Shown piece by piece: positions 1 to 64,000 of a stretch of DNA of 64,000 nucleotides. The DNA comes from a virus, in the IMG/VR virus record IMGVR_UViG_3300035698_010295, positions 1-64,000 of that record; one strand, written 5' to 3'. The notes under the pieces were generated by a model. The model had not been told where the DNA came from, searched no databases, and worked only from the letters and a program-made list of their open reading frames with translations. Made by a program: the position numbers and the translations under genes. Within the stretch, counting starts at the first letter, position 1; every line of letters begins with the position of its first letter.

Positions 1-1121
1 AAATACTGCTGTGCTGTATAATCCGCATCCCATTTAATTCCATACATGCCCGCAGTGTCGTGCCCGCTTATTATATTATTAATAATAATCCATGTAGAAC
101 AATTCTTTATATATATGCCGTTGCCGCCGTTATCAGCAATAGTGCAGTTTATAATTTTTATCGTATCTGCGCCGTCTGCCCCAACAACTATACCTCGCGA
201 AGTATTTCCAGATACGATACAACTATATAAGCTATGATAAATACTATATAGGCTTATCCCATGTGATCCATTGTCTTGGGATCGGCAATATAAAAATGTA
301 TTTACAGTCCCAGAACAAATTACCCCGCTGTCTGCATTGTCGTGAGAATATACATATTCAAAGCACCCTCTGTGACAATATGCCATCAGTCCATACGTTG
401 TGCCCCGTCTACATACAATATTCGAGACACAGGGATATGCAGCCGTGCTACTAACTCGCAATGGAACCTCAGAAGCATCGTTACCATCAATGTCCAGCGA
501 CTTTATACTCCAATAATCTCCAGTGCATAATATTACGTAGGCAATCGCTCCACTACCGGTAATAATTGGCAATGTATCATCTAGACCTAAACACACACCT
601 GTCGTTGCATCGACGCCCTCCAATACAACGCGTGTGGCTTCTCCGGCATCGCAAGCTAAGGTCAATACCCTATCTGTAGCAATATCACCTTGGACCTTGA
701 TCGTATCGCCGGCAATCGCCGACTGAATTACAGATAATATATGTGTTGCATCATTAGCAGCACCCTCTTTAACTGCACCGCCGACATAGGCAGATGCAGT
801 CGGAACATCATTTATCCAAACGACAGGCAATGTAATTGAATTCGCATCTGATGAATCGATCCTGTAGCGACTCGTAACATATACGCTAGAAAACACCACA
901 TAAACAACCACACCACCCAGTTGAGTGGCAAAATTACCTGCCGAGGTCAATTTTACAAGACCGCCATTATTAGTCACAGTACAACCCGCAGCAGTATATA
1001 TTGCCGCACCGCCAGCACCTTGAAAATTGGCAAAAGTATAAACCGGGCCACCGGGTTGAAAACCACCGCCATTGAGTTCACTGGCATTAGCACCACCCAA
1101 TATAAATGTCATTGACGCCAT
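1..1121 (-). CDS. Right-handed beta-helix (pectate-lyase-like) virion protein, 3'-partial (runs off window)
   Basis: Missing from the ORF track. Manual translation from ATG 1121 (overlapping the TAA of the upstream ORF) gives MASMTFILGGANASELNGGG...; later repeats such as 'CIVSGNTSRGIVVG', 'NCTIADNGGNGIYI' and 'NNIISGH' are typical parallel beta-helix rungs. Confidence 0.7.
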   Translation of the reverse strand, partial: MASMTFILGGANASELNGGGFQPGGPVYTFANFQGAGGAAIYTAAGCTVTNNGGLVKLTSAGNFATQLGGVVVYVVFSSVYVTSRYRIDSSDANSITLPVVWINDVPTASAYVGGAVKEGAANDATHILSVIQSAIAGDTIKVQGDIATDRVLTLACDAGEATRVVLEGVDATTGVCLGLDDTLPIITGSGAIAYVILCTGDYWSIKSLDIDGNDASEVPLRVSSTAAYPCVSNIVCRRGTTYGLMAYCHRGCFEYVYSHDNADSGVICSGTVNTFLYCRSQDNGSHGISLYSIYHSLYSCIVSGNTSRGIVVGADGADTIKIINCTIADNGGNGIYIKNCSTWIIINNIISGHDTAGMYGIKWDADYTAQQY

Positions 1122-1432
1122 TATAAGTCACCCTCAATAAAGTGAAGACTAAATTCATTTCGTAGTGAATCGGCTTGTGATCCAGCAGCATCCCATTCAG
1201 CATACCGTAGTTTAAAAGCTTGCACTTTTACAATGTCGGCCTCTGATTTTTCTTTTATTTGTATTAGCATAGCAAATGCTGATCTTCCAGATAATGATGT
1301 TACTGGGTTCTTTTCAGCTTTAAGTTCCTTAGCAGTTATACTATCAAAATCTTTTTTAAGTTTCTTAGCTATTAGTTCTTTTATACTATCTGAAGCATCA
1401 CTGAATATACTGTTAGTTCCTAAATCTGGCAT
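1121..1432 (-). CDS. Hypothetical protein (head module)
   Basis: 103-aa ORF coupled to the portal stop and to the next start. Confidence 0.6.
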   Translation of the reverse strand: MPDLGTNSIFSDASDSIKELIAKKLKKDFDSITAKELKAEKNPVTSLSGRSAFAMLIQIKEKSEADIVKVQAFKLRYAEWDAAGSQADSLRNEFSLHFIEGDL

Positions 1433-3108
1433 TAAATATCTCCTTCGTGGCTAGCCTTTTGGTCCTCGCGTGCATCACGATTAGGTTCACCATCTGTATC
1501 ACTAACACCGCGACCAGTCATATTAGACTGGGCTGCTGCTATACGTGCAAGACGCTCTGCATGATCTTGTTTTGCTTTTTCTGAACTTCCAATTGGATAA
1601 CCACGAGCATCTGATGCTGAGTCTAAATCAACAAGACCAGCTTCAAGGTCTTTAAGAATGATCATAGGATCAACATCTAAAATAGAAGCCGTATTAATTT
1701 CCTCATAGATTTTATTTAATTTTTCTTGTGTTATTTTATCACCAAGAACAATAGTGGCAATGCGTTTAATAATTTCACGTTTAAATGTTATACTTGGTGC
1801 ATCATGGAGTAGTGCTTTAAGACGTTCAGCTTCTTGTTGTTTATCAGTATCAGATTTAATAGAGTAGCGTTTAGGGTATGCTATTGTTATTTCTATTTTA
1901 TTACCTTCATACAAGTTCCATATTCTAGCCAACTGGCGTTCTGTAGCTTCGAGTTCTAAGCCTATATATGAGAGACCTGCTTCAAGACCTTGTTGGTCAG
2001 CTTCTTTACTTTCAGCTGATGCCATCTTAGGTTCAACATTTGTTAAGGCAAGGTGAACTAACTCCTTAATTTCCTTCTTTAGTATTTGTTGCTTCTCCAT
2101 ACTCGCCTTAAAAGGCTCAGGAGACGGATGTATGAATCCAGGTCTCTCGGCCCCTAACGGGTACTGGCGGCCATCAGCAGCACCAGTACTCACGCGTTTC
2201 TGACCAGCTACACTATTTTCTTCTGTGTTGTCATTATAAGCGTCATTTGTTCTGGAATATTGATTAACACGATAGTCTACCTGCTCGGTGTAAAATGGGA
2301 AATTACTTCTAATACCATAGGACATATCTGCTGATGCTAAATTAGCTAAAGCGACTTGATAATCAGCAACGTCCACCATCAAAGATTGTGTTAATTCAGC
2401 TATTACGAATGGTATCATAGGAAGATTTAATGTATAAGATTCTGTTGATTTATTATTATATTGATCTATCTGATCACCTTGTTCATTATAGAATTTTACT
2501 ATTGTACCATCAGCTGTTGTTTCTAAATATCGATAACGCTCTATACCATCATTAGGTAAACCCTCAACAAAAGTATTTACATTTTCTCTGAGTAAAAGTT
2601 TCTTAAAATAAACACCATCAATATTATAACCATAATCCCAGCTTAAAATATTTTCTGCCTTAAAAATATAGTAATAAGGATGTCCGTTGTAAATCTTTGA
2701 ATTGTTTGTAATTACAGGCATATCTACATAGATACCAACTTTACCTTTAACTAAAAGTTCTGGTAGGATTTGACGACCTATGTAAATATTCATGGTGCTA
2801 CCAGCTAGGTCTACGCCTCCTTTAAGACCATGCATGACATCATTGTAAAATTCAGAACCGCCCACACGTGTGACGTCTGAGATCCGTTGAAAAATAGAAT
2901 TTTTAACTTCATTAATAGCTTCTTTAGCAAAAGCTGGTGTGTAAGAATATTTCTTACGATTTATAAAATCATCAGTAGTTTCTCTAAGAGAAAATTGTTC
3001 TACATAATCTTCTACAAATTGATGACCTGCTGTATAAGCTGCATCATATTTTAACCAGAGGTCTGATGTATATTCTGGATGTCTTATATCTATTATTTTA
3101 ACGGTCAT
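1432..3108 (-). CDS. Portal protein
   Basis: 558 aa, directly downstream of the large terminase; N-terminal 'HPEY...W', 'GKVGIYVDMP' and 'ENILSW' resemble DUF4055/SPP1-type portals. Confidence 0.8.
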   Translation of the reverse strand: MTVKIIDIRHPEYTSDLWLKYDAAYTAGHQFVEDYVEQFSLRETTDDFINRKKYSYTPAFAKEAINEVKNSIFQRISDVTRVGGSEFYNDVMHGLKGGVDLAGSTMNIYIGRQILPELLVKGKVGIYVDMPVITNNSKIYNGHPYYYIFKAENILSWDYGYNIDGVYFKKLLLRENVNTFVEGLPNDGIERYRYLETTADGTIVKFYNEQGDQIDQYNNKSTESYTLNLPMIPFVIAELTQSLMVDVADYQVALANLASADMSYGIRSNFPFYTEQVDYRVNQYSRTNDAYNDNTEENSVAGQKRVSTGAADGRQYPLGAERPGFIHPSPEPFKASMEKQQILKKEIKELVHLALTNVEPKMASAESKEADQQGLEAGLSYIGLELEATERQLARIWNLYEGNKIEITIAYPKRYSIKSDTDKQQEAERLKALLHDAPSITFKREIIKRIATIVLGDKITQEKLNKIYEEINTASILDVDPMIILKDLEAGLVDLDSASDARGYPIGSSEKAKQDHAERLARIAAAQSNMTGRGVSDTDGEPNRDAREDQKASHEGDI

Positions 3109-4748
3109 AAAGGACTCCTGATGTTTCGATTAACACTTATTCTAGCTAGTATAAGAGCTATTTCTGCATAATTTAAAGCGTGTCCAAAGTGATCATCTGC
3201 TACATTTACATAGCGAGCTATTGGATTACCATGTCTGTCTATTTCAGGTTTACGCACTAGAGCTTTAATATTGCTTCTAAATTCAGTAGGTGTGTCTAGT
3301 GGTATTGTTATTGTTTTATTTGCAAAGCGACCTAATGAAAGATCCAACCAAGAGGTTCGATCAACAGTAACTTGCTGTTCCAATTCTTGACCGTCTTTGT
3401 CTCTTGTTTTATTAATTTGTTTACCAGTCACGGCGTTGCCATAAAAACAAAGCCAAATATAACCCCAGAATCTTTGTGCGAACTCATAGGCTTTACGGCG
3501 TTCAGGGTTGGCATCTATTACTATACCTACTGGTTTATACTTGTAAACTACGAGGTCAAGTTCTTCAAAATCGTGCACCTTATTGATCTCTAGCACCTTA
3601 CAATGTGCATTCATATTGATGTCTGCTGTTTGTATATTGGGGAGAGTATATTCACTTACTACATAGTGCAGCCAGTTGCCAACATCTATACCTAAAGTAA
3701 TGATTCCTTTACTTGGTGGTTCGCTGTTCTTATAATTACCTATGCAAGCTGATATGTCAGAGTCGTTTATACGGGCACCTTTTACTATGTGTGCAAGGCC
3801 AAGCTTTGAATTAAAGAACTCTTGTTCATAAGCTGCATTTGTTTGAGCCAATAAATAACTAGTGGCTAGTTCCCATGGTTTAATTGTTGGAGAGTACATT
3901 TGATTGATATGGTAACCATCATACTCTGCTTTTTTCTTTGGGACCCAATCACCCTTTGTGAGATATTCTTTAGAGTTTGATAATGTAGCTTTACATTCTG
4001 TGCACTTATAATAAGAAGACTTTAATTTTGGATCTGTTGGATCATCACTGGTTATTTCAATTGATTCTGGAAAGATGAACCTAATTTGACGACCACACGC
4101 AGGACAAGGGAAAAAGAACTCTTGTTGGGTTGATTGTTCGAAAAATTTATTGATGCCTGTTTCATCAATTGTAGGAGTACTTATTAACCATGTTTGTTTC
4201 TCGGTCTGACCAGATTGTCTTTCAAAAGCCAGTGGAATGTTATCTTGTGTCATTTCGTCAACTTCGTCGAAGACGAGAAAACCAGCTGGTACACTTTTAA
4301 GTCCAGAGCGGGATCTAGAACCACGGATATATAAGTTAGTGTTACCGGCACGTTTGTGTCCAACGTTCTTGACATCAGAAAATAAGTTTTGGAGGTAAGG
4401 TGATAGCTCCAAGGCTGGGTCAAACCTGGATGCGGAAAAGTCACTAGCATCTGGATTTTTAGCTGGTAATACGTAAAGAGTAGAAATGCCACGAATATCT
4501 AATTTATAAAATGTACGATTAAGGGCTACCTCGGTGAATCCCATTTGAGCAGCTTTTTGACCAACACAAGTTTCTGTGTCAGAATCTGTCATTTTTTTAA
4601 GCCAAGGGTGATGGTCAAAAGTCCAGGGACCTGGAAATGGATTACCCATTATCCTACATTTTTCTGCCCAACGTGAACATTTTTCTAATGTTTTACGTTC
4701 GAGTCCAATATTTATTGTCTTAAAAAGTTGGGCTTTTAAATCATGCAT
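3105..4748 (-). CDS. terL: Terminase large subunit, lambda GpA-like ATPase
   Basis: Walker A variant QKAAQMGFTE, Walker B FDEVD, ISTPT motif, CPACG...CTEC zinc motif, C-terminal RNase H-like GIDVG and DDHFGHA. Confidence 0.9.
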   Translation of the reverse strand: MHDLKAQLFKTINIGLERKTLEKCSRWAEKCRIMGNPFPGPWTFDHHPWLKKMTDSDTETCVGQKAAQMGFTEVALNRTFYKLDIRGISTLYVLPAKNPDASDFSASRFDPALELSPYLQNLFSDVKNVGHKRAGNTNLYIRGSRSRSGLKSVPAGFLVFDEVDEMTQDNIPLAFERQSGQTEKQTWLISTPTIDETGINKFFEQSTQQEFFFPCPACGRQIRFIFPESIEITSDDPTDPKLKSSYYKCTECKATLSNSKEYLTKGDWVPKKKAEYDGYHINQMYSPTIKPWELATSYLLAQTNAAYEQEFFNSKLGLAHIVKGARINDSDISACIGNYKNSEPPSKGIITLGIDVGNWLHYVVSEYTLPNIQTADINMNAHCKVLEINKVHDFEELDLVVYKYKPVGIVIDANPERRKAYEFAQRFWGYIWLCFYGNAVTGKQINKTRDKDGQELEQQVTVDRTSWLDLSLGRFANKTITIPLDTPTEFRSNIKALVRKPEIDRHGNPIARYVNVADDHFGHALNYAEIALILARISVNRNIRSPL

Positions 4749-5295
4749 CTTTTGTTAATATTTCTAAAAGATCTTCTGATATGTTTTCAACGGCTTTTGG
4801 GTCATCCACGTGTTTGTTTATGATACCTATAATTTCGAGGCCAAGTTGGACGACCTGTGTTTTATCTAGGAACTGGCCGGTTAGTTTATCAATTCTTTGG
4901 CAACTGGAAACTAGCTTTTCAATCTTAATAGCTAGGTCACTAATGGTATGGGTCTGTGTAAGCAAGTCTAATGGTGTTTGTATTAAATTGAGTCGTTCCT
5001 CCATAAGGATTCTAAGAATCCCTATTTCATCTTTTAGATTTTTAAGATTATCATTCTCAGCAAATTCTGACATTCTCGCTTGATATTTCGCCAAACGATA
5101 GTTACTAAGACTCTTTTTTTCCAATGATTTTTGTTGGTTTTGTCCGCCACAAGCAGAACAGAAATCAACTTTATCCATAGCTTCATTAGGGCAACGGCTA
5201 CCGCCTTTAATGCCTTTACAAGGGTTGGTATGTGCTTTAGATGTCGGGTGTAACATTGTAGACCTTTCAAAAGTTATATATAGGTATATCGTCAT
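4741..5295 (-). CDS. Probable terminase small subunit (true start may be MLHPTSK, 5256)
   Basis: Immediately upstream of terL with overlap; N-terminal Cys cluster (C..RC...CSAC) followed by a helical/coiled-coil region. Confidence 0.55.
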   Translation of the reverse strand: MTIYLYITFERSTMLHPTSKAHTNPCKGIKGGSRCPNEAMDKVDFCSACGGQNQQKSLEKKSLSNYRLAKYQARMSEFAENDNLKNLKDEIGILRILMEERLNLIQTPLDLLTQTHTISDLAIKIEKLVSSCQRIDKLTGQFLDKTQVVQLGLEIIGIINKHVDDPKAVENISEDLLEILTKDA

Positions 5296-5335
5296 TTAGG
5301 TTAAATAAATCAATTGGGCCAATTTTCGAGCTACT

Positions 5336-5449
5336 AGTGCTTAAGTGCTTAAGTGCTTAAGTGCTTAAGTGCTTAAGTGCTTAAGTGCTTAAGTGCTTAA
5401 GTGCTTAAGTGCTTAGTTCCTAGTTCCTAGTTCCTAGTTCCTTAACAGG
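5336..5449. repeat. Tandem microsatellite (AGTGCTTA)x10 followed by about four TAGTTCC units
   Basis: Read directly from the sequence; degenerate units continue to ~5492. Confidence 0.95.
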
Positions 5450-5691
5450 CCTAGTGCTTAAGTGCCTAAGTGCTTAAGTTCCTTAACAGGTTGATTTGTT
5501 AAATCTTGAAAATTAAAATTTTGAAAATCAAAATACCTAAAATCAAAATTTTGAGATTCTCTTAGTCGGTCCCGCAGGGGGTATGATTTAATATTGGGGA
5601 CGGTTTGATTTAATAATTTTACCCCACCATGTCCCTATTTTATATCCGGGACACAACAACTAACCGTCCCTACTATAACCTGTTAAGGAAC
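5437..5691. repeat. GTTCCTTAACAGG sites: two direct (5437-5449, 5478-5492) and one inverted (5677-5691); candidate packaging (cos/pac) region
   Basis: Perfect 15-bp inverted match between 5478-5492 and 5677-5691, upstream of the small terminase. The packaging role is inference. Confidence 0.5.
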
Positions 5692-5814
5692 GGGATTCAC
5701 TGAATCGTAACCCACTACTATATCTAGAGTTATGTTAATATCTCTAGGATTCAATAGGGTACACACTAATTAAAAAAGAATTCCGCCTGTCACCCCTTAA
5801 CTGTAACTCGTTTG

Positions 5815-5888
5815 TTGACAGTAGTTTATAACTATTTAATATTTTAATTAAATAAATTTATGGTACAAGGCTATTACGCCGATATAAT
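5815..5888 (+). promoter_or_regulatory. Putative sigma70-like rightward promoter
   Basis: TTGACA at 5815-5820, an AT-rich tract, and TATAAT at 5883-5888 just before the structured region. The two hexamers are too far apart to be one promoter. Confidence 0.4.
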
Positions 5889-5894
5889 AAGAGA

Positions 5895-6257
5895 CAGGCC
5901 ATAAGATAGTTGGTAAGGTAGGCAACCGCGTGGCGGTTGACCTTGTGTTCGGAATTGTAAAACGAACACGACGTGAGAGCCTAGCGATAGGACAAACGGA
6001 CCGAATGTGGACAACCCAAAGCGTAGTACGTGGATTACGCCGCGAGGTCCACAAGGGTAAAGCGGATAACAACCGCCATATAACCCGTAGTATGCTGCAA
6101 GATAAAGCTAGTTACTTTATCGTATGGGCGGATACAAAAAGGTGTTGAGGTCTGGACAACAAACAGACCAACACACAACCGGACAGTATCAGCAGGCCAA
6201 CAGGCCACCATCGAAGTAAGCAGGGCATACTACATATAGCCGATAGGTTTTGCGGTT
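5895..6257 (+). ncRNA. Candidate large structured ncRNA (~360 nt)
   Basis: At least nine nested stems with A-rich linkers, e.g. CAACCGC/GCGGTTG, GTGTTCG/CGAACAC, CCTA-GCGA-TAGG, TGTGGAC/GTCCACA, GTAGTATGC/GCATACTAC, GATAAAG/CTTTATC, GTGTTG/CAACAC. No convincing ORF. Confidence 0.6.
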
Positions 6258-6276
6258 GGTTGTAATGGTGAATAGA

Positions 6277-6459
6277 ATGTTGACAACAATTGCAGAAGCT
6301 AACAGGTTTGTAGCAAAAAAAAGATTCCCGAAAACATATAAAGCGAAACCAAGAAAAAAAGATTCTTGGTTGCATTATCGCAAAGACAACAATTCTATAA
6401 CCGGGTGTGCAAAACTCATGCCACAACCCCGCGTTTTTCAGAATATCAAACACGTCTAA
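6277..6459 (+). CDS. Small basic hypothetical protein (60 aa)
   Basis: GGTGA SD-like sequence before ATG 6277; K/R-rich (KKRFPKTYKAKPRKK). Confidence 0.45.
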   Translation: MLTTIAEANRFVAKKRFPKTYKAKPRKKDSWLHYRKDNNSITGCAKLMPQPRVFQNIKHV

Positions 6460-6483
6460 CTATTAGGACAACCAACTGCAAAG

Positions 6484-6634
6484 CCTATCGTATTCACTAG
6501 CTAGTGAAACCCCTTAAGTGTCCCAGGTTAAACCCTGGGTACACCTATCGAAGTCACTAGCCTAGGGTAAACCCTTGGTAGACCAAGGGTAACCCTGGGT
6601 TTGATCGAGTGAATCTAGGCTGTATAGCCTATCG
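6484..6634. repeat. Palindrome cluster with ~60-bp periodicity
   Basis: Perfect palindrome TTCACTAGCTAGTGAA (6493-6508); three CC(C/T/A)AGG..AACCCT(G/T)GG quasi-palindromes; CCTATCG at 6484, 6544 and 6628. Confidence 0.8.
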
Positions 6635-6683
6635 GAACCGGTGACGGGTTGGGTGCTGTGGCCCACAGGAAAGGTGGGTCCAC

Positions 6684-6986
6684 ATGCGTTTCAACAGGAG
6701 TCATTTTGAGGCTCTACCTCAAAAAAGTTTAGTCAATAACCATAAACTGATATGGTTACAAACAAACATGAACCTTTGGTCATACATCAAAGGTGTCATT
6801 GATGTTAGTGAGAAAGTAGTACAATACGGATTTGTCTACAGCGTATATCATGAAAACCCCGTACCTAATTTTGCTTTCATTGCCGATGATGTAGCCTATA
6901 ACTTTGCCCTAGATGGCAAAGTAATTATTATTGGTGATGAAGAAAAGATCAGAGCAGGTACTCTTATGTTTGATAGTTTGATCTAA
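6684..6986 (+). CDS. Hypothetical protein flanked by 26-nt inverted repeats
   Basis: AGGAAAGG SD; 100-aa ORF; inverted repeats at 6641-6666 and 6994-7019. Confidence 0.7.
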   Translation: MRFNRSHFEALPQKSLVNNHKLIWLQTNMNLWSYIKGVIDVSEKVVQYGFVYSVYHENPVPNFAFIADDVAYNFALDGKVIIIGDEEKIRAGTLMFDSLI

Positions 6987-7245
6987 TAAGTTAGTGGGCC
7001 ACAACATCCGACCCGTCACTAATTTAAAATATTTTTGGTATTTTAGATATTTTAGGTATTTTAGTGCTCTGTTTCTTAACAGGTTACAAAAAAACATTCG
7101 ATCTATTGTAAAAGCCGCCAGTATGGCTGCCTTTGCAAACGCCATAACTTGCGAGGGACCGAAAATTTCCTGCTGTTTGGCACGAGATCTACTCAATCGA
7201 ATTAACCTACCAGGGTGAACCCACCACCCTCTTTCCTTCCTTTCC

Positions 7246-7308
7246 TGGGGAGGCCAAAATGCCTAAAATGGCCGTTTTGGAAAATGGCTGTTTTAGGTGG
7301 CCTCCCCA
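7246..7308 (+). other. Long G.U-containing hairpin
   Basis: TGGGGAGGCC...GCCTAAAATGGCCGTTTT-GG-AAAATGGCTGTTTTAGGT-GGCCTCCCCA. Confidence 0.7.
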
Positions 7309-7362
7309 CCTGCCTTTATGTGGGACACCCAACCCGTCGCCTCTCCAGAACCGGAGGTCCAA

Positions 7363-7602
7363 ATGGGTTATTCAAACATGATATCTGATAAGTGTGACCA
7401 TTATACGGCCTACATATTTGGTCAGATATTTAATGGTAGACTAAGTTACTTGAAGCTAGAAATAGATGGGGAAGTAATCTCAGAAGCTGGTAAATGGCAA
7501 AATGTTACCGAAAAGGTACATTGCACATCCCTAATGAATGGCCATAATTCAAAAGTGACAGCGTATGCCCAATACTATACGCTGTTGAAAGACTTAATGT
7601 AA
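7363..7602 (+). CDS. Hypothetical protein (79 aa)
   Basis: GGAGG SD precedes ATG 7363, which is in frame with the track ORF 7297..7602. Confidence 0.7.
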   Translation: MGYSNMISDKCDHYTAYIFGQIFNGRLSYLKLEIDGEVISEAGKWQNVTEKVHCTSLMNGHNSKVTAYAQYYTLLKDLM

Positions 7603-7666
7603 CTAACAGGAGAGGCGATACCCACTCAACCCGTCACCTACTTTCCTTGCTCTACAGGAGACTATC

Positions 7667-8872
7667 ATGAGTAAGGAAATCACATTAGAGGATCTATCAG
7701 TTGAAGAATTTAACCAACAGCAAGAGCTAATGGGTAAATCTCTTCACCTCATACCGAGTGAGTTTACCACAGTGGAGATTGATTCAATCAATTTCCATGC
7801 TGAGTGGCAACCAAGGTTCAAAACAGACCCTACAAGGCTATTCAACGGAATCTGCCTTGAAGGTCTGGCGACACCTCCCAAGGTGTTTCTAGATGAGTCT
7901 GGTGCATACCATGCCCTCGATGGCAGACATCGGTGGGCATCCCTCCAGAAGATCAAGACTGAGTGTCCACTGGTGTGGAAAAAGCACCAGTTCGATGCTG
8001 GGATACCTGTTCAGCTGTTCCAGAACTTGAATCCCACACAGATCTTGAATCTTCGAACCGATGAGGGTCGTGGGCAAGAACCCCTCCAAGGTAAGGCAGA
8101 GTGCTGGCGAGCACTTGAACCTCATTACTCTGTTGGTAAGAGTGATAAGCAGATTGAAACTGAGTATTGGAAGATACTCATAGATACCTGCTGCTCAGTT
8201 GCCAAGCGTAATGATGTGTTGCAAATGTTCGCCAAGGCTACTGACCCGCGAGCATTTGTGGTGGCTATCCACAATGCAACATATATTCATCAGCAACGCT
8301 TTCGGTCTCTGTTCAAAAATCCTAACATCGTTAGAGATCAATGGACAAAGGGCGAACTCGGTGTTGCTGATGAGGCTGGTGTGGCCAGTCTCAAGTTGAC
8401 CGATGCAGATTTAAGAAATCTAGCTAAAGCTCACTCAGGTGACTTAGCAGAAGATGAGGCTGCTGGTACAAAACACAACTATGGTCTGGATAAGCCAGGA
8501 CCAGGTGTGCAGGCAATGTTGTCAAAGATATTAGCTGATAAAGCTAATGGTTCTAAAGCAACGAAACCTACCAGGATGTCAACAGCGGACGTTGAAGCAC
8601 ATGCTTCTAGTGGAAGCTCAAGAGCTGAGAAAATCATCTTTGCCGCTATGAATGGTAAAGAGGCCTCACAAGCTCAATTACCCATCATACTTAAGGCCAT
8701 CGCGAAGTATGAGAAAGCAGATGAGATCGACACCATGTTAGTTCAAGGTGTCCTTAATGCTGTTCTCAAGATGGGTAAGAAAACAGAGGAATCTGTACGG
8801 ATGCAGGTTCTTAATGCAATTGTTGGGCACCAAAAAGAATCAAAAAGTGCCACTAAAATCAGAACAAAGTAA
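7667..8872 (+). CDS. ParB/Srx-like N-terminal domain protein
   Basis: AGGAG SD; 'WQPRF' and 'YHALDGRHRW' motifs of ParB-like domains; 401 aa. Confidence 0.7.
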   Translation: MSKEITLEDLSVEEFNQQQELMGKSLHLIPSEFTTVEIDSINFHAEWQPRFKTDPTRLFNGICLEGLATPPKVFLDESGAYHALDGRHRWASLQKIKTECPLVWKKHQFDAGIPVQLFQNLNPTQILNLRTDEGRGQEPLQGKAECWRALEPHYSVGKSDKQIETEYWKILIDTCCSVAKRNDVLQMFAKATDPRAFVVAIHNATYIHQQRFRSLFKNPNIVRDQWTKGELGVADEAGVASLKLTDADLRNLAKAHSGDLAEDEAAGTKHNYGLDKPGPGVQAMLSKILADKANGSKATKPTRMSTADVEAHASSGSSRAEKIIFAAMNGKEASQAQLPIILKAIAKYEKADEIDTMLVQGVLNAVLKMGKKTEESVRMQVLNAIVGHQKESKSATKIRTK

Positions 8873-8895
8873 CTTAGAGGAAAGTAGGTGACGGT

Positions 8896-8964
8896 GTGTT
8901 TTGGGAAATTGTATTTGGTGCTATAGCTGTGTGGTTCATTATTTGGTTAATCGAACGACACTAA
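8896..8964 (+). CDS. Putative 22-aa membrane micropeptide MFWEIVFGAIAVWFIIWLIERH
   Basis: AGGTGA SD then GTG start; a single hydrophobic stretch; ends right before a terminator. Confidence 0.4.
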   Translation: MFWEIVFGAIAVWFIIWLIERH

Positions 8965-8967
8965 AAT

Positions 8968-9003
8968 GCCCTGTTAAGGCTTTGCCTTAGCAGGGCTTTT
9001 TTT
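8968..9003 (+). terminator. Intrinsic terminator
   Basis: GCCCTGTTAAGGC-TTT-GCCTTAGCAGGGC followed by T7. Confidence 0.85.
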
Positions 9004-9026
9004 GATTTATAAAATCTTGATTTATC

Positions 9027-9071
9027 TCCCTGTTAAGATATGTTCTAAAGTATCTTAACAGGGATTTTTTT
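9027..9071 (+). terminator. Second tandem intrinsic terminator
   Basis: TCCCTGTTAAGATA-N10-TATCTTAACAGGGA followed by T7. Confidence 0.75.
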
Positions 9072-9114
9072 GATTCTTGGACAGGCCTACACCTCAAAGT
9101 CTCGGGCCTGTCAA

Positions 9115-9186
9115 GGTGACTGCCGGAAGTCGAATCCGAATCCATGGAATCACAATCCATTGCTTTACCTATTAAGCTACAGTCAC
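9115..9186 (-). tRNA. tRNA-His (GTG)
   Basis: Cloverleaf: acceptor GTGACTG/CAGTCAC, D arm GCTT/AAGC, anticodon arm ATGGA-TTGTGAT-TCCAT, T loop TTCGACT, C73. CCA and G-1 are not encoded. Confidence 0.85.
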
Positions 9187-9188
9187 AA

Positions 9189-9261
9189 AGCCTCGGGCAG
9201 GATTCGAACCCACGAGGCATTCTATAGCGTATCAATAATGTGCGTCTACCGCCACCGAGGC
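9189..9261 (-). ncRNA. tRNA-like RNA or pseudo-tRNA
   Basis: Intact acceptor (GCCTCGG/CCGAGGC) and T arm (GTGGG-TTCGAAT-CCTGC); shortened D arm; 4-bp stem with a 15-nt loop in place of the anticodon arm. Confidence 0.65.
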
Positions 9262-9400
9262 ACAAAGCATCTTACGCTTAACTTTTCGCCCAAGTACACC
9301 AAATCAATTCTAAGGCCATCTAAGGCCAATGGGGGTAAGTATACCAATATAACATTAAAAGGCAACACACGGGAAGCCAGACACCTTTAAAGGCACCTGA

Positions 9401-9434
9401 GCACCCTTAAGGGGCACCCTTAAGGGGCACCCTT
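9401..9434. repeat. Tandem 13-mer GCACCCTTAAGGG (about 2.5 copies)
   Basis: Read directly; contains the palindrome CCCTTAAGGG. Confidence 0.85.
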
Positions 9435-9473
9435 TAAATGTGGGGACACATCATACAATTAGTTGTAAGGTCA

Positions 9474-9716
9474 TAAGCTCTTTGTTTGCAAAGGGTTACA
9501 ACCGAGATCACATTTGTAAGGCAACTGGCCGGTCCAAAATGGTAACTCGTTAACCTGTAACGAGTTAACCCCTTAACCGGGAGGAAGCTTACGTATTTAC
9601 TATTTTTTTAACCTAAAGTAACTAGTAAAAAAAAGATAGTAAAAAGTGCTATAGGAGTTATAGTTTTTCCCGTATTGTATGGTTATTAACCTAACCCGTT
9701 GCGGGGCAACGGGTTA
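9474..9716. promoter_or_regulatory. Three 25-bp palindromic sites (10-5-10 geometry)
   Basis: 9543-9567 TAACTCGTTA-ACCTG-TAACGAGTTA; 9692-9716 TAACCCGTTG-CGGGG-CAACGGGTTA; degenerate copy at 9474-9498. Confidence 0.55.
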
Positions 9717-9902
9717 ATCCTTACTGTCCCCTACAACTTGCCCAATTTCCGTGCGGATAAGTTTTAAAATAGGCTCAAAAGACTCCGTCCTATGGAGATT
9801 ACCTCGGTAGCCACGTAACTCAAGGCCGGTACACCCAGCCACTAACTTATAACCAAGACCATTACATGCTAATTTAAGAGCTTTAATAATTTCTTTGTGC
9901 AC
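9714..9902 (-). CDS. Hypothetical protein
   Basis: 62-aa ORF overlapping the end of the nuclease gene. Confidence 0.45.
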   Translation of the reverse strand: MHKEIIKALKLACNGLGYKLVAGCTGLELRGYRGNLHRTESFEPILKLIRTEIGQVVGDSKD

Positions 9903-10737
9903 TAGTTAACTCTCTAAAAATGGGGTCTGTATTCATCTTAGCAAGTCGATTTAACCGATCAAGGTCCCAAGCATTTGGGTTGCTAACCCTTTTCCATAGT
10001 GCAGCATACTCAGCATGTAAATTCTGTTGCCAGACAACAGAAGTCACACCAGCATGAATCGCTACACGCGGCGTCTTACCCCAGGCAATCTGATGAATAA
10101 CCTGTAAAGCACGGTGACCTACTGGCAATCCTAAAAGCCACCCATAAACGGTGCTCTGTACTGCCCACGGGGAATCTGTCTCAAACGAAACAGATGCCTT
10201 GTGACCATAGTGATCAACTGGAAAAATAGACTTATGGTGCAGACGTCCTGGGTAAACGTCAACATACCCCGCCTTAGGCGAAGCTTTAGAATAAAATCCA
10301 TTAACCTTCCAATCTAAGATAATCTGTAGGTCACCGCTACAAAAGAGTAGATCAGGAATACCACAAATGGGAACGTCTTCGACGATCCTAATGACACGTT
10401 CTTCCATTTGTATTGTCGAAGACACACCCAGCAAAACCATTAAATCCTGGAGGGCACCACTTGATTTATAAAAATTAAAGACCGTAAGACCATCAACACG
10501 TGCTAAGGCACGATTTTGTGGTTCTACCTGTGCTTTAAACAAACGTTCAAACTCAAAAGCGGGAAACCCGAACGCTTTTCCAATATAAGATTTAACATAA
10601 GCATCAAAAGCAGAACCAACAGCCATTGGTACTGTTTGTGCCAACCTAGGTGGTCGCTCAATAGCCATATATTTCTCAAAAAAAGCATCTTCATCCTGAC
10701 GATATGTCGCTATACTCGACGGGGAAAGATATTCCAT
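9883..10737 (-). CDS. PD-(D/E)XK nuclease (RecB/Cas4-like exonuclease)
   Basis: LSPSSIATY, GSAFD, GIPDLL...ILDWK and QSTVY motifs. Confidence 0.8.
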   Translation of the reverse strand: MEYLSPSSIATYRQDEDAFFEKYMAIERPPRLAQTVPMAVGSAFDAYVKSYIGKAFGFPAFEFERLFKAQVEPQNRALARVDGLTVFNFYKSSGALQDLMVLLGVSSTIQMEERVIRIVEDVPICGIPDLLFCSGDLQIILDWKVNGFYSKASPKAGYVDVYPGRLHHKSIFPVDHYGHKASVSFETDSPWAVQSTVYGWLLGLPVGHRALQVIHQIAWGKTPRVAIHAGVTSVVWQQNLHAEYAALWKRVSNPNAWDLDRLNRLAKMNTDPIFRELTSAQRNY

Positions 10738-10972
10738 TATTACCTCTATTCTTCAGTTCGGTATTTATTTCGTTGATAGTAAATTTTTCATAATTTTCCA
10801 AACCATTGAATAAAGCATTTATAATAACCTGATACTCTTCATTACTGAGGGCGTTTAATTTAAATTCACCTTTTAAGGTGCCAGAATCAATCGTAACTAA
10901 TACACTACCAGACTCCAAAGCTTTTAAAGACTTAATCAAACCCATGTGCCGCTCATAAAGTAAATCTAACAT
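10691..10972 (-). CDS. Hypothetical protein
   Basis: AGGAG SD; ORF lies within the operon. Confidence 0.6.
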   Translation of the reverse strand: MLDLLYERHMGLIKSLKALESGSVLVTIDSGTLKGEFKLNALSNEEYQVIINALFNGLENYEKFTINEINTELKNRGNNGISFPVEYSDISSG

Positions 10973-10981
10973 TAGTACTCC

Positions 10982-11935
10982 TTAACGATAGTATTGTGCC
11001 GATTGAGGGATGCCATCAGCTGAAAGCCCCCAATACTTAAAAGTAACACTCTCACCACATTGAAACATTTTATTGTAAATTCCCGGCTGTACATCAGAAC
11101 CACAATCACAAAACCTAAAAGCTGACCCACCTTCAAAAGTAACTAAAATTCGTTCTGAGTCAGTAAAACCTCCTATTCTAAGTATATGACTGTTCCATAG
11201 TACTAAAAGGGAACCCATCAAACCTTCAAATTTACCTTCACCCCAAGTATAACCAACAATAAGACCCTCAGCATCATTAAACAACTTATGCTTAAGCAAA
11301 GTGTTCACCCTTAAAGGCTGCCAGAGACTATACTTAGAGCGATACATTATACCCTCTTCATCAGGGATATCATCTAAACAGGGTGCGGGCAGTTCACTTT
11401 GTGGTAACAACCTTCCGTAGGTACCTAAATCAAGCTCACGCAAAAATTCTAGGGCACTAAAAAAGTGTGTGGTTCGCGGTAAAGTATTACCATTATACTT
11501 TATATCCTTAAAAGTAGTTTTCCAATTAGGATTCCTTAAATCGCCATCCATAAATACTGACCCAAGCGGTGGGGAATCAAAGACCCAAAAAAGCACCCCG
11601 CCCCAACGATCATCAGCGACCCGTCGTGATACTATAGAACGTAGTTCGGCACGTGACGATTTCCCCAGGTATAGTTCACCATCCAAAGGCCATGGTGGCA
11701 AGGTATCTAGCCACCAGTCGGGAGCAAAAATAACCTTCCCATATCTGCTATAAAGACCGGTCGCCACACCGCCAGATTTAAGTGTGTTGCACCACGCCAC
11801 ATCCTTTGCAGGTTGTCCACGTGATATGCCACCATCCCAAAAAGCACGCTGACCATCTATTTTAATACTCCAGAGGTAAGAATCTAAGTGGTGATCTTTG
11901 AAATCCTTTGCTAGCATGAGAAATTCTCTGTTCAT
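10982..11935 (-). CDS. ATP-dependent DNA ligase
   Basis: Motif I KIDG, III LDGELY, IIIa VFD, IV EGIMYR, V LLKHK, and a C-terminal OB fold. Confidence 0.92.
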   Translation of the reverse strand: MNREFLMLAKDFKDHHLDSYLWSIKIDGQRAFWDGGISRGQPAKDVAWCNTLKSGGVATGLYSRYGKVIFAPDWWLDTLPPWPLDGELYLGKSSRAELRSIVSRRVADDRWGGVLFWVFDSPPLGSVFMDGDLRNPNWKTTFKDIKYNGNTLPRTTHFFSALEFLRELDLGTYGRLLPQSELPAPCLDDIPDEEGIMYRSKYSLWQPLRVNTLLKHKLFNDAEGLIVGYTWGEGKFEGLMGSLLVLWNSHILRIGGFTDSERILVTFEGGSAFRFCDCGSDVQPGIYNKMFQCGESVTFKYWGLSADGIPQSAQYYR

Positions 11936-12390
11936 GATGACTCCTTTAAAATACTTTTAACCTCGCGATTGGATTTAATAATAGCACAATCACTAAGTCT
12001 TAAAAGTGTATCTTCTAATTTCAAGTAATAAACATCATTACCACTTATGAAAAAAGTACCCTGTTTAAGTTGTGAAGAGTCCATATAATGGATAAATTTA
12101 ACTTTTCTCACAACAGCTTCACTATAAAAATTAACTTTTATACCATCTGAGTTAACAGCTAGATCACCATTATATTTAATGAAAGTGCTAAAGCCAAATT
12201 TAAACACATCCCCGCCAGTTAAGTCACCAAACACAAGTCTAAAAGGATTATTAATTAAAGTAACATCATCATCAACAAGAAAAATCGCAAGTGCACCATC
12301 ACCCAAATTAATAGCACCATACTTACCTTTAAAATACGTTGTACGCCTACACTCAAACATATTACCAGGCTCTAAATCTTTATATTTCAT
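11932..12390 (-). CDS. Hypothetical protein with three ~50-aa internal repeats (paralog A)
   Basis: Repeated (Y/F)xD(L/I)xxGxxF...(Y/F)xK units. Confidence 0.7.
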   Translation of the reverse strand: MKYKDLEPGNMFECRRTTYFKGKYGAINLGDGALAIFLVDDDVTLINNPFRLVFGDLTGGDVFKFGFSTFIKYNGDLAVNSDGIKVNFYSEAVVRKVKFIHYMDSSQLKQGTFFISGNDVYYLKLEDTLLRLSDCAIIKSNREVKSILKESS

Positions 12391-12836
12391 GGCAATTCCT
12401 TTAGTGTTACATTTTTAATAATTTTACTTGTTAAGGCACCATCACTAAGGCTTAAACATACATCGTCAAGTTTGAGATAAGTATCAGTTCCAGCTTTAAA
12501 AAATCGACCCTGTTTAATATCAGAGGAATCACAACGGTCAGAAAAACACAAAGTGATTTTTATTACAGGTGCACTTTCAGTTATAAACCCTCCACCAGCC
12601 CCAGAGTAAGCAAAACCATCCAAACCTTTAATATACTGAGTACCTCGAAATTCAAACGCGTCCCCACCATTCAAGGAACCAAATGTAGTTATAAAAGGAT
12701 TTTCTATTGGAGTTACATCACCACTCGGAGGTATAATAAAAACATCAACCAGTGAAAAGGCACCACTCACAGTTTTAAGGCACTTTACACCTTTAAACAT
12801 AAACATAGCCCCAATCTTTATGTCACTATATTTCAT
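12387..12836 (-). CDS. Hypothetical protein with three ~50-aa internal repeats (paralog B)
   Basis: Colinear similarity to 11932..12390 (NPF, GGD.F, KQG.FF, YLKL). Confidence 0.7.
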   Translation of the reverse strand: MKYSDIKIGAMFMFKGVKCLKTVSGAFSLVDVFIIPPSGDVTPIENPFITTFGSLNGGDAFEFRGTQYIKGLDGFAYSGAGGGFITESAPVIKITLCFSDRCDSSDIKQGRFFKAGTDTYLKLDDVCLSLSDGALTSKIIKNVTLKELP

Positions 12837-12988
12837 AATTCATCCTTTAAATAACCCGTAAGTTGTCTCTTGTTATTTTTCCACTTAACTAATCTCAAAA
12901 GCAATCCACAATTAGGACATTCTTTAAACACATTGTCTTTATCCACAATTGTAGTCTCCTTACCACAGTTAGGACAAAATACTTTCAT
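12833..12988 (-). CDS. Zinc-ribbon protein (51 aa)
   Basis: Manual translation MKVFCPNCGKETTIVDKDNVFKECPNCG...; ATGA overlaps at both ends. Confidence 0.7.
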   Translation of the reverse strand: MKVFCPNCGKETTIVDKDNVFKECPNCGLLLRLVKWKNNKRQLTGYLKDEL

Positions 12989-13590
12989 TTAAATCTCCTT
13001 TTAATAAGTTCAATTGCGTGATGGTATTGACTATCCTTATTATATTTAGCATTTACAGCCTTAGTAAAATTTGTTAAATCACTAATAGAACAACCAGCCT
13101 TAATTTTTATACCTCCACCCTTAACACGATAAACATAAATCACTCTACCACACACACCAAGAGGCCCAATAAAGAGATAATCATTTTTAGTTTTAATTCT
13201 AGCCTCATTACCTATCCTACTACCCCCTAATATTTGAGCATAAATAATGGCTTTAGCACCAATAATAACACTCCTACCTATGAGAACACCTTGTTTAATT
13301 TTAGTGGAATGATCTATTTCAGTATCAGATCCAATATGGACATTCTTTTCAAGGGTAACATTATCCCAAAGAGCAACCTGATCACCAATAAAAACACCCT
13401 GTTGCAATCTGACTTTCCTACTAATGAAGACTTCTTCACCAATAATAACATCATCATCAATAATAGCACCATCCAGAATGCAAGTTACCTTACCAATAGT
13501 AACATAGTCACCAATAGTAACACCCCTACCAATAGTAGCACCTTTGCCAATAGTAGCACCTTTGCCAATAGTAGCACTTTTACTAATCAT
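12985..13590 (-). CDS. Hexapeptide-repeat (left-handed beta-helix) protein
   Basis: ATIGKG/VTIGDY/VIIGEE repeats; SD and an ATGA overlap support a start at 13590. Confidence 0.85.
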   Translation of the reverse strand: MISKSATIGKGATIGKGATIGRGVTIGDYVTIGKVTCILDGAIIDDDVIIGEEVFISRKVRLQQGVFIGDQVALWDNVTLEKNVHIGSDTEIDHSTKIKQGVLIGRSVIIGAKAIIYAQILGGSRIGNEARIKTKNDYLFIGPLGVCGRVIYVYRVKGGGIKIKAGCSISDLTNFTKAVNAKYNKDSQYHHAIELIKRRFK

Positions 13591-14042
13591 GGTACTAAAC
13601 ACCCTCCTTCTGGCCATACAGACCATGGCCTGTTAAAAAGCGTACCTTTAGTGTACGTAACACTTGAGTCTCTGTATAAAACATTGTGACCATCATTGTG
13701 TACTCTTTGTGATTGTAAATAAGCTAGCGGCATACGTCCCCAAACTATGTTATGATCCCCTGGGCAACACCTAAGACCATTATAAGGCTCTAGCTTATCA
13801 AAATTTGTAAACAAAAAATTAGCATGTGATCTATTAAAACATTTAGATTCAACACTAAGTTCTTTGAAAATATAACCTCTGTAGCTAGTTCTCAAACTAG
13901 TCTTACATATTTTGAATCCACTATTTGTTCTTGCATGCCGTAGGCAGGGCACTAGTATCGACACCCCCAGACCTACTATCCCCATCACTAGTACTAGTTC
14001 CAACAAAGTAAAGGCACTTTTTCGCTCTTGTGTATGCCACAT
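13587..14042 (-). CDS. Prepilin-type N-terminal cleavage/methylation protein with an H-X9-D motif (DUF1559-like)
   Basis: RKSAFTLLELVLVMGIVGLGVSILVPCLRHAR at the N-terminus; HNDGHNVLYRDSSV near the C-terminus. Confidence 0.75.
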   Translation of the reverse strand: MWHTQERKSAFTLLELVLVMGIVGLGVSILVPCLRHARTNSGFKICKTSLRTSYRGYIFKELSVESKCFNRSHANFLFTNFDKLEPYNGLRCCPGDHNIVWGRMPLAYLQSQRVHNDGHNVLYRDSSVTYTKGTLFNRPWSVWPEGGCLVP

Positions 14043-15321
14043 ATTTAATGTTTTCTTCCTGGGGGCCACCCAAAGGATGCGGCATGAGGTCAGGCCGCAA
14101 AATCCAAACCACATTACACTCTAAACCCTTAGCCTTGTGCACCGTGCTAAAAGTGATAGTAAGATCATCCGATGTATCACTAAACAAATCTTCAATCCTA
14201 GCGTAGATAGCATCAAGTGTATCGCAACCTTCAGCTAATACTTTGACAGTTTCGATTTTATCATTGAGAACAAGTGCCTTTTCGGGATCACGTGGTAAGG
14301 TAATGTTATCTAAGCAAGTAAGTAAACACTCAATATCAGAAGAATTTAAATCCTTTATAAAAGCACTAAGACCATCACCTATATCACGCCCTCGAACCTT
14401 AGCGGGGACCCCTAATCTTATCTGATCTAGGCAAGCTCCAATTAAAGGTGCTGTTGTACGACATAGGACAAACTCCCCTACTTTTGGGTCAAAAGGTCGA
14501 GTCTCTATAGTACCTTCTTCCTGAGACTCAAAAGGCTCTATCTCAGGTACAAACTGCTTAACGTACTCTACGATAGATTTAGGACATCTATAACATATAC
14601 TTAAGGGTAGCTTAGTAGCCTTAAAAATGCGTTCTGCGGACTCCATAGCCTTAGTGTCGGCTCCCCGGAAAGCATAGATAGCCTGCTTAGTATCACCAAC
14701 AAGGATGCAGCGACCACCTAATCTATATACAAAATCTATTTGTACCGGCGATAAATCCTGTGATTCATCAACGAAAACAAAATCATACTGTGGGAAAGTT
14801 AGACTTTTATATATAGGCTGCCAAACCATATCATCGAAATCTATAGTTTGCTTTTTTAACAGTGCATCCCAAAGTGGGCGTCCGTGTGACCAATCATCAC
14901 ACTTAATATTGTATGCATCAGCAATTTCTTCAGGATCACGCCACGCAAGATATCCTAAACTCTTCATTAAAGAGATCATTTTAATATAAGCATTAACATT
15001 CTTTTTAATACCTAAATCATAATAGAGTGTAGTGAACACTTTATTTTGTTTAACAAAGACTTTTCTTTCATTACGGATAATCTGCAAACCTAAACTGTGT
15101 ATTGTTCTAGCTTCTGCTCCTAATGGTACTATATCAGCTAGATTATCAGCAATATGTTTGTTGAACGCTATGAAAATACACCTAGCACTACTAGGGACGT
15201 AATTCATAGCATCAAGTATGGTGGTAGTCTTACCACTACCAGCGACAGCTTCAATAATGGCGTTGCCGGTGCTGTTTTTAACAAAATCATAAATTGCTAG
15301 TTGATACTTGCTTGGCTTCAT
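13921..15321 (-). CDS. UvrD/Rep-like superfamily 1 helicase
   Basis: AVAGSGKT, DESQD, GDTKQAIYAFRGA, YRC, TVHKAKGLE, YVAYTRAK. Confidence 0.95.
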   Translation of the reverse strand: MKPSKYQLAIYDFVKNSTGNAIIEAVAGSGKTTTILDAMNYVPSSARCIFIAFNKHIADNLADIVPLGAEARTIHSLGLQIIRNERKVFVKQNKVFTTLYYDLGIKKNVNAYIKMISLMKSLGYLAWRDPEEIADAYNIKCDDWSHGRPLWDALLKKQTIDFDDMVWQPIYKSLTFPQYDFVFVDESQDLSPVQIDFVYRLGGRCILVGDTKQAIYAFRGADTKAMESAERIFKATKLPLSICYRCPKSIVEYVKQFVPEIEPFESQEEGTIETRPFDPKVGEFVLCRTTAPLIGACLDQIRLGVPAKVRGRDIGDGLSAFIKDLNSSDIECLLTCLDNITLPRDPEKALVLNDKIETVKVLAEGCDTLDAIYARIEDLFSDTSDDLTITFSTVHKAKGLECNVVWILRPDLMPHPLGGPQEENIKYVAYTRAKKCLYFVGTSTSDGDSRSGGVDTSALPTACKNK

Positions 15322-15539
15322 TTTATCTCCATAGTTGTATATGTTGACCCATTAAATTCTCTAGTGACCATTGCAAATTTAAGGTGCGGGAACATCATAG
15401 TCAACCAATTCAGTAGAGCAACATTGCTTCTGCAACGTCCGCGAACGTGTTTCATTAACTTAACTAGTACCTTCATTTGTTCAACATTGATCTCGCCAAA
15501 AGCATCATTAAACTCTATTGGGTTTTCAACCTTAATCAT
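15318..15539 (-). CDS. Hypothetical protein
   Basis: Translationally coupled small ORF. Confidence 0.55.
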   Translation of the reverse strand: MIKVENPIEFNDAFGEINVEQMKVLVKLMKHVRGRCRSNVALLNWLTMMFPHLKFAMVTREFNGSTYTTMEIK

Positions 15540-15742
15540 ACTTTAAACCCTTTCTCTCTAGCTATTGCTTTAAGAGACTCTAAAAAAGTTCTCTTTAAAT
15601 CACACATTACCTTCAGAACCAATATGTCAGTTGCATTCGTAGCAATTGGTTCAAACTCATCCCACATCTCATTAAGCTTGTCATTGAGCTTATTTATTAA
15701 TACTAATTTTCCAATGGTTGGATCATAATTAACACCCTTCAA
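15536..15742 (-). CDS. Hypothetical protein
   Basis: Translationally coupled small ORF. Confidence 0.55.
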   Translation of the reverse strand: MKGVNYDPTIGKLVLINKLNDKLNEMWDEFEPIATNATDILVLKVMCDLKRTFLESLKAIAREKGFKV

Positions 15743-15962
15743 TGTTGTTAATAACTTCTTGAATCATTGCACCAGCATGAAAAAGTAACCTATCACCTTG
15801 CTCAAGCGATTTTAGTATTGATCTCAAGTTCTCAAGATCAGTTGCACGTTTATAAGTAAAGCCTGTGACATTAACTTCACTGCCGCAGTGTATGCAAACT
15901 GGTTTAACTACAACAGAATTACGATCACATTTTTTACAATAGTAACTGTTCATCCTTGCCAT
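15729..15962 (-). CDS. Zinc-finger hypothetical protein
   Basis: CKKC...CIHC. Confidence 0.6.
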   Translation of the reverse strand: MARMNSYYCKKCDRNSVVVKPVCIHCGSEVNVTGFTYKRATDLENLRSILKSLEQGDRLLFHAGAMIQEVINNIEGC

Positions 15963-16189
15963 CCAAATCCTATAGCTAGTGTTTCGGCCATATCAAGTAC
16001 AAAGTTATTTGTAATTGTCCATTTACCTCTGAATTTGATTCGATGAATCCCATCAAACCTATCAAAAAGAATAGGACCTTCCGGGGTAAAGAAGTAATCA
16101 AACTTCCATTCTTTATTTTTTACTAACCAGTGTTTGAAAAAGTCTTTAGCGGCTCGTGGACAGAAGCAAGTCATTCTAACTGGTTGCAT
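15950..16189 (-). CDS. Hypothetical protein
   Basis: AAGGA SD; ORF lies within the operon. Confidence 0.55.
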   Translation of the reverse strand: MQPVRMTCFCPRAAKDFFKHWLVKNKEWKFDYFFTPEGPILFDRFDGIHRIKFRGKWTITNNFVLDMAETLAIGFGWQG

Positions 16190-16201
16190 AATATTTCCTT
16201 T

Positions 16202-16633
16202 TTAAGAAAATTGGCTCACGTATATTAAATCTTCATAATATTTATAAAGATGGTACCAATCTTGCGTAAAGCTATTGGCTACACGATCACCATAAATAAT
16301 TTCAGTGGCACCAACCTGTATAATACCCCGCAAACAATCAGGGCAAGGTGGTCCTGTGACATAGAATATTGATTTCTTAAGCGATATACCTATTCTAGCA
16401 GCATTATAAATAGCATTACGCTCTGCATGCTCCATGTGTAAGTATTTTTCTGGTCTGGTTTGTGGTATCTTTGAATCTAGTGCACCACGTACAGGGCCAT
16501 TATAACCTATACTTAGAACTTCACTTTCCTCACCAATAACTACACACCCATGATGCGTACTTTCGTCTTTTGAAAGCTCGGCTATTTTAAAAGCCAGTTC
16601 CATGTAAATTTTATCCTTCTGCATATCGCTCAT
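16202..16633 (-). CDS. dCMP deaminase
   Basis: GYNG, HAERNA and PCPDC zinc motifs; SD supports a start at MSDMQK. Confidence 0.92.
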   Translation of the reverse strand: MSDMQKDKIYMELAFKIAELSKDESTHHGCVVIGEESEVLSIGYNGPVRGALDSKIPQTRPEKYLHMEHAERNAIYNAARIGISLKKSIFYVTGPPCPDCLRGIIQVGATEIIYGDRVANSFTQDWYHLYKYYEDLIYVSQFS

Positions 16634-16982
16634 GCCATGCTCTCCTTGATACCTCGATAATTGCGTTTGGGTATTTTTCACAAGCTGCTAGATATTTTTT
16701 CAACCAAGGTAAGAAATCATTATAGCTTCCCCAACCATTGTCTGGATTGAAACTTATGTAGTACTTTGGATCAGCTTCCATTGCCTGAATACCGGCTTTT
16801 AAAGGACCAATGATTTGGCTGGCTTTGGTAATGTCTAGTTCTTCAGGTCGCCAGATGATTTTATAAATCTTGGCTTCATCTGCCATGGGTGTTAAGTTGT
16901 GTGTCAGACCAGAATCAAAGACCTTATCAGATCGTCCGCAACACTCACAAAAATTGTCTTTCAAGTGCACATTTAAACCCAT
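16611..16982 (-). CDS. Hypothetical phage protein
   Basis: 123 aa; THNLTPMA...NPDNGWG; coupled to its neighbours. Confidence 0.65.
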   Translation of the reverse strand: MGLNVHLKDNFCECCGRSDKVFDSGLTHNLTPMADEAKIYKIIWRPEELDITKASQIIGPLKAGIQAMEADPKYYISFNPDNGWGSYNDFLPWLKKYLAACEKYPNAIIEVSRRAWHERYAEG

Positions 16983-17170
16983 TAGTCTACCCTCACAATC
17001 TTGTCATTCTTCATGTGTACAGTAGCATACCAAGATCTTTTTTCATTAGTAACATTAAAATAACCATTAGCATTATACTCTGGACCAAAGAAACTAGTTT
17101 CTTGAAACTTTAGTTTTTGTCCAAGGGCTGCTTTTAGGTCTTTTTTGTATTGGTACTGTACTATAATCAC
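16982..17170 (-). CDS. Hypothetical protein
   Basis: 62-aa ORF, coupled by overlap. Confidence 0.55.
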   Translation of the reverse strand: MIIVQYQYKKDLKAALGQKLKFQETSFFGPEYNANGYFNVTNEKRSWYATVHMKNDKIVRVD

Positions 17171-17666
17171 AATATTTTCTCCTTATAATTGTTTTGATTC
17201 GATGGATCCACTGATGTGTGTATAGTAATAACTCACCTATTTGACGATCATTATACCCTTGTAAACTCATTAATAAAACAGTAAATTCTATTGGATTTAA
17301 ATGCAACTGATTGATTGTTTCAATTATTTCTAAGTAACTTTTATCTTTGTAATATGGTTCAATATTTTTTGTTGGTCTATAATTAAAGTCACCATTAGTT
17401 AATTTCTTTTTTAATGTGTTAGGTGCTAAGGGTATTGTTCTATCAAATGCCCAATAATTAACACAAACACGTCTTATAATGTAAACTAAATATGCTTTTC
17501 TTTTTTGATCTGTAAAATCTATTAATTCATCTATATTTTCACATAATGCTAATAATGACTCTGACTCTAAATCTTGTTTATTATATGGATATTTGTCAGC
17601 AAATCTTTTACTCAACATTATAACAAATGGTTTATATTCTTCTATTAACTCATTTTTTGATCTCAT
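17094..17666 (-). CDS. Sigma70-family sigma-factor-like protein
   Basis: Region-2-like 'ELIEEYKPFV...DLESESLLAL' and region-4-like HTH 'GYNDRQIGELL'; AAGGAG SD. Confidence 0.7.
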   Translation of the reverse strand: MRSKNELIEEYKPFVIMLSKRFADKYPYNKQDLESESLLALCENIDELIDFTDQKRKAYLVYIIRRVCVNYWAFDRTIPLAPNTLKKKLTNGDFNYRPTKNIEPYYKDKSYLEIIETINQLHLNPIEFTVLLMSLQGYNDRQIGELLLYTHQWIHRIKTIIRRKYCDYSTVPIQKRPKSSPWTKTKVSRN

Positions 17667-17833
17667 AAATCACTGGCTCCTTCCACTGTTAAATCAAATC
17701 AAGGTCGACATGACCTTTCGCTCCGTGCATCTTTATATTACAGGATAACCGACCGACACTCAAGACAATTATCGGGCCGACCAGATAATAAGGTTCACGC
17801 GTGTTCTATTTTATAGGTAATTCCAGAATACTA

Positions 17834-18253
17834 TTAAATCAAATCAAAAATTAGGATTTTGATTTCAGGCATCAAATTCTTATAATCATATACTTTACCC
17901 TTGGGGTCAAAGATTTTATCTCCATGATAAGCTACAGCATGATCTTTTAAAATTAGAACACCTGTCTCTGAACACGGGAAATCTTCTTGCTCAAAATAAA
18001 TAAGATGTTCATCATCGTGGCCTAAAACGATGTTTCTATAAATAGGTACACACATCTTACAATGAGCATACGCTACAATCATACACTCTTGTAGGTGCCA
18101 ACCTCTATAACACTTAGGATTGGGTAGATCAGGCCAAGCTATATTATAACCTTGTTTACCGAGTAATTGGATAAAGTCATTAGGCTCCACATCACAAGCC
18201 ATAGCAAAGGCGTATGGTAGACAATCATTGTTGTTGGATTTCTGTAATCTCAT
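17834..18253 (-). CDS. Papain-like (C39-like) cysteine peptidase
   Basis: Q...DCLPYAFAM catalytic Cys region, HAVAY, IFDP. Confidence 0.55.
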   Translation of the reverse strand: MRLQKSNNNDCLPYAFAMACDVEPNDFIQLLGKQGYNIAWPDLPNPKCYRGWHLQECMIVAYAHCKMCVPIYRNIVLGHDDEHLIYFEQEDFPCSETGVLILKDHAVAYHGDKIFDPKGKVYDYKNLMPEIKILIFDLI

Positions 18254-18264
18254 TTAGAGTCTCC

Positions 18265-18543
18265 TTACCATCGTATTTCCCATTGTGACCAGTCATAAGG
18301 ATTTGGTGGTCCCTTATATTCATTAAACACAACGTCAAAGCCATCTTGTTGTAGCTGTTGGACAACTGCCTGTTCTAGTTCTTTAGATGGGGGTTGATCT
18401 AATCCGCGAAATGGGCCATAGTAACAACGTCGTCCTTTTTCTGCATAAGTTTTGATCTTATCATAGATAGATTTAAGAATAGGATTTATCAGTGACCTTG
18501 ATAAAGTACTTCTGGTTATTCTTCTGGCTTCTTCAGCATTCAT
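18265..18543 (-). CDS. Hypothetical protein
   Basis: MNAEEAR...IRW small phage ORF, coupled by overlap. Confidence 0.6.
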   Translation of the reverse strand: MNAEEARRITRSTLSRSLINPILKSIYDKIKTYAEKGRRCYYGPFRGLDQPPSKELEQAVVQQLQQDGFDVVFNEYKGPPNPYDWSQWEIRW

Positions 18544-18842
18544 TTTGCTTTACCCAGTATTAGTTTAGTTGATTGTTGAATCTCAGTGAGCAGAGTTTCG
18601 AAATCAAAACTATTATCTGTCGATAGCATATCTATCGTTTCATTTATAACATGCAGTCGTAATGTTGGTGACATTTTAGCATAAGGTACGCAATGTAAGG
18701 CTCGCAGTGCATTGTATATTTTCTGGTCTGGAATAGTGCATGTGATTTTCAAACATGCATCAATGGTACAGATAGAAAAAGACTGATTGTCAAACATCTG
18801 TTTGATAGCAACTGTAACAGCTTCTCGTTCAAAATTATTCAT
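18540..18842 (-). CDS. Hypothetical protein
   Basis: 100-aa ORF within the operon. Confidence 0.6.
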   Translation of the reverse strand: MNNFEREAVTVAIKQMFDNQSFSICTIDACLKITCTIPDQKIYNALRALHCVPYAKMSPTLRLHVINETIDMLSTDNSFDFETLLTEIQQSTKLILGKAK

Positions 18843-18852
18843 AACTCACTTT

Positions 18853-19092
18853 TCAAGCAAAACTGAGATCATTTGGGTTTGTTGCCGCTGCTGTATATTC
18901 ATTGAAGCGGTGCCACTCACCAGCACAATTATAAACGACAAAAATCCATTTGTCGTTCCAGCTTTTTATCCTTCCTCGTTCTGGTTCTCCAACACAAGGA
19001 TGATAGTTAACCCAGCGACCTATATCATCTGCTGTTAGTTCTTGTATTTTTAGTTTATTGTCTTTAATTAACTTCCGCAATCCGTTTGCCAT
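18853..19092 (-). CDS. Hypothetical protein
   Basis: 79-aa ORF with SD. Confidence 0.6.
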   Translation of the reverse strand: MANGLRKLIKDNKLKIQELTADDIGRWVNYHPCVGEPERGRIKSWNDKWIFVVYNCAGEWHRFNEYTAAATNPNDLSFA

Positions 19093-19107
19093 TTCACTCG
19101 CCGCCTT

Positions 19108-19263
19108 TCAATTTTCGTATCGCCATCTCCATAGACATAATGACAAAACCGCCCAAATTGCCCAACCAAACCCATATTCAAAATTAGTTGCAATGCCAAC
19201 CTTTGCACTAATACCAGCTAGGCCTAATACCACAATAGCACCTGCAATGTTATATGTTTTCAT
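19108..19263 (-). CDS. Small membrane protein
   Basis: Two hydrophobic segments; AGGA SD before MKTYN. Confidence 0.5.
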   Translation of the reverse strand: MKTYNIAGAIVVLGLAGISAKVGIATNFEYGFGWAIWAVLSLCLWRWRYEN

Positions 19264-19410
19264 GTATCTGTCCTGCTTCCTATAGGCGGCTAATTCCGCT
19301 GCTTCAGCCACCACCACAACACCAATCCTAAAATCCACTTATGCATAACGTTCACCTACTTTCTGCCCTACGGGGCAATTCGTTCTTCGAGTTCTTCTAA
19401 CCAAAACATT

Positions 19411-19659
19411 TCAATCACCGCCTTTTGCTGAATATCTACCTTTCGCCAACGCCCACCATGCATCCCACGCCATAAGAAAAGTAATTACACTGAATCCAAT
19501 TAATATTAGACATATTAGAATTTGTGCTATCTTGAAAGATAAATTTATATCAACAATGTGTAACATAGGTACAATACCATACCGATTGCAGAAGATAAAC
19601 AGGGAACACAGGGCCGTCGATATAAGTGCATTGCATAATGTTTGTATTCGTTTAGTCAT
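19411..19659 (-). CDS. Membrane protein (2 TM segments)
   Basis: AGGAG SD; hydrophobic segments. Confidence 0.6.
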   Translation of the reverse strand: MTKRIQTLCNALISTALCSLFIFCNRYGIVPMLHIVDINLSFKIAQILICLILIGFSVITFLMAWDAWWALAKGRYSAKGGD

Positions 19660-19687
19660 ACTTTGTCTCCTTAACTACAACCTTGCA

Positions 19688-20023
19688 TCACTGGGAATTT
19701 TCATTGTTTCTTATCGCTTCACCAAGTTGTGCATTTAATGCTATGACATCAGGTTCTGTACAGAAAGCATAACTAAGGGCACTGGATGCGGTAGAACCAA
19801 CACCTAAAACCCGCTCTGTACCTAATTTAGGTCGCCGTCGCACTACAATATATTCCTGGCCATGCTCTCTACCGTCAAACGTATCCCGCAGTATAAGCTC
19901 ACAACGAAAGTCATCCAATTTTTGCAGTCGTAGCACGATTAATTTATTTGTTAAATCTTCAACCGTATTGTATTCTGTGGTTACTGTTTTGCTCACCAGT
20001 TTCCTTTCACTGCTTAGAGGCAT
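19688..20023 (-). CDS. Hypothetical protein
   Basis: 111-aa ORF within the operon. Confidence 0.55.
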   Translation of the reverse strand: MPLSSERKLVSKTVTTEYNTVEDLTNKLIVLRLQKLDDFRCELILRDTFDGREHGQEYIVVRRRPKLGTERVLGVGSTASSALSYAFCTEPDVIALNAQLGEAIRNNENSQ

Positions 20024-20328
20024 ATGTCACAAATTAAATTAGTCACCTTTCTGACAGCAGCCCTACCACAAACACACTGTATCCATGTAAAGCCAGGCAA
20101 GATGCCTGAATAATCATAATACAGTATCTTATCGCAAACGCACGTGACCTCACAATCAAGAGGCCGTGCGGTTTTACGGATGATCGAACCACCGCATGAC
20201 GGACAGAACTGAAAATTATTTGCCGTTACACTGAATTTTGTGTCACAGCAGCCGGGCCGCCAATACACTCCATACGTCCAATCAGGATTGTTAATTCTTT
20301 GCCAGACGCAAAAACGTGCATCCATCAT
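20014..20328 (-). CDS. Zinc-ribbon protein
   Basis: FCPSCG and additional CxC pairs. Confidence 0.6.
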   Translation of the reverse strand: MMDARFCVWQRINNPDWTYGVYWRPGCCDTKFSVTANNFQFCPSCGGSIIRKTARPLDCEVTCVCDKILYYDYSGILPGFTWIQCVCGRAAVRKVTNLICDICL

Positions 20329-20576
20329 TTTGCCACCTTAGATTCAGCCATGTCTTTAGTTTTCTGCCATCTTTCAGCAAACGCCAATCGCCATATATTG
20401 ATAGCTCCCAATCCGACACATAAACCAATTGCGAGTAGTGATACACCCTTCAAAACTGACTCTTTCACAAAATAGCCACCGAGAAATATCTCAGACGCTG
20501 ACACAAATGAGAATAGAGTCGCAAAATTATTAATTGTATCTTGTAACCCATCAATTACCGCCTTATTCCTTATCAA
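20325..20576 (-). CDS. Membrane protein
   Basis: Two hydrophobic segments; start position uncertain. Confidence 0.4.
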   Translation of the reverse strand: MIRNKAVIDGLQDTINNFATLFSFVSASEIFLGGYFVKESVLKGVSLLAIGLCVGLGAINIWRLAFAERWQKTKDMAESKVAK

Positions 20577-21372
20577 AAGGTAATGATCTACATTGAAAAC
20601 CAGCTGCGGATTTATGGCCACCACCACCCCTATTCTTAGCTATAAAAGCAACATCAATTTTATTAGATCGTAAACTAACTGTCCAATTAGAGCCATCATT
20701 ATAATAAAAAATCACAATATCATAATTATCAATACGACCCTCTATCCGATTACTACTAATCATAGGACGATTTACTGCCCAACAGTTATTACCCTCAAAA
20801 ACACAATCAAACCCTATTTTATTTAAGAGTTTGTCTTCCTGTGCCTTATATTGCTCTATAATTTTTCCTTGTTCTACTAGTTCATCAATATTGATTTGAT
20901 ACATATACTTTAACCAAAACTCAGATGTTGGTGATGTATCATACAATTGACTACCGGCGAAAAAATATTTAGTTTCATCACCAAAATCCCATTTCCATAT
21001 ATCACGATCTGCTACTAAGTTTATTGATTTAGGTACTACTTTATTGGGATAAATATACCTCCATGTTAAGATACAAGCTGCATCTTCTATTGATCTTACT
21101 CCATCAATTTCTTTGGGGAAACCAACATATTTTTCAAGAGCCGTTTTATGGTGATCAATCCAAACAACGTTTGTTGTTATTTCCAAGAGTTTTAACATTT
21201 CTGATGGTTCGATAGAGTAATCTACGATCCATATTTTTTCGTTTGGTTCTATGGCTTCAAATGGAAATGGTGTTCCATAATTGATCTCTCGCATCTCACA
21301 TTCATGGTACTGGTCATAGACACAAAATCCAGATGCTTGTCCATCTAGATCATCATGGTGAAAACACTTCAT
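20563..21372 (-). CDS. DHH/DHHA1 phosphoesterase (NrnB/nanoRNase-like)
   Basis: HHDDLDG, VDYS, IDHH, SLRS, GGGGH..AAG motifs. Confidence 0.9.
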   Translation of the reverse strand: MKCFHHDDLDGQASGFCVYDQYHECEMREINYGTPFPFEAIEPNEKIWIVDYSIEPSEMLKLLEITTNVVWIDHHKTALEKYVGFPKEIDGVRSIEDAACILTWRYIYPNKVVPKSINLVADRDIWKWDFGDETKYFFAGSQLYDTSPTSEFWLKYMYQINIDELVEQGKIIEQYKAQEDKLLNKIGFDCVFEGNNCWAVNRPMISSNRIEGRIDNYDIVIFYYNDGSNWTVSLRSNKIDVAFIAKNRGGGGHKSAAGFQCRSLPFDKE

Positions 21373-21707
21373 AATATATTCTCCAATTTTCTTACGATAG
21401 CCTCAGCTTCATCACTAATTTCAAGGGATGTTATGTATCTGCGTTGTGCTAATGTACATAATCTCGCTAATAGTAAATGTGTGGCCTCATGTTTTGCTAT
21501 TAATTTTGGATCTCTATGATCGTTATACACAGAAGAAAAATAAACTGAAGCACATTTGCCAGATTCATCAATATGAATCTCAGCATAATTATCTTCTAAT
21601 GGTTCAAAATTAAAATCTATACAATATTCTTGTAAACCTAGTTTATTTGCTAATTCTTTAAATGTCTTTTTAAATAATACAAAGTCTTTTTTAGGTACTT
21701 TCTTCAT
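21369..21707 (-). CDS. HExxH zinc-metallopeptidase-like protein
   Basis: AKHEATHLL with a downstream E. Confidence 0.6.
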   Translation of the reverse strand: MKKVPKKDFVLFKKTFKELANKLGLQEYCIDFNFEPLEDNYAEIHIDESGKCASVYFSSVYNDHRDPKLIAKHEATHLLLARLCTLAQRRYITSLEISDEAEAIVRKLENIL

Positions 21708-22179
21708 TTAGAACCTTAGTTTCAAGTTGTTCAGCGGTAATTTCAATGGTAGCATTAGCTACATTACGCAGTTCATTACAAACACCACACGCAATAATCA
21801 TAACTTTTTTATCTAATTCTTTAAGGTAAGTTACCAATGGAACAAGATCTCTACTAGCTGAACCTAGGATAACCTGATCCAATGCATCAAGATTACGAAT
21901 AATATCCACTGCAATATTAACACCTAAAGTTGTGTTTCTATTCCTAGTAGTGTGTATAAACTTTGTTGAAAATCCAAGAGCATTGAGTCTTCTTATGAAA
22001 GCTTTAGCTTCATTGTCTATTTTTACACCAAAAGCTCGACAAACTGTTATTTCACCACCTTCAGGTAGTTCTTCACAAACAGTATTTAAATATTTTGAAT
22101 AATCAATCTTTTGTTCTTCAAAAGCACGACCTACACAATAATAAAGATTTGATACATCAACAAATAAACCTACTCGCAT
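21691..22179 (-). CDS. NYN/LabA-DUF88 (PIN-like) domain protein
   Basis: FVDVSNL, NIAVD, SASRDLVP, ELRNVAN. Some canonical acidic residues appear substituted. Confidence 0.75.
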   Translation of the reverse strand: MRVGLFVDVSNLYYCVGRAFEEQKIDYSKYLNTVCEELPEGGEITVCRAFGVKIDNEAKAFIRRLNALGFSTKFIHTTRNRNTTLGVNIAVDIIRNLDALDQVILGSASRDLVPLVTYLKELDKKVMIIACGVCNELRNVANATIEITAEQLETKVLNEEST

Positions 22180-22191
22180 AATAATTTTCCT

Positions 22192-24078
22192 TTACTTAAC
22201 TGGGCAACCACCTTTGGAGCACTCAGTTCCTTCAATAATATCACCAGACTCTATCCCACTGTAAATTGTTTCTTTATTTATTTCATTATATTTTTCCTCT
22301 GTTATTTCTTCCATAGGTGCTTGTATAAAACCATGATCACTTTTTAAAACAAATGAGAGTGTTTTAATTTCAAAGTAATTTTGTTGTAACCATTTTTGTA
22401 TAATAGGTAATTCCCAAGGTTCATAATATATTGTACATGATACACTATTATCTGACCAGTGACGTTGAAGCCAAAGAGCATTTTCCAATTGATCAGTAAC
22501 ACTTAACTCTGAAGCACAGATAGCATCAGTTTTAATCGGGAATGATATTACCATAACATTAAGGTCTTGGTTACCATTTAAATCAATCTGTGGTTCAATA
22601 TGATAACCATGTTTTCGACAAATTTCTACAACAGGATCATTAGAAGCCATACGTACTCTTCTAATATAGTAAGGTGCAAAAGCGGGATGTGCACCTGGTG
22701 TTACACCTGCAAGAAGTGAAACTGTGCCTGATGGTTTGACTGTGGTTAATTTAATACTAGGTAAAACACCAAGTAACCTAGAAAAGTTAGCATCTTCATA
22801 CTCTAAATTATTATATACATTAGAAAACAAATCACTATCAAGTCTAAAGTTAGATTGCATAAATCCAGTTACGGAAAGACCAAGTCTATGGTTTCTGGTC
22901 ACGACTTCGGTTGTCTCTGGATAAAGGAACGGTAGTGTACTTATGATTTTACAAGCTTTCATCATTAGTACAGAAACCTTTTTAAATTCACCTTCAGTAC
23001 GTATATTAGGTAAGAATATCTCACCTAAGTTGCAAGCCTCATAGGATTCAAGCGTAATTTCAGCACAAGGATTAACACCAGTCACACGTTCATCTGTTCT
23101 ATAGTTGAAGCCATCTACAACCCTACCATATTGACGACAATTCTTTAAATTTATCAAACCGTAAGGTTCTCCCTCACCATTATAACCATCCCAGAAGTCA
23201 GGTGATATATCTTCATAATCATTACAAACTATACTATTGTTTGACATGCTCCGCCAACTAGGGATACTGTGCTTACCCCAATTTTTAGCATCTAAGAAAT
23301 CTTGATCATGTGAATCACCTAATGCTAGTTCAGCTGAACGTCTCACATTTCCAGATACCACTATTTGTCCAATGATATTTAATATATCCAATGAATCAAT
23401 AGGGCGTAATTTTTGTCCATATCTCTTAGACAAAACACCACATATTTGTGTTAAGCCTATTACAAGTTCTTCACTACCAGAAGCTACACCTCCGAACGTT
23501 ATAATTTTTGTTCCTTTGGGGCGTATGCAAGATGTATTATATTTAATATCTTTTCCAGTAAAGAAAAATGCTTTTAGGATTTTACCAAGTATATTTACCC
23601 AACCTTCTCTATTGTCAGGTACAACATAATCGCAATCGAAATCATTAACCCTAGTGACAGTAGGGTCGAAGCAAACTGTTGGGATTTCATAAACAAATTC
23701 CGGGCAAATATTAAAACCAACACCGCCGCCAAGCATAAGTTCATTAAATGTAAAACAAAATGGTTTAATTGCTTCTCGTATGGCGACTTGCCAACAATTT
23801 TGTAAACTATCACCCCCGAAACGATGAACATTATTAGTGCCAAGCTGCCACAAAGCACGTCCAGAGAAACTGCATCTGAGGTTAAATACGTGATCATATA
23901 GTTGCTCCTGCTCATCTCTTGTGAGGATATCAGCTATTTCAGCTAAACCATTAATACAACGTTCTACAGTTTGATACCACTCTTCATCTCTGGAATATGT
24001 TCTTTTATAGATTATGTAACCTATTGGACCCCAAGGCGGTCTTTTATTTCTATAACGATTTATGAAATCTTTTCTCAT
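22192..24078 (-). CDS. nrdJ: Class II (adenosylcobalamin-dependent) ribonucleotide reductase
   Basis: YKRTYSR, GRALW, LQNC, GGGVGF, GNVRRSA, NPCAEI, CNLGE, KPSGTVS and a terminal CSKGGCPVK. Confidence 0.93.
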   Translation of the reverse strand: MRKDFINRYRNKRPPWGPIGYIIYKRTYSRDEEWYQTVERCINGLAEIADILTRDEQEQLYDHVFNLRCSFSGRALWQLGTNNVHRFGGDSLQNCWQVAIREAIKPFCFTFNELMLGGGVGFNICPEFVYEIPTVCFDPTVTRVNDFDCDYVVPDNREGWVNILGKILKAFFFTGKDIKYNTSCIRPKGTKIITFGGVASGSEELVIGLTQICGVLSKRYGQKLRPIDSLDILNIIGQIVVSGNVRRSAELALGDSHDQDFLDAKNWGKHSIPSWRSMSNNSIVCNDYEDISPDFWDGYNGEGEPYGLINLKNCRQYGRVVDGFNYRTDERVTGVNPCAEITLESYEACNLGEIFLPNIRTEGEFKKVSVLMMKACKIISTLPFLYPETTEVVTRNHRLGLSVTGFMQSNFRLDSDLFSNVYNNLEYEDANFSRLLGVLPSIKLTTVKPSGTVSLLAGVTPGAHPAFAPYYIRRVRMASNDPVVEICRKHGYHIEPQIDLNGNQDLNVMVISFPIKTDAICASELSVTDQLENALWLQRHWSDNSVSCTIYYEPWELPIIQKWLQQNYFEIKTLSFVLKSDHGFIQAPMEEITEEKYNEINKETIYSGIESGDIIEGTECSKGGCPVK

Positions 24079-24102
24079 TTTTGTTCCTTAAAACGAAATT
24101 AG

Positions 24103-24516
24103 TCATGATAAGTACCTCGCAAATCTTTTAGCTGCTGTTTTAGCCTGGCCAAGTGTTTTAATTGTTATAGTGCCGTGTTCACCAAACGGTGTTATGATCT
24201 TATTGCCTTTAAATGTAGATGAAAATAACTTATCACCAATTGAGAAACCAAAAATACCACGATGACTCCAACCAAACCAAGCTTGTAAAGATTCACTAAA
24301 TCCTATTTGAGCAACAGTCCCCAATATATCCGCAGATTGCAGTTGACGTAAGTCACGCTTTTTACATAGTGCTCTAGCCACATTAGATGAGCCAATATAA
24401 GACCCATCTAAATCTGAATAGCAACTAACCAATTCATAGCTACTCTTACCTGATTTAATAATCTCTCTACGGTAAAAGTAACCAGGGTAATGGCGTTCAA
24501 ATTTAATTTTTTTCAT
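24103..24516 (-). CDS. Hypothetical phage protein
   Basis: 137 aa; WFGWSHR motif; ATGA coupling. Confidence 0.65.
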   Translation of the reverse strand: MKKIKFERHYPGYFYRREIIKSGKSSYELVSCYSDLDGSYIGSSNVARALCKKRDLRQLQSADILGTVAQIGFSESLQAWFGWSHRGIFGFSIGDKLFSSTFKGNKIITPFGEHGTITIKTLGQAKTAAKRFARYLS

Positions 24517-24803
24517 TCTTGTTCCATCATAATAAGGTAAAATAGTGCGTAGTTAATGACATCTTTCATTGTATCTTTGATTGATTCATCTTTAACTTCT
24601 AGAGCACCTTTTTTATGTAATTGTTTTAGCCTACAGATTTTATCACTGAGCCTAACAGCGATACCTAGCAGACCATAATCTCTAAGGTTCTCAAAGACAT
24701 CTTCATTAGATGAATAATCATGGCCTTTAGCAAGCCGTAATACTTTTAGTTCTTCTAATAAAGTATCAATATCATTTTCGCGTTGTTCTTTAGTGTAAAT
24801 TAT
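24513..24803 (-). CDS. DUF1599-like all-alpha nucleotide-modification-associated protein (non-canonical ATA/ATT start)
   Basis: Missing from the track. Translation ...KGHDYSSNEDVFENLRDYGLLGIAVRLSDKICRL...ESIKDTMKDVINYALF; GGAG SD lies 7 nt before ATA, and an in-frame TAA directly precedes it. Confidence 0.7.
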   Translation of the reverse strand: MIYTKEQRENDIDTLLEELKVLRLAKGHDYSSNEDVFENLRDYGLLGIAVRLSDKICRLKQLHKKGALEVKDESIKDTMKDVINYALFYLIMMEQE

Positions 24804-24868
24804 TTAAATTCTCCAAAGAAAATGCCAAGCAGACAGTAGATGGATGAGTATAAGATGTGATTAACTGC

Positions 24869-25267
24869 CTACCTGACATCAAAAATTCTATTGTAGTGAT
24901 CTTCTAACTTATCCCAAACTGCTTCAATACCAAAACTAAGTAGTGTCTTCAATAATTCCTCAGCTATATAATAAGCTAAGTCTCGGTAATAACAGTTGCC
25001 TTTTAGGTATAAACAATCTTTGTTGTAATTTGATCCAGGTAGCTGCTTTCTTGAGTGAATAATTATACAAGCTGCCCACGGTGGTCTATTGAAACTATTA
25101 TCTAAATGCCAAATAGTAAATATTTTAAATTCTATTACTGCTTCATCACAGTGTAAGAGCATGTTTAAATCACAGCAGTGCATACCTATATTTGTTTCTG
25201 GGCTGTCGGTGCGTTTATCCCAAGCTGGTGAAATCTTAATTTCTCTTTTAAATTCTTGGTTATTCAT
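24869..25267 (-). CDS. Hypothetical protein
   Basis: 132-aa ORF. Confidence 0.6.
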   Translation of the reverse strand: MNNQEFKREIKISPAWDKRTDSPETNIGMHCCDLNMLLHCDEAVIEFKIFTIWHLDNSFNRPPWAACIIIHSRKQLPGSNYNKDCLYLKGNCYYRDLAYYIAEELLKTLLSFGIEAVWDKLEDHYNRIFDVR

Positions 25268-25271
25268 TTAA

Positions 25272-26147
25272 TCAACCTTCAACATGTTTAACAATACAAG
25301 TTTTATCGGCTATAATTTTACACATATCATAAACTTTTATTTTACACTTATCAAATACTTTTACAATACAAGCATCTTTAACAGTTAACGTACATGAATC
25401 ATAAGCTTTTACACGACAAGCTTTACAAGCATGTATTTTACAAGAATTCTTAGCGTATATTCTACAAGAGCCACTAGCAGACACTTCACACTTATTGTAA
25501 GCATTAATAATGCCTGAACCATTAGCATGTAGTTTACATATATCATGAACATTTACAGTACAATTATCCCCCACCCGCACGTGACAATTATTAAATCCAT
25601 TTACCACACATAAATCATATGCTAATATCTCACAAGCATCATAAGCTGTAACCATACACATTTGACAAAGTTCAACTTTACAATTATTATGAGCATATAC
25701 TTTACACTTATCAGAAGCATTAACTTTACAAGCATCGTAAGCATATATAAGACAAGAATCATTAGCTAGTATAGTACATTTACCGTGAGCTCTTATAAAG
25801 CATTTTCCATATGCGTATATATTTTGATCATCCTTAATTTCTATTTCTTCATTAATAAAGACTTTACTTTTAAACCAATCTGGTAATACAAATCTAACGC
25901 GTCTCTCAACATCTTTAGAATCATACCAATCTGGTCTTAAATCTTGATCTAAATTATATTTCCAATTAGTTGTGGGGCTACTTAAATCACCATCTGGTGG
26001 TGATATTTCTATTCTAACAAAAGTTGGATCTCCACGCACATCTAACTCTTTTAACTTAAATTCCTCAATAATATCTTCATGGCTATCAGTTTTAGTTGAC
26101 CAGTAAACTTTTTTCTTAGTAACAATCATACTTGCAGGTTCACACAT
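25272..26147 (-). CDS. Protein with a C-terminal 8-aa Cys-rich beta-solenoid repeat
   Basis: About 20 repeats of CxV/IxAxDx; AGGAG SD. Confidence 0.75.
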   Translation of the reverse strand: MCEPASMIVTKKKVYWSTKTDSHEDIIEEFKLKELDVRGDPTFVRIEISPPDGDLSSPTTNWKYNLDQDLRPDWYDSKDVERRVRFVLPDWFKSKVFINEEIEIKDDQNIYAYGKCFIRAHGKCTILANDSCLIYAYDACKVNASDKCKVYAHNNCKVELCQMCMVTAYDACEILAYDLCVVNGFNNCHVRVGDNCTVNVHDICKLHANGSGIINAYNKCEVSASGSCRIYAKNSCKIHACKACRVKAYDSCTLTVKDACIVKVFDKCKIKVYDMCKIIADKTCIVKHVEG

Positions 26148-26169
26148 TAATAATCTCCTTTAAATAGTA

Positions 26170-26254
26170 TGCCCGAAGTGGGAGTCGAACCCACACGAGA
26201 GTTAATCTCAAGGGATCTTAAATCCCTTGTGTCTGCCAATTCCACCATTCGGGC
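26170..26254 (-). tRNA. tRNA-Leu (TAA)
   Basis: Acceptor GCCCGAA/TTCGGGC, D loop GGAATTGGCAGAC, anticodon arm AGGGA-TTTAAGA-TCCCT, long variable arm, T arm GTGGG-TTCGACT-CCCAC, A73. No encoded CCA. Confidence 0.92.
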
Positions 26255-26603
26255 TATTAGCTTCTTTTAATAATTCATCTAATTCTTTAAAAGTTGGATC
26301 AGTTTGTTTAAGATGATCTATATACTTAGTATTATCTTTAATAGCACACTGTATCTTATTTGTAATATTAACATCTTTAATAGTTTGTTGTATGATTCTA
26401 TCTTGAAGCTCACCAATTATATCACGTAATGCATGAGATAACATGGTATTAACTTCTTCTTCAATATGATCTGTGTTTCTGATACAACAAGCAGATGTAC
26501 TAGTTAAATGTTTACCATCAATACTAGCATTAACTATGAGTTTGACTGTAATATCATAATTAATCTCAAAACATAATTGGTGTTCTATTTCTATATTAAT
26601 CAC
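26208..26603 (-). CDS. Hypothetical protein (3' end overlaps tRNA-Leu)
   Basis: GTGA-coupled to the Ro60 stop. Confidence 0.55.
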   Translation of the reverse strand: MINIEIEHQLCFEINYDITVKLIVNASIDGKHLTSTSACCIRNTDHIEEEVNTMLSHALRDIIGELQDRIIQQTIKDVNITNKIQCAIKDNTKYIDHLKQTDPTFKELDELLKEANSPNGGIGRHKGFKIP

Positions 26604-28159
26604 TTTGAAAACTCCGATATTACATTGGGGGTGGCAGTATCAAAACCCACAACATCTAACATACCAGGATCGCTTGGATCAGCTATTGAAAACTCAGTGG
26701 GTTCCATAGACACTACAATTAATTTAGCATAGATACCTGTTTTCTTGCGATACTTTAATAAAGCTTGTACTGGGTGAATACCACCACACCAAGTTTCATT
26801 ATCGGTATAGATAACAAACGTGTCTACACTTATATTGTGTTCTAAAGCATAGATCATTGGTAATGAGCAGTCTGTCCTACCAAAAGGTAAACCTTTTACC
26901 GTTTTTACAACATCATCAAGTCTTTGTCTAGGAGATATATTTAATGTTGTTAATCTACTTGTAAAAGCTGTAATCACATAATTAGGCTCCACACTAGCAG
27001 TGATTAGAGCCATAGCTGCTGTGCCAATCCGTGGTGAAATACCAGTCATACCTGCAAGATCAGTGTGACTCATTGAACTTGATACATCTAAGGCTAACAT
27101 TGTACGTTTACACGTTGGTTTAACAGTGTCAAAAGAAAGATAGAAAGCTTGATCGAGTGCATCAATAATACTGGTGTTTGGACTCCAAGATAATGAGCCT
27201 TTAAAACCATGTCCCTTAGTGTATGTGTTTAGTGCCACAAGTATAGAGAGTGGATGTACTCTAGCCTTTTTGAGTTGATCTTTGTCTGTTAATCTTTGAA
27301 CTATTAGATTAGCAGACATTGGACCTATAGTACCGACAGATGTCATTTTGCCAAGGTTGCGAATCATAGCAGTCAGTGGCATTTTTTCTAGCAGAGCATC
27401 CCAGATATTTTTGTTGTTTAGCATCTCAGTAGGGATAGCTTCACGAGGTAAATTGTATGCCCTGATCATGTTATATAGGATTTCTGACTCACAAATTTGT
27501 GCATCTTCATACGCTCGTACTATGGCAGGTGCAGTTGGTGTAAGTTTGCCTTGTGTTATCCAGTGATACAAAGATTGATATGTTGAATTTGGTGGTATGG
27601 GATGACTCTTACGTAGAGCATCTCTATGTGACCAGCCATCTCTTTGTCGATATTTTATACATTGGTAAGCTAAAGCATCTACATCCTTGTCATTATACCA
27701 ATTAGCTACAGCAGTACGTAATAAGCGACCCCACCCGCGGAATTGTTGAACAAATTCCAAGAAATGAAATAGATGTGTACCTATTCTGGCAACCTTGGGC
27801 AACTGAGCCAAGGCGTAGTTCTTTTCATCACCAATACTAGCTGCCATAGCCAAAGCAAAAAGGCAAGGGTCATTTTTAGGTGCCCTGCCTTCAGTACTAA
27901 TCTCAGTGATTTTGTCAATCGTTCTTTTAGCATCCAAATCTAAGCAACGTAAAACACACTTAGCATTATCGCTGGTGAGCTTATGTTCTTTAACATAGTA
28001 AGTGCCACCCTCTGAGCCTAGGATTAAGAATCTCTCAAGACGGTACCAATCACTAATTGACCAGACAAAGCCTCCGGCATTGTTGCCAACCTGGTTAGAA
28101 CCAGGGATTGCCTCCGATTGTGGTGTTACTAGTGTGCTAAAATTCTGGTAAGTCTTCAT
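26600..28159 (-). CDS. rsr: Ro60 / TROVE-vWA RNA-binding protein (Rsr-like)
   Basis: NNAGGFV, RFLILGSEGGTYY, GWGR, KYRQRDGWSHRD, MPLTAMIRNLGKM, RVHP, MIDAS DVSSSM, TDCSLPM, TDNETW, DVVGFD; AGGAG SD. Confidence 0.96.
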   Translation of the reverse strand: MKTYQNFSTLVTPQSEAIPGSNQVGNNAGGFVWSISDWYRLERFLILGSEGGTYYVKEHKLTSDNAKCVLRCLDLDAKRTIDKITEISTEGRAPKNDPCLFALAMAASIGDEKNYALAQLPKVARIGTHLFHFLEFVQQFRGWGRLLRTAVANWYNDKDVDALAYQCIKYRQRDGWSHRDALRKSHPIPPNSTYQSLYHWITQGKLTPTAPAIVRAYEDAQICESEILYNMIRAYNLPREAIPTEMLNNKNIWDALLEKMPLTAMIRNLGKMTSVGTIGPMSANLIVQRLTDKDQLKKARVHPLSILVALNTYTKGHGFKGSLSWSPNTSIIDALDQAFYLSFDTVKPTCKRTMLALDVSSSMSHTDLAGMTGISPRIGTAAMALITASVEPNYVITAFTSRLTTLNISPRQRLDDVVKTVKGLPFGRTDCSLPMIYALEHNISVDTFVIYTDNETWCGGIHPVQALLKYRKKTGIYAKLIVVSMEPTEFSIADPSDPGMLDVVGFDTATPNVISEFSK

Positions 28160-28178
28160 AATAGTCTCCTAAATAAAA

Positions 28179-28249
28179 TGGATAAGTTGTGTTAATAGAT
28201 ATGCGTGGGTACGAACCCACTATCTTGGTAACCTATTAACTTCGACCCA
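28179..28249 (-). ncRNA. Y RNA-like Y1 (Ro-binding stem plus a tRNA T-arm in the loop)
   Basis: TGGGTCGAA-GTTAATAGG-TTACC..GTGGG-TTCGTA-CCCAC..TCTATTAAC-ACAACTTATCCA. Confidence 0.8.
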
Positions 28250-28250
28250 A

Positions 28251-28374
28251 ACCAGAGGGCAGGACTCGAACCTGCGACCACGCTATTAAAATTAGATAAC
28301 CAACAATTGCCGACCCAAAAGGATAAGTTATTAACTGTCGAGTTTACGTGCTCTGCCAACTGAGCTACCTCTGG
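28251..28374 (-). ncRNA. tRNA-Y RNA chimera Y2 (tRNA body with a permuted Ro stem at the anticodon position)
   Basis: Acceptor CCAGAGG/CCTCTGG, D arm GCTC-AGTTGGCA-GAGC, T arm GCAGG-TTCGAGT-CCTGC; insert TCGACAGTT-AATAACTTATCC-TTTT-GGGTCGGC-AATTGTTGG-TTATCT. Confidence 0.85.
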
Positions 28375-28377
28375 TAA

Positions 28378-28502
28378 TGTGCGGGGTGGGAGTCGAACCC
28401 ACTATCTTCAGACCCTAGATAATCAATAACCTTCGACCCTATTGGGTTAGTTTATGGCTATCGAGTGTTTATTCTGACGCTCAACCGTTGAGCTTCCCGC
28501 AC
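28378..28502 (-). ncRNA. tRNA-Y RNA chimera Y3
   Basis: Acceptor GTGCGGG/CCCGCAC, D arm GCTC-AACGGTT-GAGC, anticodon stem TCAGA/TCTGA, T arm GTGGG-TTCGACT-CCCAC; insert TCGATAGCC-ATAAACTAACCC-AATA-GGGTCGAA-GGTTATTGA-TTATCT. Confidence 0.85.
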
Positions 28503-28506
28503 TACA

Positions 28507-28566
28507 GACGAGCAAGTTATTGTTCTGGGGATTCTTAAGCAGATAACCCAGAACATTCGGCTCGTC
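28507..28566 (-). ncRNA. Minimal Y RNA-like Y4
   Basis: GACGAGCCGAA-TGTTCTGGG-TTATCT...CCCAGAACA-ATAACTTGCTCGTC. Confidence 0.85.
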
Positions 28567-28579
28567 ACAATTTAATCAA

Positions 28580-28819
28580 TCATAGGTTTAATAGGGTATT
28601 GATTATAACTTCTTTGACTTTTTCATCAAGTGCTTCAACTTCTGCTAATAAGGCAGCAGGAAAGATAATTTCTTTATCACTACTGTAAGTGCTTGAGTTA
28701 AAAGTTTCTGTAGCTACAATTTTATCACCCAATTTAACAGAGTAAGTGCCCATCAACTTTTTTTTATTAGTGTCTTTTTCTTCATAACGCCATGATTTTG
28801 TTTCAATAGTTAGATTCAT
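28580..28819 (-). CDS. Hypothetical protein within the Y RNA locus
   Basis: 79-aa ORF, ATGA-coupled. Confidence 0.6.
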   Translation of the reverse strand: MNLTIETKSWRYEEKDTNKKKLMGTYSVKLGDKIVATETFNSSTYSSDKEIIFPAALLAEVEALDEKVKEVIINTLLNL

Positions 28820-29130
28820 CTTCCCTCACAATCTGAACAAGCACAACCAACACTGTGATTTGAGTCCGCTGTTAATATTACTCCAATATGTTTTAAAAGT
28901 TTGTTTAGTTGATCATCTGTGTGATCATACCAAGGTGGATTAATTATTAGTCGATCATCTTTAACAAACACATGAAATTTACATGATCGCCCTTTTACGT
29001 AATCCATGTGTATTGATTTATCAGGTTGAATAAACGCTAATGCTTCGTCAGCTGTAAGTTGATCACCCTGTTGAAAGTGTAGTAGACCCAATCCTAGTGG
29101 TTTAGAAAGGTCATACACTTTTTTAATCAT
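28816..29130 (-). CDS. Hypothetical protein within the Y RNA locus
   Basis: 104 aa; MDYVKGRSCK and a C-terminal H..GCACSDC metal-binding motif. Confidence 0.6.
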   Translation of the reverse strand: MIKKVYDLSKPLGLGLLHFQQGDQLTADEALAFIQPDKSIHMDYVKGRSCKFHVFVKDDRLIINPPWYDHTDDQLNKLLKHIGVILTADSNHSVGCACSDCEGR

Positions 29131-29337
29131 TTGATTTGGTCAACATTTGTAACATCAATCATAATAGTTTCCTTTAATAATTATTCTTCGTCATCATCAC
29201 CAATTAACAATGAATCCAAACACACCACACAGTAATTTGGATCATCAAATTCATCTAACTCACAATCACAAATTTGACAATTTGCCATAACTATCTCCTT
29301 AATATTTAATAAAACAGTGACCATTGAAAACAAAATA

Positions 29338-29396
29338 AGGGCAAGTGATTTATTGTGGGAGAAATCACCTAAAGATAACCCACAACATTCGGCCCT
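29338..29396 (-). ncRNA. Minimal Y RNA-like Y5
   Basis: AGGGCCGAA-TGTTGTGGG-TTATCT...CCCACAATA-AATCACTTGCCCT, followed by a T-rich tract. Confidence 0.85.
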
Positions 29397-29399
29397 AAC

Positions 29400-29463
29400 G
29401 GCCCCTTGTGGTGTAGCTCCACTATAGCGTATATTTTCATATACATTGGTTCAACCAGGGGCC
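29400..29463 (-). ncRNA. Mini-cloverleaf (tRNA-like) RNA
   Basis: Closing stem GGCCCCT/AGGGGCC with three arms, including GTATAT-GAAA-ATATAC and GTGG-AGCTACA-CCAC. Confidence 0.5.
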
Positions 29464-29472
29464 TTAAAAAAG

Positions 29473-29550
29473 TAGGGCAAAATTATGTCAATTGGTAATT
29501 GAGATTAGCTTTAAAAACTGTTATGTGATAACCAACTAACTTCGGCCCTA
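29473..29550 (-). ncRNA. Y RNA-like Y6
   Basis: TAGGGCCGAA-GTTAGTTGG-TTATCA...CCAATTGAC-ATAATTTTGCCCTA, then CTTTTTT. Confidence 0.8.
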
Positions 29551-29763
29551 ACATTTAACTTGGTTCCCCCAAACAGAACATCACCCCTTATTCTTTTCGG
29601 ACATAGCTACTACGTCAATACCCTGTTGGCGTACCATTTCTTCCTTAGTGATTCTGCGAGCAATGATGTTGACCTCAAGATCTGCGTCAATATTTACACC
29701 ATCTTCATTAAAATACTTGTTTGTTTGTTCGATTCTGTGAGTAGACATAATTAATACCTTTAA

Positions 29764-30102
29764 TTAGAGTTTTAAAAATTGCCACCAATTACATGATTTG
29801 AATAATTTTTCATACTCAGCATCAGTTGCGTCCGTCAAAATCCATATACCTGAACCGTTTGCTACAATTTGGGGGAACCATTCTAACTGTGCTGGTGTAA
29901 ATTGATAATTTGTCAGGTTCTTAACTTCAACCCAACGTGGTCCATATCTTCTGTGTGTACAAAATAAATCTGGGAAACCACTCTGGAACATTGAGCCATG
30001 AGTGGGTTTAACTAACCATTCCCGGATTCTGAGATATTCAATAATAGATTTTTGAATATAGTACTCAGGTCCGTGCTTTTTCTTTGCTTGGAATGATTTC
30101 AT
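29764..30102 (-). CDS. VRR-NUC domain nuclease (Holliday junction resolvase-like)
   Basis: E..IQ, GFPDL, WVEVK, TPAQ..W motifs. Confidence 0.85.
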   Translation of the reverse strand: MKSFQAKKKHGPEYYIQKSIIEYLRIREWLVKPTHGSMFQSGFPDLFCTHRRYGPRWVEVKNLTNYQFTPAQLEWFPQIVANGSGIWILTDATDAEYEKLFKSCNWWQFLKL

Positions 30103-30380
30103 TTAAAAGGAACCTTGCGTATGTTACATAAATCAAGGACCAATAGCTAGAGTCAATGTCTATAGCCTTCCATATAAAATATTGTGGTTCTTTGATTATA
30201 CTTGTTATTGTACAAGAACTGATCTCTGAAATCACTGAAGCGATATTTTTTTGAGTGTGATTGCCATTCAATAAGCTATAGATCATAAATCTACTAGCAC
30301 TGCGTAAAGTTCCATAAGCACGAGCAGTTTGAAACTTACACAATTCTTCCCTGGCCCTACATTGGAAATAATCGCTTGAG

Positions 30381-30683
30381 CTATTCAGGATTATCTGATT
30401 TGTCGGTGCTTTCAGTTGGAGGTCCACCCTCTTCAACAGTCGTGATGCCACTCTTTTGTTGTAATTTTGTTTTGATTTCATTTTGAGTTATAATACCTTT
30501 CTCTATAAGGATGTCTAATACCACATTAAAAATTATATTTGCTTGTTTTAGTTGTTTAATATCTTTTTCTGTTTCATTGGCAAAATCTCCTACACCCTCA
30601 AAGGCACGAGTGACCTCCTTAAATTGGTTGATAATTGTAGGATGTACTTTAAGGGCTTTTCTTTTTAATTGTCGTTTTGCCAT
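30381..30683 (-). CDS. Hypothetical protein
   Basis: AAGGA SD; 100 aa. Confidence 0.6.
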   Translation of the reverse strand: MAKRQLKRKALKVHPTIINQFKEVTRAFEGVGDFANETEKDIKQLKQANIIFNVVLDILIEKGIITQNEIKTKLQQKSGITTVEEGGPPTESTDKSDNPE

Positions 30684-31032
30684 AAATCTTCCTTGAAAAT
30701 TTAGGTAATTTTTTCCACTCTTCTTTAAAATCTTTAAGTGCTCGATTAAGAATGATTTGTTCAGCTAATCCTTCGACATCCATCATAGTATAAAACGCCC
30801 AAGTTTCCGGTTTAACAAGTGAGTAGGCCTGTTGAAACTCACTATAAATATTGCCTGAAATATGTATCAAGCAAGTATGAACATCAGTGACGTAAACTGA
30901 TTTTACATCTTCGCGGTCCAGTCTTTTAATAATTTGTTTAATAACATTTTCACTAATTTTAGCAGTTTTCAACATGAGTCCAAGTTCTTGAATAAGTCTT
31001 ATGCAATCTTTTGCTCTTTCATCTCTTGTCAT
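30649..31032 (-). CDS. Hypothetical protein
   Basis: GAGG SD; 127 aa. Confidence 0.6.
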   Translation of the reverse strand: MTRDERAKDCIRLIQELGLMLKTAKISENVIKQIIKRLDREDVKSVYVTDVHTCLIHISGNIYSEFQQAYSLVKPETWAFYTMMDVEGLAEQIILNRALKDFKEEWKKLPKFSRKIYGKTTIKKKSP

Positions 31033-31331
31033 AATAACCTCTTAATATGTATTATTAGTGCATCTTTATGCATCTTACTAAAATAAGCTATACCTAATTG
31101 TGATGCCATAGATCTTAATTCAGCCACTGAGTAATCTTCTAATTCATTTTTTAGCCTATCATGAATCACCTTTCTTAAATTTTTTAAATCACATTTATCT
31201 ATTAGTTCTTCTATGTTGGGTATCAATTTCCATGTTTGTTCAAATCTATACGAATTTACAAGATAATCTAAATTACGTAAGGATAGTAATTTATATTTGA
31301 CTTGTGCTTTCATCTGAGTCAAGGTTGTCAT
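31029..31331 (-). CDS. Protein with a C-terminal Rho-N-like motif
   Basis: SVAELRSMASQLGIAYFSKMHKDALI resembles the Rho N-terminal helix motif. Confidence 0.55.
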   Translation of the reverse strand: MTTLTQMKAQVKYKLLSLRNLDYLVNSYRFEQTWKLIPNIEELIDKCDLKNLRKVIHDRLKNELEDYSVAELRSMASQLGIAYFSKMHKDALIIHIKRLL

Positions 31332-31506
31332 TCAGCATATCCTCATCAATTTTATTGGAAGCCATTTTACACATTTTTTCTAGTGCAACACAACAAGAGG
31401 AGTACATTGTTAATTCAAAATTGTGAAGAGGACAATACCTAGACTTATCTCCAAAATAAAGTATAATATCTTGAACTTTAATCCAAAAAGCCACTTCTAT
31501 TGACAT
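31291..31506 (-). CDS. Hypothetical protein
   Basis: AGGAG SD. Confidence 0.5.
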   Translation of the reverse strand: MSIEVAFWIKVQDIILYFGDKSRYCPLHNFELTMYSSCCVALEKMCKMASNKIDEDMLNDNLDSDESTSQI

Positions 31507-31514
31507 TGAAACTC

Positions 31515-33746
31515 CTATTTATCAGCCCACGATTTTAAATTTTTATGCCATTCAATGTTAATCAACGGTATGATAGGTCTGTATTTTTCTATTGTTTGAT
31601 TAACAACTTTCGCAACGTTATCAGCAATCTCTGGGACACAAGGACACATGATTTCATCATGTATATTCATGGGCATTACTTTCCAAGTTGTTACACCGGA
31701 TGGTTGTAAATCCCAGATGGCACATTCAACATTTTTAGTAATCTGAGCACCAGTGCTCTGAATGCGGTGATTAGCAGCTGCTCGCATATTAGCAGCTTGA
31801 ATAGCAAAAGCTGCCCCAAAAAGTGCAGAACGAACTGCTCCACTAGCCGTTTGTTGACGATCACGACGGACAACTTTTATTTTTATATCACACCATTCTT
31901 TAGGTGGTTGTTCTGCTAAATCAAATAAAATTTTACAAATTCTATTTTCAAGTTCAAAATACCTTTTAAAACCAAGCATTGATTCTATGAATATTGCTGG
32001 CTCATGCCACTCAACACGAGTACCGATGCCTCCTGGCTGCTTCATTGAACAAAATTTAGCAAAGACTTTACTACGAGCCTTACCAATTTCTGGGTACATT
32101 TTAATGATTTCTTGATAAGCATCTTCTGCACTATTAATAGGAATACCTACTCTATTAGAAAGTGTATTAGCTTCACCACCATAAATTAAAGCAAAGACAC
32201 CTTGTTTACTTTTATGATATCTATCATCTTCTTGACCTTGGGTTTCTAGTATTTCATCATAGCTCATATCAGGGTAGAAACATTGGCCCAGAAGAGCATG
32301 AATCTTTTTTCCACTCTCCAAGTCTTTCCGGAGTCGTGGATCATTATATTCAGCATCTGCAAGTGTTATTTCGAAACTAATAAAATCACCACCAGAGAGA
32401 TTCATACCTTCTGGGGCCAATGGAAAACAGCTTCTTAATTCCTTTTCATGTCCTATACCTTGAGCATTAAGGCCATCGGCTCCCGACATTCTAGAACTTA
32501 GAGTTCCTATGACTTTAAAAGATGCATGAAATCTACCAGCTTGTAAAAGTTTATCTATAACTTCTATTTTCTTTTTTGCTTTTCTAGCTTCTAAAATTTC
32601 TTTAGCTGCGGCTGCGGCTGGGTGATCATCCCAAGTTAATATCTCTTCGAGAATTTGTCTTTTAGTAGATTCACGAATACATAATTGTTCAGTTTCATTC
32701 ATTTTTGACATTAAGTATTTTTTAGCAATATGTGGCGTAGTTGCAAGAGTCATTTTTTCTTTAAGTAATTCTTGAGATTTTAGTTTTAAATTTTGTAGTT
32801 TATCAAGGTCTAATCTGTAGCCTTTCCAGCGTACAGCACCCACCATACAAGCTAGAATAGAATCGTCGTCATTAGCTAGTGTATGATACTCTGGTGCCCA
32901 ATCATCACTATTAGCATATTGCCTTGGGTTTGAGCGTTTAGCCTCTAACCAACAAAAATACTTATACAAATTTCTAGTGTATCTTACATCATCCTTAGCA
33001 TATTCTATAGCTAGTCTATTATACATCCAAAAGCTCAGATGTTCAGTCAACATATCAGGCCAATATCCCCAGCCTTTACCCGCAAAGGGTGCCCAACCTT
33101 TTTCTTCAACTTTAGCTCCACATTGTAGATCATCGAACTTGCGTACTTCTAAACCAAGAGCATCAACAGCTAGTGCTTTTAAAGCAGAAGATGGCTTAAA
33201 TCCTAAAACAACATCTTTAAAGTTAGGATCAATATCACCTAAATCATTTTTTACATCGAAGACTTTCCACCGCTCTGTTGGGTCTTGTTTCCTAGCAAAG
33301 TAGATGTCATTGAATGGGATTTTTCTGCCAAGCTCTGAAGCCAACATCCAAGCAAGAGGAGTTGGCACACGTTTAATACGTACATCGCTCCTATCCATTG
33401 TAGATTGGTATGGACCTTTTCTTGCATGGAGCATAAGATCAAAAGCACCGATAGGCTTGATACAAAAGCCATCGCGGGAAGCCAACTCTCCTTTAGCAAT
33501 TTCCGATATATCAGGAATACCAATGTGGTTGACAAAAAGATTATACAACTTACAAATATGAAACCAATCAAAAGCCAAATTAAAACCAACGATAGTGTCA
33601 TTGCAAAATTCCTCTATAAGAGATAGTGTTTCGGATATTGGTTCTTCCCATGGGTAATATAGTTGTATAGGTCCATCATCTTTAGCATATTGAATCAAAC
33701 ATATTACACCATGAAAACCACAGGTTTCAGTATCAAGGAAGATCAT
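31515..33746 (-). CDS. polA: Family A DNA polymerase with 3'-5' exonuclease
   Basis: ExoI DTET, ExoII FNLAFD, ExoIII YAKDD; polymerase motifs DFISFE, K...FALIYGG, NHRIQSTGA, IHDE. Confidence 0.93.
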   Translation of the reverse strand: MIFLDTETCGFHGVICLIQYAKDDGPIQLYYPWEEPISETLSLIEEFCNDTIVGFNLAFDWFHICKLYNLFVNHIGIPDISEIAKGELASRDGFCIKPIGAFDLMLHARKGPYQSTMDRSDVRIKRVPTPLAWMLASELGRKIPFNDIYFARKQDPTERWKVFDVKNDLGDIDPNFKDVVLGFKPSSALKALAVDALGLEVRKFDDLQCGAKVEEKGWAPFAGKGWGYWPDMLTEHLSFWMYNRLAIEYAKDDVRYTRNLYKYFCWLEAKRSNPRQYANSDDWAPEYHTLANDDDSILACMVGAVRWKGYRLDLDKLQNLKLKSQELLKEKMTLATTPHIAKKYLMSKMNETEQLCIRESTKRQILEEILTWDDHPAAAAAKEILEARKAKKKIEVIDKLLQAGRFHASFKVIGTLSSRMSGADGLNAQGIGHEKELRSCFPLAPEGMNLSGGDFISFEITLADAEYNDPRLRKDLESGKKIHALLGQCFYPDMSYDEILETQGQEDDRYHKSKQGVFALIYGGEANTLSNRVGIPINSAEDAYQEIIKMYPEIGKARSKVFAKFCSMKQPGGIGTRVEWHEPAIFIESMLGFKRYFELENRICKILFDLAEQPPKEWCDIKIKVVRRDRQQTASGAVRSALFGAAFAIQAANMRAAANHRIQSTGAQITKNVECAIWDLQPSGVTTWKVMPMNIHDEIMCPCVPEIADNVAKVVNQTIEKYRPIIPLINIEWHKNLKSWADK

Positions 33747-33747
33747 G

Positions 33748-34602
33748 TTACACCTTTTTGCTATAGTCTAATCCTTCTCTTGGTATTATATATGATGGAT
33801 CCAACTCATTCAGATCCAAGAAAACATCCATATCCGTTATTTCACCAGCGGCCCAAGCTAAAACACGGGTTGCTATACCTTCATTGTTGGTATTTAGTAG
33901 GTGCTCAATCATTACGAAACATTCTTTACGATTCCGTGCATGTTTAACTTGCGATGGTTTCTTTGGTAAATAACCTTTTTCACGTTTCTTTATATTATAA
34001 GCTTCACCACGTAATTTAGCTTCTTTAGCTTTTTTAACCTCACCATAAATAACTTCTGGTGGTGCACCCTTGTGTAACAGGCTGTAAATATCTCTAACCT
34101 GTGTCTGATTTATTAAACCAGCTGCACACTCATCTTGAATGTCTTTAGGTAATTTAAGTAATAAACAACGAACCTGCACCCAACCTCTAGATGTCGAAGT
34201 TAATTTATTAGCAATGTCAGTCTCTGTAAGACCTAAATCAAAAAGTGGTTTAATAGCAAAAGCTTCTTCCAATACATTTAAATCTTTACGTGCGAGATTT
34301 TCATTAAGATTAAGTATACGAGCATCAACATCATTTAGGTCAGTTCTAATTATGCAATGTATTTTACTAAATTTAATGTCATCATTAGCTAAAATCATAT
34401 GTGCTTTAAAACGACGATGACCAGCTATTACCTTATATTGTTTTACACCTTGAACCGATGGTACAATGACAATAGGTTGAATAAGACCTTGTTCTTGTAT
34501 TGATTTAGCTAAATCAATAACTTGTGTGAACTGTATTTGGTCACGAGAATTAAATTCTTCATCCATCCAAATATTTGTTAACTCTATATCTACTATTTGC
34601 AT
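33748..34602 (-). CDS. ParB/RepB/Spo0J-family protein
   Basis: GLIQPIVI, IAGHRRFKA, NENLARKDL, then an HTH. Confidence 0.9.
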   Translation of the reverse strand: MQIVDIELTNIWMDEEFNSRDQIQFTQVIDLAKSIQEQGLIQPIVIVPSVQGVKQYKVIAGHRRFKAHMILANDDIKFSKIHCIIRTDLNDVDARILNLNENLARKDLNVLEEAFAIKPLFDLGLTETDIANKLTSTSRGWVQVRCLLLKLPKDIQDECAAGLINQTQVRDIYSLLHKGAPPEVIYGEVKKAKEAKLRGEAYNIKKREKGYLPKKPSQVKHARNRKECFVMIEHLLNTNNEGIATRVLAWAAGEITDMDVFLDLNELDPSYIIPREGLDYSKKV

Positions 34603-34778
34603 AATTTTCCTATGATTTTATCCCCACAAGTTATTATCCCGTTCGTATTTTGAAACCAAGCACAAACTTTTGTACACTGGATAAAGTCTTCATTGCCTTT
34701 GTCCTTTAAAGGACAAGTCACTAGCCAATTATCCTCAGACGTTAAAAAGCCATTTTCATTAATCTTTATCACTCTCAT
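34593..34778 (-). CDS. Small Cys-rich protein
   Basis: CP...CTKVCAWF...C. Confidence 0.6.
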   Translation of the reverse strand: MRVIKINENGFLTSEDNWLVTCPLKDKGNEDFIQCTKVCAWFQNTNGIITCGDKIIGKLCK

Positions 34779-34973
34779 TTTGGCACCACAGTTTGCTCCA
34801 TAGCATCTTTGATGCCTTCAAAAAATTGATTTAATAAACCAATTTTGACACCTTTACAAAAGATGAAATTTTCATTTTTATCAAACCAAGCACACCTTGT
34901 AATGACAAACTTTTTTTGAGTTAAAAGGGAAATCAAAGCCATGACTACAATTTATCTTTACTCCATCAATCAT
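34775..34973 (-). pseudogene. Frameshifted paralog of 34593..34778
   Basis: MIDGVKINC...VCHYK, then one extra G (~34895), then CAWFDKNENFIFCKGVKIG, which matches CTKVCAWF...C...IG of the neighbour. Confidence 0.45.
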
Positions 34974-37857
34974 TACTTTTTTCATCCAACACCTTTATAA
35001 TATTACCTAAACTCAAACTTTGTAATTGTTTCTTTTGCTTCAAATTATCCAGTACGTATTTATCAGTAGGTAAGTGAAAAAGATCAATAATAGTGGCACC
35101 TCTATTATTATCCATACCAGGACGATGTATCCTGTCTTCAGATTGAAGCCTATACATGCCATTGAAATCATTACTATAGTATACAATAGATGGTGAGGCT
35201 GTAAAAGTAAGACCTTCAGATCCAGAAGCAGGGTGACCAATAACACACAACAAAGGAAAAGCATTACGAAATTCATTGTATTTTGGATGCGATAAATCCA
35301 TAGCTTGTAAGGCTTCATTAAGGTCATAACTATTTCCCTCTTTATCGGAAACAGTCCATCCTTGGCCGTCAATCCTTATTACGATCCAGCCAGCTTCTTT
35401 AACCATTTTACAAAGATGATCTATAGATGCTGTAAAACCGGCATAGAAAACGAGTCTAGCGACTTCCATATGTTCATCAAGTAAATTAAGTACAACATCA
35501 TTTTTAGGGCAGTCAATAAAGGTTGAGTCACGCTCATAAATAGATTGAATTCCAGTGCTACCACAATTTGGACATGGAATTTCTTCATATTCAAGAGGAT
35601 CAGTGTCTGGCTTAGGATGTTGTATTGTTTTGTTCCCGAGACAAAGACTACATGTTTCGGTTCCAGTTTTGACTTTAGTATATTGAAAACCATCACTTAA
35701 CTCTCGTAAGAGTGTTAGTGCTTTAATTGTGCTTGATGCTGTATTAGCGAGTGTTCTAGCAACATTTAAAATCGATTGTGTTGGTTTCACCTCAATTATG
35801 CGATACTGTTTATCCGGAAGATCAAAACAATCTTTTTTAAATTGGACTAAAACAAGTCCTTTAAGTCGTTTACTTAATTTTGAAACTTCATTTATTGATC
35901 TTGTAAACTCGTGATACCCTGGCTCAGTTAGATTGTGATTTATTGCATCTTTAAACTGACCACAAATTTTACATTTATTATCATCATCCCACCATGTAAT
36001 TAGCTTTGGATATGATCCACCATATTGTGCTTCACACATCTCTGTGAGACACAATCTATTACGAAATTTAGCTTCAGTTCCCTCTCTTAAAAAACCGGGC
36101 ATTGCTACTTCACAATTATGTGCGATAAATCCATTAGCAGAAAATTTATGTATACCTGGAACTTCTATATCATAGACATCTTCTATAGAATCTTGTTCAA
36201 CAGATTCTACTGTTGCTACTGGTGTGCTGGTCCAATTATGTCTATTTTTGATTCTCTTAATCAAGCGTTCTTTTTTCTTTGTTTGATTAAAATCAATAAT
36301 ATATTGAAATTTAATAGCTTCAGTATTTATTATTTGAATTTCATAACAAAAATCTGATGTATTAATTTTGCGTCCATCAATATATGATATACCTACATTT
36401 TTTTTAATTCTTATCTTACAATAAATACCTAAAGACTGCAATAATAATTGAATTTTATAGATTCTATCTTTATCTACTTGTGCTAATGTTATTCTTAAAG
36501 TATCTTTAGAAACACTACCATCAGCATCAAACATACCTCTTAAAAATCCAATAATAAAACTACTAGATGCAGTCATTATATTGTGGTCAATAATCTTTTT
36601 TGGTGTGATACCCCACTCACGAACAATATCATTAATTCTACCACCATGAATTATAAGGGCTTCACCACTAGAAGTAATATTATCTTGTTCAAGTATTTTA
36701 CATACTTCTGGTATCAAGCAAAAATCACCCTCAAAAAATTGAAGGCGACTATAGTAACCACTTTCTTTTTTAGTAACATTACCATCACCAAACAACAACC
36801 CTAAAATGTAACCTTCATTTTCTGATCCTGTTCCCTCCCAGTGATTGTATGATTCTGGCGTTGAAATTTTGATTTCATCACCAATTTCTAGCTCACATAA
36901 TTTTCTCCAAAGCTTTAAGCCATCATAATTAACAAGGAATTTTTGATCTTCTGTAGCTCTTACAGAATACCCTTCATTAGTGTTAATCTTATAAAGTTGC
37001 TTAGTTCCAGTTTTAAAGAAACCATTAGTCTTTACTTTGTGGTTATCAACTAATATATTAGTCTTTTGATGAATTAACTCTTTAATTTGTTTTAGACCTT
37101 GATCCGTAGTTATCCAAGTATCATCAGAAAAGCATTGCCAAAACCAATCAGTTGGGGCCTTTGGGGCAGGTGTTCCTGTTAAACAGATAACAAACCCTTT
37201 TTCTTTGTGTTCTAATCGTACACTATTAGCCAAGTGTGATGCTGCTTGTGAACGTTGTGAAGTGGAATTTTTAATTCGAGCACTTTCATCAAACACAACA
37301 CCTTGTGGGGCAACTCCATCCCATGACTCTAAATCAATACGAAACTTATCATAAGTTAAGAGTCGCGGTTTTACCCGCGACTCCCACTTCAACAATTCCA
37401 ACTCAACACTTTTAAGGGCTGATTTAGGAGCTATGTACCACCAGTCTTTTAGACCAGATTGCTCCATAACTTCAATAGCTGCAAGTGATTTTCCAACACC
37501 CATCTCACCAGCAAACATACAATAGTGTCTGGTTAGTATGTGCCTTACTGCTTCAACTTGATGTTTAAACAATGGGCGGTCAGTGACACAATTTAATAAA
37601 TCAGCATCATAAGGAGCATATGGATTTTCATTTTTAAGGTATTTTAATTGGAAAACATTTCTCGGTGTAAGAGGTGCACTCCAAATTTTACGTGGATTAT
37701 TATCAAAGCCATGCCATTTTGCACCTGACATATTTTTGATTTCATCCATCAACTTGCGATTAAAACGAAACTTAAAATATATTCTACCATCTTCAACAGC
37801 AACTTGAGCAGGTATTAAACGATTTTCTGCTCGTAACTTCATCATTTGATAATCCAT
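34966..37857 (-). CDS. SNF2-family helicase containing an intein
   Basis: EMGVGKS, FDESA, LTGTP, GSEGLT, QSEDRIHR. Confidence 0.92.
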   Translation of the reverse strand: MDYQMMKLRAENRLIPAQVAVEDGRIYFKFRFNRKLMDEIKNMSGAKWHGFDNNPRKIWSAPLTPRNVFQLKYLKNENPYAPYDADLLNCVTDRPLFKHQVEAVRHILTRHYCMFAGEMGVGKSLAAIEVMEQSGLKDWWYIAPKSALKSVELELLKWESRVKPRLLTYDKFRIDLESWDGVAPQGVVFDESARIKNSTSQRSQAASHLANSVRLEHKEKGFVICLTGTPAPKAPTDWFWQCFSDDTWITTDQGLKQIKELIHQKTNILVDNHKVKTNGFFKTGTKQLYKINTNEGYSVRATEDQKFLVNYDGLKLWRKLCELEIGDEIKISTPESYNHWEGTGSENEGYILGLLFGDGNVTKKESGYYSRLQFFEGDFCLIPEVCKILEQDNITSSGEALIIHGGRINDIVREWGITPKKIIDHNIMTASSSFIIGFLRGMFDADGSVSKDTLRITLAQVDKDRIYKIQLLLQSLGIYCKIRIKKNVGISYIDGRKINTSDFCYEIQIINTEAIKFQYIIDFNQTKKKERLIKRIKNRHNWTSTPVATVESVEQDSIEDVYDIEVPGIHKFSANGFIAHNCEVAMPGFLREGTEAKFRNRLCLTEMCEAQYGGSYPKLITWWDDDNKCKICGQFKDAINHNLTEPGYHEFTRSINEVSKLSKRLKGLVLVQFKKDCFDLPDKQYRIIEVKPTQSILNVARTLANTASSTIKALTLLRELSDGFQYTKVKTGTETCSLCLGNKTIQHPKPDTDPLEYEEIPCPNCGSTGIQSIYERDSTFIDCPKNDVVLNLLDEHMEVARLVFYAGFTASIDHLCKMVKEAGWIVIRIDGQGWTVSDKEGNSYDLNEALQAMDLSHPKYNEFRNAFPLLCVIGHPASGSEGLTFTASPSIVYYSNDFNGMYRLQSEDRIHRPGMDNNRGATIIDLFHLPTDKYVLDNLKQKKQLQSLSLGNIIKVLDEKSND
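36115..37134 (-). mobile_element. Intein with LAGLIDADG homing endonuclease (340 aa)
   Basis: Starts CFSDDTWITT, ends VYDIEV...NGFIAHN followed by Cys+1; contains LGLLFGDG and LRGMFDADG. Confidence 0.93.
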
Positions 37858-38357
37858 TATGCTCTTTCCATAATCAATGTTTTATCAGACAGTTGTTTAA
37901 CATTATAATTTTTCCATAATGTTGTTAATTTAGTTTTCTTTATAATGGTATAAATTTGCATAAATATAATTCTAGTTGCTTTAGTTCTTTGTTTGTTAAG
38001 CATGGCGGGTAAAGTATAAAACCATTCTAAAATAGTGCCAGACAATATTAATATGTTCTTGCTAATTAAACAACCTTTTAAGAGACTAGCATACATAAGT
38101 ATTTCTTCAGGTTGTTCTACAAATACAGCAAAAGTCATATTCGAATGATTCAATAAATCGACATCTAGTTCAGTTGTCCAAGGATTGTGTACGGGGTTTC
38201 TTAAGCTCTGTAAACTATACAGAAAACTAAAAGGACAATTGAGATCTAATTCATTGGAGTCTAAATTTCGAGTTGGTGATACATCTAAATGTTCTGTGAT
38301 AAAATCTATATACCCCGACCAATTAACTTTAGGTGCAACTAGAGCTATTACATTCAT
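37857..38357 (-). CDS. Hypothetical protein
   Basis: 166-aa ORF, coupled by overlap. Confidence 0.65.
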   Translation of the reverse strand: MNVIALVAPKVNWSGYIDFITEHLDVSPTRNLDSNELDLNCPFSFLYSLQSLRNPVHNPWTTELDVDLLNHSNMTFAVFVEQPEEILMYASLLKGCLISKNILILSGTILEWFYTLPAMLNKQRTKATRIIFMQIYTIIKKTKLTTLWKNYNVKQLSDKTLIMERA

Positions 38358-39022
38358 CTGTCTCGATTATCCTCTTCAACAGTTTCCACTTCATTTTTAG
38401 GTGGATTTTGGAATTTAGTAATAGCTTTAATAAAAGTCTCTGCATCCGGAAAATCAAAGGGTGTTGTACAATCTTGAATAACTGACACATGCCAACTATA
38501 TTTCTTATTTGATACTAACTTAACCCCTAATGTAGCAGGCCCAGGTGTGTTTGTTTCTTCATTCATTTTGAGCCGAAGATTTGGTGCTACACGTCTAGCT
38601 GATTTACTGTACATATAAAATGTTGCAAACTGGTTTTCAGTTGGCAACCAAAGTAAAAAATCAAGACCACACATACAACCGGAATTTGAATCAGAAGATG
38701 TTTCTCTGATACGTGTAAATTCAGCATCCTTTGGATCATACACGTTAGTAATTTCATTGTCATCGGTTATTTGCATGGCCTTTACTCTCATACTACAAAC
38801 AAGAACATCAATTTGATTACCTAAATCTTTCATTGTTTCTTTGTCTGTTACAAGAGCATAAACACCCATACCTACTATGCCTTTTTTTGTAGCATCAGAA
38901 TTAGACCCCATAAGTTGGAGTCTTTTAAGATACTCAGAAGAAGTAGCAACGGATGTAATATCATCAGATGTAAGTGTTGGTGAAATTAAATTCATGTTTA
39001 AATTTGAGAGTTCATTAGTCAT
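38354..39022 (-). CDS. Hypothetical protein, possibly single-stranded DNA-binding
   Basis: Located in the replication module; acidic C-terminal tail. Confidence 0.5.
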   Translation of the reverse strand: MTNELSNLNMNLISPTLTSDDITSVATSSEYLKRLQLMGSNSDATKKGIVGMGVYALVTDKETMKDLGNQIDVLVCSMRVKAMQITDDNEITNVYDPKDAEFTRIRETSSDSNSGCMCGLDFLLWLPTENQFATFYMYSKSARRVAPNLRLKMNEETNTPGPATLGVKLVSNKKYSWHVSVIQDCTTPFDFPDAETFIKAITKFQNPPKNEVETVEEDNRDR

Positions 39023-39096
39023 TATTTAACCTTATTATTTGATTATTTAATTTAAATAAGGTTTTGCATATTTAACAACATATAATATAATTTTTA

Positions 39097-39130
39097 AATT
39101 AAAGTGGTGGGGTGCGTGACACCCCACCAT
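39097..39130 (-). terminator. Intrinsic terminator-like hairpin
   Basis: TGGTGGGGTG-N5-CACCCCACCA followed by CTTTAATTT on the minus strand, downstream of the ParB gene. Confidence 0.6.
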
Positions 39131-39150
39131 GGAGCGAAGGAGAAGAAGAG

Positions 39151-40092
39151 TTAACTGGAAACAGATGCAGCGAGTTCTGCTGTTTCTTTGGCTTTCTTAG
39201 CGTCTAGATCAGCTTTACGTTTCGCCTTATTTGCAGCGATTTCAGCTTGACGTTGGTCATACTTTGCCTTGGCCAACGCAATAGAATCTGGATCTATCCG
39301 TAATGCCCACTTCAAGGTAAGTTTAGCTACCTCATTTAAATCTTTAGTGCCAGACTCTTTCACAATTATAGGAATGCTATCGGGTTTTTCGAGTTCAGCA
39401 AGAAGTTCAGAACGCTTCCTAAGACGTGCTTGAGGTTCAAATTCCGCTTTACTAACTGATTTACCTGACCGTAGTGCTTCGCGGATTTCTTTAACTCTAG
39501 CTGAAACACGAGGTACAAATTCTGCTGGTTGCTCAGATGATGCAGATGCGACAAAATTCTTTTGTTCTTCAACAGGTAGCTTGGATAATGCGTAAGCGTT
39601 AGTCAAAGGAATCTTACCAGAGTCAACGAGTCCTGCAATCTTGTCATCCAATTTAAGAAGACCAAGACGCTCACTAATCCAACCAGGAGACATTGACAAA
39701 TCAGTTGCAAGTTGACTGATAGTAAGCATTTGTTTACCAGCTAAGATTCGTTGAATCTGTTTTGCAAACTCAACTGGTTTAGTCTTAACTGTATGTGCAT
39801 TAGCAATCAATTGTGCTTCAAGAACCTGAGCATCTTCCATGGAGAAAATCTGGGCTGGTAATTCTGTTAAACCAATCACTAATCCAGCAATAAATCGATG
39901 TAGACCATCAATTATCTCATAAGGCTTTTCAGCCCCGGCTTTTGAGTTTCGAACATTGATAGGATTTAATATTCCTATTGATACAATTGAATCTCGAAGA
40001 TTTATGAAATCTTCACTTTGTTGATCCACGTTTCTAAGTGCCACTTGGTTTTGTGCGATGTCACTGATGGGAATATTTTTCAATTCGGCCAT
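39151..40092 (-). CDS. ParB/RepB/Spo0J-family protein
   Basis: GILNPINVR, IIDGLHRF, HTH 'ISQLATDLSMSPGWISERL'; K/A-rich tail. Confidence 0.9.
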   Translation of the reverse strand: MAELKNIPISDIAQNQVALRNVDQQSEDFINLRDSIVSIGILNPINVRNSKAGAEKPYEIIDGLHRFIAGLVIGLTELPAQIFSMEDAQVLEAQLIANAHTVKTKPVEFAKQIQRILAGKQMLTISQLATDLSMSPGWISERLGLLKLDDKIAGLVDSGKIPLTNAYALSKLPVEEQKNFVASASSEQPAEFVPRVSARVKEIREALRSGKSVSKAEFEPQARLRKRSELLAELEKPDSIPIIVKESGTKDLNEVAKLTLKWALRIDPDSIALAKAKYDQRQAEIAANKAKRKADLDAKKAKETAELAASVSS

Positions 40093-40538
40093 TTACAATA
40101 CCTTTCCTTGATTCAGTAAATTAAATTGTCCCGTACACTGGATTAAATCAAATCAATATCGGCACAATATCGATTCGACTACCAATACAACCCTATATCG
40201 TCAGACAGGGCCAAAAAATAAACTAAAAGAATAAAAGCGTATATAGATAGAACGCGTGTATGATTTGATTTTTCCTACTTACTACAATTATGAAACCATA
40301 ACCCTATAGCGTTTTTTTCTCTTTTTTTGTTCTATATAGGTTAGGGTTAAAATTTTAGTAAAATGGTAACTCTTTTGGTAGCATATATTTAACGTAATGA
40401 CGATAATAATAATAGTAGTAAGTAACTAAATATTTTGATTTGATTTAATTGTAACACAAAGTAACCCATTATTTGTGACAATTTAATTTGATTTAATGAT
40501 AAATCAAATCGTTGATTTACTAAGTTAAGGATTAATAA
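40093..40538. promoter_or_regulatory. Divergent AT-rich control region, candidate replication origin
   Basis: Strand switch point; multiple (T)GATTTGATTT / AAATCAAATC repeats; adjacent to the primase-helicase. Confidence 0.5.
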
Positions 40539-40814
40539 ATGGTAACATTAGAAATTAAAACACTATATAAAAAAGAACCTGATACTGTAAAGGTTTTCAA
40601 ACACGATGACCATCAAATAAGATTAACAATAGAAGATGGTTATGCTATGACAACAGTTTATATGTCAGAATTGGAAACAGATTTACTTGTCAGGATATTA
40701 ACCAATGCTAAAAACGGTGTCAATAAAGTCCTTTCTAACGGTAAACACGCATCAAGATTTGGCGAATCTTTATGCGACAAACATGGAATGTCAGGTCAAT
40801 GTCGCACAGGATGA
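40539..40814 (+). CDS. Hypothetical protein
   Basis: AAGGA SD. Confidence 0.55.
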   Translation: MVTLEIKTLYKKEPDTVKVFKHDDHQIRLTIEDGYAMTTVYMSELETDLLVRILTNAKNGVNKVLSNGKHASRFGESLCDKHGMSGQCRTG

Positions 40815-43350
40815 TGGAGAACGTGTTGAAGGTGACTATAAAGGTAAACAATGGCATGGTTGGACTAATGGTTTAGAAACATGGAAATCTTTTAGAATAC
40901 CTTGGAATGCAAATAAAGAACCAACATATAAAGATTCAGATATTAAATTTAACTTCGGTAAGCATGTAGAAGGTATTGGTATGACTGGGTGGGATTGGGA
41001 GAATTGTAGTTCTAAATGGGTAGCTTTTGATTTTGATAGTTTAATTAATCATGCTTCAGGTCTTACTGTTCAAGAATTAAATGATCTTATTGAAAAAGCT
41101 GAACAAATAGACTGGGTAACACTTAGAAAATCAACATCTGGTACAGGTGTGCATTTATATGTATTTTTAGATTCTATAGAAACTAAAACACATAGTGAAC
41201 ATGCAGCACTTGCAAGAGCTATACTTGGTCAATTATCAGCTATGACTGGTTATGATTTTCAAAGTAAAGTAGATGCTTGTGGTGGTAATATGTGGGTCTG
41301 GCATCGTAAGATGAAAGATGATGGATTAAATCTTATTAAAGCAGGAAGTATTTTACGTGACCCCCCAGTTAATTGGCCAGATCACCTTAAAGTTATAAAG
41401 GGTATTAGAAAAAAGAATCTACCACAATTTATTAAAGAGCCAGATCTCTTTGAAGAGCTTACAGGCCAACGTGCTACCACACCATTAGATGCTGGTCACA
41501 AGCAACTTATAGATTATCTTAAAGAAAATAATGCTCTTTGGTGGTGGGATAATGATCACCACATGCTGGTTACACATACTGTATGGTTACACAAAGCATA
41601 TGAAAATCTTAATTTTTCTGGTATATATAAAACTAAAAGTTCTGGTAGTAATTTAAATGAACAAAATTGTTTTTGTTTTCCTTTAAAACACGGGGCATGG
41701 GTTATCAGACGTTTTACCCGTGGTGTTCAGGAAGAAGATTCATGGGATCAAGATGAAAATGGTTGGACACGTTGTTTCTATAATAAACAACCTGATCTTA
41801 CCATAGCATCTAGAACATTTTCAGGTATAGAACATGAAAAAGGGGGTTTTATTTTTGCACAAGCTGAGATGGCTATGAAAGCAGCATCTATATTAGGAAC
41901 ACATGTTAATATACCTAACTGGGCTTCACAACGTAAAACTAAATTAAAACGCCATAAGGATAGCAGATTAATTATAGAAATCATAAAAGAAGAAACTGAT
42001 AGAGCAGATGATATGCAAGGTTGGTTAGCAGAAAAAAATGTATGGAAAAGAATATTTAACACACAAGTACAAGATATAGCAGAACCGGAGGTAGCACAAT
42101 ATGACGATTTCATCCGACACTTGGTCACTGAAACTGGTAATGATTATGGTTGGGCAATTAAAACTGACACTGTCTGGAGAACTGAGCCTCTGCCACACAT
42201 TAGATTATCACTTAAATCAATGGGATACGCCGCAAAGGATGCCGACGCCATCCTTGGAAATTCAGTCCTTAAATGCTGGACTCTTGTTCAACGGCCATTT
42301 CAACCTGAATATCCGGGAAATAGGGGATGGAATCGCAATGCAGCTCAACTTAAATTTTTGCCAGGAGATAATCTGGACATACTTAAATACCCCAGCTGGA
42401 GTAGAATACTGCAACATTGCGGCGAAGGACTCAATGAATCTATTAAAACAAATGATTGGTGCCGATCAAACGGGATTGTGTGTGGAGCGGATTACCTCAA
42501 ATGTTGGATTGCCTCAATCTTCCAGGAACCCTTGGAACCATTGCCGTATCTATTTTTTCACGGGCCGCAAAATTCAGGTAAGTCGAGCTTTCATGAGGCG
42601 ATTAGTCTCTTGTTAACACGTGGCTACATAAGAGCAGATCACGCAGTAGAAAATCCATCAGGCTTTAATGGAGAACTTGAAAATGCAATTGTTTGTATCA
42701 TTGAAGAAACTAATTTGTCAAAATCTAGAACGGCTTATAATAGGATTAAAGACTGGGTTACGAGCCGTCATCTTAATATTCGTAAGTTATATCATAGTCC
42801 TTATCACATTCCTAATTCTACTCACTGGATTCAGTGTGCTAATGATCCTTCTTATTGCCCTATTTTTAGTGGCGATACTCGTATTACCATGTGTTATGTT
42901 GATCTTATTGATAATATAATCCCGAAAAAAGTATTAATACCTTCACTTGAAAAAGAAGCACCAGATTTTATAGCTTCACTTTTACATCTAGAATTACCAA
43001 AGAGTCTTGACCGATTAAATTTACCAGTAATAGAAACCAGTGATAAAGAAACTATACAAACTAGAAATGAATCTCCACTAGAAACTTTTATTAGAGAAAA
43101 TGTATTTAAAGTTGATGGTGAGGTGATTACCGTTAAAGATTTTTACTCTACATTTGTAGCATGGTTAGATCAAGATGAAGCTCTCAATTGGAGTAAAATA
43201 AGAATGGGTAAAGAAATGCCAGCCATATTCCCCAAGGGTCGGCGTAAGGATGATTCTTTTTGGTGTTATGGAAATATTTCTTTTGTTATAAAAGATTCAG
43301 ATAAATCAAAACTCATAGTTAAAAATGGAAAATTAATTCATACGACATGA
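40705..43350 (+). CDS. Primase (AEP/prim-pol-like) fused to an SF3-like helicase
   Basis: AFDFD and STSGTGVHLY at the N-terminus; C-terminal GPQNSGKS, IIEE, CAND, DTR. Confidence 0.85.
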   Translation: MLKTVSIKSFLTVNTHQDLANLYATNMECQVNVAQDDGERVEGDYKGKQWHGWTNGLETWKSFRIPWNANKEPTYKDSDIKFNFGKHVEGIGMTGWDWENCSSKWVAFDFDSLINHASGLTVQELNDLIEKAEQIDWVTLRKSTSGTGVHLYVFLDSIETKTHSEHAALARAILGQLSAMTGYDFQSKVDACGGNMWVWHRKMKDDGLNLIKAGSILRDPPVNWPDHLKVIKGIRKKNLPQFIKEPDLFEELTGQRATTPLDAGHKQLIDYLKENNALWWWDNDHHMLVTHTVWLHKAYENLNFSGIYKTKSSGSNLNEQNCFCFPLKHGAWVIRRFTRGVQEEDSWDQDENGWTRCFYNKQPDLTIASRTFSGIEHEKGGFIFAQAEMAMKAASILGTHVNIPNWASQRKTKLKRHKDSRLIIEIIKEETDRADDMQGWLAEKNVWKRIFNTQVQDIAEPEVAQYDDFIRHLVTETGNDYGWAIKTDTVWRTEPLPHIRLSLKSMGYAAKDADAILGNSVLKCWTLVQRPFQPEYPGNRGWNRNAAQLKFLPGDNLDILKYPSWSRILQHCGEGLNESIKTNDWCRSNGIVCGADYLKCWIASIFQEPLEPLPYLFFHGPQNSGKSSFHEAISLLLTRGYIRADHAVENPSGFNGELENAIVCIIEETNLSKSRTAYNRIKDWVTSRHLNIRKLYHSPYHIPNSTHWIQCANDPSYCPIFSGDTRITMCYVDLIDNIIPKKVLIPSLEKEAPDFIASLLHLELPKSLDRLNLPVIETSDKETIQTRNESPLETFIRENVFKVDGEVITVKDFYSTFVAWLDQDEALNWSKIRMGKEMPAIFPKGRRKDDSFWCYGNISFVIKDSDKSKLIVKNGKLIHTT

Positions 43351-43556
43351 AAGGATTCAAAATGACATTACCGAATGAAGAAAAAGCGGCATTACTTAGA
43401 ACTAAAATATTTCTTAGGTCACTACTTGACCCAAAGAAAACACCTAGAGTACCGAAAGATATTAGGGATCAAGCTTGTCATTGTTTGAGACATTTTCCTT
43501 TTATGTGTGTAATAAATCAATTGTGGAAGACAAGAATTAAAGAAGATAAAATATGA
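43347..43556 (+). CDS. Hypothetical phage protein
   Basis: TPRVP..IR..A..CLRHFP; coupled by overlap. Confidence 0.65.
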   Translation: MKGFKMTLPNEEKAALLRTKIFLRSLLDPKKTPRVPKDIRDQACHCLRHFPFMCVINQLWKTRIKEDKI

Positions 43557-44428
43557 CTGATTTGTTAAAATTGTTTAATGAACTTGATGATTTAAGTCAC
43601 CAAAAAATAAAGCGTGATGAAACAGTTAGAGCACCATTTTCTTGGGCAGGCGGTAAAACTAAAAGTTTAAAATATTTATTATCTTATTTACCATATAGAA
43701 CGGGTTACATTGAACCCTTTGGAGGTTCAGGAGCTGTACTTCTAGCTAGGCAGCCCAGTAATTTTGAAGTCTTTAATGATCGTCATGCTGGGATTGTGGC
43801 GTTTTACAGGTGTGTACATGATGATGATTTATGTAACAAATTAATAAAAAGATTATCAACAATAATATATTCCAGAGAAGAATGGGTCTGGTGTGCAAGG
43901 ACCTGGAATAATTGTACTGATGATGTTGAGCGTGCTGCAAGATGGTGGTATATGCTTATTAGTTCATTTGGATCTCTTGGTCGTAATTTTGGACGGGCGA
44001 TTAAAGAAAATACACAAATGGCATTTAAAATGGCTAACCATGTACTTGATTTTACTAAAATACACAACCGTTTGAAAAATGTGTTAATTGAAAATCAAGA
44101 CTTTAAACCTATGCTAAAAGATTTTGACAATGATGATGTAGTGTATTATTTAGATCCACCTTATTTAGATGTGCACAAAGGTACTTTCACACATGAAATG
44201 ACCGAAAACGATCACGTATTAATGTTAAATATGATTTTTAATATGAAAGCTTTTGTCGCAGTTTCTGGTTACACTAATGAATTATATGATAGTTATAAAT
44301 GGGACCATAAATATGAGTGGAATACACCATGCTCTATTAAAGCTATGGCATTTAGAAAAGAAAATTTTAAAGAAGATGCAACCACAAACCGAGAGAGTGT
44401 TACAGAGGTACTCTGGATAAAGGAATAA
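43553..44428 (+). CDS. DNA N6-adenine methyltransferase (Dam/D12 class)
   Basis: WAGGK, EPFGGSGAV, DPPY. Confidence 0.92.
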   Translation: MTDLLKLFNELDDLSHQKIKRDETVRAPFSWAGGKTKSLKYLLSYLPYRTGYIEPFGGSGAVLLARQPSNFEVFNDRHAGIVAFYRCVHDDDLCNKLIKRLSTIIYSREEWVWCARTWNNCTDDVERAARWWYMLISSFGSLGRNFGRAIKENTQMAFKMANHVLDFTKIHNRLKNVLIENQDFKPMLKDFDNDDVVYYLDPPYLDVHKGTFTHEMTENDHVLMLNMIFNMKAFVAVSGYTNELYDSYKWDHKYEWNTPCSIKAMAFRKENFKEDATTNRESVTEVLWIKE

Positions 44429-44429
44429 A

Positions 44430-45038
44430 ATGACAGATATGATCCACCTTAACGGTAATAAGCTTTGTGCAGTAGATTGTAAAACTACTGGACCTGATCC
44501 AACAAATCATGAGATCATAGAAATAGCAATTATAGTTCTAGATTCTTTTGTGCAGCCTACAGGAGAAATTTTTCATATTTATAAAATACCAGAATACCCA
44601 CATAACATGGATGAAAAGACAATTAAAAAATTACACCTTAAGAAAGTAGATATAATGACAAGGGGCATTGATAATTATAGGGCTATTGATGCTTTTGAAA
44701 ATTGGTTTAACTCACTTAATTTAAGACCAATGAAAAGAATAGCCCCGATAGGACATAGTTTTAATTTTGATCGAGATTTTTTAAGGGCTTGGTTAGGTCT
44801 TAATGCTTATGATACTTTTTTTGATCCCTATATTAGAGACACAGCAGTGTTAGCAACCTTTATGAATGATCGGGCTGATTTTCGTTGTGATCAATATCCA
44901 TATCCAAAACAGACTCTTCAGTATCTATGCAATCAGGTTCAGGTTGAAAACCCCTCGAGATATACTGCTCTCGGTGATGCTGTTTCAACCGCTGAAGTGT
45001 ATCGGCAATTTTTGATCTCTGGTCCACTGACTCTATAG
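44430..45038 (+). CDS. DEDD 3'-5' exonuclease-like protein
   Basis: VDCKTTG (E replaced by K), HEIIEIA, GHSFNFD, DT, ALGDA. Confidence 0.8.
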   Translation: MTDMIHLNGNKLCAVDCKTTGPDPTNHEIIEIAIIVLDSFVQPTGEIFHIYKIPEYPHNMDEKTIKKLHLKKVDIMTRGIDNYRAIDAFENWFNSLNLRPMKRIAPIGHSFNFDRDFLRAWLGLNAYDTFFDPYIRDTAVLATFMNDRADFRCDQYPYPKQTLQYLCNQVQVENPSRYTALGDAVSTAEVYRQFLISGPLTL

Positions 45039-45735
45039 GTACATGTTCAAAAGGCATACTAAGATGACCAGTTATTAATGGTCCGTGAGCTTTAAATCTT
45101 TCTAAAGCACCACCGGCTTTAGAACTACGACCGATGACTTTGGCATACTCACAATCACCACCAAAAGCACCTTCAAAACCTGTAAATATTACAGGTTGAC
45201 AACCCATAGCTTTGGCTGATAAAGCAGCTATTAAACCACTGGGTGCTAAACGTGGTACAAATAAACCAGCTTCAATTTGTGTTATAATTATAGTGTTGTT
45301 ATCACTTTCTGTGTAAAATTGGGCACAGGCATCTGTACAAATGATGTCTGTGCCTTTTTCTTTGTATAAATCTTTTAAGGTATAATCACACTGACAACCA
45401 TATAATTGATTAGGTAAATTCATAGATTGCATCTTAAATAAAGCTTCATTACAAGCAAAAATAATAATATCTTCTGGAATCATTTTTGATGTTAAAAAAT
45501 CTAATGAAGGCCCTTTACCAACAATAAGTGCGGGTCTGTTTTGGTATTTATTTGCGTGAAAATTTAATAATGTGGCGTTACCCAATAAAAACCACACAGG
45601 TTTCCATGGATTTTTACGTGCGACTAGTGGATTATTATCCATCCAAGCTATTTCAGCAGGCATGTCATCACGCGGGCAAAAGAATATTTTACCATTTTTT
45701 AAAACACGGATTTGATGAGGCATATTTTCTAACAT
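44860..45735 (-). CDS. DUF115/MptE-like (Maf-type) protein
   Basis: LIVGKGPSLD, FACNEA, MGC..VIFTGFE. Confidence 0.65.
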   Translation of the reverse strand: MLENMPHQIRVLKNGKIFFCPRDDMPAEIAWMDNNPLVARKNPWKPVWFLLGNATLLNFHANKYQNRPALIVGKGPSLDFLTSKMIPEDIIIFACNEALFKMQSMNLPNQLYGCQCDYTLKDLYKEKGTDIICTDACAQFYTESDNNTIIITQIEAGLFVPRLAPSGLIAALSAKAMGCQPVIFTGFEGAFGGDCEYAKVIGRSSKAGGALERFKAHGPLITGHLSMPFEHVPIESVDQRSKIADTLQRLKQHHREQYISRGFQPEPDCIDTEESVLDMDIDHNENQPDHS

Positions 45736-46478
45736 TTTATTTCCTTACCATCAGGCATAATTGTACAATTATCTTCTATTAAAACTGGGTAAACAGTATA
45801 ACTTTTAGTACCTACAAAAGCCACCCAGAAACCATGTACCCACTCAGTGGGTTTACCATCATGCATATACATAGGTTGTTGCTTACAAAGGCAACCTACA
45901 CTCATAGCAAATATTGATTTACTTGTCCAGGGATCTCTACCATAGGATGTTTGCATCCGATGGGTGTGATTAAATATAATAGATTTTGATTTGGTTAAAT
46001 CAAGATGTCTGGCTGATGCGTGTTTACAGTATGACCAGCCATGCACACAATACAAATTACGATGCAACTTAACATAACCTTTTGTGATATAGTGAAAATT
46101 CTTTCTGTCAGCAGATAAATTTCTTTTTAAAGAAACTATATTATGGATTGACTGACCAGCTGATCCTAATCTAGAACACCATCTTTCTATCCAGTTATCA
46201 TGATTACCAGGAAGGAAAAATGTTTCTTTAGTATTAAGCTGGATACAGTTTATAAAGTCATTGGCCGGTTCAATTTCATCAAGTTGCCAGTCGTTAGTGA
46301 TTGACTCAGTTATAGTTGATATAGGCCAACGTGTAAATGGTGTACAATTTATAAGATCATTGCCTATAATTGTACAATCAGGTTGAAAATATTTATGGGC
46401 TTTTAATGCTATTTCAACAGCATTTTTATCCTGATCAGGTATGTGCATGTCTGGAAAACCAAACCATTTTTTAGTCAT
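45729..46478 (-). CDS. Calcineurin-like metallophosphoesterase
   Basis: PDMH, GND, GNHD, VHG, HTHR. Confidence 0.9.
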   Translation of the reverse strand: MTKKWFGFPDMHIPDQDKNAVEIALKAHKYFQPDCTIIGNDLINCTPFTRWPISTITESITNDWQLDEIEPANDFINCIQLNTKETFFLPGNHDNWIERWCSRLGSAGQSIHNIVSLKRNLSADRKNFHYITKGYVKLHRNLYCVHGWSYCKHASARHLDLTKSKSIIFNHTHRMQTSYGRDPWTSKSIFAMSVGCLCKQQPMYMHDGKPTEWVHGFWVAFVGTKSYTVYPVLIEDNCTIMPDGKEIKC

Positions 46479-46687
46479 TAAGGCTCACATTCACTTAGCT
46501 TGTAATCTATTGCAGCTAAATCCTCTCTTGGTATGCAAACATAATTGGTACAGGGATCTTCATACCAATCCCCAGACCTATTTTGTTTTACGCATGATCC
46601 TATCCCGTAAAGTGCCAACAGAATCACGCTTAGTTTTATCAGATTCTTTTTGAGCATAATTCCGTTCCTTTTTACTAAAATAATCAA
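46478..46687 (-). CDS. Putative lipoprotein (spanin-like)
   Basis: Signal peptide ending GIGSC. Confidence 0.4.
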   Translation of the reverse strand: MIILVKRNGIMLKKNLIKLSVILLALYGIGSCVKQNRSGDWYEDPCTNYVCIPREDLAAIDYKLSECEP

Positions 46688-46902
46688 TTAGTATTTTTAG
46701 GAGTTTCAGTAGTAATTTTAGCATCTTTAATACCTTCCATAATTATGTAGATACTAGGTACTGCTAAAAGCATAATCTCTGTAGTTGTATTAACTATTTT
46801 TTGTGTTTCATCTTCACTTCCTGGTTTAAGAATGCCAATAGCAGCAACAACCAGAGCACCTAAAGCCACAAGAAATTTACGTGAGAAAAATTTACCAATC
46901 AC
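46684..46902 (-). CDS. Putative holin
   Basis: FFSRKF start, two TM segments, YIIMEGIKD. Confidence 0.6.
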   Translation of the reverse strand: MIGKFFSRKFLVALGALVVAAIGILKPGSEDETQKIVNTTTEIMLLAVPSIYIIMEGIKDAKITTETPKNTN

Positions 46903-46903
46903 A

Positions 46904-47251
46904 TTATATTCCTATCAGTATTAAAACTACTTGTATCAGAGCACGAAGCACCGCACTTTGTGCTGCATTCACAACTTTAAGAAATTCTACATTTTCTGCA
47001 TTTAGCTTTTTCCATTTAGCTAAATTAGTTTCCCATTCAGTTGCAAATTCACTATTGGTTAATCTATTAACTATTGTTTTATATGCTAATTCTGTATTGC
47101 CTTGTGTTATAAGTTCTAACCATTGCCATAATTCATCATAAGTCATTGCTAAGAGTGAAGGTCCATATGTTGTGACCACACCTTGCAAGGGTTCTGGAAT
47201 TTGTTCCAGAAGCTTTTCAATTGTTACACCTTGTTCTTTAAGAGTTGCCAT
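46904..47251 (-). CDS. Hypothetical protein
   Basis: 115 aa with a hydrophobic C-terminus. Confidence 0.6.
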   Translation of the reverse strand: MATLKEQGVTIEKLLEQIPEPLQGVVTTYGPSLLAMTYDELWQWLELITQGNTELAYKTIVNRLTNSEFATEWETNLAKWKKLNAENVEFLKVVNAAQSAVLRALIQVVLILIGI

Positions 47252-47514
47252 TATTCACTTCTCCCATCACGAGCATCCTGAAAAGCTTTCCAAGTTTCGG
47301 CTTGAATTTCGGAGATTTGTACAACAGTGCTCCAATCACAAGGGTCATTCATTTTAAGGCAATTGATGCCTTCACATGTTGGATTGACTCGATCAGCAAA
47401 TATTCTGCTTAATGTAGCAGTGTCATCTAGCCTTTTGGAATATTGTGAACTCATCCAGACTTTACAACCTGCTAGTGTTAACACTAATACTAGTAATAAC
47501 ATTATCTTTTTCAT
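47251..47514 (-). CDS. Lipoprotein
   Basis: MKKIMLLLVLVLTLAGC lipobox. Confidence 0.7.
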   Translation of the reverse strand: MKKIMLLLVLVLTLAGCKVWMSSQYSKRLDDTATLSRIFADRVNPTCEGINCLKMNDPCDWSTVVQISEIQAETWKAFQDARDGRSE

Positions 47515-48515
47515 TGTTCTTTCCTTGCGTAAATGTTGGGTATGCCTAAGTACTGCATCATAGCTAATCTGTGATAACCATCTTTGAGATCTAACATATC
47601 TTTGTTGTTTACAACAAAACTACGTTGTGTTATAGGTAATTTCTGACCATTATCTCTAATATCTACTATAAATTTTTTCCAATTTACTGGTCTTTTAATA
47701 GCACTAGGACCTCGTTTAACATGATCTATCATTCCTGGTGTCATTAATGCTTTATATAGTTCTTCATCCTGAACATCATCAACTCTACCAGCTAAAACAC
47801 GTTCACAAAATAATTTGAAATAATTGTTAAATTCCTTATCATGATGATCAGAAAGATTGACCATAATATTAAATTCTTTAGCCGTTGATAAAGAGTATAA
47901 ATTTTTATTTTTAAACAAATAGGATGTTAAATTTCTAACACCTTTGCCTTTAAACTTTGTTTTGATACAATCTACAAGATTCCAGTCTTTAAATTTTTGT
48001 GTAACGCCATTATAACTATCTTTATGTTCATCAGAAACTATAATAATATAAATAGCTTTTTGTTTAAGTTTATTTAAGTAAATAGCCAAAATAGGATTTG
48101 GAATACAATAGTGTAAGTTACTCATAACTAGAACATCAACCATAGGTTCATCATCAGTGTCGAAGCTACCATCTAAAACATCACGTCTGATGGTTAAATT
48201 AGCTTCTGTGTAATAAGCTTTAGTGAAAGATAATTGTTTAAAAAAGCCTTCTTGCTCTTCAATACCATAGAGATGTTGAAAACCCATTTTATGGGCTTCA
48301 ATGAGGTATTGACCAGCGTTGCAACCCATCTCATAAAATTTAAATCTCTCTGGAACTTTGTTTAGCAAAGGCTTAATATAGTAATTAAATTTACCAAGCC
48401 CATAAGAATCAGGATGCTGTTGACCATCATATTTACAAGGTACTTGATAATCACCGTAAATCATTGGCTGATACCACCAACCACCTATAGCTTTAATTTC
48501 ATTTCTAACATCCAT
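47511..48515 (-). CDS. SAM-dependent methyltransferase fused to a ParB-like domain
   Basis: WWYQP, EMGCNAGQY, GIE; C-terminal DIRDNGQKLPI...DGYHRLA. Confidence 0.75.
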   Translation of the reverse strand: MDVRNEIKAIGGWWYQPMIYGDYQVPCKYDGQQHPDSYGLGKFNYYIKPLLNKVPERFKFYEMGCNAGQYLIEAHKMGFQHLYGIEEQEGFFKQLSFTKAYYTEANLTIRRDVLDGSFDTDDEPMVDVLVMSNLHYCIPNPILAIYLNKLKQKAIYIIIVSDEHKDSYNGVTQKFKDWNLVDCIKTKFKGKGVRNLTSYLFKNKNLYSLSTAKEFNIMVNLSDHHDKEFNNYFKLFCERVLAGRVDDVQDEELYKALMTPGMIDHVKRGPSAIKRPVNWKKFIVDIRDNGQKLPITQRSFVVNNKDMLDLKDGYHRLAMMQYLGIPNIYARKEQ

Positions 48516-48982
48516 TATTTTCTCACAATAAATACATCATTTAATTTTGGTGTTGTTGTGTGCTCTTTAACACTTTTAAATTTTGCTAGTATAGACTTAA
48601 ATAATTTTGGATCTAAACCCCAAGGCTTTTTAAATTCATAACAATGGCGATCATCAATAACTATTAAATCATCATATTTCCTAGTTAAAAGAAATTCTAG
48701 CTCTTGAACTATGGGTGTTGTTGCATATGCATGAGCATCAAGGAATATAAAACAAGGATAATTTGGAATTATTTGAGGTAAAACAATGGCACTATCACCA
48801 TGATAAATTATTACTTTAGGTTGATCTTCAAATCGATCATTAATTGTATATTTTTCTATAGAAATAATTCTATCAAAACCACAATCCAAAGCAGTTTGAA
48901 CACCGTCGCCTTTATCATAGCCTGTTTCAATATAGATGTTACTTTCCTTCAATGAAGTTAAATATTCTACACTTAATGGCAT
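48515..48982 (-). CDS. Class I SAM methyltransferase-like protein
   Basis: IETG...GDG, SIE, GDS, FLDAH, IDD. Confidence 0.75.
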   Translation of the reverse strand: MPLSVEYLTSLKESNIYIETGYDKGDGVQTALDCGFDRIISIEKYTINDRFEDQPKVIIYHGDSAIVLPQIIPNYPCFIFLDAHAYATTPIVQELEFLLTRKYDDLIVIDDRHCYEFKKPWGLDPKLFKSILAKFKSVKEHTTTPKLNDVFIVRK

Positions 48983-49848
48983 TCAAATAATCCTTTCAAT
49001 TGTTGTAGTCTGTGTTTTATAAGATGCCTTGATCTTATTAGTTCACGACCTGCTTTGCGTATATTCATATAAGATTCTGGGTCTTTTAAGTATTTTAAAC
49101 ATATTGATTCAAAATTATTCATACTAAAAAGAACACAATTTGATTTGTCAAATCCTAATAATTCAGTATCCTGGTACTCTTGAGCAAATAACAAACAACC
49201 TAAAGCTGGTGTTTCAAAATATTTTGGTGTTGTGTATGGATTTTGTATAGAATATGCTGCTATTGAAGCATCAAAGCTTTTAACAAGATTGTAGTAATCT
49301 TCTTCTGAATGGTGGGTTTTTGTATTGCGAACATGTGGGACTCTTTTTACGAATGGATATTTTGAACATGCTATTCTATCACAATACACTTTACTACCAG
49401 TAGTACCAAATAAAGATATGTAATCTTGATTGTGAAACACAATAGCATCTTTAAGCATGTGCTCAGGTATGGCAAAAGGAAAATGTATTAATCTGCTTGC
49501 AAACTCAGGAAAGTGTTTGATGGTTGGGTGGTAATAGTCAGCTAAAATATAATCCAAATTTTTAGCATAAGTTGGATAAGTCGCTTGTTCTACTCTGCCA
49601 TGTGGATCTCCAACTCTAAAATATGTAACTTGTTTTCCGGTATATTTTATCCTAGGTCCACCGTAAGAGTTAATAAAAATATGTGTAAGTTGATCTTTGT
49701 GTCGATCATAATCTCTCTGTGTAAATAACAATACAGGATTAAATTCTTCTATAAATTTAGTATAAAAATATTTAAACAGATTACAGCACCAAATATCTCC
49801 CATATAATAATCTTTTTTTATTGCTAACCCAATCATTTTGTACCTCAA
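48973..49848 (-). CDS. GT-B glycosyltransferase (Glyco_trans_1_2/CgeB-like)
   Basis: KYFETPALGCLL and IRKAGRELIRSRH C-terminal signature. Confidence 0.75.
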   Translation of the reverse strand: MRYKMIGLAIKKDYYMGDIWCCNLFKYFYTKFIEEFNPVLLFTQRDYDRHKDQLTHIFINSYGGPRIKYTGKQVTYFRVGDPHGRVEQATYPTYAKNLDYILADYYHPTIKHFPEFASRLIHFPFAIPEHMLKDAIVFHNQDYISLFGTTGSKVYCDRIACSKYPFVKRVPHVRNTKTHHSEEDYYNLVKSFDASIAAYSIQNPYTTPKYFETPALGCLLFAQEYQDTELLGFDKSNCVLFSMNNFESICLKYLKDPESYMNIRKAGRELIRSRHLIKHRLQQLKGLFECH

Positions 49849-50450
49849 AAATAATTAATAGTTTTAGAGTTTTCAAAATTCATTAATTCTTTTAGAATTA
49901 TAGTTTCAGGTACACTGAATGACCAACTCCAAGCTTGATGCTTTTGATAAATTGCTTTTGTTCGATTCAAAAAATCCTTATCAAGCTGATAAGTTCTACC
50001 AGTTGCTTCTTTAATATATCTTGGCTTATAACTATAATGACAATTAGAATTAAAAGCATCACCATAAATAACATTAGTGCAGAGTTCAGCCACAATTCTA
50101 AATGTTAAAATATGATCACCGTGACCATATTCACCATTAGGATTGTGTGTAAAATAATAATCATACCCCTTGGGTATGTTGCTTTTAATAAAATTAACAG
50201 CGTGCATTAAGGTGTGTTCTGTAAAACGTGTGGGTCGTCTATAAAATTCACTTTCTAGACAAAGACAATTCAATAATCTTATACCCTCAGAATCGCACAC
50301 CTCTTCAAGGGCTTTTAAAGCTCGATCTTTTCTACTAGTATGATTATCACTAACAATAAGTAGATGACGTTCTATGCTTTTATCTTGCATAATTGGCCAG
50401 CCCCAAATAATCTCGTCATCAGGATGTGCAAATATGCTTAGTATTTTCAT
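49845..50450 (-). CDS. PIG-L/LmbE-family deacetylase
   Basis: AHPDDE and THN..GEYGHGDH. Confidence 0.88.
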   Translation of the reverse strand: MKILSIFAHPDDEIIWGWPIMQDKSIERHLLIVSDNHTSRKDRALKALEEVCDSEGIRLLNCLCLESEFYRRPTRFTEHTLMHAVNFIKSNIPKGYDYYFTHNPNGEYGHGDHILTFRIVAELCTNVIYGDAFNSNCHYSYKPRYIKEATGRTYQLDKDFLNRTKAIYQKHQAWSWSFSVPETIILKELMNFENSKTINYF

Positions 50451-50499
50451 TTTTCAAATACACCTAAAAAATAGAAACTAAATCGTTTTTTCATAATAT
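50424..50499. repeat. 76-bp direct repeat, copy 1
   Basis: Identical to 52631-52706. Confidence 0.95.
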
Positions 50500-50737
50500 T
50501 TTCCAGTAAAAAAATTTCATTATCTTTTTTGTAGTGTTCACTATAATCTATTGTATCTACATGATAAACTTTGTCATAAGTGAAATAATCCATATATCGT
50601 GGACCTTTACTATGTACAAATTCACCATCAATTATACAATCACCATCTTCACAACAACCAAGATTAGCTACCATTGGATAGTGTTTATCTTTAAATAATT
50701 CCTTTAACCAAGCATTATATTTTATTCTTAGATTCAT
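50447..50737 (-). pseudogene. Truncated, chimeric methyltransferase
   Basis: N-terminus is paralogous to 53969..54529 (ANLGC/ANIGC); the last 16 aa are identical to the C-terminus of 52654..53226 via the repeat. Confidence 0.6.
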
Positions 50738-51633
50738 ATAAACTCCACGTGATTAGGCTCATTTTTTAAATTGTGGACAAACAAATTGTAATTATTAAAG
50801 GAACAAGCATTACAAATAGATCCATCGAATGTACTATTTAAATCAAACTCAGTCCAATGACACATACGCATAACAGTTGGCATTTTACGCATCGCAACAA
50901 TAGCATGTTGCATGGCACAGCAAGGGTATACATAACCGTCAGCTGATACTTGGGGTTTGAGTTTTGAAATATAACAAGGATTCATACCTTTAGTAGGTTC
51001 ATTTTTTTTAATAAGGGCTATTGGACTATCATCAACAATCTGTTTAACTTCATTAATAGCATTAAATTTAGTGCTAAATAAATCTTGAACAAAGCGTACA
51101 TGTGTTAAATTAGGTATTTTGAGATTAGCTACCTGTTTTATTAAATCAAAATTAGGTTCATCAATAACTGTAAAACTAATTCCTACATCAACATTTGGAA
51201 TTAAATTACAAAATCTAATAATTTTAGCAACGTCATATTTTAAGACATTTGTAATTGACAATCTAACCCAGGTACATGTAGACTTAATAATTTTAAAAGT
51301 ATTTTTAATACTAAGACCATTAGTTATTAAACCTATTTTAGATGGTATATAAAACATCAATTCTTCAAAATTAGGGTGAATAGTAGGTTCTCCACCACCA
51401 GTTACAGTTACTCCTACAGTACCTAATTTATGAAAATGATCTATTATATCTTTAAGTTCTTGGATCGAAAATTCTAAACTACGGTCCACATCTTTACAAG
51501 AACACCATGAACAATTTGCATTGCACTTGTATGTTGGCATTAATTGTAGGTGCAAAGGCTTTAATATTGTTAAATCATGGTGTAATAATTTCCAAGGTAC
51601 AGCATTAGCTGATGTATAACTTTCTTTAAGCAT
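50734..51633 (-). CDS. Radical SAM protein with SPASM/twitch domain
   Basis: CNANCSWC, TGGGEPT, ITNG, DGYVYPCC, C..C. Confidence 0.92.
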   Translation of the reverse strand: MLKESYTSANAVPWKLLHHDLTILKPLHLQLMPTYKCNANCSWCSCKDVDRSLEFSIQELKDIIDHFHKLGTVGVTVTGGGEPTIHPNFEELMFYIPSKIGLITNGLSIKNTFKIIKSTCTWVRLSITNVLKYDVAKIIRFCNLIPNVDVGISFTVIDEPNFDLIKQVANLKIPNLTHVRFVQDLFSTKFNAINEVKQIVDDSPIALIKKNEPTKGMNPCYISKLKPQVSADGYVYPCCAMQHAIVAMRKMPTVMRMCHWTEFDLNSTFDGSICNACSFNNYNLFVHNLKNEPNHVEFI

Positions 51634-52306
51634 TTAAAACACCCCAATCTTTACCCACATTGCGTTGTATAGTACCCAAACGTTCTCTATATAACTTACC
51701 ATTGGCTTTATAATCTGATTTTTTGTGCCCTAGATAAACTCGTTTATGATAAAGATGAAGACACCTCATATTAGTTTGATATAATTGACACCCATTATCT
51801 AGTAGTCTATGTGACAAGTCAGTATCTTCAAAACCTCTACCAATAAAATCCTCATCATATCCACCTATATCCATAAAGTCTGATCGACGTAATCCCCATA
51901 ACCATGGTAAAATAGGACTTAAAAGTTCTAAATTCTCATTATAAATATTTACACCATCAGCACAATCTTGACAGTTAACAGTGGCTATAATTTTAGTGTC
52001 TATCACTTTAAACATAGCTGTTAGACAATCATCAATATGATATGTTTCAGGATTACTAAAAAATATAATTTCTGAATCAATTTGTTTAACACCTATATTA
52101 AAAGCAAATCCAGGTACTCTCCATAATCTTGATTTTTTAGTCATAAGATAATCAGCATTAAACTGTTTACATATATCTTTAGTCTCATCATTAGCATTTT
52201 CATCTAAAATCAAAATGTGTATATCTGAGTATCTACGTATTGATTTTAAACCTTTAATTAATAAATTATTTCTATTAAAAGTTGGTATTAGTAATGTGGC
52301 TTTCAA
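51626..52306 (-). CDS. GT2-family glycosyltransferase
   Basis: LLIPTFNR, AFNIG, GGYDEDFIGRGFEDTDL, HLYH. Confidence 0.88.
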   Translation of the reverse strand: MKATLLIPTFNRNNLLIKGLKSIRRYSDIHILILDENANDETKDICKQFNADYLMTKKSRLWRVPGFAFNIGVKQIDSEIIFFSNPETYHIDDCLTAMFKVIDTKIIATVNCQDCADGVNIYNENLELLSPILPWLWGLRRSDFMDIGGYDEDFIGRGFEDTDLSHRLLDNGCQLYQTNMRCLHLYHKRVYLGHKKSDYKANGKLYRERLGTIQRNVGKDWGVLNA

Positions 52307-52346
52307 ACTATTTTCCTATCTAACGTATTATACATTAATAATTCCT

Positions 52347-52670
52347 TTAACCTTTAAGTCTACCAAGTTTACCCTTATAGGATATAATATTAGAGTATCC
52401 TAAATGTTCGAGTATAGTTAATCTATGATAACCATCTAAAAATTGATTAGTTTCATAAAATTTTATTGGCACTTTCATACCATCTTTTTTAATGTCTAAA
52501 TATAACAATCTCCACTTCTCTGCATAAACTATTGCAACATCTTTTTCAAATCTTGATTGTGTGGGGTTTCTATTTTGTAGGTAATCAACATAAGAATTAT
52601 TTAAATAATCACCATTTTTATCAATACAATATGTGCAAATATGCTTAGTATTTTCATTTTTCAAATACAC
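52347..52670 (-). CDS. ParB-like domain fragment (probably 5'-truncated)
   Basis: DIKKDGMKVPI...LDGYHRL resembles the C-terminus of 47511..48515; its apparent start lies inside the repeat. Confidence 0.5.
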   Translation of the reverse strand: MYLKNENTKHICTYCIDKNGDYLNNSYVDYLQNRNPTQSRFEKDVAIVYAEKWRLLYLDIKKDGMKVPIKFYETNQFLDGYHRLTILEHLGYSNIISYKGKLGRLKG

Positions 52671-52706
52671 CTAAAAAATAGAAACTAAATCGTTTTTTCA
52701 TAATAT
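52631..52706. repeat. 76-bp direct repeat, copy 2
   Basis: Identical to 50424-50499. Confidence 0.95.
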
Positions 52707-53226
52707 GTTTAATTTTAATAAAATCAAATATCTCTTTGTTAATAAATAAATGCTCTGGGTGTGGTCTTTTTCTTCTTGGATGAGCTATAAACCACCTACC
52801 ACCTGGTTTCAAAATTCTTTCACATTCTTCAAAACTTTGTACTAATTGATGAGTTGATGTGGCATGGTCAAAAGCTTCTAAAGAAAAAATACAATTTACT
52901 GATTCATTTTCAAATGGTAAACTATCAAAATTACCTTGGATAGGTGTTACTCCTGGTAGCATTTTATATAATTTTGAAAAATCATCCATAAGGAAATCAT
53001 AAGCTATTTTCTTTTTACCGTCTTTTAAAGCTAAAAATATACCCCCATAAGGACCACTAGCTATATCAACAATAACATCATTAGGGTTTGGTTTTAATTT
53101 TTCATACTCTAAAGCTTTTAATAGATTTTTTTGACTTAATATATGCTCTTTTTTATCATAAGTAGTCCAATGTACATGTGCAAATTCTGGGTTCCAATCA
53201 CTTGTTTGTTGTCTTATATCTTTCAT
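52654..53226 (-). CDS. Class I SAM methyltransferase
   Basis: VDIASGP, LPFENES, RILKPGG. Confidence 0.88.
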   Translation of the reverse strand: MKDIRQQTSDWNPEFAHVHWTTYDKKEHILSQKNLLKALEYEKLKPNPNDVIVDIASGPYGGIFLALKDGKKKIAYDFLMDDFSKLYKMLPGVTPIQGNFDSLPFENESVNCIFSLEAFDHATSTHQLVQSFEECERILKPGGRWFIAHPRRKRPHPEHLFINKEIFDFIKIKHIMKKRFSFYFLGVFEK

Positions 53227-53969
53227 TAAACTATCCTTTGACTACCATCAGTTTTACCAATCCAAGAAGGGTTAGGACATTTTGTACTCTTAGACATTTT
53301 TAATTCTTTCTGAAATTTCCTATAATTATTAAATCTATTACCACGATGTGCTGACCAAATGTAAGAACCTCTCTTAAATTTTCCATCCATATATCCTTCT
53401 GAAATATTTATAAATTTTAAAGTATCTTTATATTTCATATAAGATAAATACAATTGCCGTTGATCATCATAATAAACAACATAACCTTTATCCCACATCA
53501 TATTATAATGATTTAAAAAATCACTTATATCTGAATTACAATCAGTGCAATTAACACCTATGATACCATTAGATATTTGAGGGGGTTCTTGCTTTAAATG
53601 ATCATCATTGATAATTAAACAAACATCACCAATTTTAATTTGTTCTTTGAGTTGATCGAGATTCTTTAAAAAAAGAACATCAGCGTTCATTACAAATATA
53701 AAATCATCTAATTGTTGCTCATAAACTTCAAGAAGAACTTTTGACACTCTGCACTGCATTTGCCTACGCCAAATTGTATTGGGCATAGGAGCAATTTCAT
53801 GATTTTTAATTATAACTTGTGGGTGTATTTTATTTAATCTTTTTATTTGACGTTGGGACAAACAAGCACCTGAAATATAAACTTTTTCATCCGGCATAAC
53901 TTTCTTTAATGAGATAAGAAATAATTCACCCCATTCAACATAATTATAATCTAAATGTGTGACTATCAT
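53226..53969 (-). CDS. GT-A-like nucleotide-diphospho-sugar transferase
   Basis: MNADVLF, SNGII, DDQ. Confidence 0.6.
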   Translation of the reverse strand: MIVTHLDYNYVEWGELFLISLKKVMPDEKVYISGACLSQRQIKRLNKIHPQVIIKNHEIAPMPNTIWRRQMQCRVSKVLLEVYEQQLDDFIFVMNADVLFLKNLDQLKEQIKIGDVCLIINDDHLKQEPPQISNGIIGVNCTDCNSDISDFLNHYNMMWDKGYVVYYDDQRQLYLSYMKYKDTLKFINISEGYMDGKFKRGSYIWSAHRGNRFNNYRKFQKELKMSKSTKCPNPSWIGKTDGSQRIV

Positions 53970-54529
53970 TATTTAAAATCTCCAAAAATAACATAACCTT
54001 TGCAACCTAAAGTATCTATACCTTTGACATATTGGAACATTGCACTTTGCTCAATATTAATATATTTTTCTATTAGTGGATTAATTTTAGTGTGACTCAC
54101 ATTATCTTTATTTCTACCGTCATAACTAATTAAAATCTTACCATTGGGTTTTAAAATTCTTTTAAATTCTGACAAAGCTTTATCATGATTTATTCTTGAA
54201 TATTGGATAGCCCAACCACTAAAAATAAAGTCTATACTATTGGTCAGCAGTGAAAGATTTTCCATATTTTCACATAAAAATTCTACATTTTTACCTACAT
54301 AGGCGGATAAAATAACACTTCTAAATTGCTCATCTTTATCAATACAATACATTTTATCGAAACCAAAATAACTACCATATCTATTACCCCCGGTCATCTC
54401 ATATTCACCCAACACTTCACTATCTATATCAGTAGCACAACCTATATTAGCAACTACAGGAAAGTGTCTACCACGTAATAAGTCATGTATAAAATGATTA
54501 GATCTTATTCTAACTCTTAACCTGTTCAT
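53969..54529 (-). CDS. Class I SAM methyltransferase
   Basis: ANIGC, SIDFIFS, ALSEFKRILKPNG. Confidence 0.85.
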   Translation of the reverse strand: MNRLRVRIRSNHFIHDLLRGRHFPVVANIGCATDIDSEVLGEYEMTGGNRYGSYFGFDKMYCIDKDEQFRSVILSAYVGKNVEFLCENMENLSLLTNSIDFIFSGWAIQYSRINHDKALSEFKRILKPNGKILISYDGRNKDNVSHTKINPLIEKYINIEQSAMFQYVKGIDTLGCKGYVIFGDFK

Positions 54530-55175
54530 AATACTCCTGAACTTTCTTGTGACCCCAATGTAAAATTATTGGATTTTCAATCCCAATATTTTCTTTACAA
54601 ACACACCATTGCGGTGCTAAAGTGTATAGTGGAATACATGCTTCTTTTTCAGCAAACCATAAAGACATTGTACCACGAGTTGGTTTTTCAATAATTTGTT
54701 TACAGAAACTATCAATAAAATTTTGACACTTATTCTTATAATAAATTAATGGCGACGTATTATGTGCTGTAGCGTTTGTAAATTTTGTTTCATGTTTTTG
54801 TGAATTTCTGCCTATTAAATCATCTTTACCTACTAGTAATCTAGGACTTATAGGAGCACAAATTTTAAATTTCTCTGCTAAATCAAAACCTTGTGACCAA
54901 TTATCATTCACAATACGCATGTCATCATCAAGGTAGAAAATAAGATCTTCTGTTAATTGTTCAGAACCTTTAAGTCGCCAGTAATTAGATGCAGTCCAAT
55001 TCTTATATGTACCTTGAAAAAAATTATCAACAACAATAGTTTTAGCTTCAGGGTGGGAGTTTTCCTCAAGGTCAGAAAATATATAGATTGGTAAATCTGT
55101 ATATTTTCTAATGTTAATTATAAAAGATTTTAAATTTCTAATACCAAAAGCTGTTGTTATTATACATCTTTGCAT
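54510..55175 (-). CDS. GT-A-like glycosyltransferase (paralog 1)
   Basis: YLDDDMR (DxD), PQWC, ILH. Confidence 0.6.
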   Translation of the reverse strand: MQRCIITTAFGIRNLKSFIINIRKYTDLPIYIFSDLEENSHPEAKTIVVDNFFQGTYKNWTASNYWRLKGSEQLTEDLIFYLDDDMRIVNDNWSQGFDLAEKFKICAPISPRLLVGKDDLIGRNSQKHETKFTNATAHNTSPLIYYKNKCQNFIDSFCKQIIEKPTRGTMSLWFAEKEACIPLYTLAPQWCVCKENIGIENPIILHWGHKKVQEYYEQVKS

Positions 55176-55846
55176 TAAATCAAGTTCTTATAATATGTTA
55201 AAACTTCCAAATGACCAGCATGTAAGATTATGGGATTTTCTATCCCAATATCTGACTCACAAACACACCATTGTGGTGCTAAAGTGTAAATATTGTATTG
55301 AGTTACCTTTTGTGCAAACCACAAAGCCATAGGTCCTCTACAAGGGTTCTTGAGAAATAGTTCACAATACTCTTTTATAAATACTAAATCTTTTTTATAT
55401 ATCAGAGGTGACATATTATGGATAGTAGCACATGGAAATCGTTTTTCGTGGTATTGTACATCTTGTCCTTTTAAATCATCTTTATACACTAACAATCTAG
55501 GACTTATTGGAATACAAAGGTTAAATTTTTCTGCTAGATCAAAACCTTGTACCCAATCATCATTTACAATACGCATGTCATCATCAAGATAAAAAATAAG
55601 ATCTTCTTCAAGTTGTTCAGAACCTTTAAATCGCCAGTAATCAGAAGCTCTGTAATTTCTATGTATACCATAAAATTGATTATGAACAATGATAGTTTTA
55701 GCTTCAGGATGACTGTTAGCATCTATATCAGAAAATATATAAATCGGTAAACCAGAATATTTTCTAATGTTAGTAATTAAAGGCTTAACATCACGAGGAC
55801 CATAAGCTGTTGTTACAAAGCATTTTTGCATTTTTGCCAATTCCAT
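55175..55846 (-). CDS. GT-A-like glycosyltransferase (paralog 2)
   Basis: Highly similar tandem duplicate of 54510..55175. Confidence 0.6.
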   Translation of the reverse strand: MELAKMQKCFVTTAYGPRDVKPLITNIRKYSGLPIYIFSDIDANSHPEAKTIIVHNQFYGIHRNYRASDYWRFKGSEQLEEDLIFYLDDDMRIVNDDWVQGFDLAEKFNLCIPISPRLLVYKDDLKGQDVQYHEKRFPCATIHNMSPLIYKKDLVFIKEYCELFLKNPCRGPMALWFAQKVTQYNIYTLAPQWCVCESDIGIENPIILHAGHLEVLTYYKNLI

Positions 55847-56538
55847 ATTTCAGTTGGGTTATTACAAATTGCATCGGGCAGCCAACCTTCATAGATCAAT
55901 AGTTTCAAGCGGCTTTTAAGATGTAAGACAATAGCTTTATTTTCAAGATAAGCTTCCTTCATTAGTTTTGCTGATTCTGTGCAATAATTATACTTCTCAC
56001 CAACGTCCACAATTTTAAGGTCTATTTCATGACGATCAATCCAACAAGCATTAAGAAAATCTTGATCCACCATCCAATCATGACCATATTTATGTTTGCT
56101 TAGTTTTCTAAATGCTAACCATGATGGTCTATTAATTTGATTAAGTTCTTCTTGAATTAGTGATCTAGTTTTCTTAGAATTACATAAAAAGAAAATTCCA
56201 CCATTAACTGGTTTCCGGTGTTTTCGTATCGTAATACCAAGATCAAAGTTGTTATTAAAAGCAGTGAAAGGATCAGCAAGAAAATACAAGTCAACATCAG
56301 CTACTAAAATCTGATCCCAATCTTTTAATGAACACATAAAATCATAAAGACATTCTATTTTACAAAGCATACGTCTGCCTGTAATTTGAGTGTCTTTAAT
56401 TCTGTGACTATGTTCAAAATTATCGGTGTCAGAATACACATGAATCTCAGCATCAGAATATTTTTTTAATGTGTTAATAGCTGTTTCTATATTATCATTA
56501 TTAGTGACCCGACTATAAAACATAAAACAATAATTCAT
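55813..56538 (-). CDS. GT-A nucleotide-diphospho-sugar transferase
   Basis: ADVD, VNGGIFF, DQDFLN, YN, VLH. Confidence 0.8.
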   Translation of the reverse strand: MNYCFMFYSRVTNNDNIETAINTLKKYSDAEIHVYSDTDNFEHSHRIKDTQITGRRMLCKIECLYDFMCSLKDWDQILVADVDLYFLADPFTAFNNNFDLGITIRKHRKPVNGGIFFLCNSKKTRSLIQEELNQINRPSWLAFRKLSKHKYGHDWMVDQDFLNACWIDRHEIDLKIVDVGEKYNYCTESAKLMKEAYLENKAIVLHLKSRLKLLIYEGWLPDAICNNPTEIWNWQKCKNAL

Positions 56539-57134
56539 AAATTTAATTTCCTTGCTGCTCTGCTAGCTTGAAAATGCTCAATGATTGGTGTTTTAACATC
56601 CATTAAATCAAAGATTTTACAATATTCCGGTGGTAGTTTATATTGTGTAATTTCAGCGTGATCTTTAATCATAGAATTAAACACTAAAGCAGATCTTCTA
56701 GATTCAATCTTACAACGGGTACGCCATTCTTTCATAAGTTCTATTGTATTAATATTTTTTCTAATAAAAAATGTACCCATTAAAGTTTCTTTATTTTTAA
56801 ACAAATGATAAGCTATATCTTCTTGTATCTCATTAAAAATTTCTGGAAAACTATATACACGTGCATCAGCATCCAGACTTAATAGTGGCTCATCAAACTT
56901 TTCAAACATATCTAAAATAAACTGTGGCCTATACTTAGCACAAGCTTTCCAACTACCTAACCTGGAAATTTTGCGTATGGAAAATTTCATATCTAATTTT
57001 TTGAGGTCATCTATTAATAATTGCACTTGCTTACTATAAAGCTTATCATCAGTATAATAACACACAACTCTAAATTGCTGATCATCTCTTGGCATCATAT
57101 CTCCCAAAAGTTGAAGCACTTGTATCAATAACAC
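56535..57134 (-). CDS. GT-A nucleotide-diphospho-sugar transferase (start probably MMPRD)
   Basis: LDADA, LPPEYC, IEHFQASR. Confidence 0.75.
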   Translation of the reverse strand: MLLIQVLQLLGDMMPRDDQQFRVVCYYTDDKLYSKQVQLLIDDLKKLDMKFSIRKISRLGSWKACAKYRPQFILDMFEKFDEPLLSLDADARVYSFPEIFNEIQEDIAYHLFKNKETLMGTFFIRKNINTIELMKEWRTRCKIESRRSALVFNSMIKDHAEITQYKLPPEYCKIFDLMDVKTPIIEHFQASRAARKLNL

Positions 57135-57966
57135 AATTATTAACTGCTTCAGTATAATTTATAGTTGGTAAAGATTCACTCAATCTTGTACCTTGAGCAT
57201 CAAAAAGTTGAAGACCTACTTTTTTTAACTCTGGTTGAATATCTTTAAAAAATTTAAGCAGTTTACTAAATGATGTATTATTAGTTTTAACAGAGCCAGT
57301 ACCTTTAATCTCAGAAAAACAGTAGGGTTGTCTAGGGTTCATTTCAAAATCTGCACCAATAATATATATTGTGCGGAATCCTAAGACATAGAGAATATGT
57401 ATAGCAGCTAACATTGAGCAACGAGTATTACCACATTCTTTAGTTGTGTTCCAACCTATATCATCATCATTAAACCAACCATCAAGTTCTGCCCTAACAT
57501 TTCGTTTAATGTATATAACGTTAGGGCTAGTGTGTACTAAATGAGTTGAACTATCATGATCATTAAAATATGGTTTACTAATATGCCTTAAATTCACAAA
57601 TTTCATTATTTTAGGATCTTTAAAAATTGATGACATAAATTTTCTAGGGCTATCCATTGCCGTCCAAAAATTAGACCTAAATGAATGACCACCATTATTA
57701 ATAGTCATAGTCATAACTCCAGGTTGATACAATAAATCAAGATTTAGTGTGTTACGGCTGGGGCCATTACATAATAGAAAGACTTTTTGGTCTTTCCAAA
57801 GATCTGTTAAATCGATTATTTCTACCTTATTTCGATAAAATTTCATTGATGTTATCCATAGATTGTCGGGACATTGGTTTAGTTTGTCTACACGGCCAGC
57901 TAATAAACAATATAAGTTAGCTCTTTTAATATAAGATTTAGTACAATCACCACAATTCATCATCAC
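57082..57966 (-). CDS. DUF115/MptE-like (Maf-type) protein
   Basis: LLCNGPS, INN, LGFRTIYIIGADF. Confidence 0.7.
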   Translation of the reverse strand: MMMNCGDCTKSYIKRANLYCLLAGRVDKLNQCPDNLWITSMKFYRNKVEIIDLTDLWKDQKVFLLCNGPSRNTLNLDLLYQPGVMTMTINNGGHSFRSNFWTAMDSPRKFMSSIFKDPKIMKFVNLRHISKPYFNDHDSSTHLVHTSPNVIYIKRNVRAELDGWFNDDDIGWNTTKECGNTRCSMLAAIHILYVLGFRTIYIIGADFEMNPRQPYCFSEIKGTGSVKTNNTSFSKLLKFFKDIQPELKKVGLQLFDAQGTRLSESLPTINYTEAVNNCVIDTSASTFGRYDAKR

Positions 57967-58114
57967 ACTCGGCTTGTTTAAATAAACACTTAAGCATCAT
58001 AAAACAATGACACTCTTTACAAAAGTAACCTGAACATTTTTTACAAATTCTTAGTCTTTTAAGATAAACTTGTACATTACTAAAAGGGTCTAAATTTAGT
58101 ATAGCATGATACAT
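57947..58114 (-). CDS. Small Cys-rich protein
   Basis: RLRICKKC...CKECHCF...KC...C...W. Confidence 0.55.
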   Translation of the reverse strand: MYHAILNLDPFSNVQVYLKRLRICKKCSGYFCKECHCFMMLKCLFKQAECDDELW

Positions 58115-58118
58115 AAAC

Positions 58119-61100
58119 CTAAACAGTTGGTTTACGATAGTTATAATAATCACAATATATTTCCCAAGGCTCTTCAGTTGGAGCAACAGATGTTTTACGA
58201 CCATTGTACTTACCATAATTAGGTGGACTAGCACTATCTTTTGTTCTCATTTTATAAGTATACAATCTCATTGGGTCTAAACTAAAATTATAATCACTGA
58301 GTACTCTGAGTTTGGTAACAGTAGGTATGTATTTTGCAGGTGTTTCATTTGAATCATAATTAAGCCTAACTTGAACAACAATAGCTGATGCATAAGTACA
58401 AACACCAACCCTCCATTTAGCATTAACATCATAAAGTTCTACAATATCACCCCATGCAATTTCAGAGTTTGTACAACTAAAATCTACTTGTGTGTCACTA
58501 TAGAAAGCTTGTGAACTAACAGACAACCATGGACCAAAAAAGTGTTGTATTGGTAAATTAGCAGCCGTTACTGTTTGACTTTTTGATGTGGTAGCAGATT
58601 GGACAACATCATTTATAGTTGACGTATACCACACTGGTGGATTACCACCAACATCCTCACAACTTACTACTTCCATACTAGCTTTAAGTTCAAATCGTGA
58701 ACCAGTATATTCCCAATAATACCAAGGTAATACTCGCCATGGCGGTGGATTGGGTATTGGTGGCCAAATATCGTCAAACGGATTTGTGGGTGGTTCTATA
58801 GCGTTCCATGTATCACGAGTCCATACATCTTCTGGTACAAGTTCCCAGTCAATTTCAAAAATAAAATGATCATTATTGGATACAGTGCAATTAAATATCT
58901 CTTGCATTAGACACTGTGTTGATGTGACAGTTCCCATACCACCAGCTAATGAACCTGTGTTTGTTGCACTAAAGTCCATAAATGGCCATTCTGGGATATA
59001 TAACCTATAAAATTGTGAGCTACCTACTTCCATTCCAACGTAGGCATAATATTCTATTGGTGTATCAGTCGTATCTCCTGTCGCAAATCCATGATTAGTT
59101 GTAGCACCATGGGAGTCATTCCAAGCTCCCGTTCCTTCGGTATCCCAATACTTCAGCTTAATAAGTATTGATTCTGAATTTAGTGCCTCAGCAACATGCT
59201 GAGCGGCCCGCACCGCAGTTTGATATTCAAATGCTTGCGCCCAGGGCATCCAATATGGTGGCCAACCAAGACCAACATATTGCCCCACAGCATAAGAAAA
59301 ATCGTGTGTATGCGATGGTGTATATGCAATCCAATATCCTCTTTGCTGTTTAGTATGTGATGGTGAATGCCATGCTCCTGTATAAATATGACTAAAATCA
59401 GCAGGAGGGGTATACGAATCCCAATCATCAGGATTAGATGGGAACATTGTTGTGAGGATTTTAGATGAATTATGATGTGCTGTAGGTTCTACAGGTGTTG
59501 ATCCATTAAAATTATTTACAATAACCAATGAACGACTCTCTAGTCCAACATCATATTTCTGCCATTTTGCTAGCTTTAGAAGTTCATGCATCTCTTGGAC
59601 TAATTCAACTTTTAAAGTATAAACATCATGTCTAGTGTAAGTATCATCATCTTCATCATGTTCATAAACTATCTCAATAGGATCATGACGCTGTGAAAGA
59701 TGATGACTGCCTGACAGTTTAATGTTAGGAACATTAAGTCCACCACCATTAGATATATAATCTAAACCAGATTCATCAAGATTAACATTAACTTTAACAT
59801 AGGTATAACCTAAAGCAAAAAAAGTTTGAGAAGTATCTGGTGGCACAGTATCTTGATACCAGACATCTATAACATCCACAGCGTCAGCAGAAACCATCCG
59901 TTTCCAACCACTGTGTGATAGAAAGACTACACCGCCCTTTAAGATATAATTTGTTTTATCACCGCTTATTTTAACTACACAATAGGCTGTCTCATATATA
60001 ACCTTATCTGTATCTAATACTTTTATATGCCCTTTAGCTTTTCCAATATAATAAACATCATAAGACCACTCTGTGAAATATGTTATATGTAGTGCATTTT
60101 CAGTGAACCAATCACCATCTTGATACCAAGCATAATAAATACTAGTATCTGGGCTGGCAGCATGATTTTCTGTGTATCTACCAGCATAACCGGCTGTATC
60201 AACATAATCATCACCATCAGGTGGTGCACCTAACTCATAAGGACGCATATATTTACGTGAAACTCTACCCAAAGAATTTTGCCATGTTGGCCTCCAACAT
60301 GCGACTGGTTTAGGTAGGGCTGTATCCACAGCATCTGTATCGGCAGGATTCCAACTAGAGGCATTAGCCCTAAGACTAACATTACCAATACCATAACTTC
60401 TGGCATCAGCACGACCTGCCACTGTGCCCCAGGCTGTATATGGTTTTGCGGTGTCGAAGTACCAATCATGCTTATAAGTATAACCTGACCCTACTGTATA
60501 GGAAGCTGATTGTTTATATGCTAACATTGCTTCAAAACCACTTTCATGATATCCAAGTAATGGGCTTTTAATATCAATAAGATTTTCCCAGGCTGAATTT
60601 TGTGAAGTCCAATTTTCGGAAGAATTCTTACAAAACAATTGATACTGTTCATAATTATTACCATAATTAGACCAGTCATTGCTTCCAGATGTACTTATTG
60701 GCAACCTAAGTGAAAGTGTGCTTAATATAGCTTCAATGTGGTTTTGATAACCGCCATACATTTTAGGATTCCACAAACCTTGAAAAAGTTCGGGTTCTGG
60801 ATTTCCTGTTTGTCCATTTAATTTACCATGTTGACCACCATATCCAGCAGAATAATTACTTTGCCCAGAAGAAGAATGACCATATTGATTTGCGTACACT
60901 TGCTGACTCTGATGAAACTTTAATATTGAATCACCAGAAACTGCAATATTAGTGCGTGTCCATCCAGACCTAAAATCAAAAACAGGTCCAAGATAATCTG
61001 GGTCTGTTATTATTTTAGAATCAAATGGTATTTTTTCTTTATATTGCCAGTGTGGAATGTTAACATCATCAAGATAAACTATTGGCCTAAAATTTTCAAT

Positions 61101-61664
61101 AGCTTCAACCTGTGTTGGTAAACTTTCACTAGCTGAAGCAAAATATTCATGTATTGCTGGGTCTTCATCACCATAAGTTGTAGTGTCTCTGGCACAACGC
61201 ATAGCTTGACTATTAACATCACTATGATGATACTTATTATTACTAGCCCATAATGACCACCAACCTCTAGCAGATACCCATTGACTAGGTCCTGTATGAT
61301 ATATTCCAGGTGGTGATTTAGTTGGATCAGTAGATTGTTCTTCATCAACATCCTTATTATTTATCCAACGCTGTTTTATATCAGGTACAATGTAGTCTAT
61401 ACCATATCTAACAAGCTTACTACCACAACCCCATCTCAATTGATCAGAATCTGGATCAGCATCTATAACTGGTGTCCACAAATCTGCATCGTCCCAATCA
61501 TCATAATGACCAGCACCGGGATTACAAAGTAACCACAGTCTTTTTCGTAAATCCTCAAAAAAATCTGCAGAAATTGGCCTTTGCTCAGTATCAGTACCAG
61601 CAATATAATCATCAAGCCAAGTCCAATCAGCTTTTTCCCAATCTAATTGTACATATGTTACCAT
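58119..61664 (-). CDS. Large virion/tail-associated protein
   Basis: 1181 aa, rich in aromatic, acidic, Ser and Thr residues; end of the tail gene run. Confidence 0.6.
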   Translation of the reverse strand: MVTYVQLDWEKADWTWLDDYIAGTDTEQRPISADFFEDLRKRLWLLCNPGAGHYDDWDDADLWTPVIDADPDSDQLRWGCGSKLVRYGIDYIVPDIKQRWINNKDVDEEQSTDPTKSPPGIYHTGPSQWVSARGWWSLWASNNKYHHSDVNSQAMRCARDTTTYGDEDPAIHEYFASASESLPTQVEAIENFRPIVYLDDVNIPHWQYKEKIPFDSKIITDPDYLGPVFDFRSGWTRTNIAVSGDSILKFHQSQQVYANQYGHSSSGQSNYSAGYGGQHGKLNGQTGNPEPELFQGLWNPKMYGGYQNHIEAILSTLSLRLPISTSGSNDWSNYGNNYEQYQLFCKNSSENWTSQNSAWENLIDIKSPLLGYHESGFEAMLAYKQSASYTVGSGYTYKHDWYFDTAKPYTAWGTVAGRADARSYGIGNVSLRANASSWNPADTDAVDTALPKPVACWRPTWQNSLGRVSRKYMRPYELGAPPDGDDYVDTAGYAGRYTENHAASPDTSIYYAWYQDGDWFTENALHITYFTEWSYDVYYIGKAKGHIKVLDTDKVIYETAYCVVKISGDKTNYILKGGVVFLSHSGWKRMVSADAVDVIDVWYQDTVPPDTSQTFFALGYTYVKVNVNLDESGLDYISNGGGLNVPNIKLSGSHHLSQRHDPIEIVYEHDEDDDTYTRHDVYTLKVELVQEMHELLKLAKWQKYDVGLESRSLVIVNNFNGSTPVEPTAHHNSSKILTTMFPSNPDDWDSYTPPADFSHIYTGAWHSPSHTKQQRGYWIAYTPSHTHDFSYAVGQYVGLGWPPYWMPWAQAFEYQTAVRAAQHVAEALNSESILIKLKYWDTEGTGAWNDSHGATTNHGFATGDTTDTPIEYYAYVGMEVGSSQFYRLYIPEWPFMDFSATNTGSLAGGMGTVTSTQCLMQEIFNCTVSNNDHFIFEIDWELVPEDVWTRDTWNAIEPPTNPFDDIWPPIPNPPPWRVLPWYYWEYTGSRFELKASMEVVSCEDVGGNPPVWYTSTINDVVQSATTSKSQTVTAANLPIQHFFGPWLSVSSQAFYSDTQVDFSCTNSEIAWGDIVELYDVNAKWRVGVCTYASAIVVQVRLNYDSNETPAKYIPTVTKLRVLSDYNFSLDPMRLYTYKMRTKDSASPPNYGKYNGRKTSVAPTEEPWEIYCDYYNYRKPTV

Positions 61665-62728
61665 GTAATACTCTCATTATCAGGTGTTGTTATAGTACCA
61701 CCACCATAACCAATAATATCACTACCTGTGTCGATGCTTATGTTTTGACCACCATTGTTAAATTTGGCTTGACCTGTATTCCATACTTCACTGGTTGTAT
61801 CAACACCGATTTCTTTAGCACCATCAGCATTAGTAGCACCAGACGCATCTAAAATACCACCATTCCAAACTTCAAATTTATCAACGATTGATGTAACCGC
61901 ATCCTTAACCTGCCAATAGAATGTACCACCAAAAATACGTAGTAAAGCACAATCCATATCAGCTTCACCAGCATTATCTTCTGTACCCCAATAGAATGTA
62001 CCACCTGTCATCAGTAATGGTGTATCTGTACTATTACTTAATGGGCTATCACAATAACAAGTACCAGCAAACATCCAAATCTCACCTGGGAGATCTGGGT
62101 CTTCATCAACATTAATACAACCTGTACCTATAGTAACTATGGCTGTTGAACCAATAATTTCCATTTTTGTAAAACAAGTATCATTTGATAATTGTAGTGC
62201 ACCAGCTGCAACTTGTATTAAAGTCCAATCTGCTTTATAATCAGCAGTATTTGTATCACTGGAAATGATTAAAGCACCGGCTGTTGAACCTATGTTCACT
62301 ATTAAACGTGTGCAAGCAGCTTCTGTACCAAGATTATCTGCTAATTCAATATAACCATAACCCGTTCCTTCATAGATAATTTTAGAGTCTGCACTATTGC
62401 TACAGCCTAATCCTATAGGTGTGCCTACAAGACCAAAAGCACCATCATAAGTACTATGCACATGGAGAGTTTCAAGATTAGGTTGGTCAGTGCTATCACC
62501 ACCAGTGACAGCTTGATAAGTATTATCATCAACGTTAAAATATGCTCGACTATCAAAGTGTACAGTATCGCCATCTGCTGGCTTTATACAACCGACTCCA
62601 GTACTTACAAGCCGCCAATTACTGTTTGTATATGGAGAACCGTCATCAAAATCCCATTCACTATTCAAATCACCTGTTTGTTCAGTATCATCATTACCAC
62701 CATTACCATGCCAATACATTTCTGTCAT
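61658..62728 (-). CDS. Beta-solenoid virion protein
   Basis: YWHG...W...NW...P..GDTV N-terminus and repeated GGTFYW/GGILD strands; GAGGTGA SD. Confidence 0.6.
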   Translation of the reverse strand: MTEMYWHGNGGNDDTEQTGDLNSEWDFDDGSPYTNSNWRLVSTGVGCIKPADGDTVHFDSRAYFNVDDNTYQAVTGGDSTDQPNLETLHVHSTYDGAFGLVGTPIGLGCSNSADSKIIYEGTGYGYIELADNLGTEAACTRLIVNIGSTAGALIISSDTNTADYKADWTLIQVAAGALQLSNDTCFTKMEIIGSTAIVTIGTGCINVDEDPDLPGEIWMFAGTCYCDSPLSNSTDTPLLMTGGTFYWGTEDNAGEADMDCALLRIFGGTFYWQVKDAVTSIVDKFEVWNGGILDASGATNADGAKEIGVDTTSEVWNTGQAKFNNGGQNISIDTGSDIIGYGGGTITTPDNESITW

Positions 62729-62736
62729 TAGTCACC

Positions 62737-63999
62737 TCACATGAAAACTGCTTGTACCTTAGTGTCAGCAACATTCCATCTTAAAGTGGAGGCTGACGGT
62801 GAACCTGCATAAGTTATTGTTTGAAGAAAATAATACACACCATCTTCTAAAATGATAGGTACTGTATCACCACGTTCATACCACGGAAAACAATCTCTAA
62901 GATCACTATCGCCCATGCCTATAGCTTTTGAAATTATTACTTCATCTGTTAAAGCCCAAATTAATGATACATTAGCTGCAATAGGTGCTTTGCCCACAAT
63001 ATCATTGTTGGGATGATCAACCCAATTAGTTGCTGTATAAATATCACCATTATATGTGCAAGTAGCACCTGCTGCATAATCTGTTGTTGATGACCAGTCA
63101 TCAGGCTCTGATGCTATTCTTACAGTATACCAACTTTTACCAGTAGGCATTGTTGAACTTAATGGATCTGGTGCTGTGATCGGGCGAATCACTTCACACC
63201 ACAATATTTCAGTTGCGGTAGTTGTTGGTTCTTCTGGTTCGGTTTCGGTATCTGGAAGTTCAGTTAGTGTTACTTCCTCAGTATCTTCTTCATGTGTGGG
63301 GGAGTGATCAGTTCCTGAACTTGTGGCAGTACCATCTTGTAGTTGATCAACAACATAATCTTTTGTTGCTAATCCTGTTGTTAAATCATCAGACACTGCC
63401 GACAGTGTGGCATAAGCATAACCACTGGCTGTAACAGTACCAGCCTCAATAGGTAACCAAGCTTCAATAGAAATTTTACCTGTAAGGGTATCATGACTAA
63501 TGTCTCTTATCATACAAATTATTGAGTCAGTACCCAGGAGATCATCTGTTAAGTCTAAAGTGAAGTGGTCAAAAATTTCTAATGGTAGTGCATTTAAATA
63601 TGTTCTAAAATTTATAATACGCCATGATCTAGAGAATCTTCCTAACCAAAAATTAGACATCTCTTGAACAAGAGCTTGACTATTATGCGTCCACCAAGTT
63701 TCTTGCAAAGGAATTTGACCATATGTATCTGTATTAAATTCAGTAATTAATTTACTTGGTTCTTTAGAATAGTCTAAATAATACTCAACCTCTAACCTAG
63801 TTAATATGTCTAAATAATTAGTTTGTGATATTTCAATTGAATCTATATCTATAACAGTATCATCTAATGTAACATCTTGTGTTTCATCGGGTTCATCAAA
63901 AAGTGCTCTTATATAAATAGTATCATAATCTATAACTAACGCACAACCTGATTGATAAGCTATCTCTCTGCAAACTTCAAGGGCATTACGCTTTTCATT
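62737..63999 (-). CDS. Tail tip/hub-like protein, 5'-partial
   Basis: The frame stays open to the window edge; contains a short carbohydrate-binding-like motif WSSTTDYAAGATCTYNGDIYTA. Confidence 0.6.
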   Translation of the reverse strand, partial: NEKRNALEVCREIAYQSGCALVIDYDTIYIRALFDEPDETQDVTLDDTVIDIDSIEISQTNYLDILTRLEVEYYLDYSKEPSKLITEFNTDTYGQIPLQETWWTHNSQALVQEMSNFWLGRFSRSWRIINFRTYLNALPLEIFDHFTLDLTDDLLGTDSIICMIRDISHDTLTGKISIEAWLPIEAGTVTASGYAYATLSAVSDDLTTGLATKDYVVDQLQDGTATSSGTDHSPTHEEDTEEVTLTELPDTETEPEEPTTTATEILWCEVIRPITAPDPLSSTMPTGKSWYTVRIASEPDDWSSTTDYAAGATCTYNGDIYTATNWVDHPNNDIVGKAPIAANVSLIWALTDEVIISKAIGMGDSDLRDCFPWYERGDTVPIILEDGVYYFLQTITYAGSPSASTLRWNVADTKVQAVFM

Positions 64000-64000
64000 A

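What the first reader, a model, noticed from the sequence alone, without database searches (positions are those of the whole stretch)
5895..6257. Candidate novel ~360-nt multi-domain structured RNA next to the packaging region
Seen: immediately after TATAAT (5883-5888), almost the whole segment partitions into nested helices with A-rich joiners: AAGGT..CAACCGC-GTG-GCGGTTG-ACCTT; GTGTTCG/CGAACAC; CCTA-GCGA-TAGG (GNRA loop); TGTGGAC/GTCCACA enclosing GCGTAGT/ATTACGC; GGGT/ACCC enclosing GCGG/CCGC; and a long-range GTAGTATGC(6087)/GCATACTAC(6224) enclosing GATAAAG/CTTTATC, GATAC/GTATC, GTGTTG/CAACAC, GTCTG/CAGAC and GGCC/GGCC. A G.U-rich 5'/3' closing stem is also possible. The segment is visibly more GC-rich than its surroundings, lacks a credible ORF and is followed by a small very basic ORF (6277-6459). 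I cannot assign it to a known class. Inference: a large phage ncRNA, ribozyme or RNP scaffold, possibly an early transcript, with the basic peptide as a partner.
Basis: partly seen in the sequence, partly recalled or inferred. Interest (0 to 1): 0.78.

Follow-up and report, generated by a model that had tools for sequence, protein, structure and literature searches.

The report
Structured leader of a phage operon
The hairpin-rich 360-base stretch is real, but it looks like the untranslated front end of a short phage operon whose genes are each enclosed by long RNA stems, not a conserved stand-alone RNA gene.

Summary
5895-6257 is GC-rich and has no supported ORF. It folds far better than shuffles (z -5.5), and most of the listed helices have pairing probability of 0.9 or more. 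No Rfam family matches, even at E<=10.

The segment is not an isolated structured spot: every 360-nt window of the rightward island 5161-9840 has z between -2.3 and -10, against about 0 elsewhere.

The segment starts just after a TATAAT box that relatives also carry. It ends where a 23-bp long-range stem begins, and that stem encloses the small basic ORF. Eight related metagenomic phages share the layout: promoter, 170-390-nt ORF-less leader, then cistrons bracketed by 14-32-bp stems. Arm sequences differ in every phage, and mismatches favour G.U on the sense strand (20 versus 7).

The leaders share no sequence, length or detectable fold, so there is no covariation evidence for this RNA. The G.U-rich closing stem loses to the bracket stem in context. 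The basic ORF is a real conserved gene.

Best reading (0.5): a lineage-specific structured 5' leader of an mRNA processed in the RNase III style. A released, trans-acting RNA remains possible (about 0.15). No transcript data exist.

The parts
5815..5843 (+). Promoter-like site P1 (TTGACA, 16-17 nt spacer, TAATAT/AATATT)
   Evidence: Best sigma-70-type match of the region, 10 of 12 positions. Consensus match only; not shown to be active.
5883..5888 (+). TATAAT -10 box (P2); predicted start near 5895
   Evidence: Read. A TATAAT or TAGAAT box stands at the head of the equivalent leader in L018, L002, L053, L008, L013, L007 and L003. The -35 here is weak (my reading).
5895..6240 (+). ORF-less structured 5' leader (the finding): five local hairpins plus a 150-nt branched domain, joined by A-rich linkers
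   Evidence: z -5.5. 55% of the unpaired bases are A on the + strand. No Rfam match at E<=10. No homolog found.
5923..5939 (+). Hairpin H1, CAACCGC-GTG-GCGGTTG
   Evidence: Pair probability 0.98-0.99. Also flagged as weakly terminator-like with tail ACCTTGTGTT.
5945..5969 (+). Hairpin H2, GTGTTCG / CGAACAC with an 11-nt loop
   Evidence: Pair probability 1.0.
5980..5991 (+). Hairpin H3, CCTA-GCGA-TAGG (GNRA-type loop)
   Evidence: Pair probability 0.95-0.99.
6006..6053 (+). Hairpin H4: outer TGTGGAC/GTCCACA, inner GCGTAGT/ATTACGC (one G.U)
   Evidence: Pair probability 0.8-1.0.
6055..6086 (+). Hairpin H5: GGGT/ACCC around GCGG/CCGC
   Evidence: Pair probability 0.77-1.0.
6087..6233 (+). Domain 6: 9-bp closing helix GTAGTATGC/GCATACTAC around a branched interior
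   Evidence: z -5.8 on its own. Closing-helix probability 0.95-1.0. A covariance model of it finds nothing in 33 related loci.
6241..6263 (+). 5' arm of bracket stem 1
   Evidence: 23 nt with 21 Watson-Crick pairs and 2 G.U to 6468-6490. Probability about 1.0.
6277..6459 (+). Small basic protein gene, first cistron (60 aa, pI 10.7)
   Evidence: Homologs in the same position in L002 and L053 share the C-terminal VFxNI motif. 5 of the 7 conserved codons differ synonymously between the window and L002.
6468..6490 (+). 3' arm of bracket stem 1
6491..6640 (+). Second ORF-less structured spacer, with direct repeats
   Evidence: Repeats D2 and D15. Folds into nested hairpins. Window 6361-6720 has z -4.9.
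6641..7019 (+). Bracket stem 2 (6641-6666 / 6994-7019) around ORF 6684-6986
   Evidence: 26 nt: 23 Watson-Crick pairs, 2 G.U, 1 A.C.
7631..8894 (+). Bracket stem (7631-7647 / 8878-8894, 17 of 17) around the 401-aa ParB_N-like gene 7667-8872
   Evidence: Its homologs in L002, L018, L003 and L004 are bracketed by unrelated arm sequences.

Best explanation
5895-6240 is the untranslated 5' leader of a short rightward operon. That operon comprises the small basic protein, two small ORFs and a ParB_N-like protein. It lies between the packaging genes and the replication genes of a salt-lake phage.

Transcription would start a few bases after TATAAT (5883-5888). The nascent RNA folds into five stable local hairpins and a 150-nt branched domain.

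The leader ends exactly where the first of several long-range duplexes begins. These duplexes are 17-26 bp in this phage and 14-32 bp in relatives, and each loops out one cistron. Near-perfect duplexes of this length are the expected substrates of host RNase III.

Cleavage there would cut the operon RNA into single-cistron units and release the leader as a separate RNA of about 350 nt. The compact fold of the leader most likely protects a long untranslated 5' stretch from Rho and from single-strand-specific RNases, and so sets downstream expression.

Shown: the structure excess, the promoter motif, the conserved layout, the replacement of arm sequences between phages, and the sense-strand G.U bias of the bracket stems. 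Inferred: transcription, the start site, RNase III cleavage and the protective role.
For: - **Position.** The segment starts just after the -10 box and ends at the 5' arm of bracket 1. No convincing terminator separates it from the first cistron.
- **Structure.** z is -5.5. Unpaired bases are 55% A on the + strand, which is the sense strand of the island.
- **Island-wide excess.** The whole island 5161-9840 is over-structured, while the rest of the genome is not.
- **Long-range repeats.** Long-range inverted repeats with score 17 or more number 3 observed against 0.07 per shuffled genome. All three lie in the island and each brackets one ORF.
- **Conserved layout.** The same layout (-10 box, ORF-less leader, bracketed cistrons) occurs in L002, L018, L053, L008, L013, L007, L003 and L004, always with different arm sequences.
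- **Mismatch bias.** In 26 bracket stems from 9 phages there are 564 Watson-Crick pairs, 20 G.U in the sense orientation, 7 A.C and 11 other. By my calculation the one-sided binomial P for 20 versus 7 is about 0.01. It is about 0.02 if the two extra pairings of the arm at 6640 are dropped.
- **Other leaders.** They also fold better than shuffles: L008 -5.9, L053 -2.6, L002 -2.4, L018 -2.2.
- **Precedent.** RNase III of B. subtilis cleaves long-range intramolecular mRNA duplexes that span hundreds of nucleotides (PMC11780869).
Against: - There is no transcript evidence of any kind, so the promoter, start site and processing are all inferred.
- The -35 element of the TATAAT promoter is weak in this phage.
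- The leader is about twice as long and much more GC-rich than those of L002, L018 and L053. A protective role alone does not explain this.
- Its helices are almost all Watson-Crick: 3 G.U in 99 pairs in 5915-6236. The minus strand folds equally well. The leader itself therefore carries no strand-specific pairing signal; only its A-rich linkers point to the + strand.
- The phage encodes no RNase III of its own in the 83% of the genome held, and the host is unknown.
Confidence: 0.5

Rival explanations
1. A stand-alone, trans-acting structured RNA. It could be a scaffold or partner of the small basic protein, a decoy or sponge, or a ribozyme. It would be made either as its own transcript or released from the operon RNA by cleavage at bracket 1.
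For: It is unusually long, GC-rich and helix-dense compared with the leaders of sister phages. Domain 6 alone has z -5.8. It has A-rich linkers and a GNRA loop. A conserved, very basic 60-aa protein is encoded directly downstream. The phage carries other ncRNA candidates, according to earlier unchecked notes on Ro60 and Y-like RNAs.
Against: No homolog and no covariation were found. There is no terminator of its own. The closing stem is displaced in context. Phages that keep the basic protein (L002, L053) have unrelated, shorter leaders, so the protein does not need this RNA fold. No Rfam ribozyme or large-RNA model matches, even at E<=10.
Confidence: 0.15
2. A DNA-level element. The hairpins would be palindromes used as double- or single-stranded DNA, for example as protein binding sites, an origin, or a packaging or injection signal next to the terminase genes.
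For: Both strands fold equally well and there are almost no G.U pairs in the local hairpins. The region adjoins tandem repeats, phased A-tracts and repeated GTTCCTTAACAGG motifs at 5300-5700. In relatives, part of the leader region consists of repeated palindromes that look like operators: L008 TGTTAC-N6-GTAACA three times and L053 CTGCCA-N3-TGGCAG three times.
Against: Each hairpin here has a different sequence, so there is no repeated operator-type motif. The segment lies downstream, not upstream, of the promoter boxes. Purine and A loading matches a transcribed sense strand. The neighbouring long-range stems show a sense-strand G.U bias that DNA pairing would not produce.
Confidence: 0.12
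3. No specific function. The leader would be spacer sequence whose hairpins arose by local palindromic duplication, or as a side effect of the general pressure for structure across this operon.
For: Sister phages show no conservation of sequence, length or fold. The helices are near-perfect Watson-Crick, which fits young hairpins. The whole island, coding parts included, shows the same excess of structure.
Against: A run of stable helices with z -5.5 and A-rich linkers is unlikely to persist without selection. Every relative examined keeps an ORF-less leader of at least 170 nt with a negative z at this place.
Confidence: 0.13
4. A small protein gene (the 72-aa GTG ORF 5930-6148) rather than RNA.
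For: The ORF exists, encodes a basic product, and has an AAGGTAGG stretch 7 nt upstream of its GTG.
Against: The GTG is the triloop of hairpin H1. No homolog was found by tblastx in 50 related loci. There is no similarity to the ORF in the L002 leader. L018 has no ORF of 35 aa or more in its leader.
Confidence: 0.05

Closest known systems
Early-operon leader and RNase III sites of phage T7, and the lambda N leader (nutL plus an RNase III hairpin ahead of the small basic N protein). Named from established knowledge, not tested here.
   Same: A host-type promoter is followed by a non-coding, hairpin-rich leader of several hundred nucleotides. Cistrons are then separated by RNase III-type duplexes. 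As in lambda, the first cistron is a small, very basic protein.
   Different: Here the duplexes are long-range stems that enclose whole cistrons, not local hairpins between genes. No boxA-like motif lies in the leader. The basic protein is Lys-rich and has no detectable similarity to N. Cleavage is not shown.
Processing stems of bacterial rRNA operons, and the long-range RNase III targets in B. subtilis mRNAs (PMC11780869)
   Same: The 5' and 3' flanks of a functional unit pair over hundreds to more than a thousand nucleotides. They form near-perfect duplexes of about 17-30 bp.
   Different: The enclosed units are protein-coding cistrons of a phage operon, arranged one after another. The finding itself, the leader, lies outside the brackets.
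phi29 pRNA (packaging RNA)
   Same: A structured phage RNA read from a promoter near the packaging end of the genome.
   Different: No covariance-model match at E<=10. This phage has a classical large terminase distantly related to those of SPO1-type phages, not the phi29-type packaging system. The segment is twice the size of pRNA.
Large ornate RNAs of phages and prophages (ROOL, GOLLD)
   Same: Large, multi-helix, ORF-less, phage-borne.
   Different: No Rfam match. It has no family of homologs and no covariation, and it is much smaller than GOLLD or ROOL.

Membership tests
Any Rfam 15 family (including ROOL, GOLLD, group I/II introns, RNase P, tmRNA, 6S, pRNA, riboswitches) | Covariance-model score at or above the family's gathering threshold | tested here: not met
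   cmscan of the whole window finds only 3 tRNA-model matches elsewhere. A permissive scan of 5300-7700 at E<=10 finds nothing inside 5895-6257. There are no hits in 8 related loci either.
Conserved structured ncRNA family (generic criterion) | Homologs in other genomes with compensatory base changes that support the fold | tested here: not met
   nhmmer against 50 related loci gives no hit, and tblastx gives none. Local alignment to the syntenic L002 leader is no better than shuffles. Covariance model R1 of 6084-6236 matches only itself. Four salt-lake runs hold the identical sequence with no variants.
RNase III-type processing architecture (rRNA-operon or T7 type) | Near-perfect duplex of about two helical turns flanking the unit to be released | tested here: met
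   Met for the cistrons: 23, 26 and 17 bp. The leader's own hairpins are only 4-10 bp, and its closing stem is displaced.
RNase III-type processing architecture (rRNA-operon or T7 type) | Pairing kept while the sequence changes between relatives | tested here: met
   Bracket stems sit at equivalent places in 9 phages with unrelated arms. The sense-strand G.U to A.C ratio is 20:7.
RNase III-type processing architecture (rRNA-operon or T7 type) | Cleavage by RNase III | not testable with these tools
   No RNA data are available. The phage has no RNase III gene of its own in the part held, and the host is unknown.
Lambda nut / N-type antitermination leader | boxA consensus plus a boxB hairpin downstream of the promoter, with an arginine-rich N protein | tested here: not met
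   No GCTCTTTA-like boxA (1 mismatch allowed) lies between 5850 and 6280. The basic first cistron is Lys-rich and has no family match. The consensus used is the E. coli one and the host here is unknown.
phi29-type pRNA | pRNA fold together with a phi29-type packaging system | tested here: not met
   No model match. The packaging enzyme is a classical large terminase, 547 aa, 25-26% identical to those of SPO1-like phages.
Retron msr-msd or DGR template RNA | Adjacent reverse transcriptase gene | tested here: not met
   No RVT_1 match anywhere in the 77.7-kb record.

The most novel reading that the evidence does not exclude
The leader is cut off at bracket stem 1 and persists as a stable, lineage-specific RNA of about 350 nt with a function of its own, for example as the RNA partner of the conserved small basic protein or as a decoy. 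It would be part of an undescribed way of organising phage mRNA, in which every cistron is excised from the operon transcript by long-range duplexes, much as 16S and 23S rRNA are.
Probability: 0.15. Interest if true: 0.7.

Novelty: new variant of a known kind. Interest (0 to 1): 0.42.

Why it matters
As a candidate new RNA class the segment is weak: it is a single sequence with no homologs and no covariation. Its context is more interesting. A clade of uncultured phages from salt lakes and sediments keeps an operon beside the packaging genes whose RNA is over-structured throughout. Each cistron in that operon is enclosed by a long-range stem of 14-32 bp. The stem sequences have been replaced completely between phages, yet pairing is kept. 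If these stems are RNase III sites, this is an rRNA-operon-like processing scheme applied to phage mRNAs. It could be tested directly with in vitro transcripts. It would also explain why a long, compact leader sits at the 5' end.

Tried and rejected
- **Rfam.** Scans at gathering and at E<=10 found nothing in the segment, and nothing in relatives.
- **Phage record search.** blastn of 5800-6700 against 50,697 phage records gave no match.
- **Related loci.** TerL in viral contigs gave 14 loci and in metagenomes 35 loci. None holds a sequence homolog of 5300-7700.
- **ParB-like protein and the small ORF.** Single-protein and alignment searches found only L002's contig and L053 in viral contigs, and nothing in genome contigs.
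- **Small ORF in 5.8 billion proteins.** It matched only itself.
- **Sequencing runs.** No RNA holder is listed. Contigs of four salt-lake runs are identical, low-depth fragments with no variants and no joints, so they give no population covariation.
- **Regression scan.** A regression of MFE on base composition ranked the segment as ordinary. I reject that result. The fit extrapolates at GC 0.48 and is pulled by the island's own windows. Direct shuffles give z -3.7 to -5.5.
- **Permissive inverted-repeat count.** A count at 17 nt or more and 85% identity or more is not above chance: 3 observed against about 5 in shuffles. Only the stricter score of 17 or more is above chance.
- **Motif ideas.** GGA/CsrA-type, Hfq or Crc A-rich motifs and a tetraloop receptor were checked by eye. 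Counts were near expectation or the motifs were incomplete, so I dropped them.
- **Island protein families.** Pfam, PHROGs and the ESM Atlas gave no family for the island proteins. The 401-aa protein had a best PDB sequence hit of E 0.08 to chain 1vk1_A, deposited as a conserved hypothetical protein. Some of its relatives give sub-threshold ParB_N matches.
- **72-aa ORF in the leader.** It shows no similarity to the ORF in the L002 leader.

Full report
**Where the window comes from**

The window is the first 64 kb of a 77.7-kb IMG/VR virus record, estimated 83% complete. Near-identical DNA occurs in several salt-lake metagenomes. Portal, large terminase (3105-4748) and a putative small terminase (4741-5295) are read leftward, and so are the genes from 9115 onward (ligase, helicase and others). 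Between them lies a 3.6-kb unit read rightward. The finding sits at the start of that unit.

**The observation**

- The segment is GC-rich: 0.48-0.51 against 0.32-0.39 in the flanks. It has a strong A excess on the + strand.
- 5895-6257 folds at -124 kcal/mol against -94.9 +/- 5.3 for dinucleotide shuffles (z -5.48). The complement gives z -5.11.
- The 3' domain 6084-6236 has z -5.8 and the 5' half has z -3.4.
- In a partition-function fold of 5895-6495, 11 of the 14 helices have probabilities of about 0.8-1.0. AAGGT/ACCTT, GATAAAG/CTTTATC and GTGTTG/CAACAC are weak or replaced by alternatives.
- 55% of the unpaired bases are A.
- There is no Rfam match, even at E<=10.

**The segment is not a lone structured element**

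I computed shuffle z-scores for 360-nt windows. Every window from 5161 to 9840 lies between -2.3 and -10, including those inside the 401-aa coding region (-4.0 to -4.8). Twenty-two random windows elsewhere centre on 0, with one exception at -3.8. The whole rightward unit is over-structured, and 5881-6240 (-3.7) is an average member of it.

Its 3' half (6241-6263) is the 5' arm of a 23-bp duplex with 6468-6490. That duplex forms with probability about 1.0 and loops out the small basic ORF 6277-6459.

Two more such brackets follow:

- 6641-6666 / 6994-7019, around ORF 6684-6986.
- 7631-7647 / 8878-8894, around the 401-aa gene.

With a strict score (matches minus twice the mismatches, at least 17), the 64 kb holds three long-range inverted repeats, all in this unit. 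Shuffled genomes give 0.07 each. A looser criterion is not above chance.

**Relatives**

TerL searches gave 49 related loci at 39-81% protein identity. A search with an alignment of the ParB-like protein added L053. None contains a sequence homolog of 5300-7700 by nhmmer or tblastx. A covariance model of domain 6 finds only itself.

The layout, however, is conserved. L002, L018, L053, L008, L013, L007, L003 and L004 all show the following on the strand opposite to terL:

- a TATAAT or TAGAAT box;
- an ORF-less leader of roughly 170-390 nt;
- cistrons enclosed by 14-32-bp long-range stems whose sequences differ in every phage.

The 401-aa protein has homologs in L002 (46% identity), L018, L003 and L004. 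Each is bracketed by an unrelated stem.

Over 26 stems in 9 phages there are 564 Watson-Crick pairs, 20 G.U in the sense orientation, 7 A.C and 11 other mismatches. By my binomial calculation, 20 versus 7 gives P of about 0.01. It is about 0.02 without the two extra pairings of the 6640 arm. This points to pairing in the sense RNA rather than in DNA.

**The small basic ORF is a real gene**

L002 and L053 carry a 60-aa and a 66-aa basic protein (pI 11.1 and 11.2) as their first bracketed cistron. All three share a C-terminal VFxNI motif. Between the window and L002, 5 of the 7 conserved C-terminal codons differ only synonymously. The protein has no family match.

**The leaders**

The leaders of L002, L018, L053 and L008 fold better than shuffles (z -2.4, -2.2, -2.6, -5.9). 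They share nothing recognisable with the window's leader. Local alignment to L002 scores 25, against 20.2 +/- 2.5 for shuffles.

In L008 and L053, part of that region consists of repeated palindromes that look like operators. In the window, each hairpin has its own sequence. The window's leader is the longest of those with a closely related operon, and much the most GC-rich.

**Interpretation**

The most economical reading is that 5895-6240 is the 5' untranslated leader of this operon. It begins at the predicted start site after TATAAT. A second, better promoter match lies at 5815-5843. The leader runs without a convincing terminator into the first bracket.

The bracket duplexes have the length and quality expected of RNase III substrates. 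Long-range intramolecular duplexes are documented RNase III targets in B. subtilis mRNAs (PMC11780869). The same principle operates in rRNA operons and, with local hairpins, in T7 early mRNA (established knowledge).

Cleavage would release single-cistron RNAs and a leader RNA of about 350 nt. I infer that the leader's dense folding shields a long untranslated 5' region from Rho and from single-strand-specific nucleases. None of the RNA-level steps is shown: no RNA data were available.

**Rivals**

- **Released, trans-acting RNA or RNP with the basic protein.** Not excluded, and it is the most interesting possibility. However, L002 and L053 keep the protein without keeping the RNA.
- **DNA-level role.** Favoured by the equal folding of both strands and the near absence of G.U pairs in the local hairpins (3 of 99). 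Disfavoured by the position downstream of the promoter, the sense-strand A loading, and the G.U bias of the neighbouring stems.
- **Functionless spacer.** Fits the lack of conservation but not the strength of the fold.
- **The 72-aa GTG ORF (5930-6148).** It has no support.
- **Retron or DGR, and a phage-encoded RNase III.** Both excluded for the part of the genome held. The leader has no boxA-like motif.

**Verdict**

The structure is real and belongs to no described RNA family. The evidence does not support a discrete new RNA class. It supports a lineage-specific structured leader at the head of an unusual operon whose cistrons are each bracketed by conserved pairing, and that operon is the more notable feature. 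One tool (look-up of encoding contigs) was closed, which prevented placing the roughly 220 relatives of the ParB_N-like protein on DNA.

Noticed in passing
window 5161-9840: Every 360-nt window of the rightward unit, coding parts included, folds 2.3 to 10 sd better than dinucleotide shuffles. 22 random windows elsewhere centre on 0. L002's equivalent region shows the same tendency more weakly.
   Followed up: partly
window 6241-8894; L002 997-3375; L018 947-3361; L053 3734-6218; L013 299-2701; L007 559-2008; L008 1519-3163; L003 2553-4055; L004 1609-2854: Each cistron of the operon beside the packaging genes is enclosed by a 14-32-bp long-range stem. Arm sequences are unrelated between phages, and G.U outnumbers A.C 20 to 7 in the sense orientation. 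In L018 and L013 the brackets abut one another.
   Followed up: yes
window 6640-6655 with 6994-7019, 7326-7341, 7623-7638; L002 3356-3373 with 3093-3118, 2629-2644, 2320-2337; L053 3734-3757 with 3984-4007, 4186-4204, 3147-3166: In three phages one 5' arm is complementary to several partner sites, so the pairings are mutually exclusive. In the window and L002 all partners lie downstream; in L053 two lie downstream and one upstream. This could mean alternative or nested loops in RNA, or a repeated protein-binding site in DNA.
   Followed up: partly
window 6491-6640: A second ORF-less, GC-rich structured spacer lies between brackets 1 and 2. It is built from two pairs of direct repeats: CCTATCG..CACTAGC, and CCCAGGTTAAACCCTGGG-like hairpins.
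   Followed up: no
window 6277-6459; L002 3128-3307 (-); L053 3778-3978: A family of 60-66-aa proteins with pI about 11 and a C-terminal VFxNI motif. It is always the first bracketed cistron and is absent from Pfam, PHROGs and the Atlas.
   Followed up: partly
window 7667-8872: The 401-aa protein belongs to a family with 223 representatives at E<=0.001 among 1.8 billion proteins. Some members give sub-threshold ParB_N matches.
   Followed up: partly
window 5300-5700; L053 3138-3400; L013 about 2950-3650 (-); L008 4139-4400 (-): Between terS and the rightward promoter, each phage has its own tandem repeats: (AGTGCTTA)x10 here, (TTCCTGT)x9 in L053, and a GGCC-rich repeat of roughly 19-36 nt, many copies, in L013. 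Each also has repeated palindromes that look like operators.
   Followed up: no
window 5923-5949: Hairpin H1 with the tail ACCTTGTGTT is flagged as weakly terminator-like. If it is active, it would make a short RNA of about 50 nt from the TATAAT promoter.
   Followed up: no
window 26716-27075: This is the only window outside the island with a clearly negative folding z (-3.8, + strand). It lies inside the 519-aa ORF 26600-28159, which an earlier unchecked note calls Ro60.
   Followed up: no

Follow-up and report, generated by a model that had tools for sequence, protein, structure and literature searches.

Among known systems, the operon described here comes closest to the RNase III stems that surround rRNAs and to the RNase III sites of the T7 early transcripts. 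The T7 early sites are local intergenic hairpins, not stems that enclose genes. In the mRNAs of hok-type type I toxins, fold-back pairing between the 5' and 3' ends across the ORF controls both stability and translation. The splicing of Dscam exon 6 involves a competition between selector sequences for one docking site. Among phages, the PeSLs of T4-type phages are direct repeats made of a sigma-70 promoter and a local terminator hairpin (PMC2839356, PMC4122927). As for the enzyme, the idealised substrate of E. coli RNase III is 22 bp long, and sequence (reactivity) boxes modulate its cleavage (PMC3867540). We searched the literature for gene-enclosing stems in phage mRNAs and found none described. 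Here, we describe an operon in which every gene is bracketed by an inverted repeat, and a 15-base motif that recurs in the arms of these repeats.

The window, i.e. the whole stretch of DNA that was analysed, is 64,000 nucleotides long and covers bases 1-64000 of a 77,667-base IMG/VR phage record, which is 83% complete. The G+C content of the phage genome is 35.5%, and near-identical sequence of the phage is present in four public runs labelled salt-lake metagenome; no RNA run is listed among the public runs that contain it. Nearly all genes of the phage are oriented leftward, including a gpA-type large terminase (3105-4748) and a small-terminase-like gene (4741-5295). Next comes a short rightward island, the plus-strand operon of a cos-type phage (about 5850-9070), which a repeat-rich gap of about 1 kb separates from the small-terminase-like gene. 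It encodes four proteins on the plus strand: g0, a small basic protein of 64 aa (6265-6459); g1, of 100 aa (6684-6986), and g2, of 79 aa (7363-7602), both without known family; and g3, of 401 aa (7667-8872), which has a ParB/KorB/Noc-like fold and a DGRHRW motif. Two intrinsic-terminator-like hairpins (8968-9064, plus strand) close the operon. Searches with g0-g3 in Pfam, PHROGs and NCBIfam gave no match, nor did blastn of 5300-9200 against phage records, and the Rfam analysis of 5000-10000 returned only a tRNA-His and sub-threshold noise.

A sequence-only reading of this locus had reported a 15-base docking sequence, GTGACGGGTTGGGTG (6641-6655), complementary to three downstream partners: CATCCGACCCGTCAC (7005-7019, partner 1), CACCCAACCCGTCGC (7326-7340, partner 2) and CACTCAACCCGTCAC (7623-7637, partner 3). 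These positions are correct, and the four copies are the only strong ones in the 77.7-kb record. They are exactly the matches obtained with at most two mismatches; allowing up to three gives six matches for 0.69 expected, a number that none of 100 shuffles reached. The 9-mer core ACCCGTCRC occurs four times for 0.18 expected, and nowhere else in the 77,667-base record. A degenerate fifth copy in docking orientation, GGTGACGG (8887-8894), lies within the 3' arm of the g3 stem. Every deviation of the partners from the perfect complement (T7007, G7010, G7339 and T7626) is a transition: on the plus strand it makes a G.U pair with the docking arm, whereas on the minus strand it would be an A.C mismatch. 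The claim that all differences among the partners are G.U-compatible on the plus strand is thus borne out (four out of four). An exact scan of viral contigs with the 15-mer gave 29 single chance matches and no multi-copy locus. We also considered the motif as the promoter of a phage RNA polymerase and rejected the idea: the motif is confined to a 1-kb island, and the large proteins include no recognisable RNA polymerase.

The 15-mer is not a free-standing element. It forms the outer portion of both arms of the g1 stem and of the 5' arms of g2 and g3. Every gene of the island is bracketed by an inverted repeat flush against its ORF: the 5' arms end 1-19 nt upstream of the start codon and the 3' arms start 5-8 nt past the stop. 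In the g1 stem, the complementarity between the docking arm and partner 1 extends to 27 bp (6640-6666/6994-7020, plus strand); the outer 16 nt of its 5' arm (6640-6655) are the docking sequence, and its 3' arm contains partner 1. The ribosome-binding site of g1 begins directly after the 5' arm and the stop codon falls 7 nt before the 3' arm. The docking arm is complementary over 16 bp to each of the three partners. The other two partners do overlap the stems of the genes that follow, as had been proposed. Partner 2 (7326-7341) runs into the 5' arm that precedes g2 (7336-7346), the two spanning 7326-7346 on the plus strand, and the 3' arm, GGAGAGGCGAT, lies at 7609-7619 on the same strand; the g2 stem has only 10-11 bp and p=0/300 against shuffles, but p=0.05 in the ensemble. 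Partner 3 (7623-7638) shares bases with the 5' arm that precedes g3 (7631-7648), the two together spanning 7623-7648 on the plus strand, and the 3' arm, at 8877-8912 on that strand, contains the degenerate fifth copy. The g3 stem pairs 17-18 bp contiguously (7631-7648/8877-8894), about 28 with bulges, and the minimum free energy (MFE) fold lengthens it outward (7615-7630/8896-8912). The g0 stem lacks the 15-mer; its plus-strand arms (6241-6263 and 6468-6490) form 23 bp including two G.U pairs, with p=0/300 against shuffled flanks, and it is present in the MFE fold. The end of its 5' arm, CCGATAGG, has additional partial partners (CCTATCG) at 6544 and 6628. All four stems beat 300 shuffles of their own flanks. 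Long-range inverted repeats scoring at least 38 are found only at 6241-8894 in the 77.7-kb genome, and shuffled sequence gives 0-1. The g1, g0 and g3 stems reach the two turns of helix (about 20-22 bp) of an RNase III-type substrate; the g2 stem falls short of them.

This layout recurs in related phages. We found eight g3 homologues, at 43-56% identity, and compared the loci of five of them, three from viral contigs (L034-L036) and two from metagenomes (L037-L038); a scan of viral contigs with the single g3 protein found no relative, and a search of genome contigs with the g3 alignment found nothing. The three loci from viral contigs have the same synteny as the window, i.e. terminase, small terminase, gap, then rightward small genes and g3. 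Across the window and the five loci, 16 of the 18 plus-strand ORFs have significant flanking stems (p<0.01 against shuffled flanks), including all six g3 homologues. The arm sequences are unrelated between loci, and the stems of the relatives have 12-30 bp. The sequences are too diverged for column-wise covariation, and conservation was judged by the presence of stems and by the ratio of G.U to A.C. In these comparisons, structure is conserved and sequence is turned over. Four relatives identified through their terminases (L040, L044, L045 and L050) have a matching gene-enclosing layout. Two of them, L040 and L045, have an enclosure at two levels: an inner stem closes a small gene, and an outer stem of 27-32 bp surrounds this gene together with an adjoining ORF, which in L040 is a distant g3 homologue. 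These nested stems are read on the reverse complement, upstream of the terminase match. The small proteins are hardly alike. In an all-against-all blastp the sole match was between the C-termini of g0 and of a small protein of L034 (L034_a); one from L035 (L035_a) is similar by eye, and the three have the C-terminal motif RVFxNIK in common.

Part of the core is shared more widely. CCCGTC or GACGGG lies in or beside the arms flanking g3 in the window, L035, L037 and L038, about 135-140 nt either side of g3 in L036, and within an arm in L045. The core of L034 is wholly different, and all three stems of L044 carry CTAGGGCGG in the same orientation. One hexamer persists although the proteins are only 37-56% identical, which suggests that the core has a sequence-specific reader; this could be a double-strand RNase or a DNA-binding protein. 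In L037, a near-copy of the motif of the window, GACCCGTCACC (2411-2421), lies 2 nt past the stop of g3, where its local pairing with GACGGG at 2456 could compete with the long-range g3 stem.

Are these repeats used as RNA or as DNA, and on which strand? Folding of 6630-7030 gives z=-6.8, and both the MFE and the centroid structures contain the closing stem; the minus strand folds similarly well (z=-6.6). Since an inverted repeat folds on either strand, the strand call depends on the mismatches. We counted them in 24 gene-flanking stems and two alternative pairings of docking and selector sequences, in the window phage and its relatives; G.T and A.C were scored equally, and each stem was oriented by the ORF it encloses. 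On the sense strand, transition mismatches are G.U 27 times and A.C 8 times (binomial p=0.002), a bias that a strand-asymmetric mutation bias could partly mimic. The counts point to pairing in the sense-strand RNA, in preference to a role in DNA. The RNA-level pairing of the plus strand put forward by the sequence-only reading is therefore supported twice, by the differences among its partners and by this bias. In the DNA contigs of the salt-lake runs, whose depth is low, the stems contain no variants.

The sequence-only reading had gone further and proposed a switch, in which the docking sequence chooses among three mutually exclusive partners. The one-to-many complementarity on which it was built is real and recurs in relatives; the three-way choice is unsupported. 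The partition function computed for 6600-8970 pairs the docking arm with partner 1 at a probability of about 1.0 and with partners 2 and 3 at 0.00, and places partner 3 in its own g3 stem (0.85-1.0). The duplexes of the docking arm with partners 1, 2 and 3 have energies of -53.7, -42.4 and -40.3 kcal/mol, i.e. the first is 11-13 kcal/mol more stable than the others. Because partner 1 makes the most stable duplex, is made first and leaves no toehold, a three-way choice is not to be expected.

We favour a simpler account, to which we give an even chance of being right: the 15-mer is the shared outer core of long-range RNA stems that enclose the genes of one operon. The island from g0 to g3 would be transcribed as one polycistronic RNA, and a stem would form co-transcriptionally around each cistron, making the transcript a chain of stem-closed loops with one gene each. 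The pairings formed would be those of the docking arm with partner 1 (27 bp, g1) and of partner 3 with 8877-8894 (at least 18 bp, g3). Partner 2 would enter either the weak 11-bp stem of g2 or a local hairpin that covers the ribosome-binding site of this gene. The docking arm would be able to pair with partners 2 and 3 because the stems of the operon share the core CCCGTCAC/GTGACGGG, and not because anything is chosen. Stems of 18-30 bp would be substrates for a double-strand-specific RNase, e.g. the host RNase III; the phage encodes no RNase III gene. Cutting might release single-gene messages with their ends still paired, or else the stems might act as clamps that protect the cistrons from decay. 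The RNase could recognise the shared core as a common element, or the core could be a linker for the exchange of cassettes between phages. Taking the core as incidental leaves two observations unexplained: its copies co-vary as a set between phages, and in three phages the outer core is better matched to the distal partners.

A rival reading is a genuine docking/selector device, or a relay that is handed over from one partner to the next, in which the docking arm pairs with partners 1, 2 and 3 in turn or as alternatives. The core might, for example, find a new mate in partner 2 or 3 after cleavage of the g1 stem, perhaps in trans, so that the hairpin on the g2 ribosome-binding site is opened or the g3 stem undone, which would time or apportion the expression of the three genes. 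The same one-to-many topology exists with unrelated sequences in relatives: L034 has three partners, L037 two, and L035 one family with five partners and another with two. The alternative duplexes are strong in their own right, and all differences among the copies keep the pairing through G.U. When the outer 16-nt core is considered alone, partners 2 and 3 (-34.5 and -31.7 kcal/mol) pair better than the nearest partner (-29.8), because the G.U pairs sit in the latter; the distal partners are likewise the better match in L034 and L037. Partner 2 also contributes bases to a local hairpin (7331-7344/7353-7369) that covers the Shine-Dalgarno sequence and the AUG of g2. Yet, the ensemble gives the alternative pairings no weight, partner 1 is transcribed before the others and leaves them no free toehold on the docking arm, and the alternative pairings would be paid for with the g3 stem (-43.6 kcal/mol). 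The masking of a start site by a selector is seen only for g2, and neither for g3 nor in L034, L035 and L037. Finally, in L044 the 5' arms and the 3' arms all share one core, which looks like a general rule of shared cores and fits it better than a single dock. We thus consider such a device unlikely. One version of the relay, in which the docking core, left in a weak G.U-containing duplex after an RNase cut, shifts to the better-matched partners 2 and 3, strikes us as a distinctly long shot; the leader fragment would then possibly act in trans, opening the g2 start and undoing the g3 clamp.

The nature of g3 brings in a different explanation. Its structural model (pLDDT 78) matches ParB, KorB and Noc in Foldseek searches (E 5e-5 to 8e-4); it has no Pfam ParB match. 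The repeats might then be DNA sites for a sequence-specific protein, either this ParB/KorB-like g3 or the basic g0, for example centromere or operator sites, with complementarity a by-product of their orientation. Proteins of this fold usually act at sites clustered close to the gene that encodes them, the CCCGTC hexamer is beside or near g3 in five of the six related loci, and the copies of the motif change together from phage to phage, as a protein and its sites do. But the 15-mer is not palindromic, and palindromic sites of 13-16 bp are what characterises the sites of ParB and KorB. The complementarity exceeds the motif by sequence private to each stem, 11 bp more in g1 and 10 bp in g3, and the g0 stem and many stems of the relatives enclose their ORFs equally tightly without the motif. 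The degenerate copies (partner 1 in the window, and those in L035 and L037) have changed solely by C>T or A>G substitutions that preserve pairing, and DNA sites would not be expected to show the 27:8 bias towards G.U. There is also a better parS-like candidate at 6520-6600. The interval from g0 to the docking arm has three imperfect palindromes, CCNRGG-(T)TAAAC-CCYNGG (6522-6539, 6561-6578 and 6579-6597), and CCTATCGNANTCACTAGC occurs in it twice (6484 and 6544). From their sequence, these repeats of 6484-6640 would suit the role of parS or operator sites for the ParB-like g3 better than the 15-mer does. We retain DNA sites as an explanation of the 15-mer because g3 folds like ParB, KorB and Noc, and think it quite improbable.

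Recombination could also account for short repeats at gene boundaries. One possibility is that the direct copies at gene junctions are linkers through which co-infecting phages gain and lose cassettes, much as PeSLs do, with no role in RNA beyond what each stem needs for itself. The copies are placed exactly at cassette junctions, the small genes vary between relatives while g3 and g0 are kept, and between partners 1 and 2 there is a 'cassette' devoid of ORFs. PeSL-mediated modular shuffling has been documented in T4-type phages (PMC2839356). The resemblance extends to a short conserved motif at the boundaries of small, non-essential phage genes. Yet PeSLs combine a promoter and a terminator, whereas no promoter- or terminator-like site overlaps any of the four copies, and the phage motif engages instead in long-range pairing around genes. 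The repeats are just 15-16 nt long, and linkers explain neither the inverted copy nor the G.U pattern. It is thus very unlikely that the motif is no more than a linker.

The other possibility, offered by the sequence-only reading as its alternative, is a DNA shufflon with site-specific inversion between the inverted copy and any direct one. One inverted and three direct 15-mers are, formally, the layout of a multiple-inversion system. Such inversions would, however, turn whole genes away from the promoter and not swap the ends of a protein, and the private stems of g0, g2 and g3 would be left unexplained. No recombinase had been seen in the window, and this extends to the whole 77.7-kb record, 83% complete, in which nothing matches PF00239 (Resolvase) or PF00589 (Phage_integrase) under searches whose positive controls matched. 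A 2151-nt contig spans all four sites colinearly and with no differences. The contigs of four runs, searched for inversions at these sites, have no strand-switch joints, a search in which rare forms could be missed. We regard the shufflon as extremely improbable.

If gene-enclosing stems are the better account, how do they compare with the systems described so far? The leader-trailer stems of the 16S and 23S rRNAs and the T7 early sites also use double-stranded RNA of about two turns to bound the units of a polycistronic transcript. In this phage the units are single protein-coding genes with their own ribosome-binding sites, cleavage is only proposed, and the stems of one operon share an outer core, unlike those of the rRNA and T7 systems. 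As in the hok mRNA, the ends of a message would pair across a whole ORF; hok, however, is a single toxin gene with an antisense RNA, whereas the phage operon strings ordinary genes together and shows no antisense partner. Dscam exon 6 is similar in having one sequence complementary to several downstream ones in mutually exclusive pairings, but it belongs to eukaryotic splicing and its selectors are nearly equivalent. In the phage the nearest partner is strongly favoured and the distal partners have mates of their own. What is particular to the operon of the window is the shared core and the cross-complementarity that results from it.

If the stems act as we propose, a group of uncultured cos-type phages packs each gene of one operon into its own stem-closed RNA loop, i.e. 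it applies the logic of bacterial rRNA processing to mRNA. The shared core lets the arms of different stems cross-pair, and the system is concrete and easily mutated. Do phages use long-range mRNA duplexes for processing, for stability or for timing? Do the cores of such duplexes serve as recognition elements for nucleases, and is the cross-pairing between stems regulatory? Were the relay true, one 16-nt sequence would set the order or the ratio in which successive phage genes are expressed, a prokaryotic counterpart of docking/selector control.

Other features of the locus deserve mention. The ORF-less spacer between partners 1 and 2 (7021-7325, plus strand, about 300 nt) contains TATTTTAGG repeats and a strong GGGGAGGCCA...TGGCCTCCCC hairpin at 7246-7308, and may represent a small RNA or a decayed cassette. 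Past the g3 stem and ahead of the terminators, a GTG-started ORF of 22 codons, MFWEIVFGAIAVWFIIWLIERH (8896-8964), would encode a strongly hydrophobic peptide, with AGGTGA just upstream, within the 3' arm of the g3 stem. A second family of motifs, CTTAACAGG/CCTGTTAAG, has about seven occurrences in the window (5437-5449, 5478-5492, 5677-5691, 7071-7086, 8968-8978 and 9027-9064), located near the terminase-side repeats, in the ORF-less spacer and within both terminator stems. The sequence TTTTTTTGATT(T/C)A..AAAT lies directly 3' of the operon terminator in the window (8996-9020), in L037 (about 2510-2545) and in L038 (about 1545-1575), three loci whose stems are otherwise unrelated.

On the terminase side, about 12 tandem 8-mers (GTGCTTAA) followed by GTTCCTA units occupy 5324-5440, beside the small-terminase gene, and the relatives have heptamer arrays of their own at the matching place, e.g. 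TTTCCTG about nine times in L035 (4663-4727). By analogy with lambda-type terminases, cos may lie within the 5300-5700 repeats. If it does, one might speculate that the island is the end of the genome that is injected first and is transcribed inward, which would fit an early operon. Elsewhere in the window, a leftward gene for a SNF2-type helicase (34966-37857) is split by an intein with a LAGLIDADG homing-endonuclease domain. The phage also encodes, leftward, a Ro60 homologue (26600-28159) with TROVE and Ro60 vWA domains (E 2e-46 and 2.5e-62), an RNA-surveillance protein that may be relevant to the heavily structured mRNAs of the same genome.

What the first reader, a model, noticed from the sequence alone, without database searches (positions are those of the whole stretch)
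26600..29550. Phage Ro60 gene preceded by an array of six Y-RNA-like genes in three architectures
Seen in sequence: six minus-strand elements (28179-28249, 28251-28374, 28378-28502, 28507-28566, 29338-29396, 29473-29550) share one module: G(G/A)G(C/T)CG(A/G)(A/C), a 9-bp stem, TTA(T/C)C, paired with stem', an A-rich bulge and (C/T)T(T/A)RYYC. The 9-bp stems differ in sequence but always pair (e.g. TGTTCTGGG/CCCAGAACA vs TGTTGTGGG/CCCACAATA, a compensatory C-G to G-C swap), so structure rather than sequence is conserved. Four are packed 1-4 nt apart and end about 20 nt before the Ro60 start codon. Established: Ro60/Rsr binds a bulged helix in Y RNAs; bacterial and some phage rsr genes have adjacent Y RNAs, including tRNA-mimicking YrlA; in Deinococcus the Y RNA tethers Rsr to PNPase. 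Inference: this phage has a modular kit in which one Ro60 ring is loaded with six interchangeable RNA adaptors carrying different effector loops (none, T-arm only, whole tRNA). Possible roles are recruiting different host RNA enzymes or countering RNA-damaging defences. I do not know of an array of this size and diversity, but cannot check that here.
Basis: partly seen in the sequence, partly recalled or inferred. Interest (0 to 1): 0.92.

Follow-up and report, generated by a model that had tools for sequence, protein, structure and literature searches.

The report
Six Y RNAs beside phage Ro60
An uncultured phage carries a gene for the RNA-surveillance ring protein Ro60 preceded by six genes for its partner "Y" RNAs, two of them built as whole tRNAs with the Ro60-docking hairpin grafted into the anticodon arm, which is a rearranged and apparently undescribed form of the known bacterial tRNA-mimicking Y RNA.

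Summary
Six minus-strand elements share one module and are the only six motif hits in the 77.7-kb virus record (about 0.5 expected). The 519-aa ORF downstream is a full-length Ro60. The module is the Ro-binding bulged helix of Y RNAs. It recurs on the Ro60 strand in viral and cellular Ro60 loci and covaries strongly.

There are four architectures, not three:
- three plain hairpins;
- one hairpin with a T-arm;
- one tRNA body whose anticodon loop is replaced by the module;
- one complete tRNA-Lys(UUU)-like cloverleaf with the module inserted into the 5' strand of its anticodon stem.

The two tRNA-shaped RNAs are circular permutations of the known YrlA: the acceptor end is open and the Ro stem is capped. 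I found 99 such chimeras at 60 bits or more across the sampled loci. Their anticodon loops keep the canonical shape, but the triplet drifts faster than the body, which argues for mimicry and not decoding.

Six elements is the top of a continuous 1-6 range, not a unique size. Ro60 binding and expression are untested.

This scan has already reported the same RNA class on at least 16 other genomes. I found no paper describing it.

Verdict: real; a new variant of a known kind.

The parts
26600..28159 (-). Ro60 (TROVE + vWA) gene, 519 aa
   Evidence: Pfam vWA_Ro60 2.5e-62 and TROVE 1.9e-46. Full-length match to Xenopus Ro60 1YVP at E = 3.6e-125, D. radiodurans Rsr 2NVO at 7.6e-124, and human RO60.
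28177..28251 (-). Y RNA 1 (proximal). Ro-binding module whose apical part is a T-arm-like hairpin (GUGGG-UUCGUAC-CCCAC). It ends about 20 nt before the Ro60 ATG and is followed by a T-rich tail (UUAUUU) and the AGGAG ribosome-binding site.
   Evidence: R1 47.1 bits. Fold of -19.6 kcal/mol, z = -2.65. Rfam sbRNA model 31 bits, sub-threshold. Sequence.
28252..28374 (-). Y-tRNA chimera, type i. A complete cloverleaf: 7-bp acceptor, D arm, T arm, and a 5-bp anticodon stem with loop A-U-UUU-A-A. The Y module (about 51 nt) is inserted between tRNA positions 28 and 29.
   Evidence: Rfam tRNA 43.3 bits with a 64-nt insert. R2 109.6 bits. After clean in-silico excision, ARAGORN calls a standard tRNA-Lys(UUU). 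Inner stem CUA/UAG and loop AUUUUAA.
28379..28502 (-). Y-tRNA chimera, type ii. A tRNA body with a full 5-bp anticodon stem (UCAGA/UCUGA) whose loop is wholly replaced by the capped Y module. It has a C-A mismatch where the other copies have the bulged C.
   Evidence: Rfam tRNA 48.3 bits with a 59-nt insert. R2 65.9 bits, not in the seed. Fold of -45.3 kcal/mol, z = -4.57. No anticodon-type hairpin.
28507..28566 (-). Y RNA 4. A plain 60-nt stem-bulge hairpin with a 7-bp terminal stem.
   Evidence: R1 62.1 bits. Fold of -27 kcal/mol, z = -6.55.
28602..28629 (-). Promoter-like site (TTGATG-16-TATAAT) about 35 nt upstream of the four-element proximal cluster.
   Evidence: Consensus scan, 10 of 12 matches. 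The number of such sites in the region is not above chance, so this is weak evidence.
29336..29398 (-). Y RNA 5. A plain hairpin followed by UUUUGUUUU.
   Evidence: R1 49.7 bits. Rfam Y_RNA 24.2 bits, where the alignment shows GGGCCGAAUGUUGUGGGUUAU against the consensus GGUCCgAagguaGUGGGUUAu. T-rich tail.
29400..29463 (-). 64-nt cloverleaf-like fold between Y5 and Y6. Possibly a processing signal; whether it belongs to the system is uncertain.
   Evidence: Fold of -24.7 kcal/mol, z = -3.1. No relatives by nhmmer in the fetched loci. Not hit by R2 or by Rfam tRNA.
29472..29551 (-). Y RNA 6 (distal). A hairpin with a 31-nt apical loop, followed by UUUUUU.
   Evidence: R1 43.5 bits. Rfam sbRNA 26.9 and Y_RNA 18.8 bits, both sub-threshold. 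T-rich tail.

Best explanation
The six elements are genes for the Y RNAs of the phage's own Ro60.

Shared handle. Each RNA carries the same handle. It is a helix in which GGG(U/C) pairs with (A/G)(C/U)CC, a C is left bulged, and G-A pairs with U-U. Above that sit a variable but always paired 9-bp stem and then UUAYC. This is the Ro-binding helix of Y RNAs, so each RNA should dock on the outer face of the Ro60 ring.

Different distal parts. They are a plain loop (three RNAs), a T-arm, a tRNA body without an anticodon loop, and a complete tRNA-Lys(UUU)-like body.

Processing (inferred). The proximal four are packed 0-4 nt apart and are probably made as one precursor together with, or just ahead of, the Ro60 mRNA. 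Host RNase P and tRNA 3'-end enzymes would cut at the open acceptor ends of the two tRNA-shaped members. That matures them as single stable pieces, with CCA added by the host, and releases the flanking plain Y RNAs. The two distal Y RNAs end in U-tracts and look like separate short transcription units.

Function (inferred, by analogy with Rsr/Y RNA/PNPase and with phage phiLo). The RNAs gate the Ro60 cavity and tether the ring to host partners, namely PNPase and proteins that recognise tRNA shape.

What is shown: the sequence module, its covariation, its linkage to Ro60, the tRNA architecture and the permutation. What is inferred: binding, processing and partner recruitment.
For: Motif: 6 hits and no others in the record, against 0.46 expected.

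Independent models: the Rfam Y_RNA and sbRNA alignments match both strands of the helix. Five of the six copies carry the GNCGAAN0-1G motif that Chen et al. 2014 tie to Rsr binding (PMC4201824); 28295-28316 has GGC for GAA.

Linkage to Ro60: all 108 R1 hits in the viral loci plus the window, and 108 of 111 in 80 cellular loci, lie on the Ro60 strand next to the gene.

Covariation of the linear module: 87.1% of cells paired against 63.3% in shuffles. Score 0.672 against 0.251, with 0 of 500 shuffles as high. Slid registers give 0.10-0.22.

Covariation of the chimeras (99 sequences): 91.0% paired against 70.4%, score 0.600 against 0.204.
- Acceptor 99.4% paired.
- D and T stems 100%.
- Outer anticodon pairs 94.8%.
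- Y helices 80.6% and 92.7%.

tRNA nature:
- Rfam tRNA scores 43-48 bits.
- Clean excision yields standard tRNAs in 50 of 84 unique chimeras, including the window's.
- The canonical anticodon-loop signature appears without being selected for: U33 in 53 of 56, R37 in 51 of 56.
- A CCA is encoded in 12 of 99, where about 1.5 is expected.

Precedents: M. smegmatis YrlA is cut by RNase P and receives CCA in vivo, and YrlB has a T arm (PMC4201824). Phage phiLo Ro60 binds two upstream Yrls and host PNPase (PMC12135203).
Against: - There is no expression or binding data, and no RNA run was listed.
- The promoter-like sites are no more frequent than chance.
- The type ii element has a C-A mismatch instead of the bulged C, so its affinity for Ro60 could differ.
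- The record (83% complete) encodes no PNPase partner that I looked for, and no RtcB or CCA-adding enzyme. All partners would have to be host-encoded.
- E-values of R1 and R2 on five of the six window elements are inflated, because those elements were in the seed alignments.
Confidence: 0.78

Rival explanations
1. The type i element (and its relatives) is a working tRNA gene, here tRNA-Lys(UUU) for an AT-rich phage. The Y module would be an intron-like insert, either removed before use or tolerated on the ribosome.
For: - Clean excision gives a canonical 5-bp anticodon stem and a standard tRNA by ARAGORN.
- The loop keeps U33, R37 and A38.
- Some relatives encode CCA.
- The phage also carries ordinary tRNA-His and tRNA-Leu(UAA) genes.
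Against: - No splicing route for such an insert is known in bacteria; it forms a three-way junction, not a bulge-helix-bulge or a group I intron (my knowledge).
- Among 15 chimera pairs with at least 90% identical bodies, only 3 share an anticodon. The triplet changes at 0.38 per nt against 0.18 for the other loop positions. That is the reverse of real tRNA orthologues.
- Ser and Leu anticodons sit on bodies with short variable loops, and an Ala(AGC) body has G3-C70 rather than G3-U70. Anticodon and identity elements therefore do not match.
- The insert is the Ro-binding module, and the genes always sit beside Ro60.
Confidence: 0.08
2. The elements are mainly cis-acting. They would be terminator, attenuator or leader structures that control Ro60 expression (for example Ro60 binding its own leader), not stable trans-acting RNAs.
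For: - The proximal element ends about 8 nt before the Ro60 ribosome-binding site.
- U-rich tracts follow 26% of unique linear modules, against 3.8% background.
Against: - Two elements lie about 1.2-1.4 kb upstream, behind three small ORFs.
- In some relatives the modules lie downstream of Ro60.
- The tRNA bodies with open acceptor ends point to excision as stable RNAs.
- Homologous RNAs in M. smegmatis, Salmonella and D. radiodurans are stable and Rsr-bound (PMC4201824).

Autoregulation could still coexist with a trans-acting role.
Confidence: 0.07
3. The tandem pair 28252-28502 should be read in the canonical YrlA register. That is: 5' Ro strand of the upstream unit, its T arm, an acceptor hairpin across the boundary, the D arm of the downstream unit, and that unit's 3' Ro strand. 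On this reading it is an ordinary YrlA.
For: - The Rfam YrlA model gives its best local hit (27.8 bits) across the boundary, at 28325-28429.
- By my hand count, the upstream 5' strand can pair with the downstream 3' strand at 8 of 9 positions, 4 of them G-U.
Against: - The score is far below the gathering score of 69.
- By my hand count, the would-be acceptor hairpin pairs at only 2 of 7 positions, while each unit's own acceptor pairs 7 of 7.
- In six tandem pairs, each unit's own acceptor is 7/7 and the cross acceptor is 3-6/7. Own Y helix averages 7.7 of 9, cross 6.2, background 5.2 (the window pair was ordered the wrong way round in that script).
- The acceptor in the tRNA register is 99.4% paired with covariation at all 7 pairs across 99 sequences.
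- True YrlA-register elements do exist in actinophages and look different.
Confidence: 0.03

Closest known systems
YrlA (Y RNA-like A; Rfam RF02553; Chen et al. 2014, PMC4201824), known from 254 bacteria and 22 phages
   Same: - A Ro-binding 5' motif GNCGAAN0-1G.
- YUAY followed by a hairpin.
- tRNA-like T arm, acceptor stem and D arm with the conserved tRNA nucleotides.
- Encoded next to Ro60 on the same strand.

The fold of a canonical example, Gordonia phage Cashline L172:2338-2470, shows the same five parts.
   Different: The order is circularly permuted. In YrlA the RNA ends lie at the Ro stem and the acceptor is a closed hairpin (a UUCG tetraloop in Cashline). Here the acceptor end is open, as in a tRNA, and the Ro stem is capped by a loop.

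Rfam YrlA scores only 27.8 bits, against a gathering score of 69. Both strands of the metazoan-type Ro helix are recognisable here, whereas Chen et al. report only the 5' strand in the Salmonella and M. smegmatis RNAs.

The hairpin that Chen et al. call the V arm behaves here as a true anticodon arm: a 7-nt loop with U33 and R37, and a separate 4-5-nt variable loop.
[quoted passage not shown]
   Same: Processed YrlA has an open, CCA-tailed acceptor end, like the form encoded directly here. YrlB is a Y RNA with a T arm only, like 28177-28251.
   Different: The mycobacterial RNA becomes two pieces held together by base pairing. The phage form would be one continuous piece.
Thermus phage phiLo Ro60 with Yrl1 and Yrl2 (PMC12135203)
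   Same: A phage Ro60 with Y-like RNAs just upstream that carry the CGAA motif. Binding to the phage Ro60 and to host PNPase has been shown in vitro.
   Different: There are two simple RNAs and no tRNA-shaped members are described. Here there are six RNAs in four architectures.
Metazoan Y RNAs (RF00019) and nematode stem-bulge RNAs (RF01656)
   Same: The bulged-C helix and the 5' strand GGNCCGA-N-(9 nt)-UUAUC align position by position with the Rfam consensus. The RNAs end in U-tracts.
   Different: All scores are below the gathering thresholds. The hosts are bacterial viruses. No tRNA module is known in metazoan Y RNAs.
D. radiodurans Yrn1 (PMC4201824)
   Same: The D-like element precedes the T arm, and both strands of the Ro helix are retained.
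   Different: In Yrn1 the Ro stem occupies the acceptor position and the ends lie there. Here the Ro stem branches from the anticodon stem.
Engineered 'tRNA scaffold' chimeras and naturally permuted tRNA-like genes such as two-piece tmRNA (from my own knowledge, not checked here)
   Same: Type ii is the natural equivalent of inserting an RNA of interest in place of the anticodon loop, so that the cell processes and stabilises it like a tRNA. Permuted tmRNA genes show that such gene rearrangements do occur.
   Different: These are analogies only. There is no homology and no link to Ro60.

Membership tests
Y RNA (Ro60-associated RNA) | Encoded beside a Ro60/Rsr gene on the same strand | tested here: met
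   All six lie on the Ro60 strand, within 1.4 kb upstream. The same holds for all 108 R1 hits in the viral set and 108 of 111 in the cellular set.
Y RNA (Ro60-associated RNA) | Conserved bulged helix with the GGUCCGA / GNCGAAN0-1G motif | tested here: met
   Five of six copies match GNCGAAN0-1G; 28295-28316 has GGC for GAA. The Rfam Y_RNA and sbRNA alignments match both strands. In the closing helix, the G-U pair next to the bulge is present in 77 of 88 sequences.
Y RNA (Ro60-associated RNA) | Stems supported by covariation | tested here: met
   0 of 500 shuffles reach the observed covariation score, and slid registers collapse.
Y RNA (Ro60-associated RNA) | Physically bound by Ro60; a discrete stable transcript | not testable with these tools
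   No RNA run was listed. This needs RIP, EMSA or Northern blots.
Y RNA (Ro60-associated RNA) | Reaches the Rfam Y_RNA gathering score | tested here: not met
   24.2 and 18.8 bits, against a gathering score of 38. That model is built on metazoan sequences.
YrlA (RF02553) | Reaches the Rfam gathering score | tested here: not met
   27.8 bits against 69, and only across the boundary between two units.
YrlA (RF02553) | Order is Ro 5' strand, T arm, closed acceptor hairpin, D arm, Ro 3' strand, with the RNA ends at the Ro stem | tested here: not met
   The order here is acceptor 5', D arm, Ro 3' strand, cap, Ro 5' strand, (anticodon hairpin), T arm, acceptor 3'. A canonical example is folded for comparison.
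YrlA (RF02553) | tRNA-like D and T arms with the conserved tRNA nucleotides | tested here: met
   In alignment A5, U8, G10, A14, G18 and A21 are invariant, and so are G, U, C and A within the T-loop motif GGUUCRA. Rfam tRNA scores 43-48 bits.
tRNA | Cloverleaf that reaches the Rfam tRNA gathering score | tested here: met
   43.3 and 48.3 bits, against a gathering score of 29, with a 59-64-nt insert.
tRNA | Contiguous anticodon arm of about 17 nt | tested here: not met
   In type i the stem is split by a 51-nt insert. In type ii the loop is replaced.
tRNA | Anticodon conserved among orthologues and consistent with identity elements | tested here: not met
   Only 3 of 15 near-identical body pairs share an anticodon. 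Ser, Leu and Ala anticodons sit on bodies that lack the matching identity elements.
tRNA | Aminoacylated and used in translation | not testable with these tools
   Needs acid-gel Northern blots or a charging assay.

The most novel reading that the evidence does not exclude
The type i 'Y-tRNAs' are not just stabilised by a tRNA scaffold. On this reading they use a real, exposed anticodon loop as a variable recognition surface. Because they keep the canonical loop shape while the triplet diversifies within a constant body, they could deliver Ro60 (and the exonuclease bound to it) in an anticodon-specific way. Targets could be proteins or RNAs that read anticodon loops: synthetases, modification enzymes, the ribosomal A site, or anticodon nucleases of host defence. 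Alternatively they could act as Ro60-guarded decoys for such nucleases. A corollary is that the 'V arm' of YrlA is a relic anticodon arm, and that Y-RNA tRNA mimics descend from tRNAs that acquired a Ro handle.
Probability: 0.15. Interest if true: 0.85.

Novelty: new variant of a known kind. Interest (0 to 1): 0.6.

Why it matters
What the tRNA-like domain of bacterial Y RNAs does has been an open question since 2014.

This locus and its many relatives show the tRNA mimic in its most complete state: a free acceptor end, an intact anticodon arm, and in some relatives an encoded CCA. They also show it alongside stripped-down versions in a single array. That gives a natural series of constructs for asking which tRNA features matter for Ro60 function.

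It suggests how YrlA arose, namely from a tRNA carrying an inserted Ro handle that was later permuted.

It also exposes an annotation gap. Rfam's YrlA model misses these genes, tRNA finders may call them intron-containing or odd tRNAs, and deposited actinophage genomes leave the Ro60-upstream RNAs unannotated.

For phage biology, it points to a widespread, RNA-based way of redirecting a host RNA-decay or surveillance machine.

Tried and rejected
- Near-identity search of the locus in deposited phage genomes: no match.
- RtcB (PF01139) and CCA-adding enzyme (PF01743) in the virus record: none found, in an 83%-complete record.
- Pfam and PHROGs on the small ORFs between and around the RNA clusters: nothing informative.
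- Mini-cloverleaf at 29400-29463: no sequence relatives in the fetched loci, and not recognised by R2 or by Rfam tRNA. I left its role open.
- Reading the tandem pair in the canonical YrlA register: rejected (and my hand count).
- My first ad-hoc regex missed the GAGCCGAA variant, and my pairing rule mis-assigned the partner of 28379-28502. I replaced both with covariance models.
- The inner anticodon stem looked weak (55% paired) in the mixed alignment A7. That is explained by types i and ii being mixed, and was resolved by the anchored analysis.
- The two Wolin-lab reviews (PMC10870794, PMC6047535) are not held. I therefore cannot exclude that the permuted form is mentioned there.
- Promoter and terminator scan: counts are not above chance.

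Full report
WHAT IS THERE. The window is the first 64 kb of a 77,667-bp linear IMG/VR virus record estimated to be 83% complete. The ORF at 26600-28159 (minus strand, 519 aa) is a full-length Ro60. Pfam gives vWA_Ro60 at 2.5e-62 and TROVE at 1.9e-46. It matches the solved structures of Xenopus Ro60 (1YVP, 3.6e-125), D. radiodurans Rsr (2NVO) and human RO60 over their whole length. Upstream on the same strand, the motif GRGYCGRM-N9-TTAYC occurs exactly six times. It occurs nowhere else in the window or the rest of the record, against 0.46 expected.

THE SHARED MODULE. Each element folds into the same unit. A closing helix pairs GGG(U/C) with (A/G)(C/U)CC and leaves the next C bulged. G-A then pairs with U-U. 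An A-rich asymmetric loop follows, then a 9-bp stem whose sequence differs in every copy but always pairs, then UUAYC. This matches the Ro-binding helix of Y RNAs as I know it. Independent Rfam models, although below threshold, align both strands position by position: Y_RNA at 24.2 and 18.8 bits, and the nematode stem-bulge RNA family at 31 and 26.9 bits. Five of the six copies contain GNCGAAN0-1G, the motif that Chen et al. 2014 link to Rsr binding (PMC4201824).

COVARIATION AND LINKAGE. I fetched 85 viral loci encoding a Ro60 relative (44-57% identity; 375 candidates exist in IMG/VR) and 80 cellular loci, mostly MAGs of Chloroflexota, Myxococcota, Gemmatimonadota and Armatimonadota (more than 568 candidates).
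- A covariance model of the linear module (R1) finds 108 hits in the viral set plus the window, all on the Ro60 strand and clustered just upstream or just downstream of the gene. It finds 111 in the cellular set, 108 of them on the Ro60 strand.
- On the structure-aware alignment, 87.1% of cells are paired against 63.3% in shuffles. The covariation score is 0.672 against 0.251, with 0 of 500 shuffles as high. Slid registers give 0.10-0.22.
- Caveat: four of the window's elements were in the R1 seed, so their own scores are partly by construction. The motif count and the Rfam hits are independent of that.

THE tRNA-SHAPED ELEMENTS. Rfam's tRNA model scores 28251-28374 at 43.3 bits and 28378-28502 at 48.3 bits, each with a 59-64-nt insertion in the anticodon region. 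In both, the Y module is circularly permuted. The 3' strand comes first, the closing helix is capped by a tetraloop, and the 9-bp stem opens toward the tRNA body.

The two differ. In 28379-28502 (type ii) a full 5-bp anticodon stem (UCAGA/UCUGA) encloses the module, and there is no anticodon loop. In 28252-28374 (type i) the module is a clean insertion between tRNA positions 28 and 29. The last nucleotides of UUAUC plus the next ones form the inner three pairs (CUA/UAG) of an anticodon stem. The two outer pairs (CG/CG) are made with the nucleotides just after the D arm.

HOW GENERAL THIS IS.
- A model of the chimera (R2, 124 positions, 35 pairs) finds 99 chimeras at 60 bits or more across the cellular loci and 18 viral loci. 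28379-28502, which was not in the seed, scores 65.9 bits.
- Every helix covaries: 91.0% paired overall against 70.4% in shuffles, and score 0.600 against 0.204.
- Per helix: acceptor 99.4%, D and T stems 100%, outer anticodon pairs 94.8% (with CG, GC, AU and UA all represented), and the two Y helices 80.6% and 92.7%.
- I anchored on the outer anticodon pair and read fixed offsets, so nothing was selected on loop content. In 56 of 97 chimeras all three inner pairs form, against 14.9 expected. In those 56, position 33 is U in 53, position 37 is a purine in 51, position 38 is A in 46, and position 32 is a pyrimidine in 49. There are 29 different triplets at positions 34-36.
- Clean excision yields a standard tRNA in 50 of 84 unique chimeras.
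- Types i and ii occur as adjacent pairs in the window and in L028, L036, L076 and L084.

DECODER OR MIMIC. The anticodon is the least conserved part. Of 15 chimera pairs with at least 90% identical bodies, only 3 share the triplet. Differences run at 0.38 per nucleotide in the triplet against 0.18 at the other four loop positions. Paralogues in one array share a body but carry different triplets (L132, L147, L168). Ser and Leu triplets sit on bodies with 4-5-nt variable loops, and an Ala(AGC) body has G3-C70. By the established identity rules for SerRS, LeuRS and AlaRS, those bodies would not be charged to match. I therefore read the anticodon arm as a retained shape, not a decoding device. 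An active recognition role is not excluded (see the novel case).

RELATION TO KNOWN Y RNAs.
- Phage Ro60 genes with adjacent Y-like RNAs are published. YrlA-type RNAs are reported in 254 bacteria and 22 phages (PMC4201824). Thermus phage phiLo has two upstream Yrls that bind the phage Ro60 and host PNPase (PMC12135203).
- 352 deposited phage genomes, mostly actinophages, encode a homologue. The three I opened leave the 350-640-nt Ro60-upstream gap unannotated.
- In Gordonia phage Cashline the element folds as a canonical YrlA: terminal Ro stem with free ends, UUACC, a hairpin with a 7-nt loop, a T arm, an acceptor hairpin closed by UUCG, a D arm, and the Ro 3' strand. R1 spans it, Rfam YrlA scores best there, and R2 fits only with a broken acceptor.
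- The window's chimeras contain the same five parts in circularly permuted order. Rfam YrlA reaches only 27.8 bits, against a gathering score of 69, and only across the boundary of the two units. That alternative register is rejected. By my hand count, the would-be acceptor hairpin pairs at 2 of 7 positions against 7 of 7 for each unit's own acceptor. The other tandem pairs behave the same way.
- Chen et al. note that a conserved YUAY 'begins the V loop'. Here the hairpin after UUAY is an anticodon arm, and a normal variable loop follows it. YrlA's V arm is therefore probably the homologue of the anticodon arm (inference).
- M. smegmatis YrlA is opened by RNase P and CCA-tailed in vivo, and YrlB carries a T arm. 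The phage therefore encodes directly, and in one piece, what mycobacteria produce by cleavage. Its T-arm-only element also has a precedent.
- I found no paper describing the open-acceptor topology, but two key reviews were not available.

ARRAY SIZE. I counted non-overlapping R1 and R2 hits per locus, using 3.5-4 kb flanks and stringent thresholds, so these are lower bounds. Viral loci hold 1-5 elements and cellular loci 1-6. The window's six is the largest in the viral sample and equals two cellular loci, L132 and L116. A looser regex census gave up to 8. The array is at the top of a continuous range, and its composition (plain, T-arm, type ii, type i) recurs elsewhere.

LIKELY MECHANISM (inferred).
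- The four proximal RNAs are 0-4 nt apart. They follow a promoter-like site at 28629-28602, which is weak evidence, and end at a T-rich tail just before the Ro60 ribosome-binding site.
- The open acceptor ends of the two chimeras should be cut by host RNase P and by 3'-end enzymes. That would mature them and release the flanking plain Y RNAs.
- An encoded CCA in 12 of 99 chimeras, where about 1.5 is expected, supports tRNA-type 3' maturation.
- The two distal RNAs end in U-tracts. Such tracts follow 26% of unique linear modules, against 3.8% background.
- All six should dock on Ro60 through the common handle and differ in what their distal part engages.

CONTEXT. The locus lies among replication, nucleotide-metabolism and counter-defence-type genes: a Tad6 Thoeris inhibitor, an NYN RNase, a DHH phosphoesterase, RNR, DNA polymerase A and ParB. 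No RtcB or CCA-adding enzyme is encoded in the record.

EARLIER SCAN NOTES. First-reader notes on this genome had already proposed the permuted topology, the mini-cloverleaf and the T-arm element. Follow-ups on at least 16 other genomes reported the same class beside Ro60 genes in phages, bacteria and giant viruses, and likewise found no publication. I treated these as leads and tested the claims here independently. My results agree.

VERDICT. The Y-RNA reading is well supported, while function is inferred. This is a new variant (a circular permutation with an intact anticodon arm) of a known kind. It is of solid interest to Ro/Y RNA and phage-RNA specialists, but it is not categorically new.

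Noticed in passing
window 24103-24516 (-), 21691-22179 (-), 20563-21372 (-): A Tad6-type Thoeris inhibitor (95 bits), an NYN-domain RNase and a DHH/DHHA1 phosphoesterase lie a few kb downstream of Ro60. This gives the neighbourhood a counter-defence and RNA-metabolism flavour.
   Followed up: no
window 29400-29463 (-): A 64-nt cloverleaf-like fold lies between Y5 and Y6: a 7-bp closing stem and three small arms, -24.7 kcal/mol, z = -3.1. It has no sequence relatives in the fetched loci and is not recognised as a tRNA. It may be a processing signal.
   Followed up: partly
window 34966-37857 (-): An SNF2-type helicase gene is interrupted by an intein that carries a LAGLIDADG homing endonuclease.
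   Followed up: no
window 26170-26254 (-) and ORF 26208-26603 (-): A canonical tRNA-Leu(UAA) lies just downstream of Ro60 and overlaps the 3' end of a 131-aa ORF with no family match. The ORF call is probably too long or spurious.
   Followed up: no
L172 (Gordonia phage Cashline), L173 (Microbacterium phage FuzzBuster), L174 (Mycobacterium phage Catera): These deposited phage genomes annotate a 'Ro-like RNA binding protein'. They leave the 350-640-nt upstream gap without any RNA feature, although it holds YrlA-type elements.
   Followed up: partly
L132:2740-3427, L147:2756-3185, L168:2240-3222, L141:5346-6033: Cellular Ro60 loci (Chloroflexia and Polyangiaceae MAGs) carry two to four tandem Y-tRNA chimeras. 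In L132, L147 and L168 the bodies are nearly identical but the anticodon triplets differ.
   Followed up: partly
L008:2903-2960: A weak match to the type-P1 twister ribozyme (45.6 bits, gathering score 67.2) lies upstream of a phage Ro60 locus.
   Followed up: no
window 28252-28374 vs L098:3282-3407: The tRNA body of the window's type i chimera is 95% identical to that of a groundwater Chloroflexi-bin contig, whose loop reads AUGGGAA. The two Ro60 proteins are only about 55% identical.
   Followed up: no
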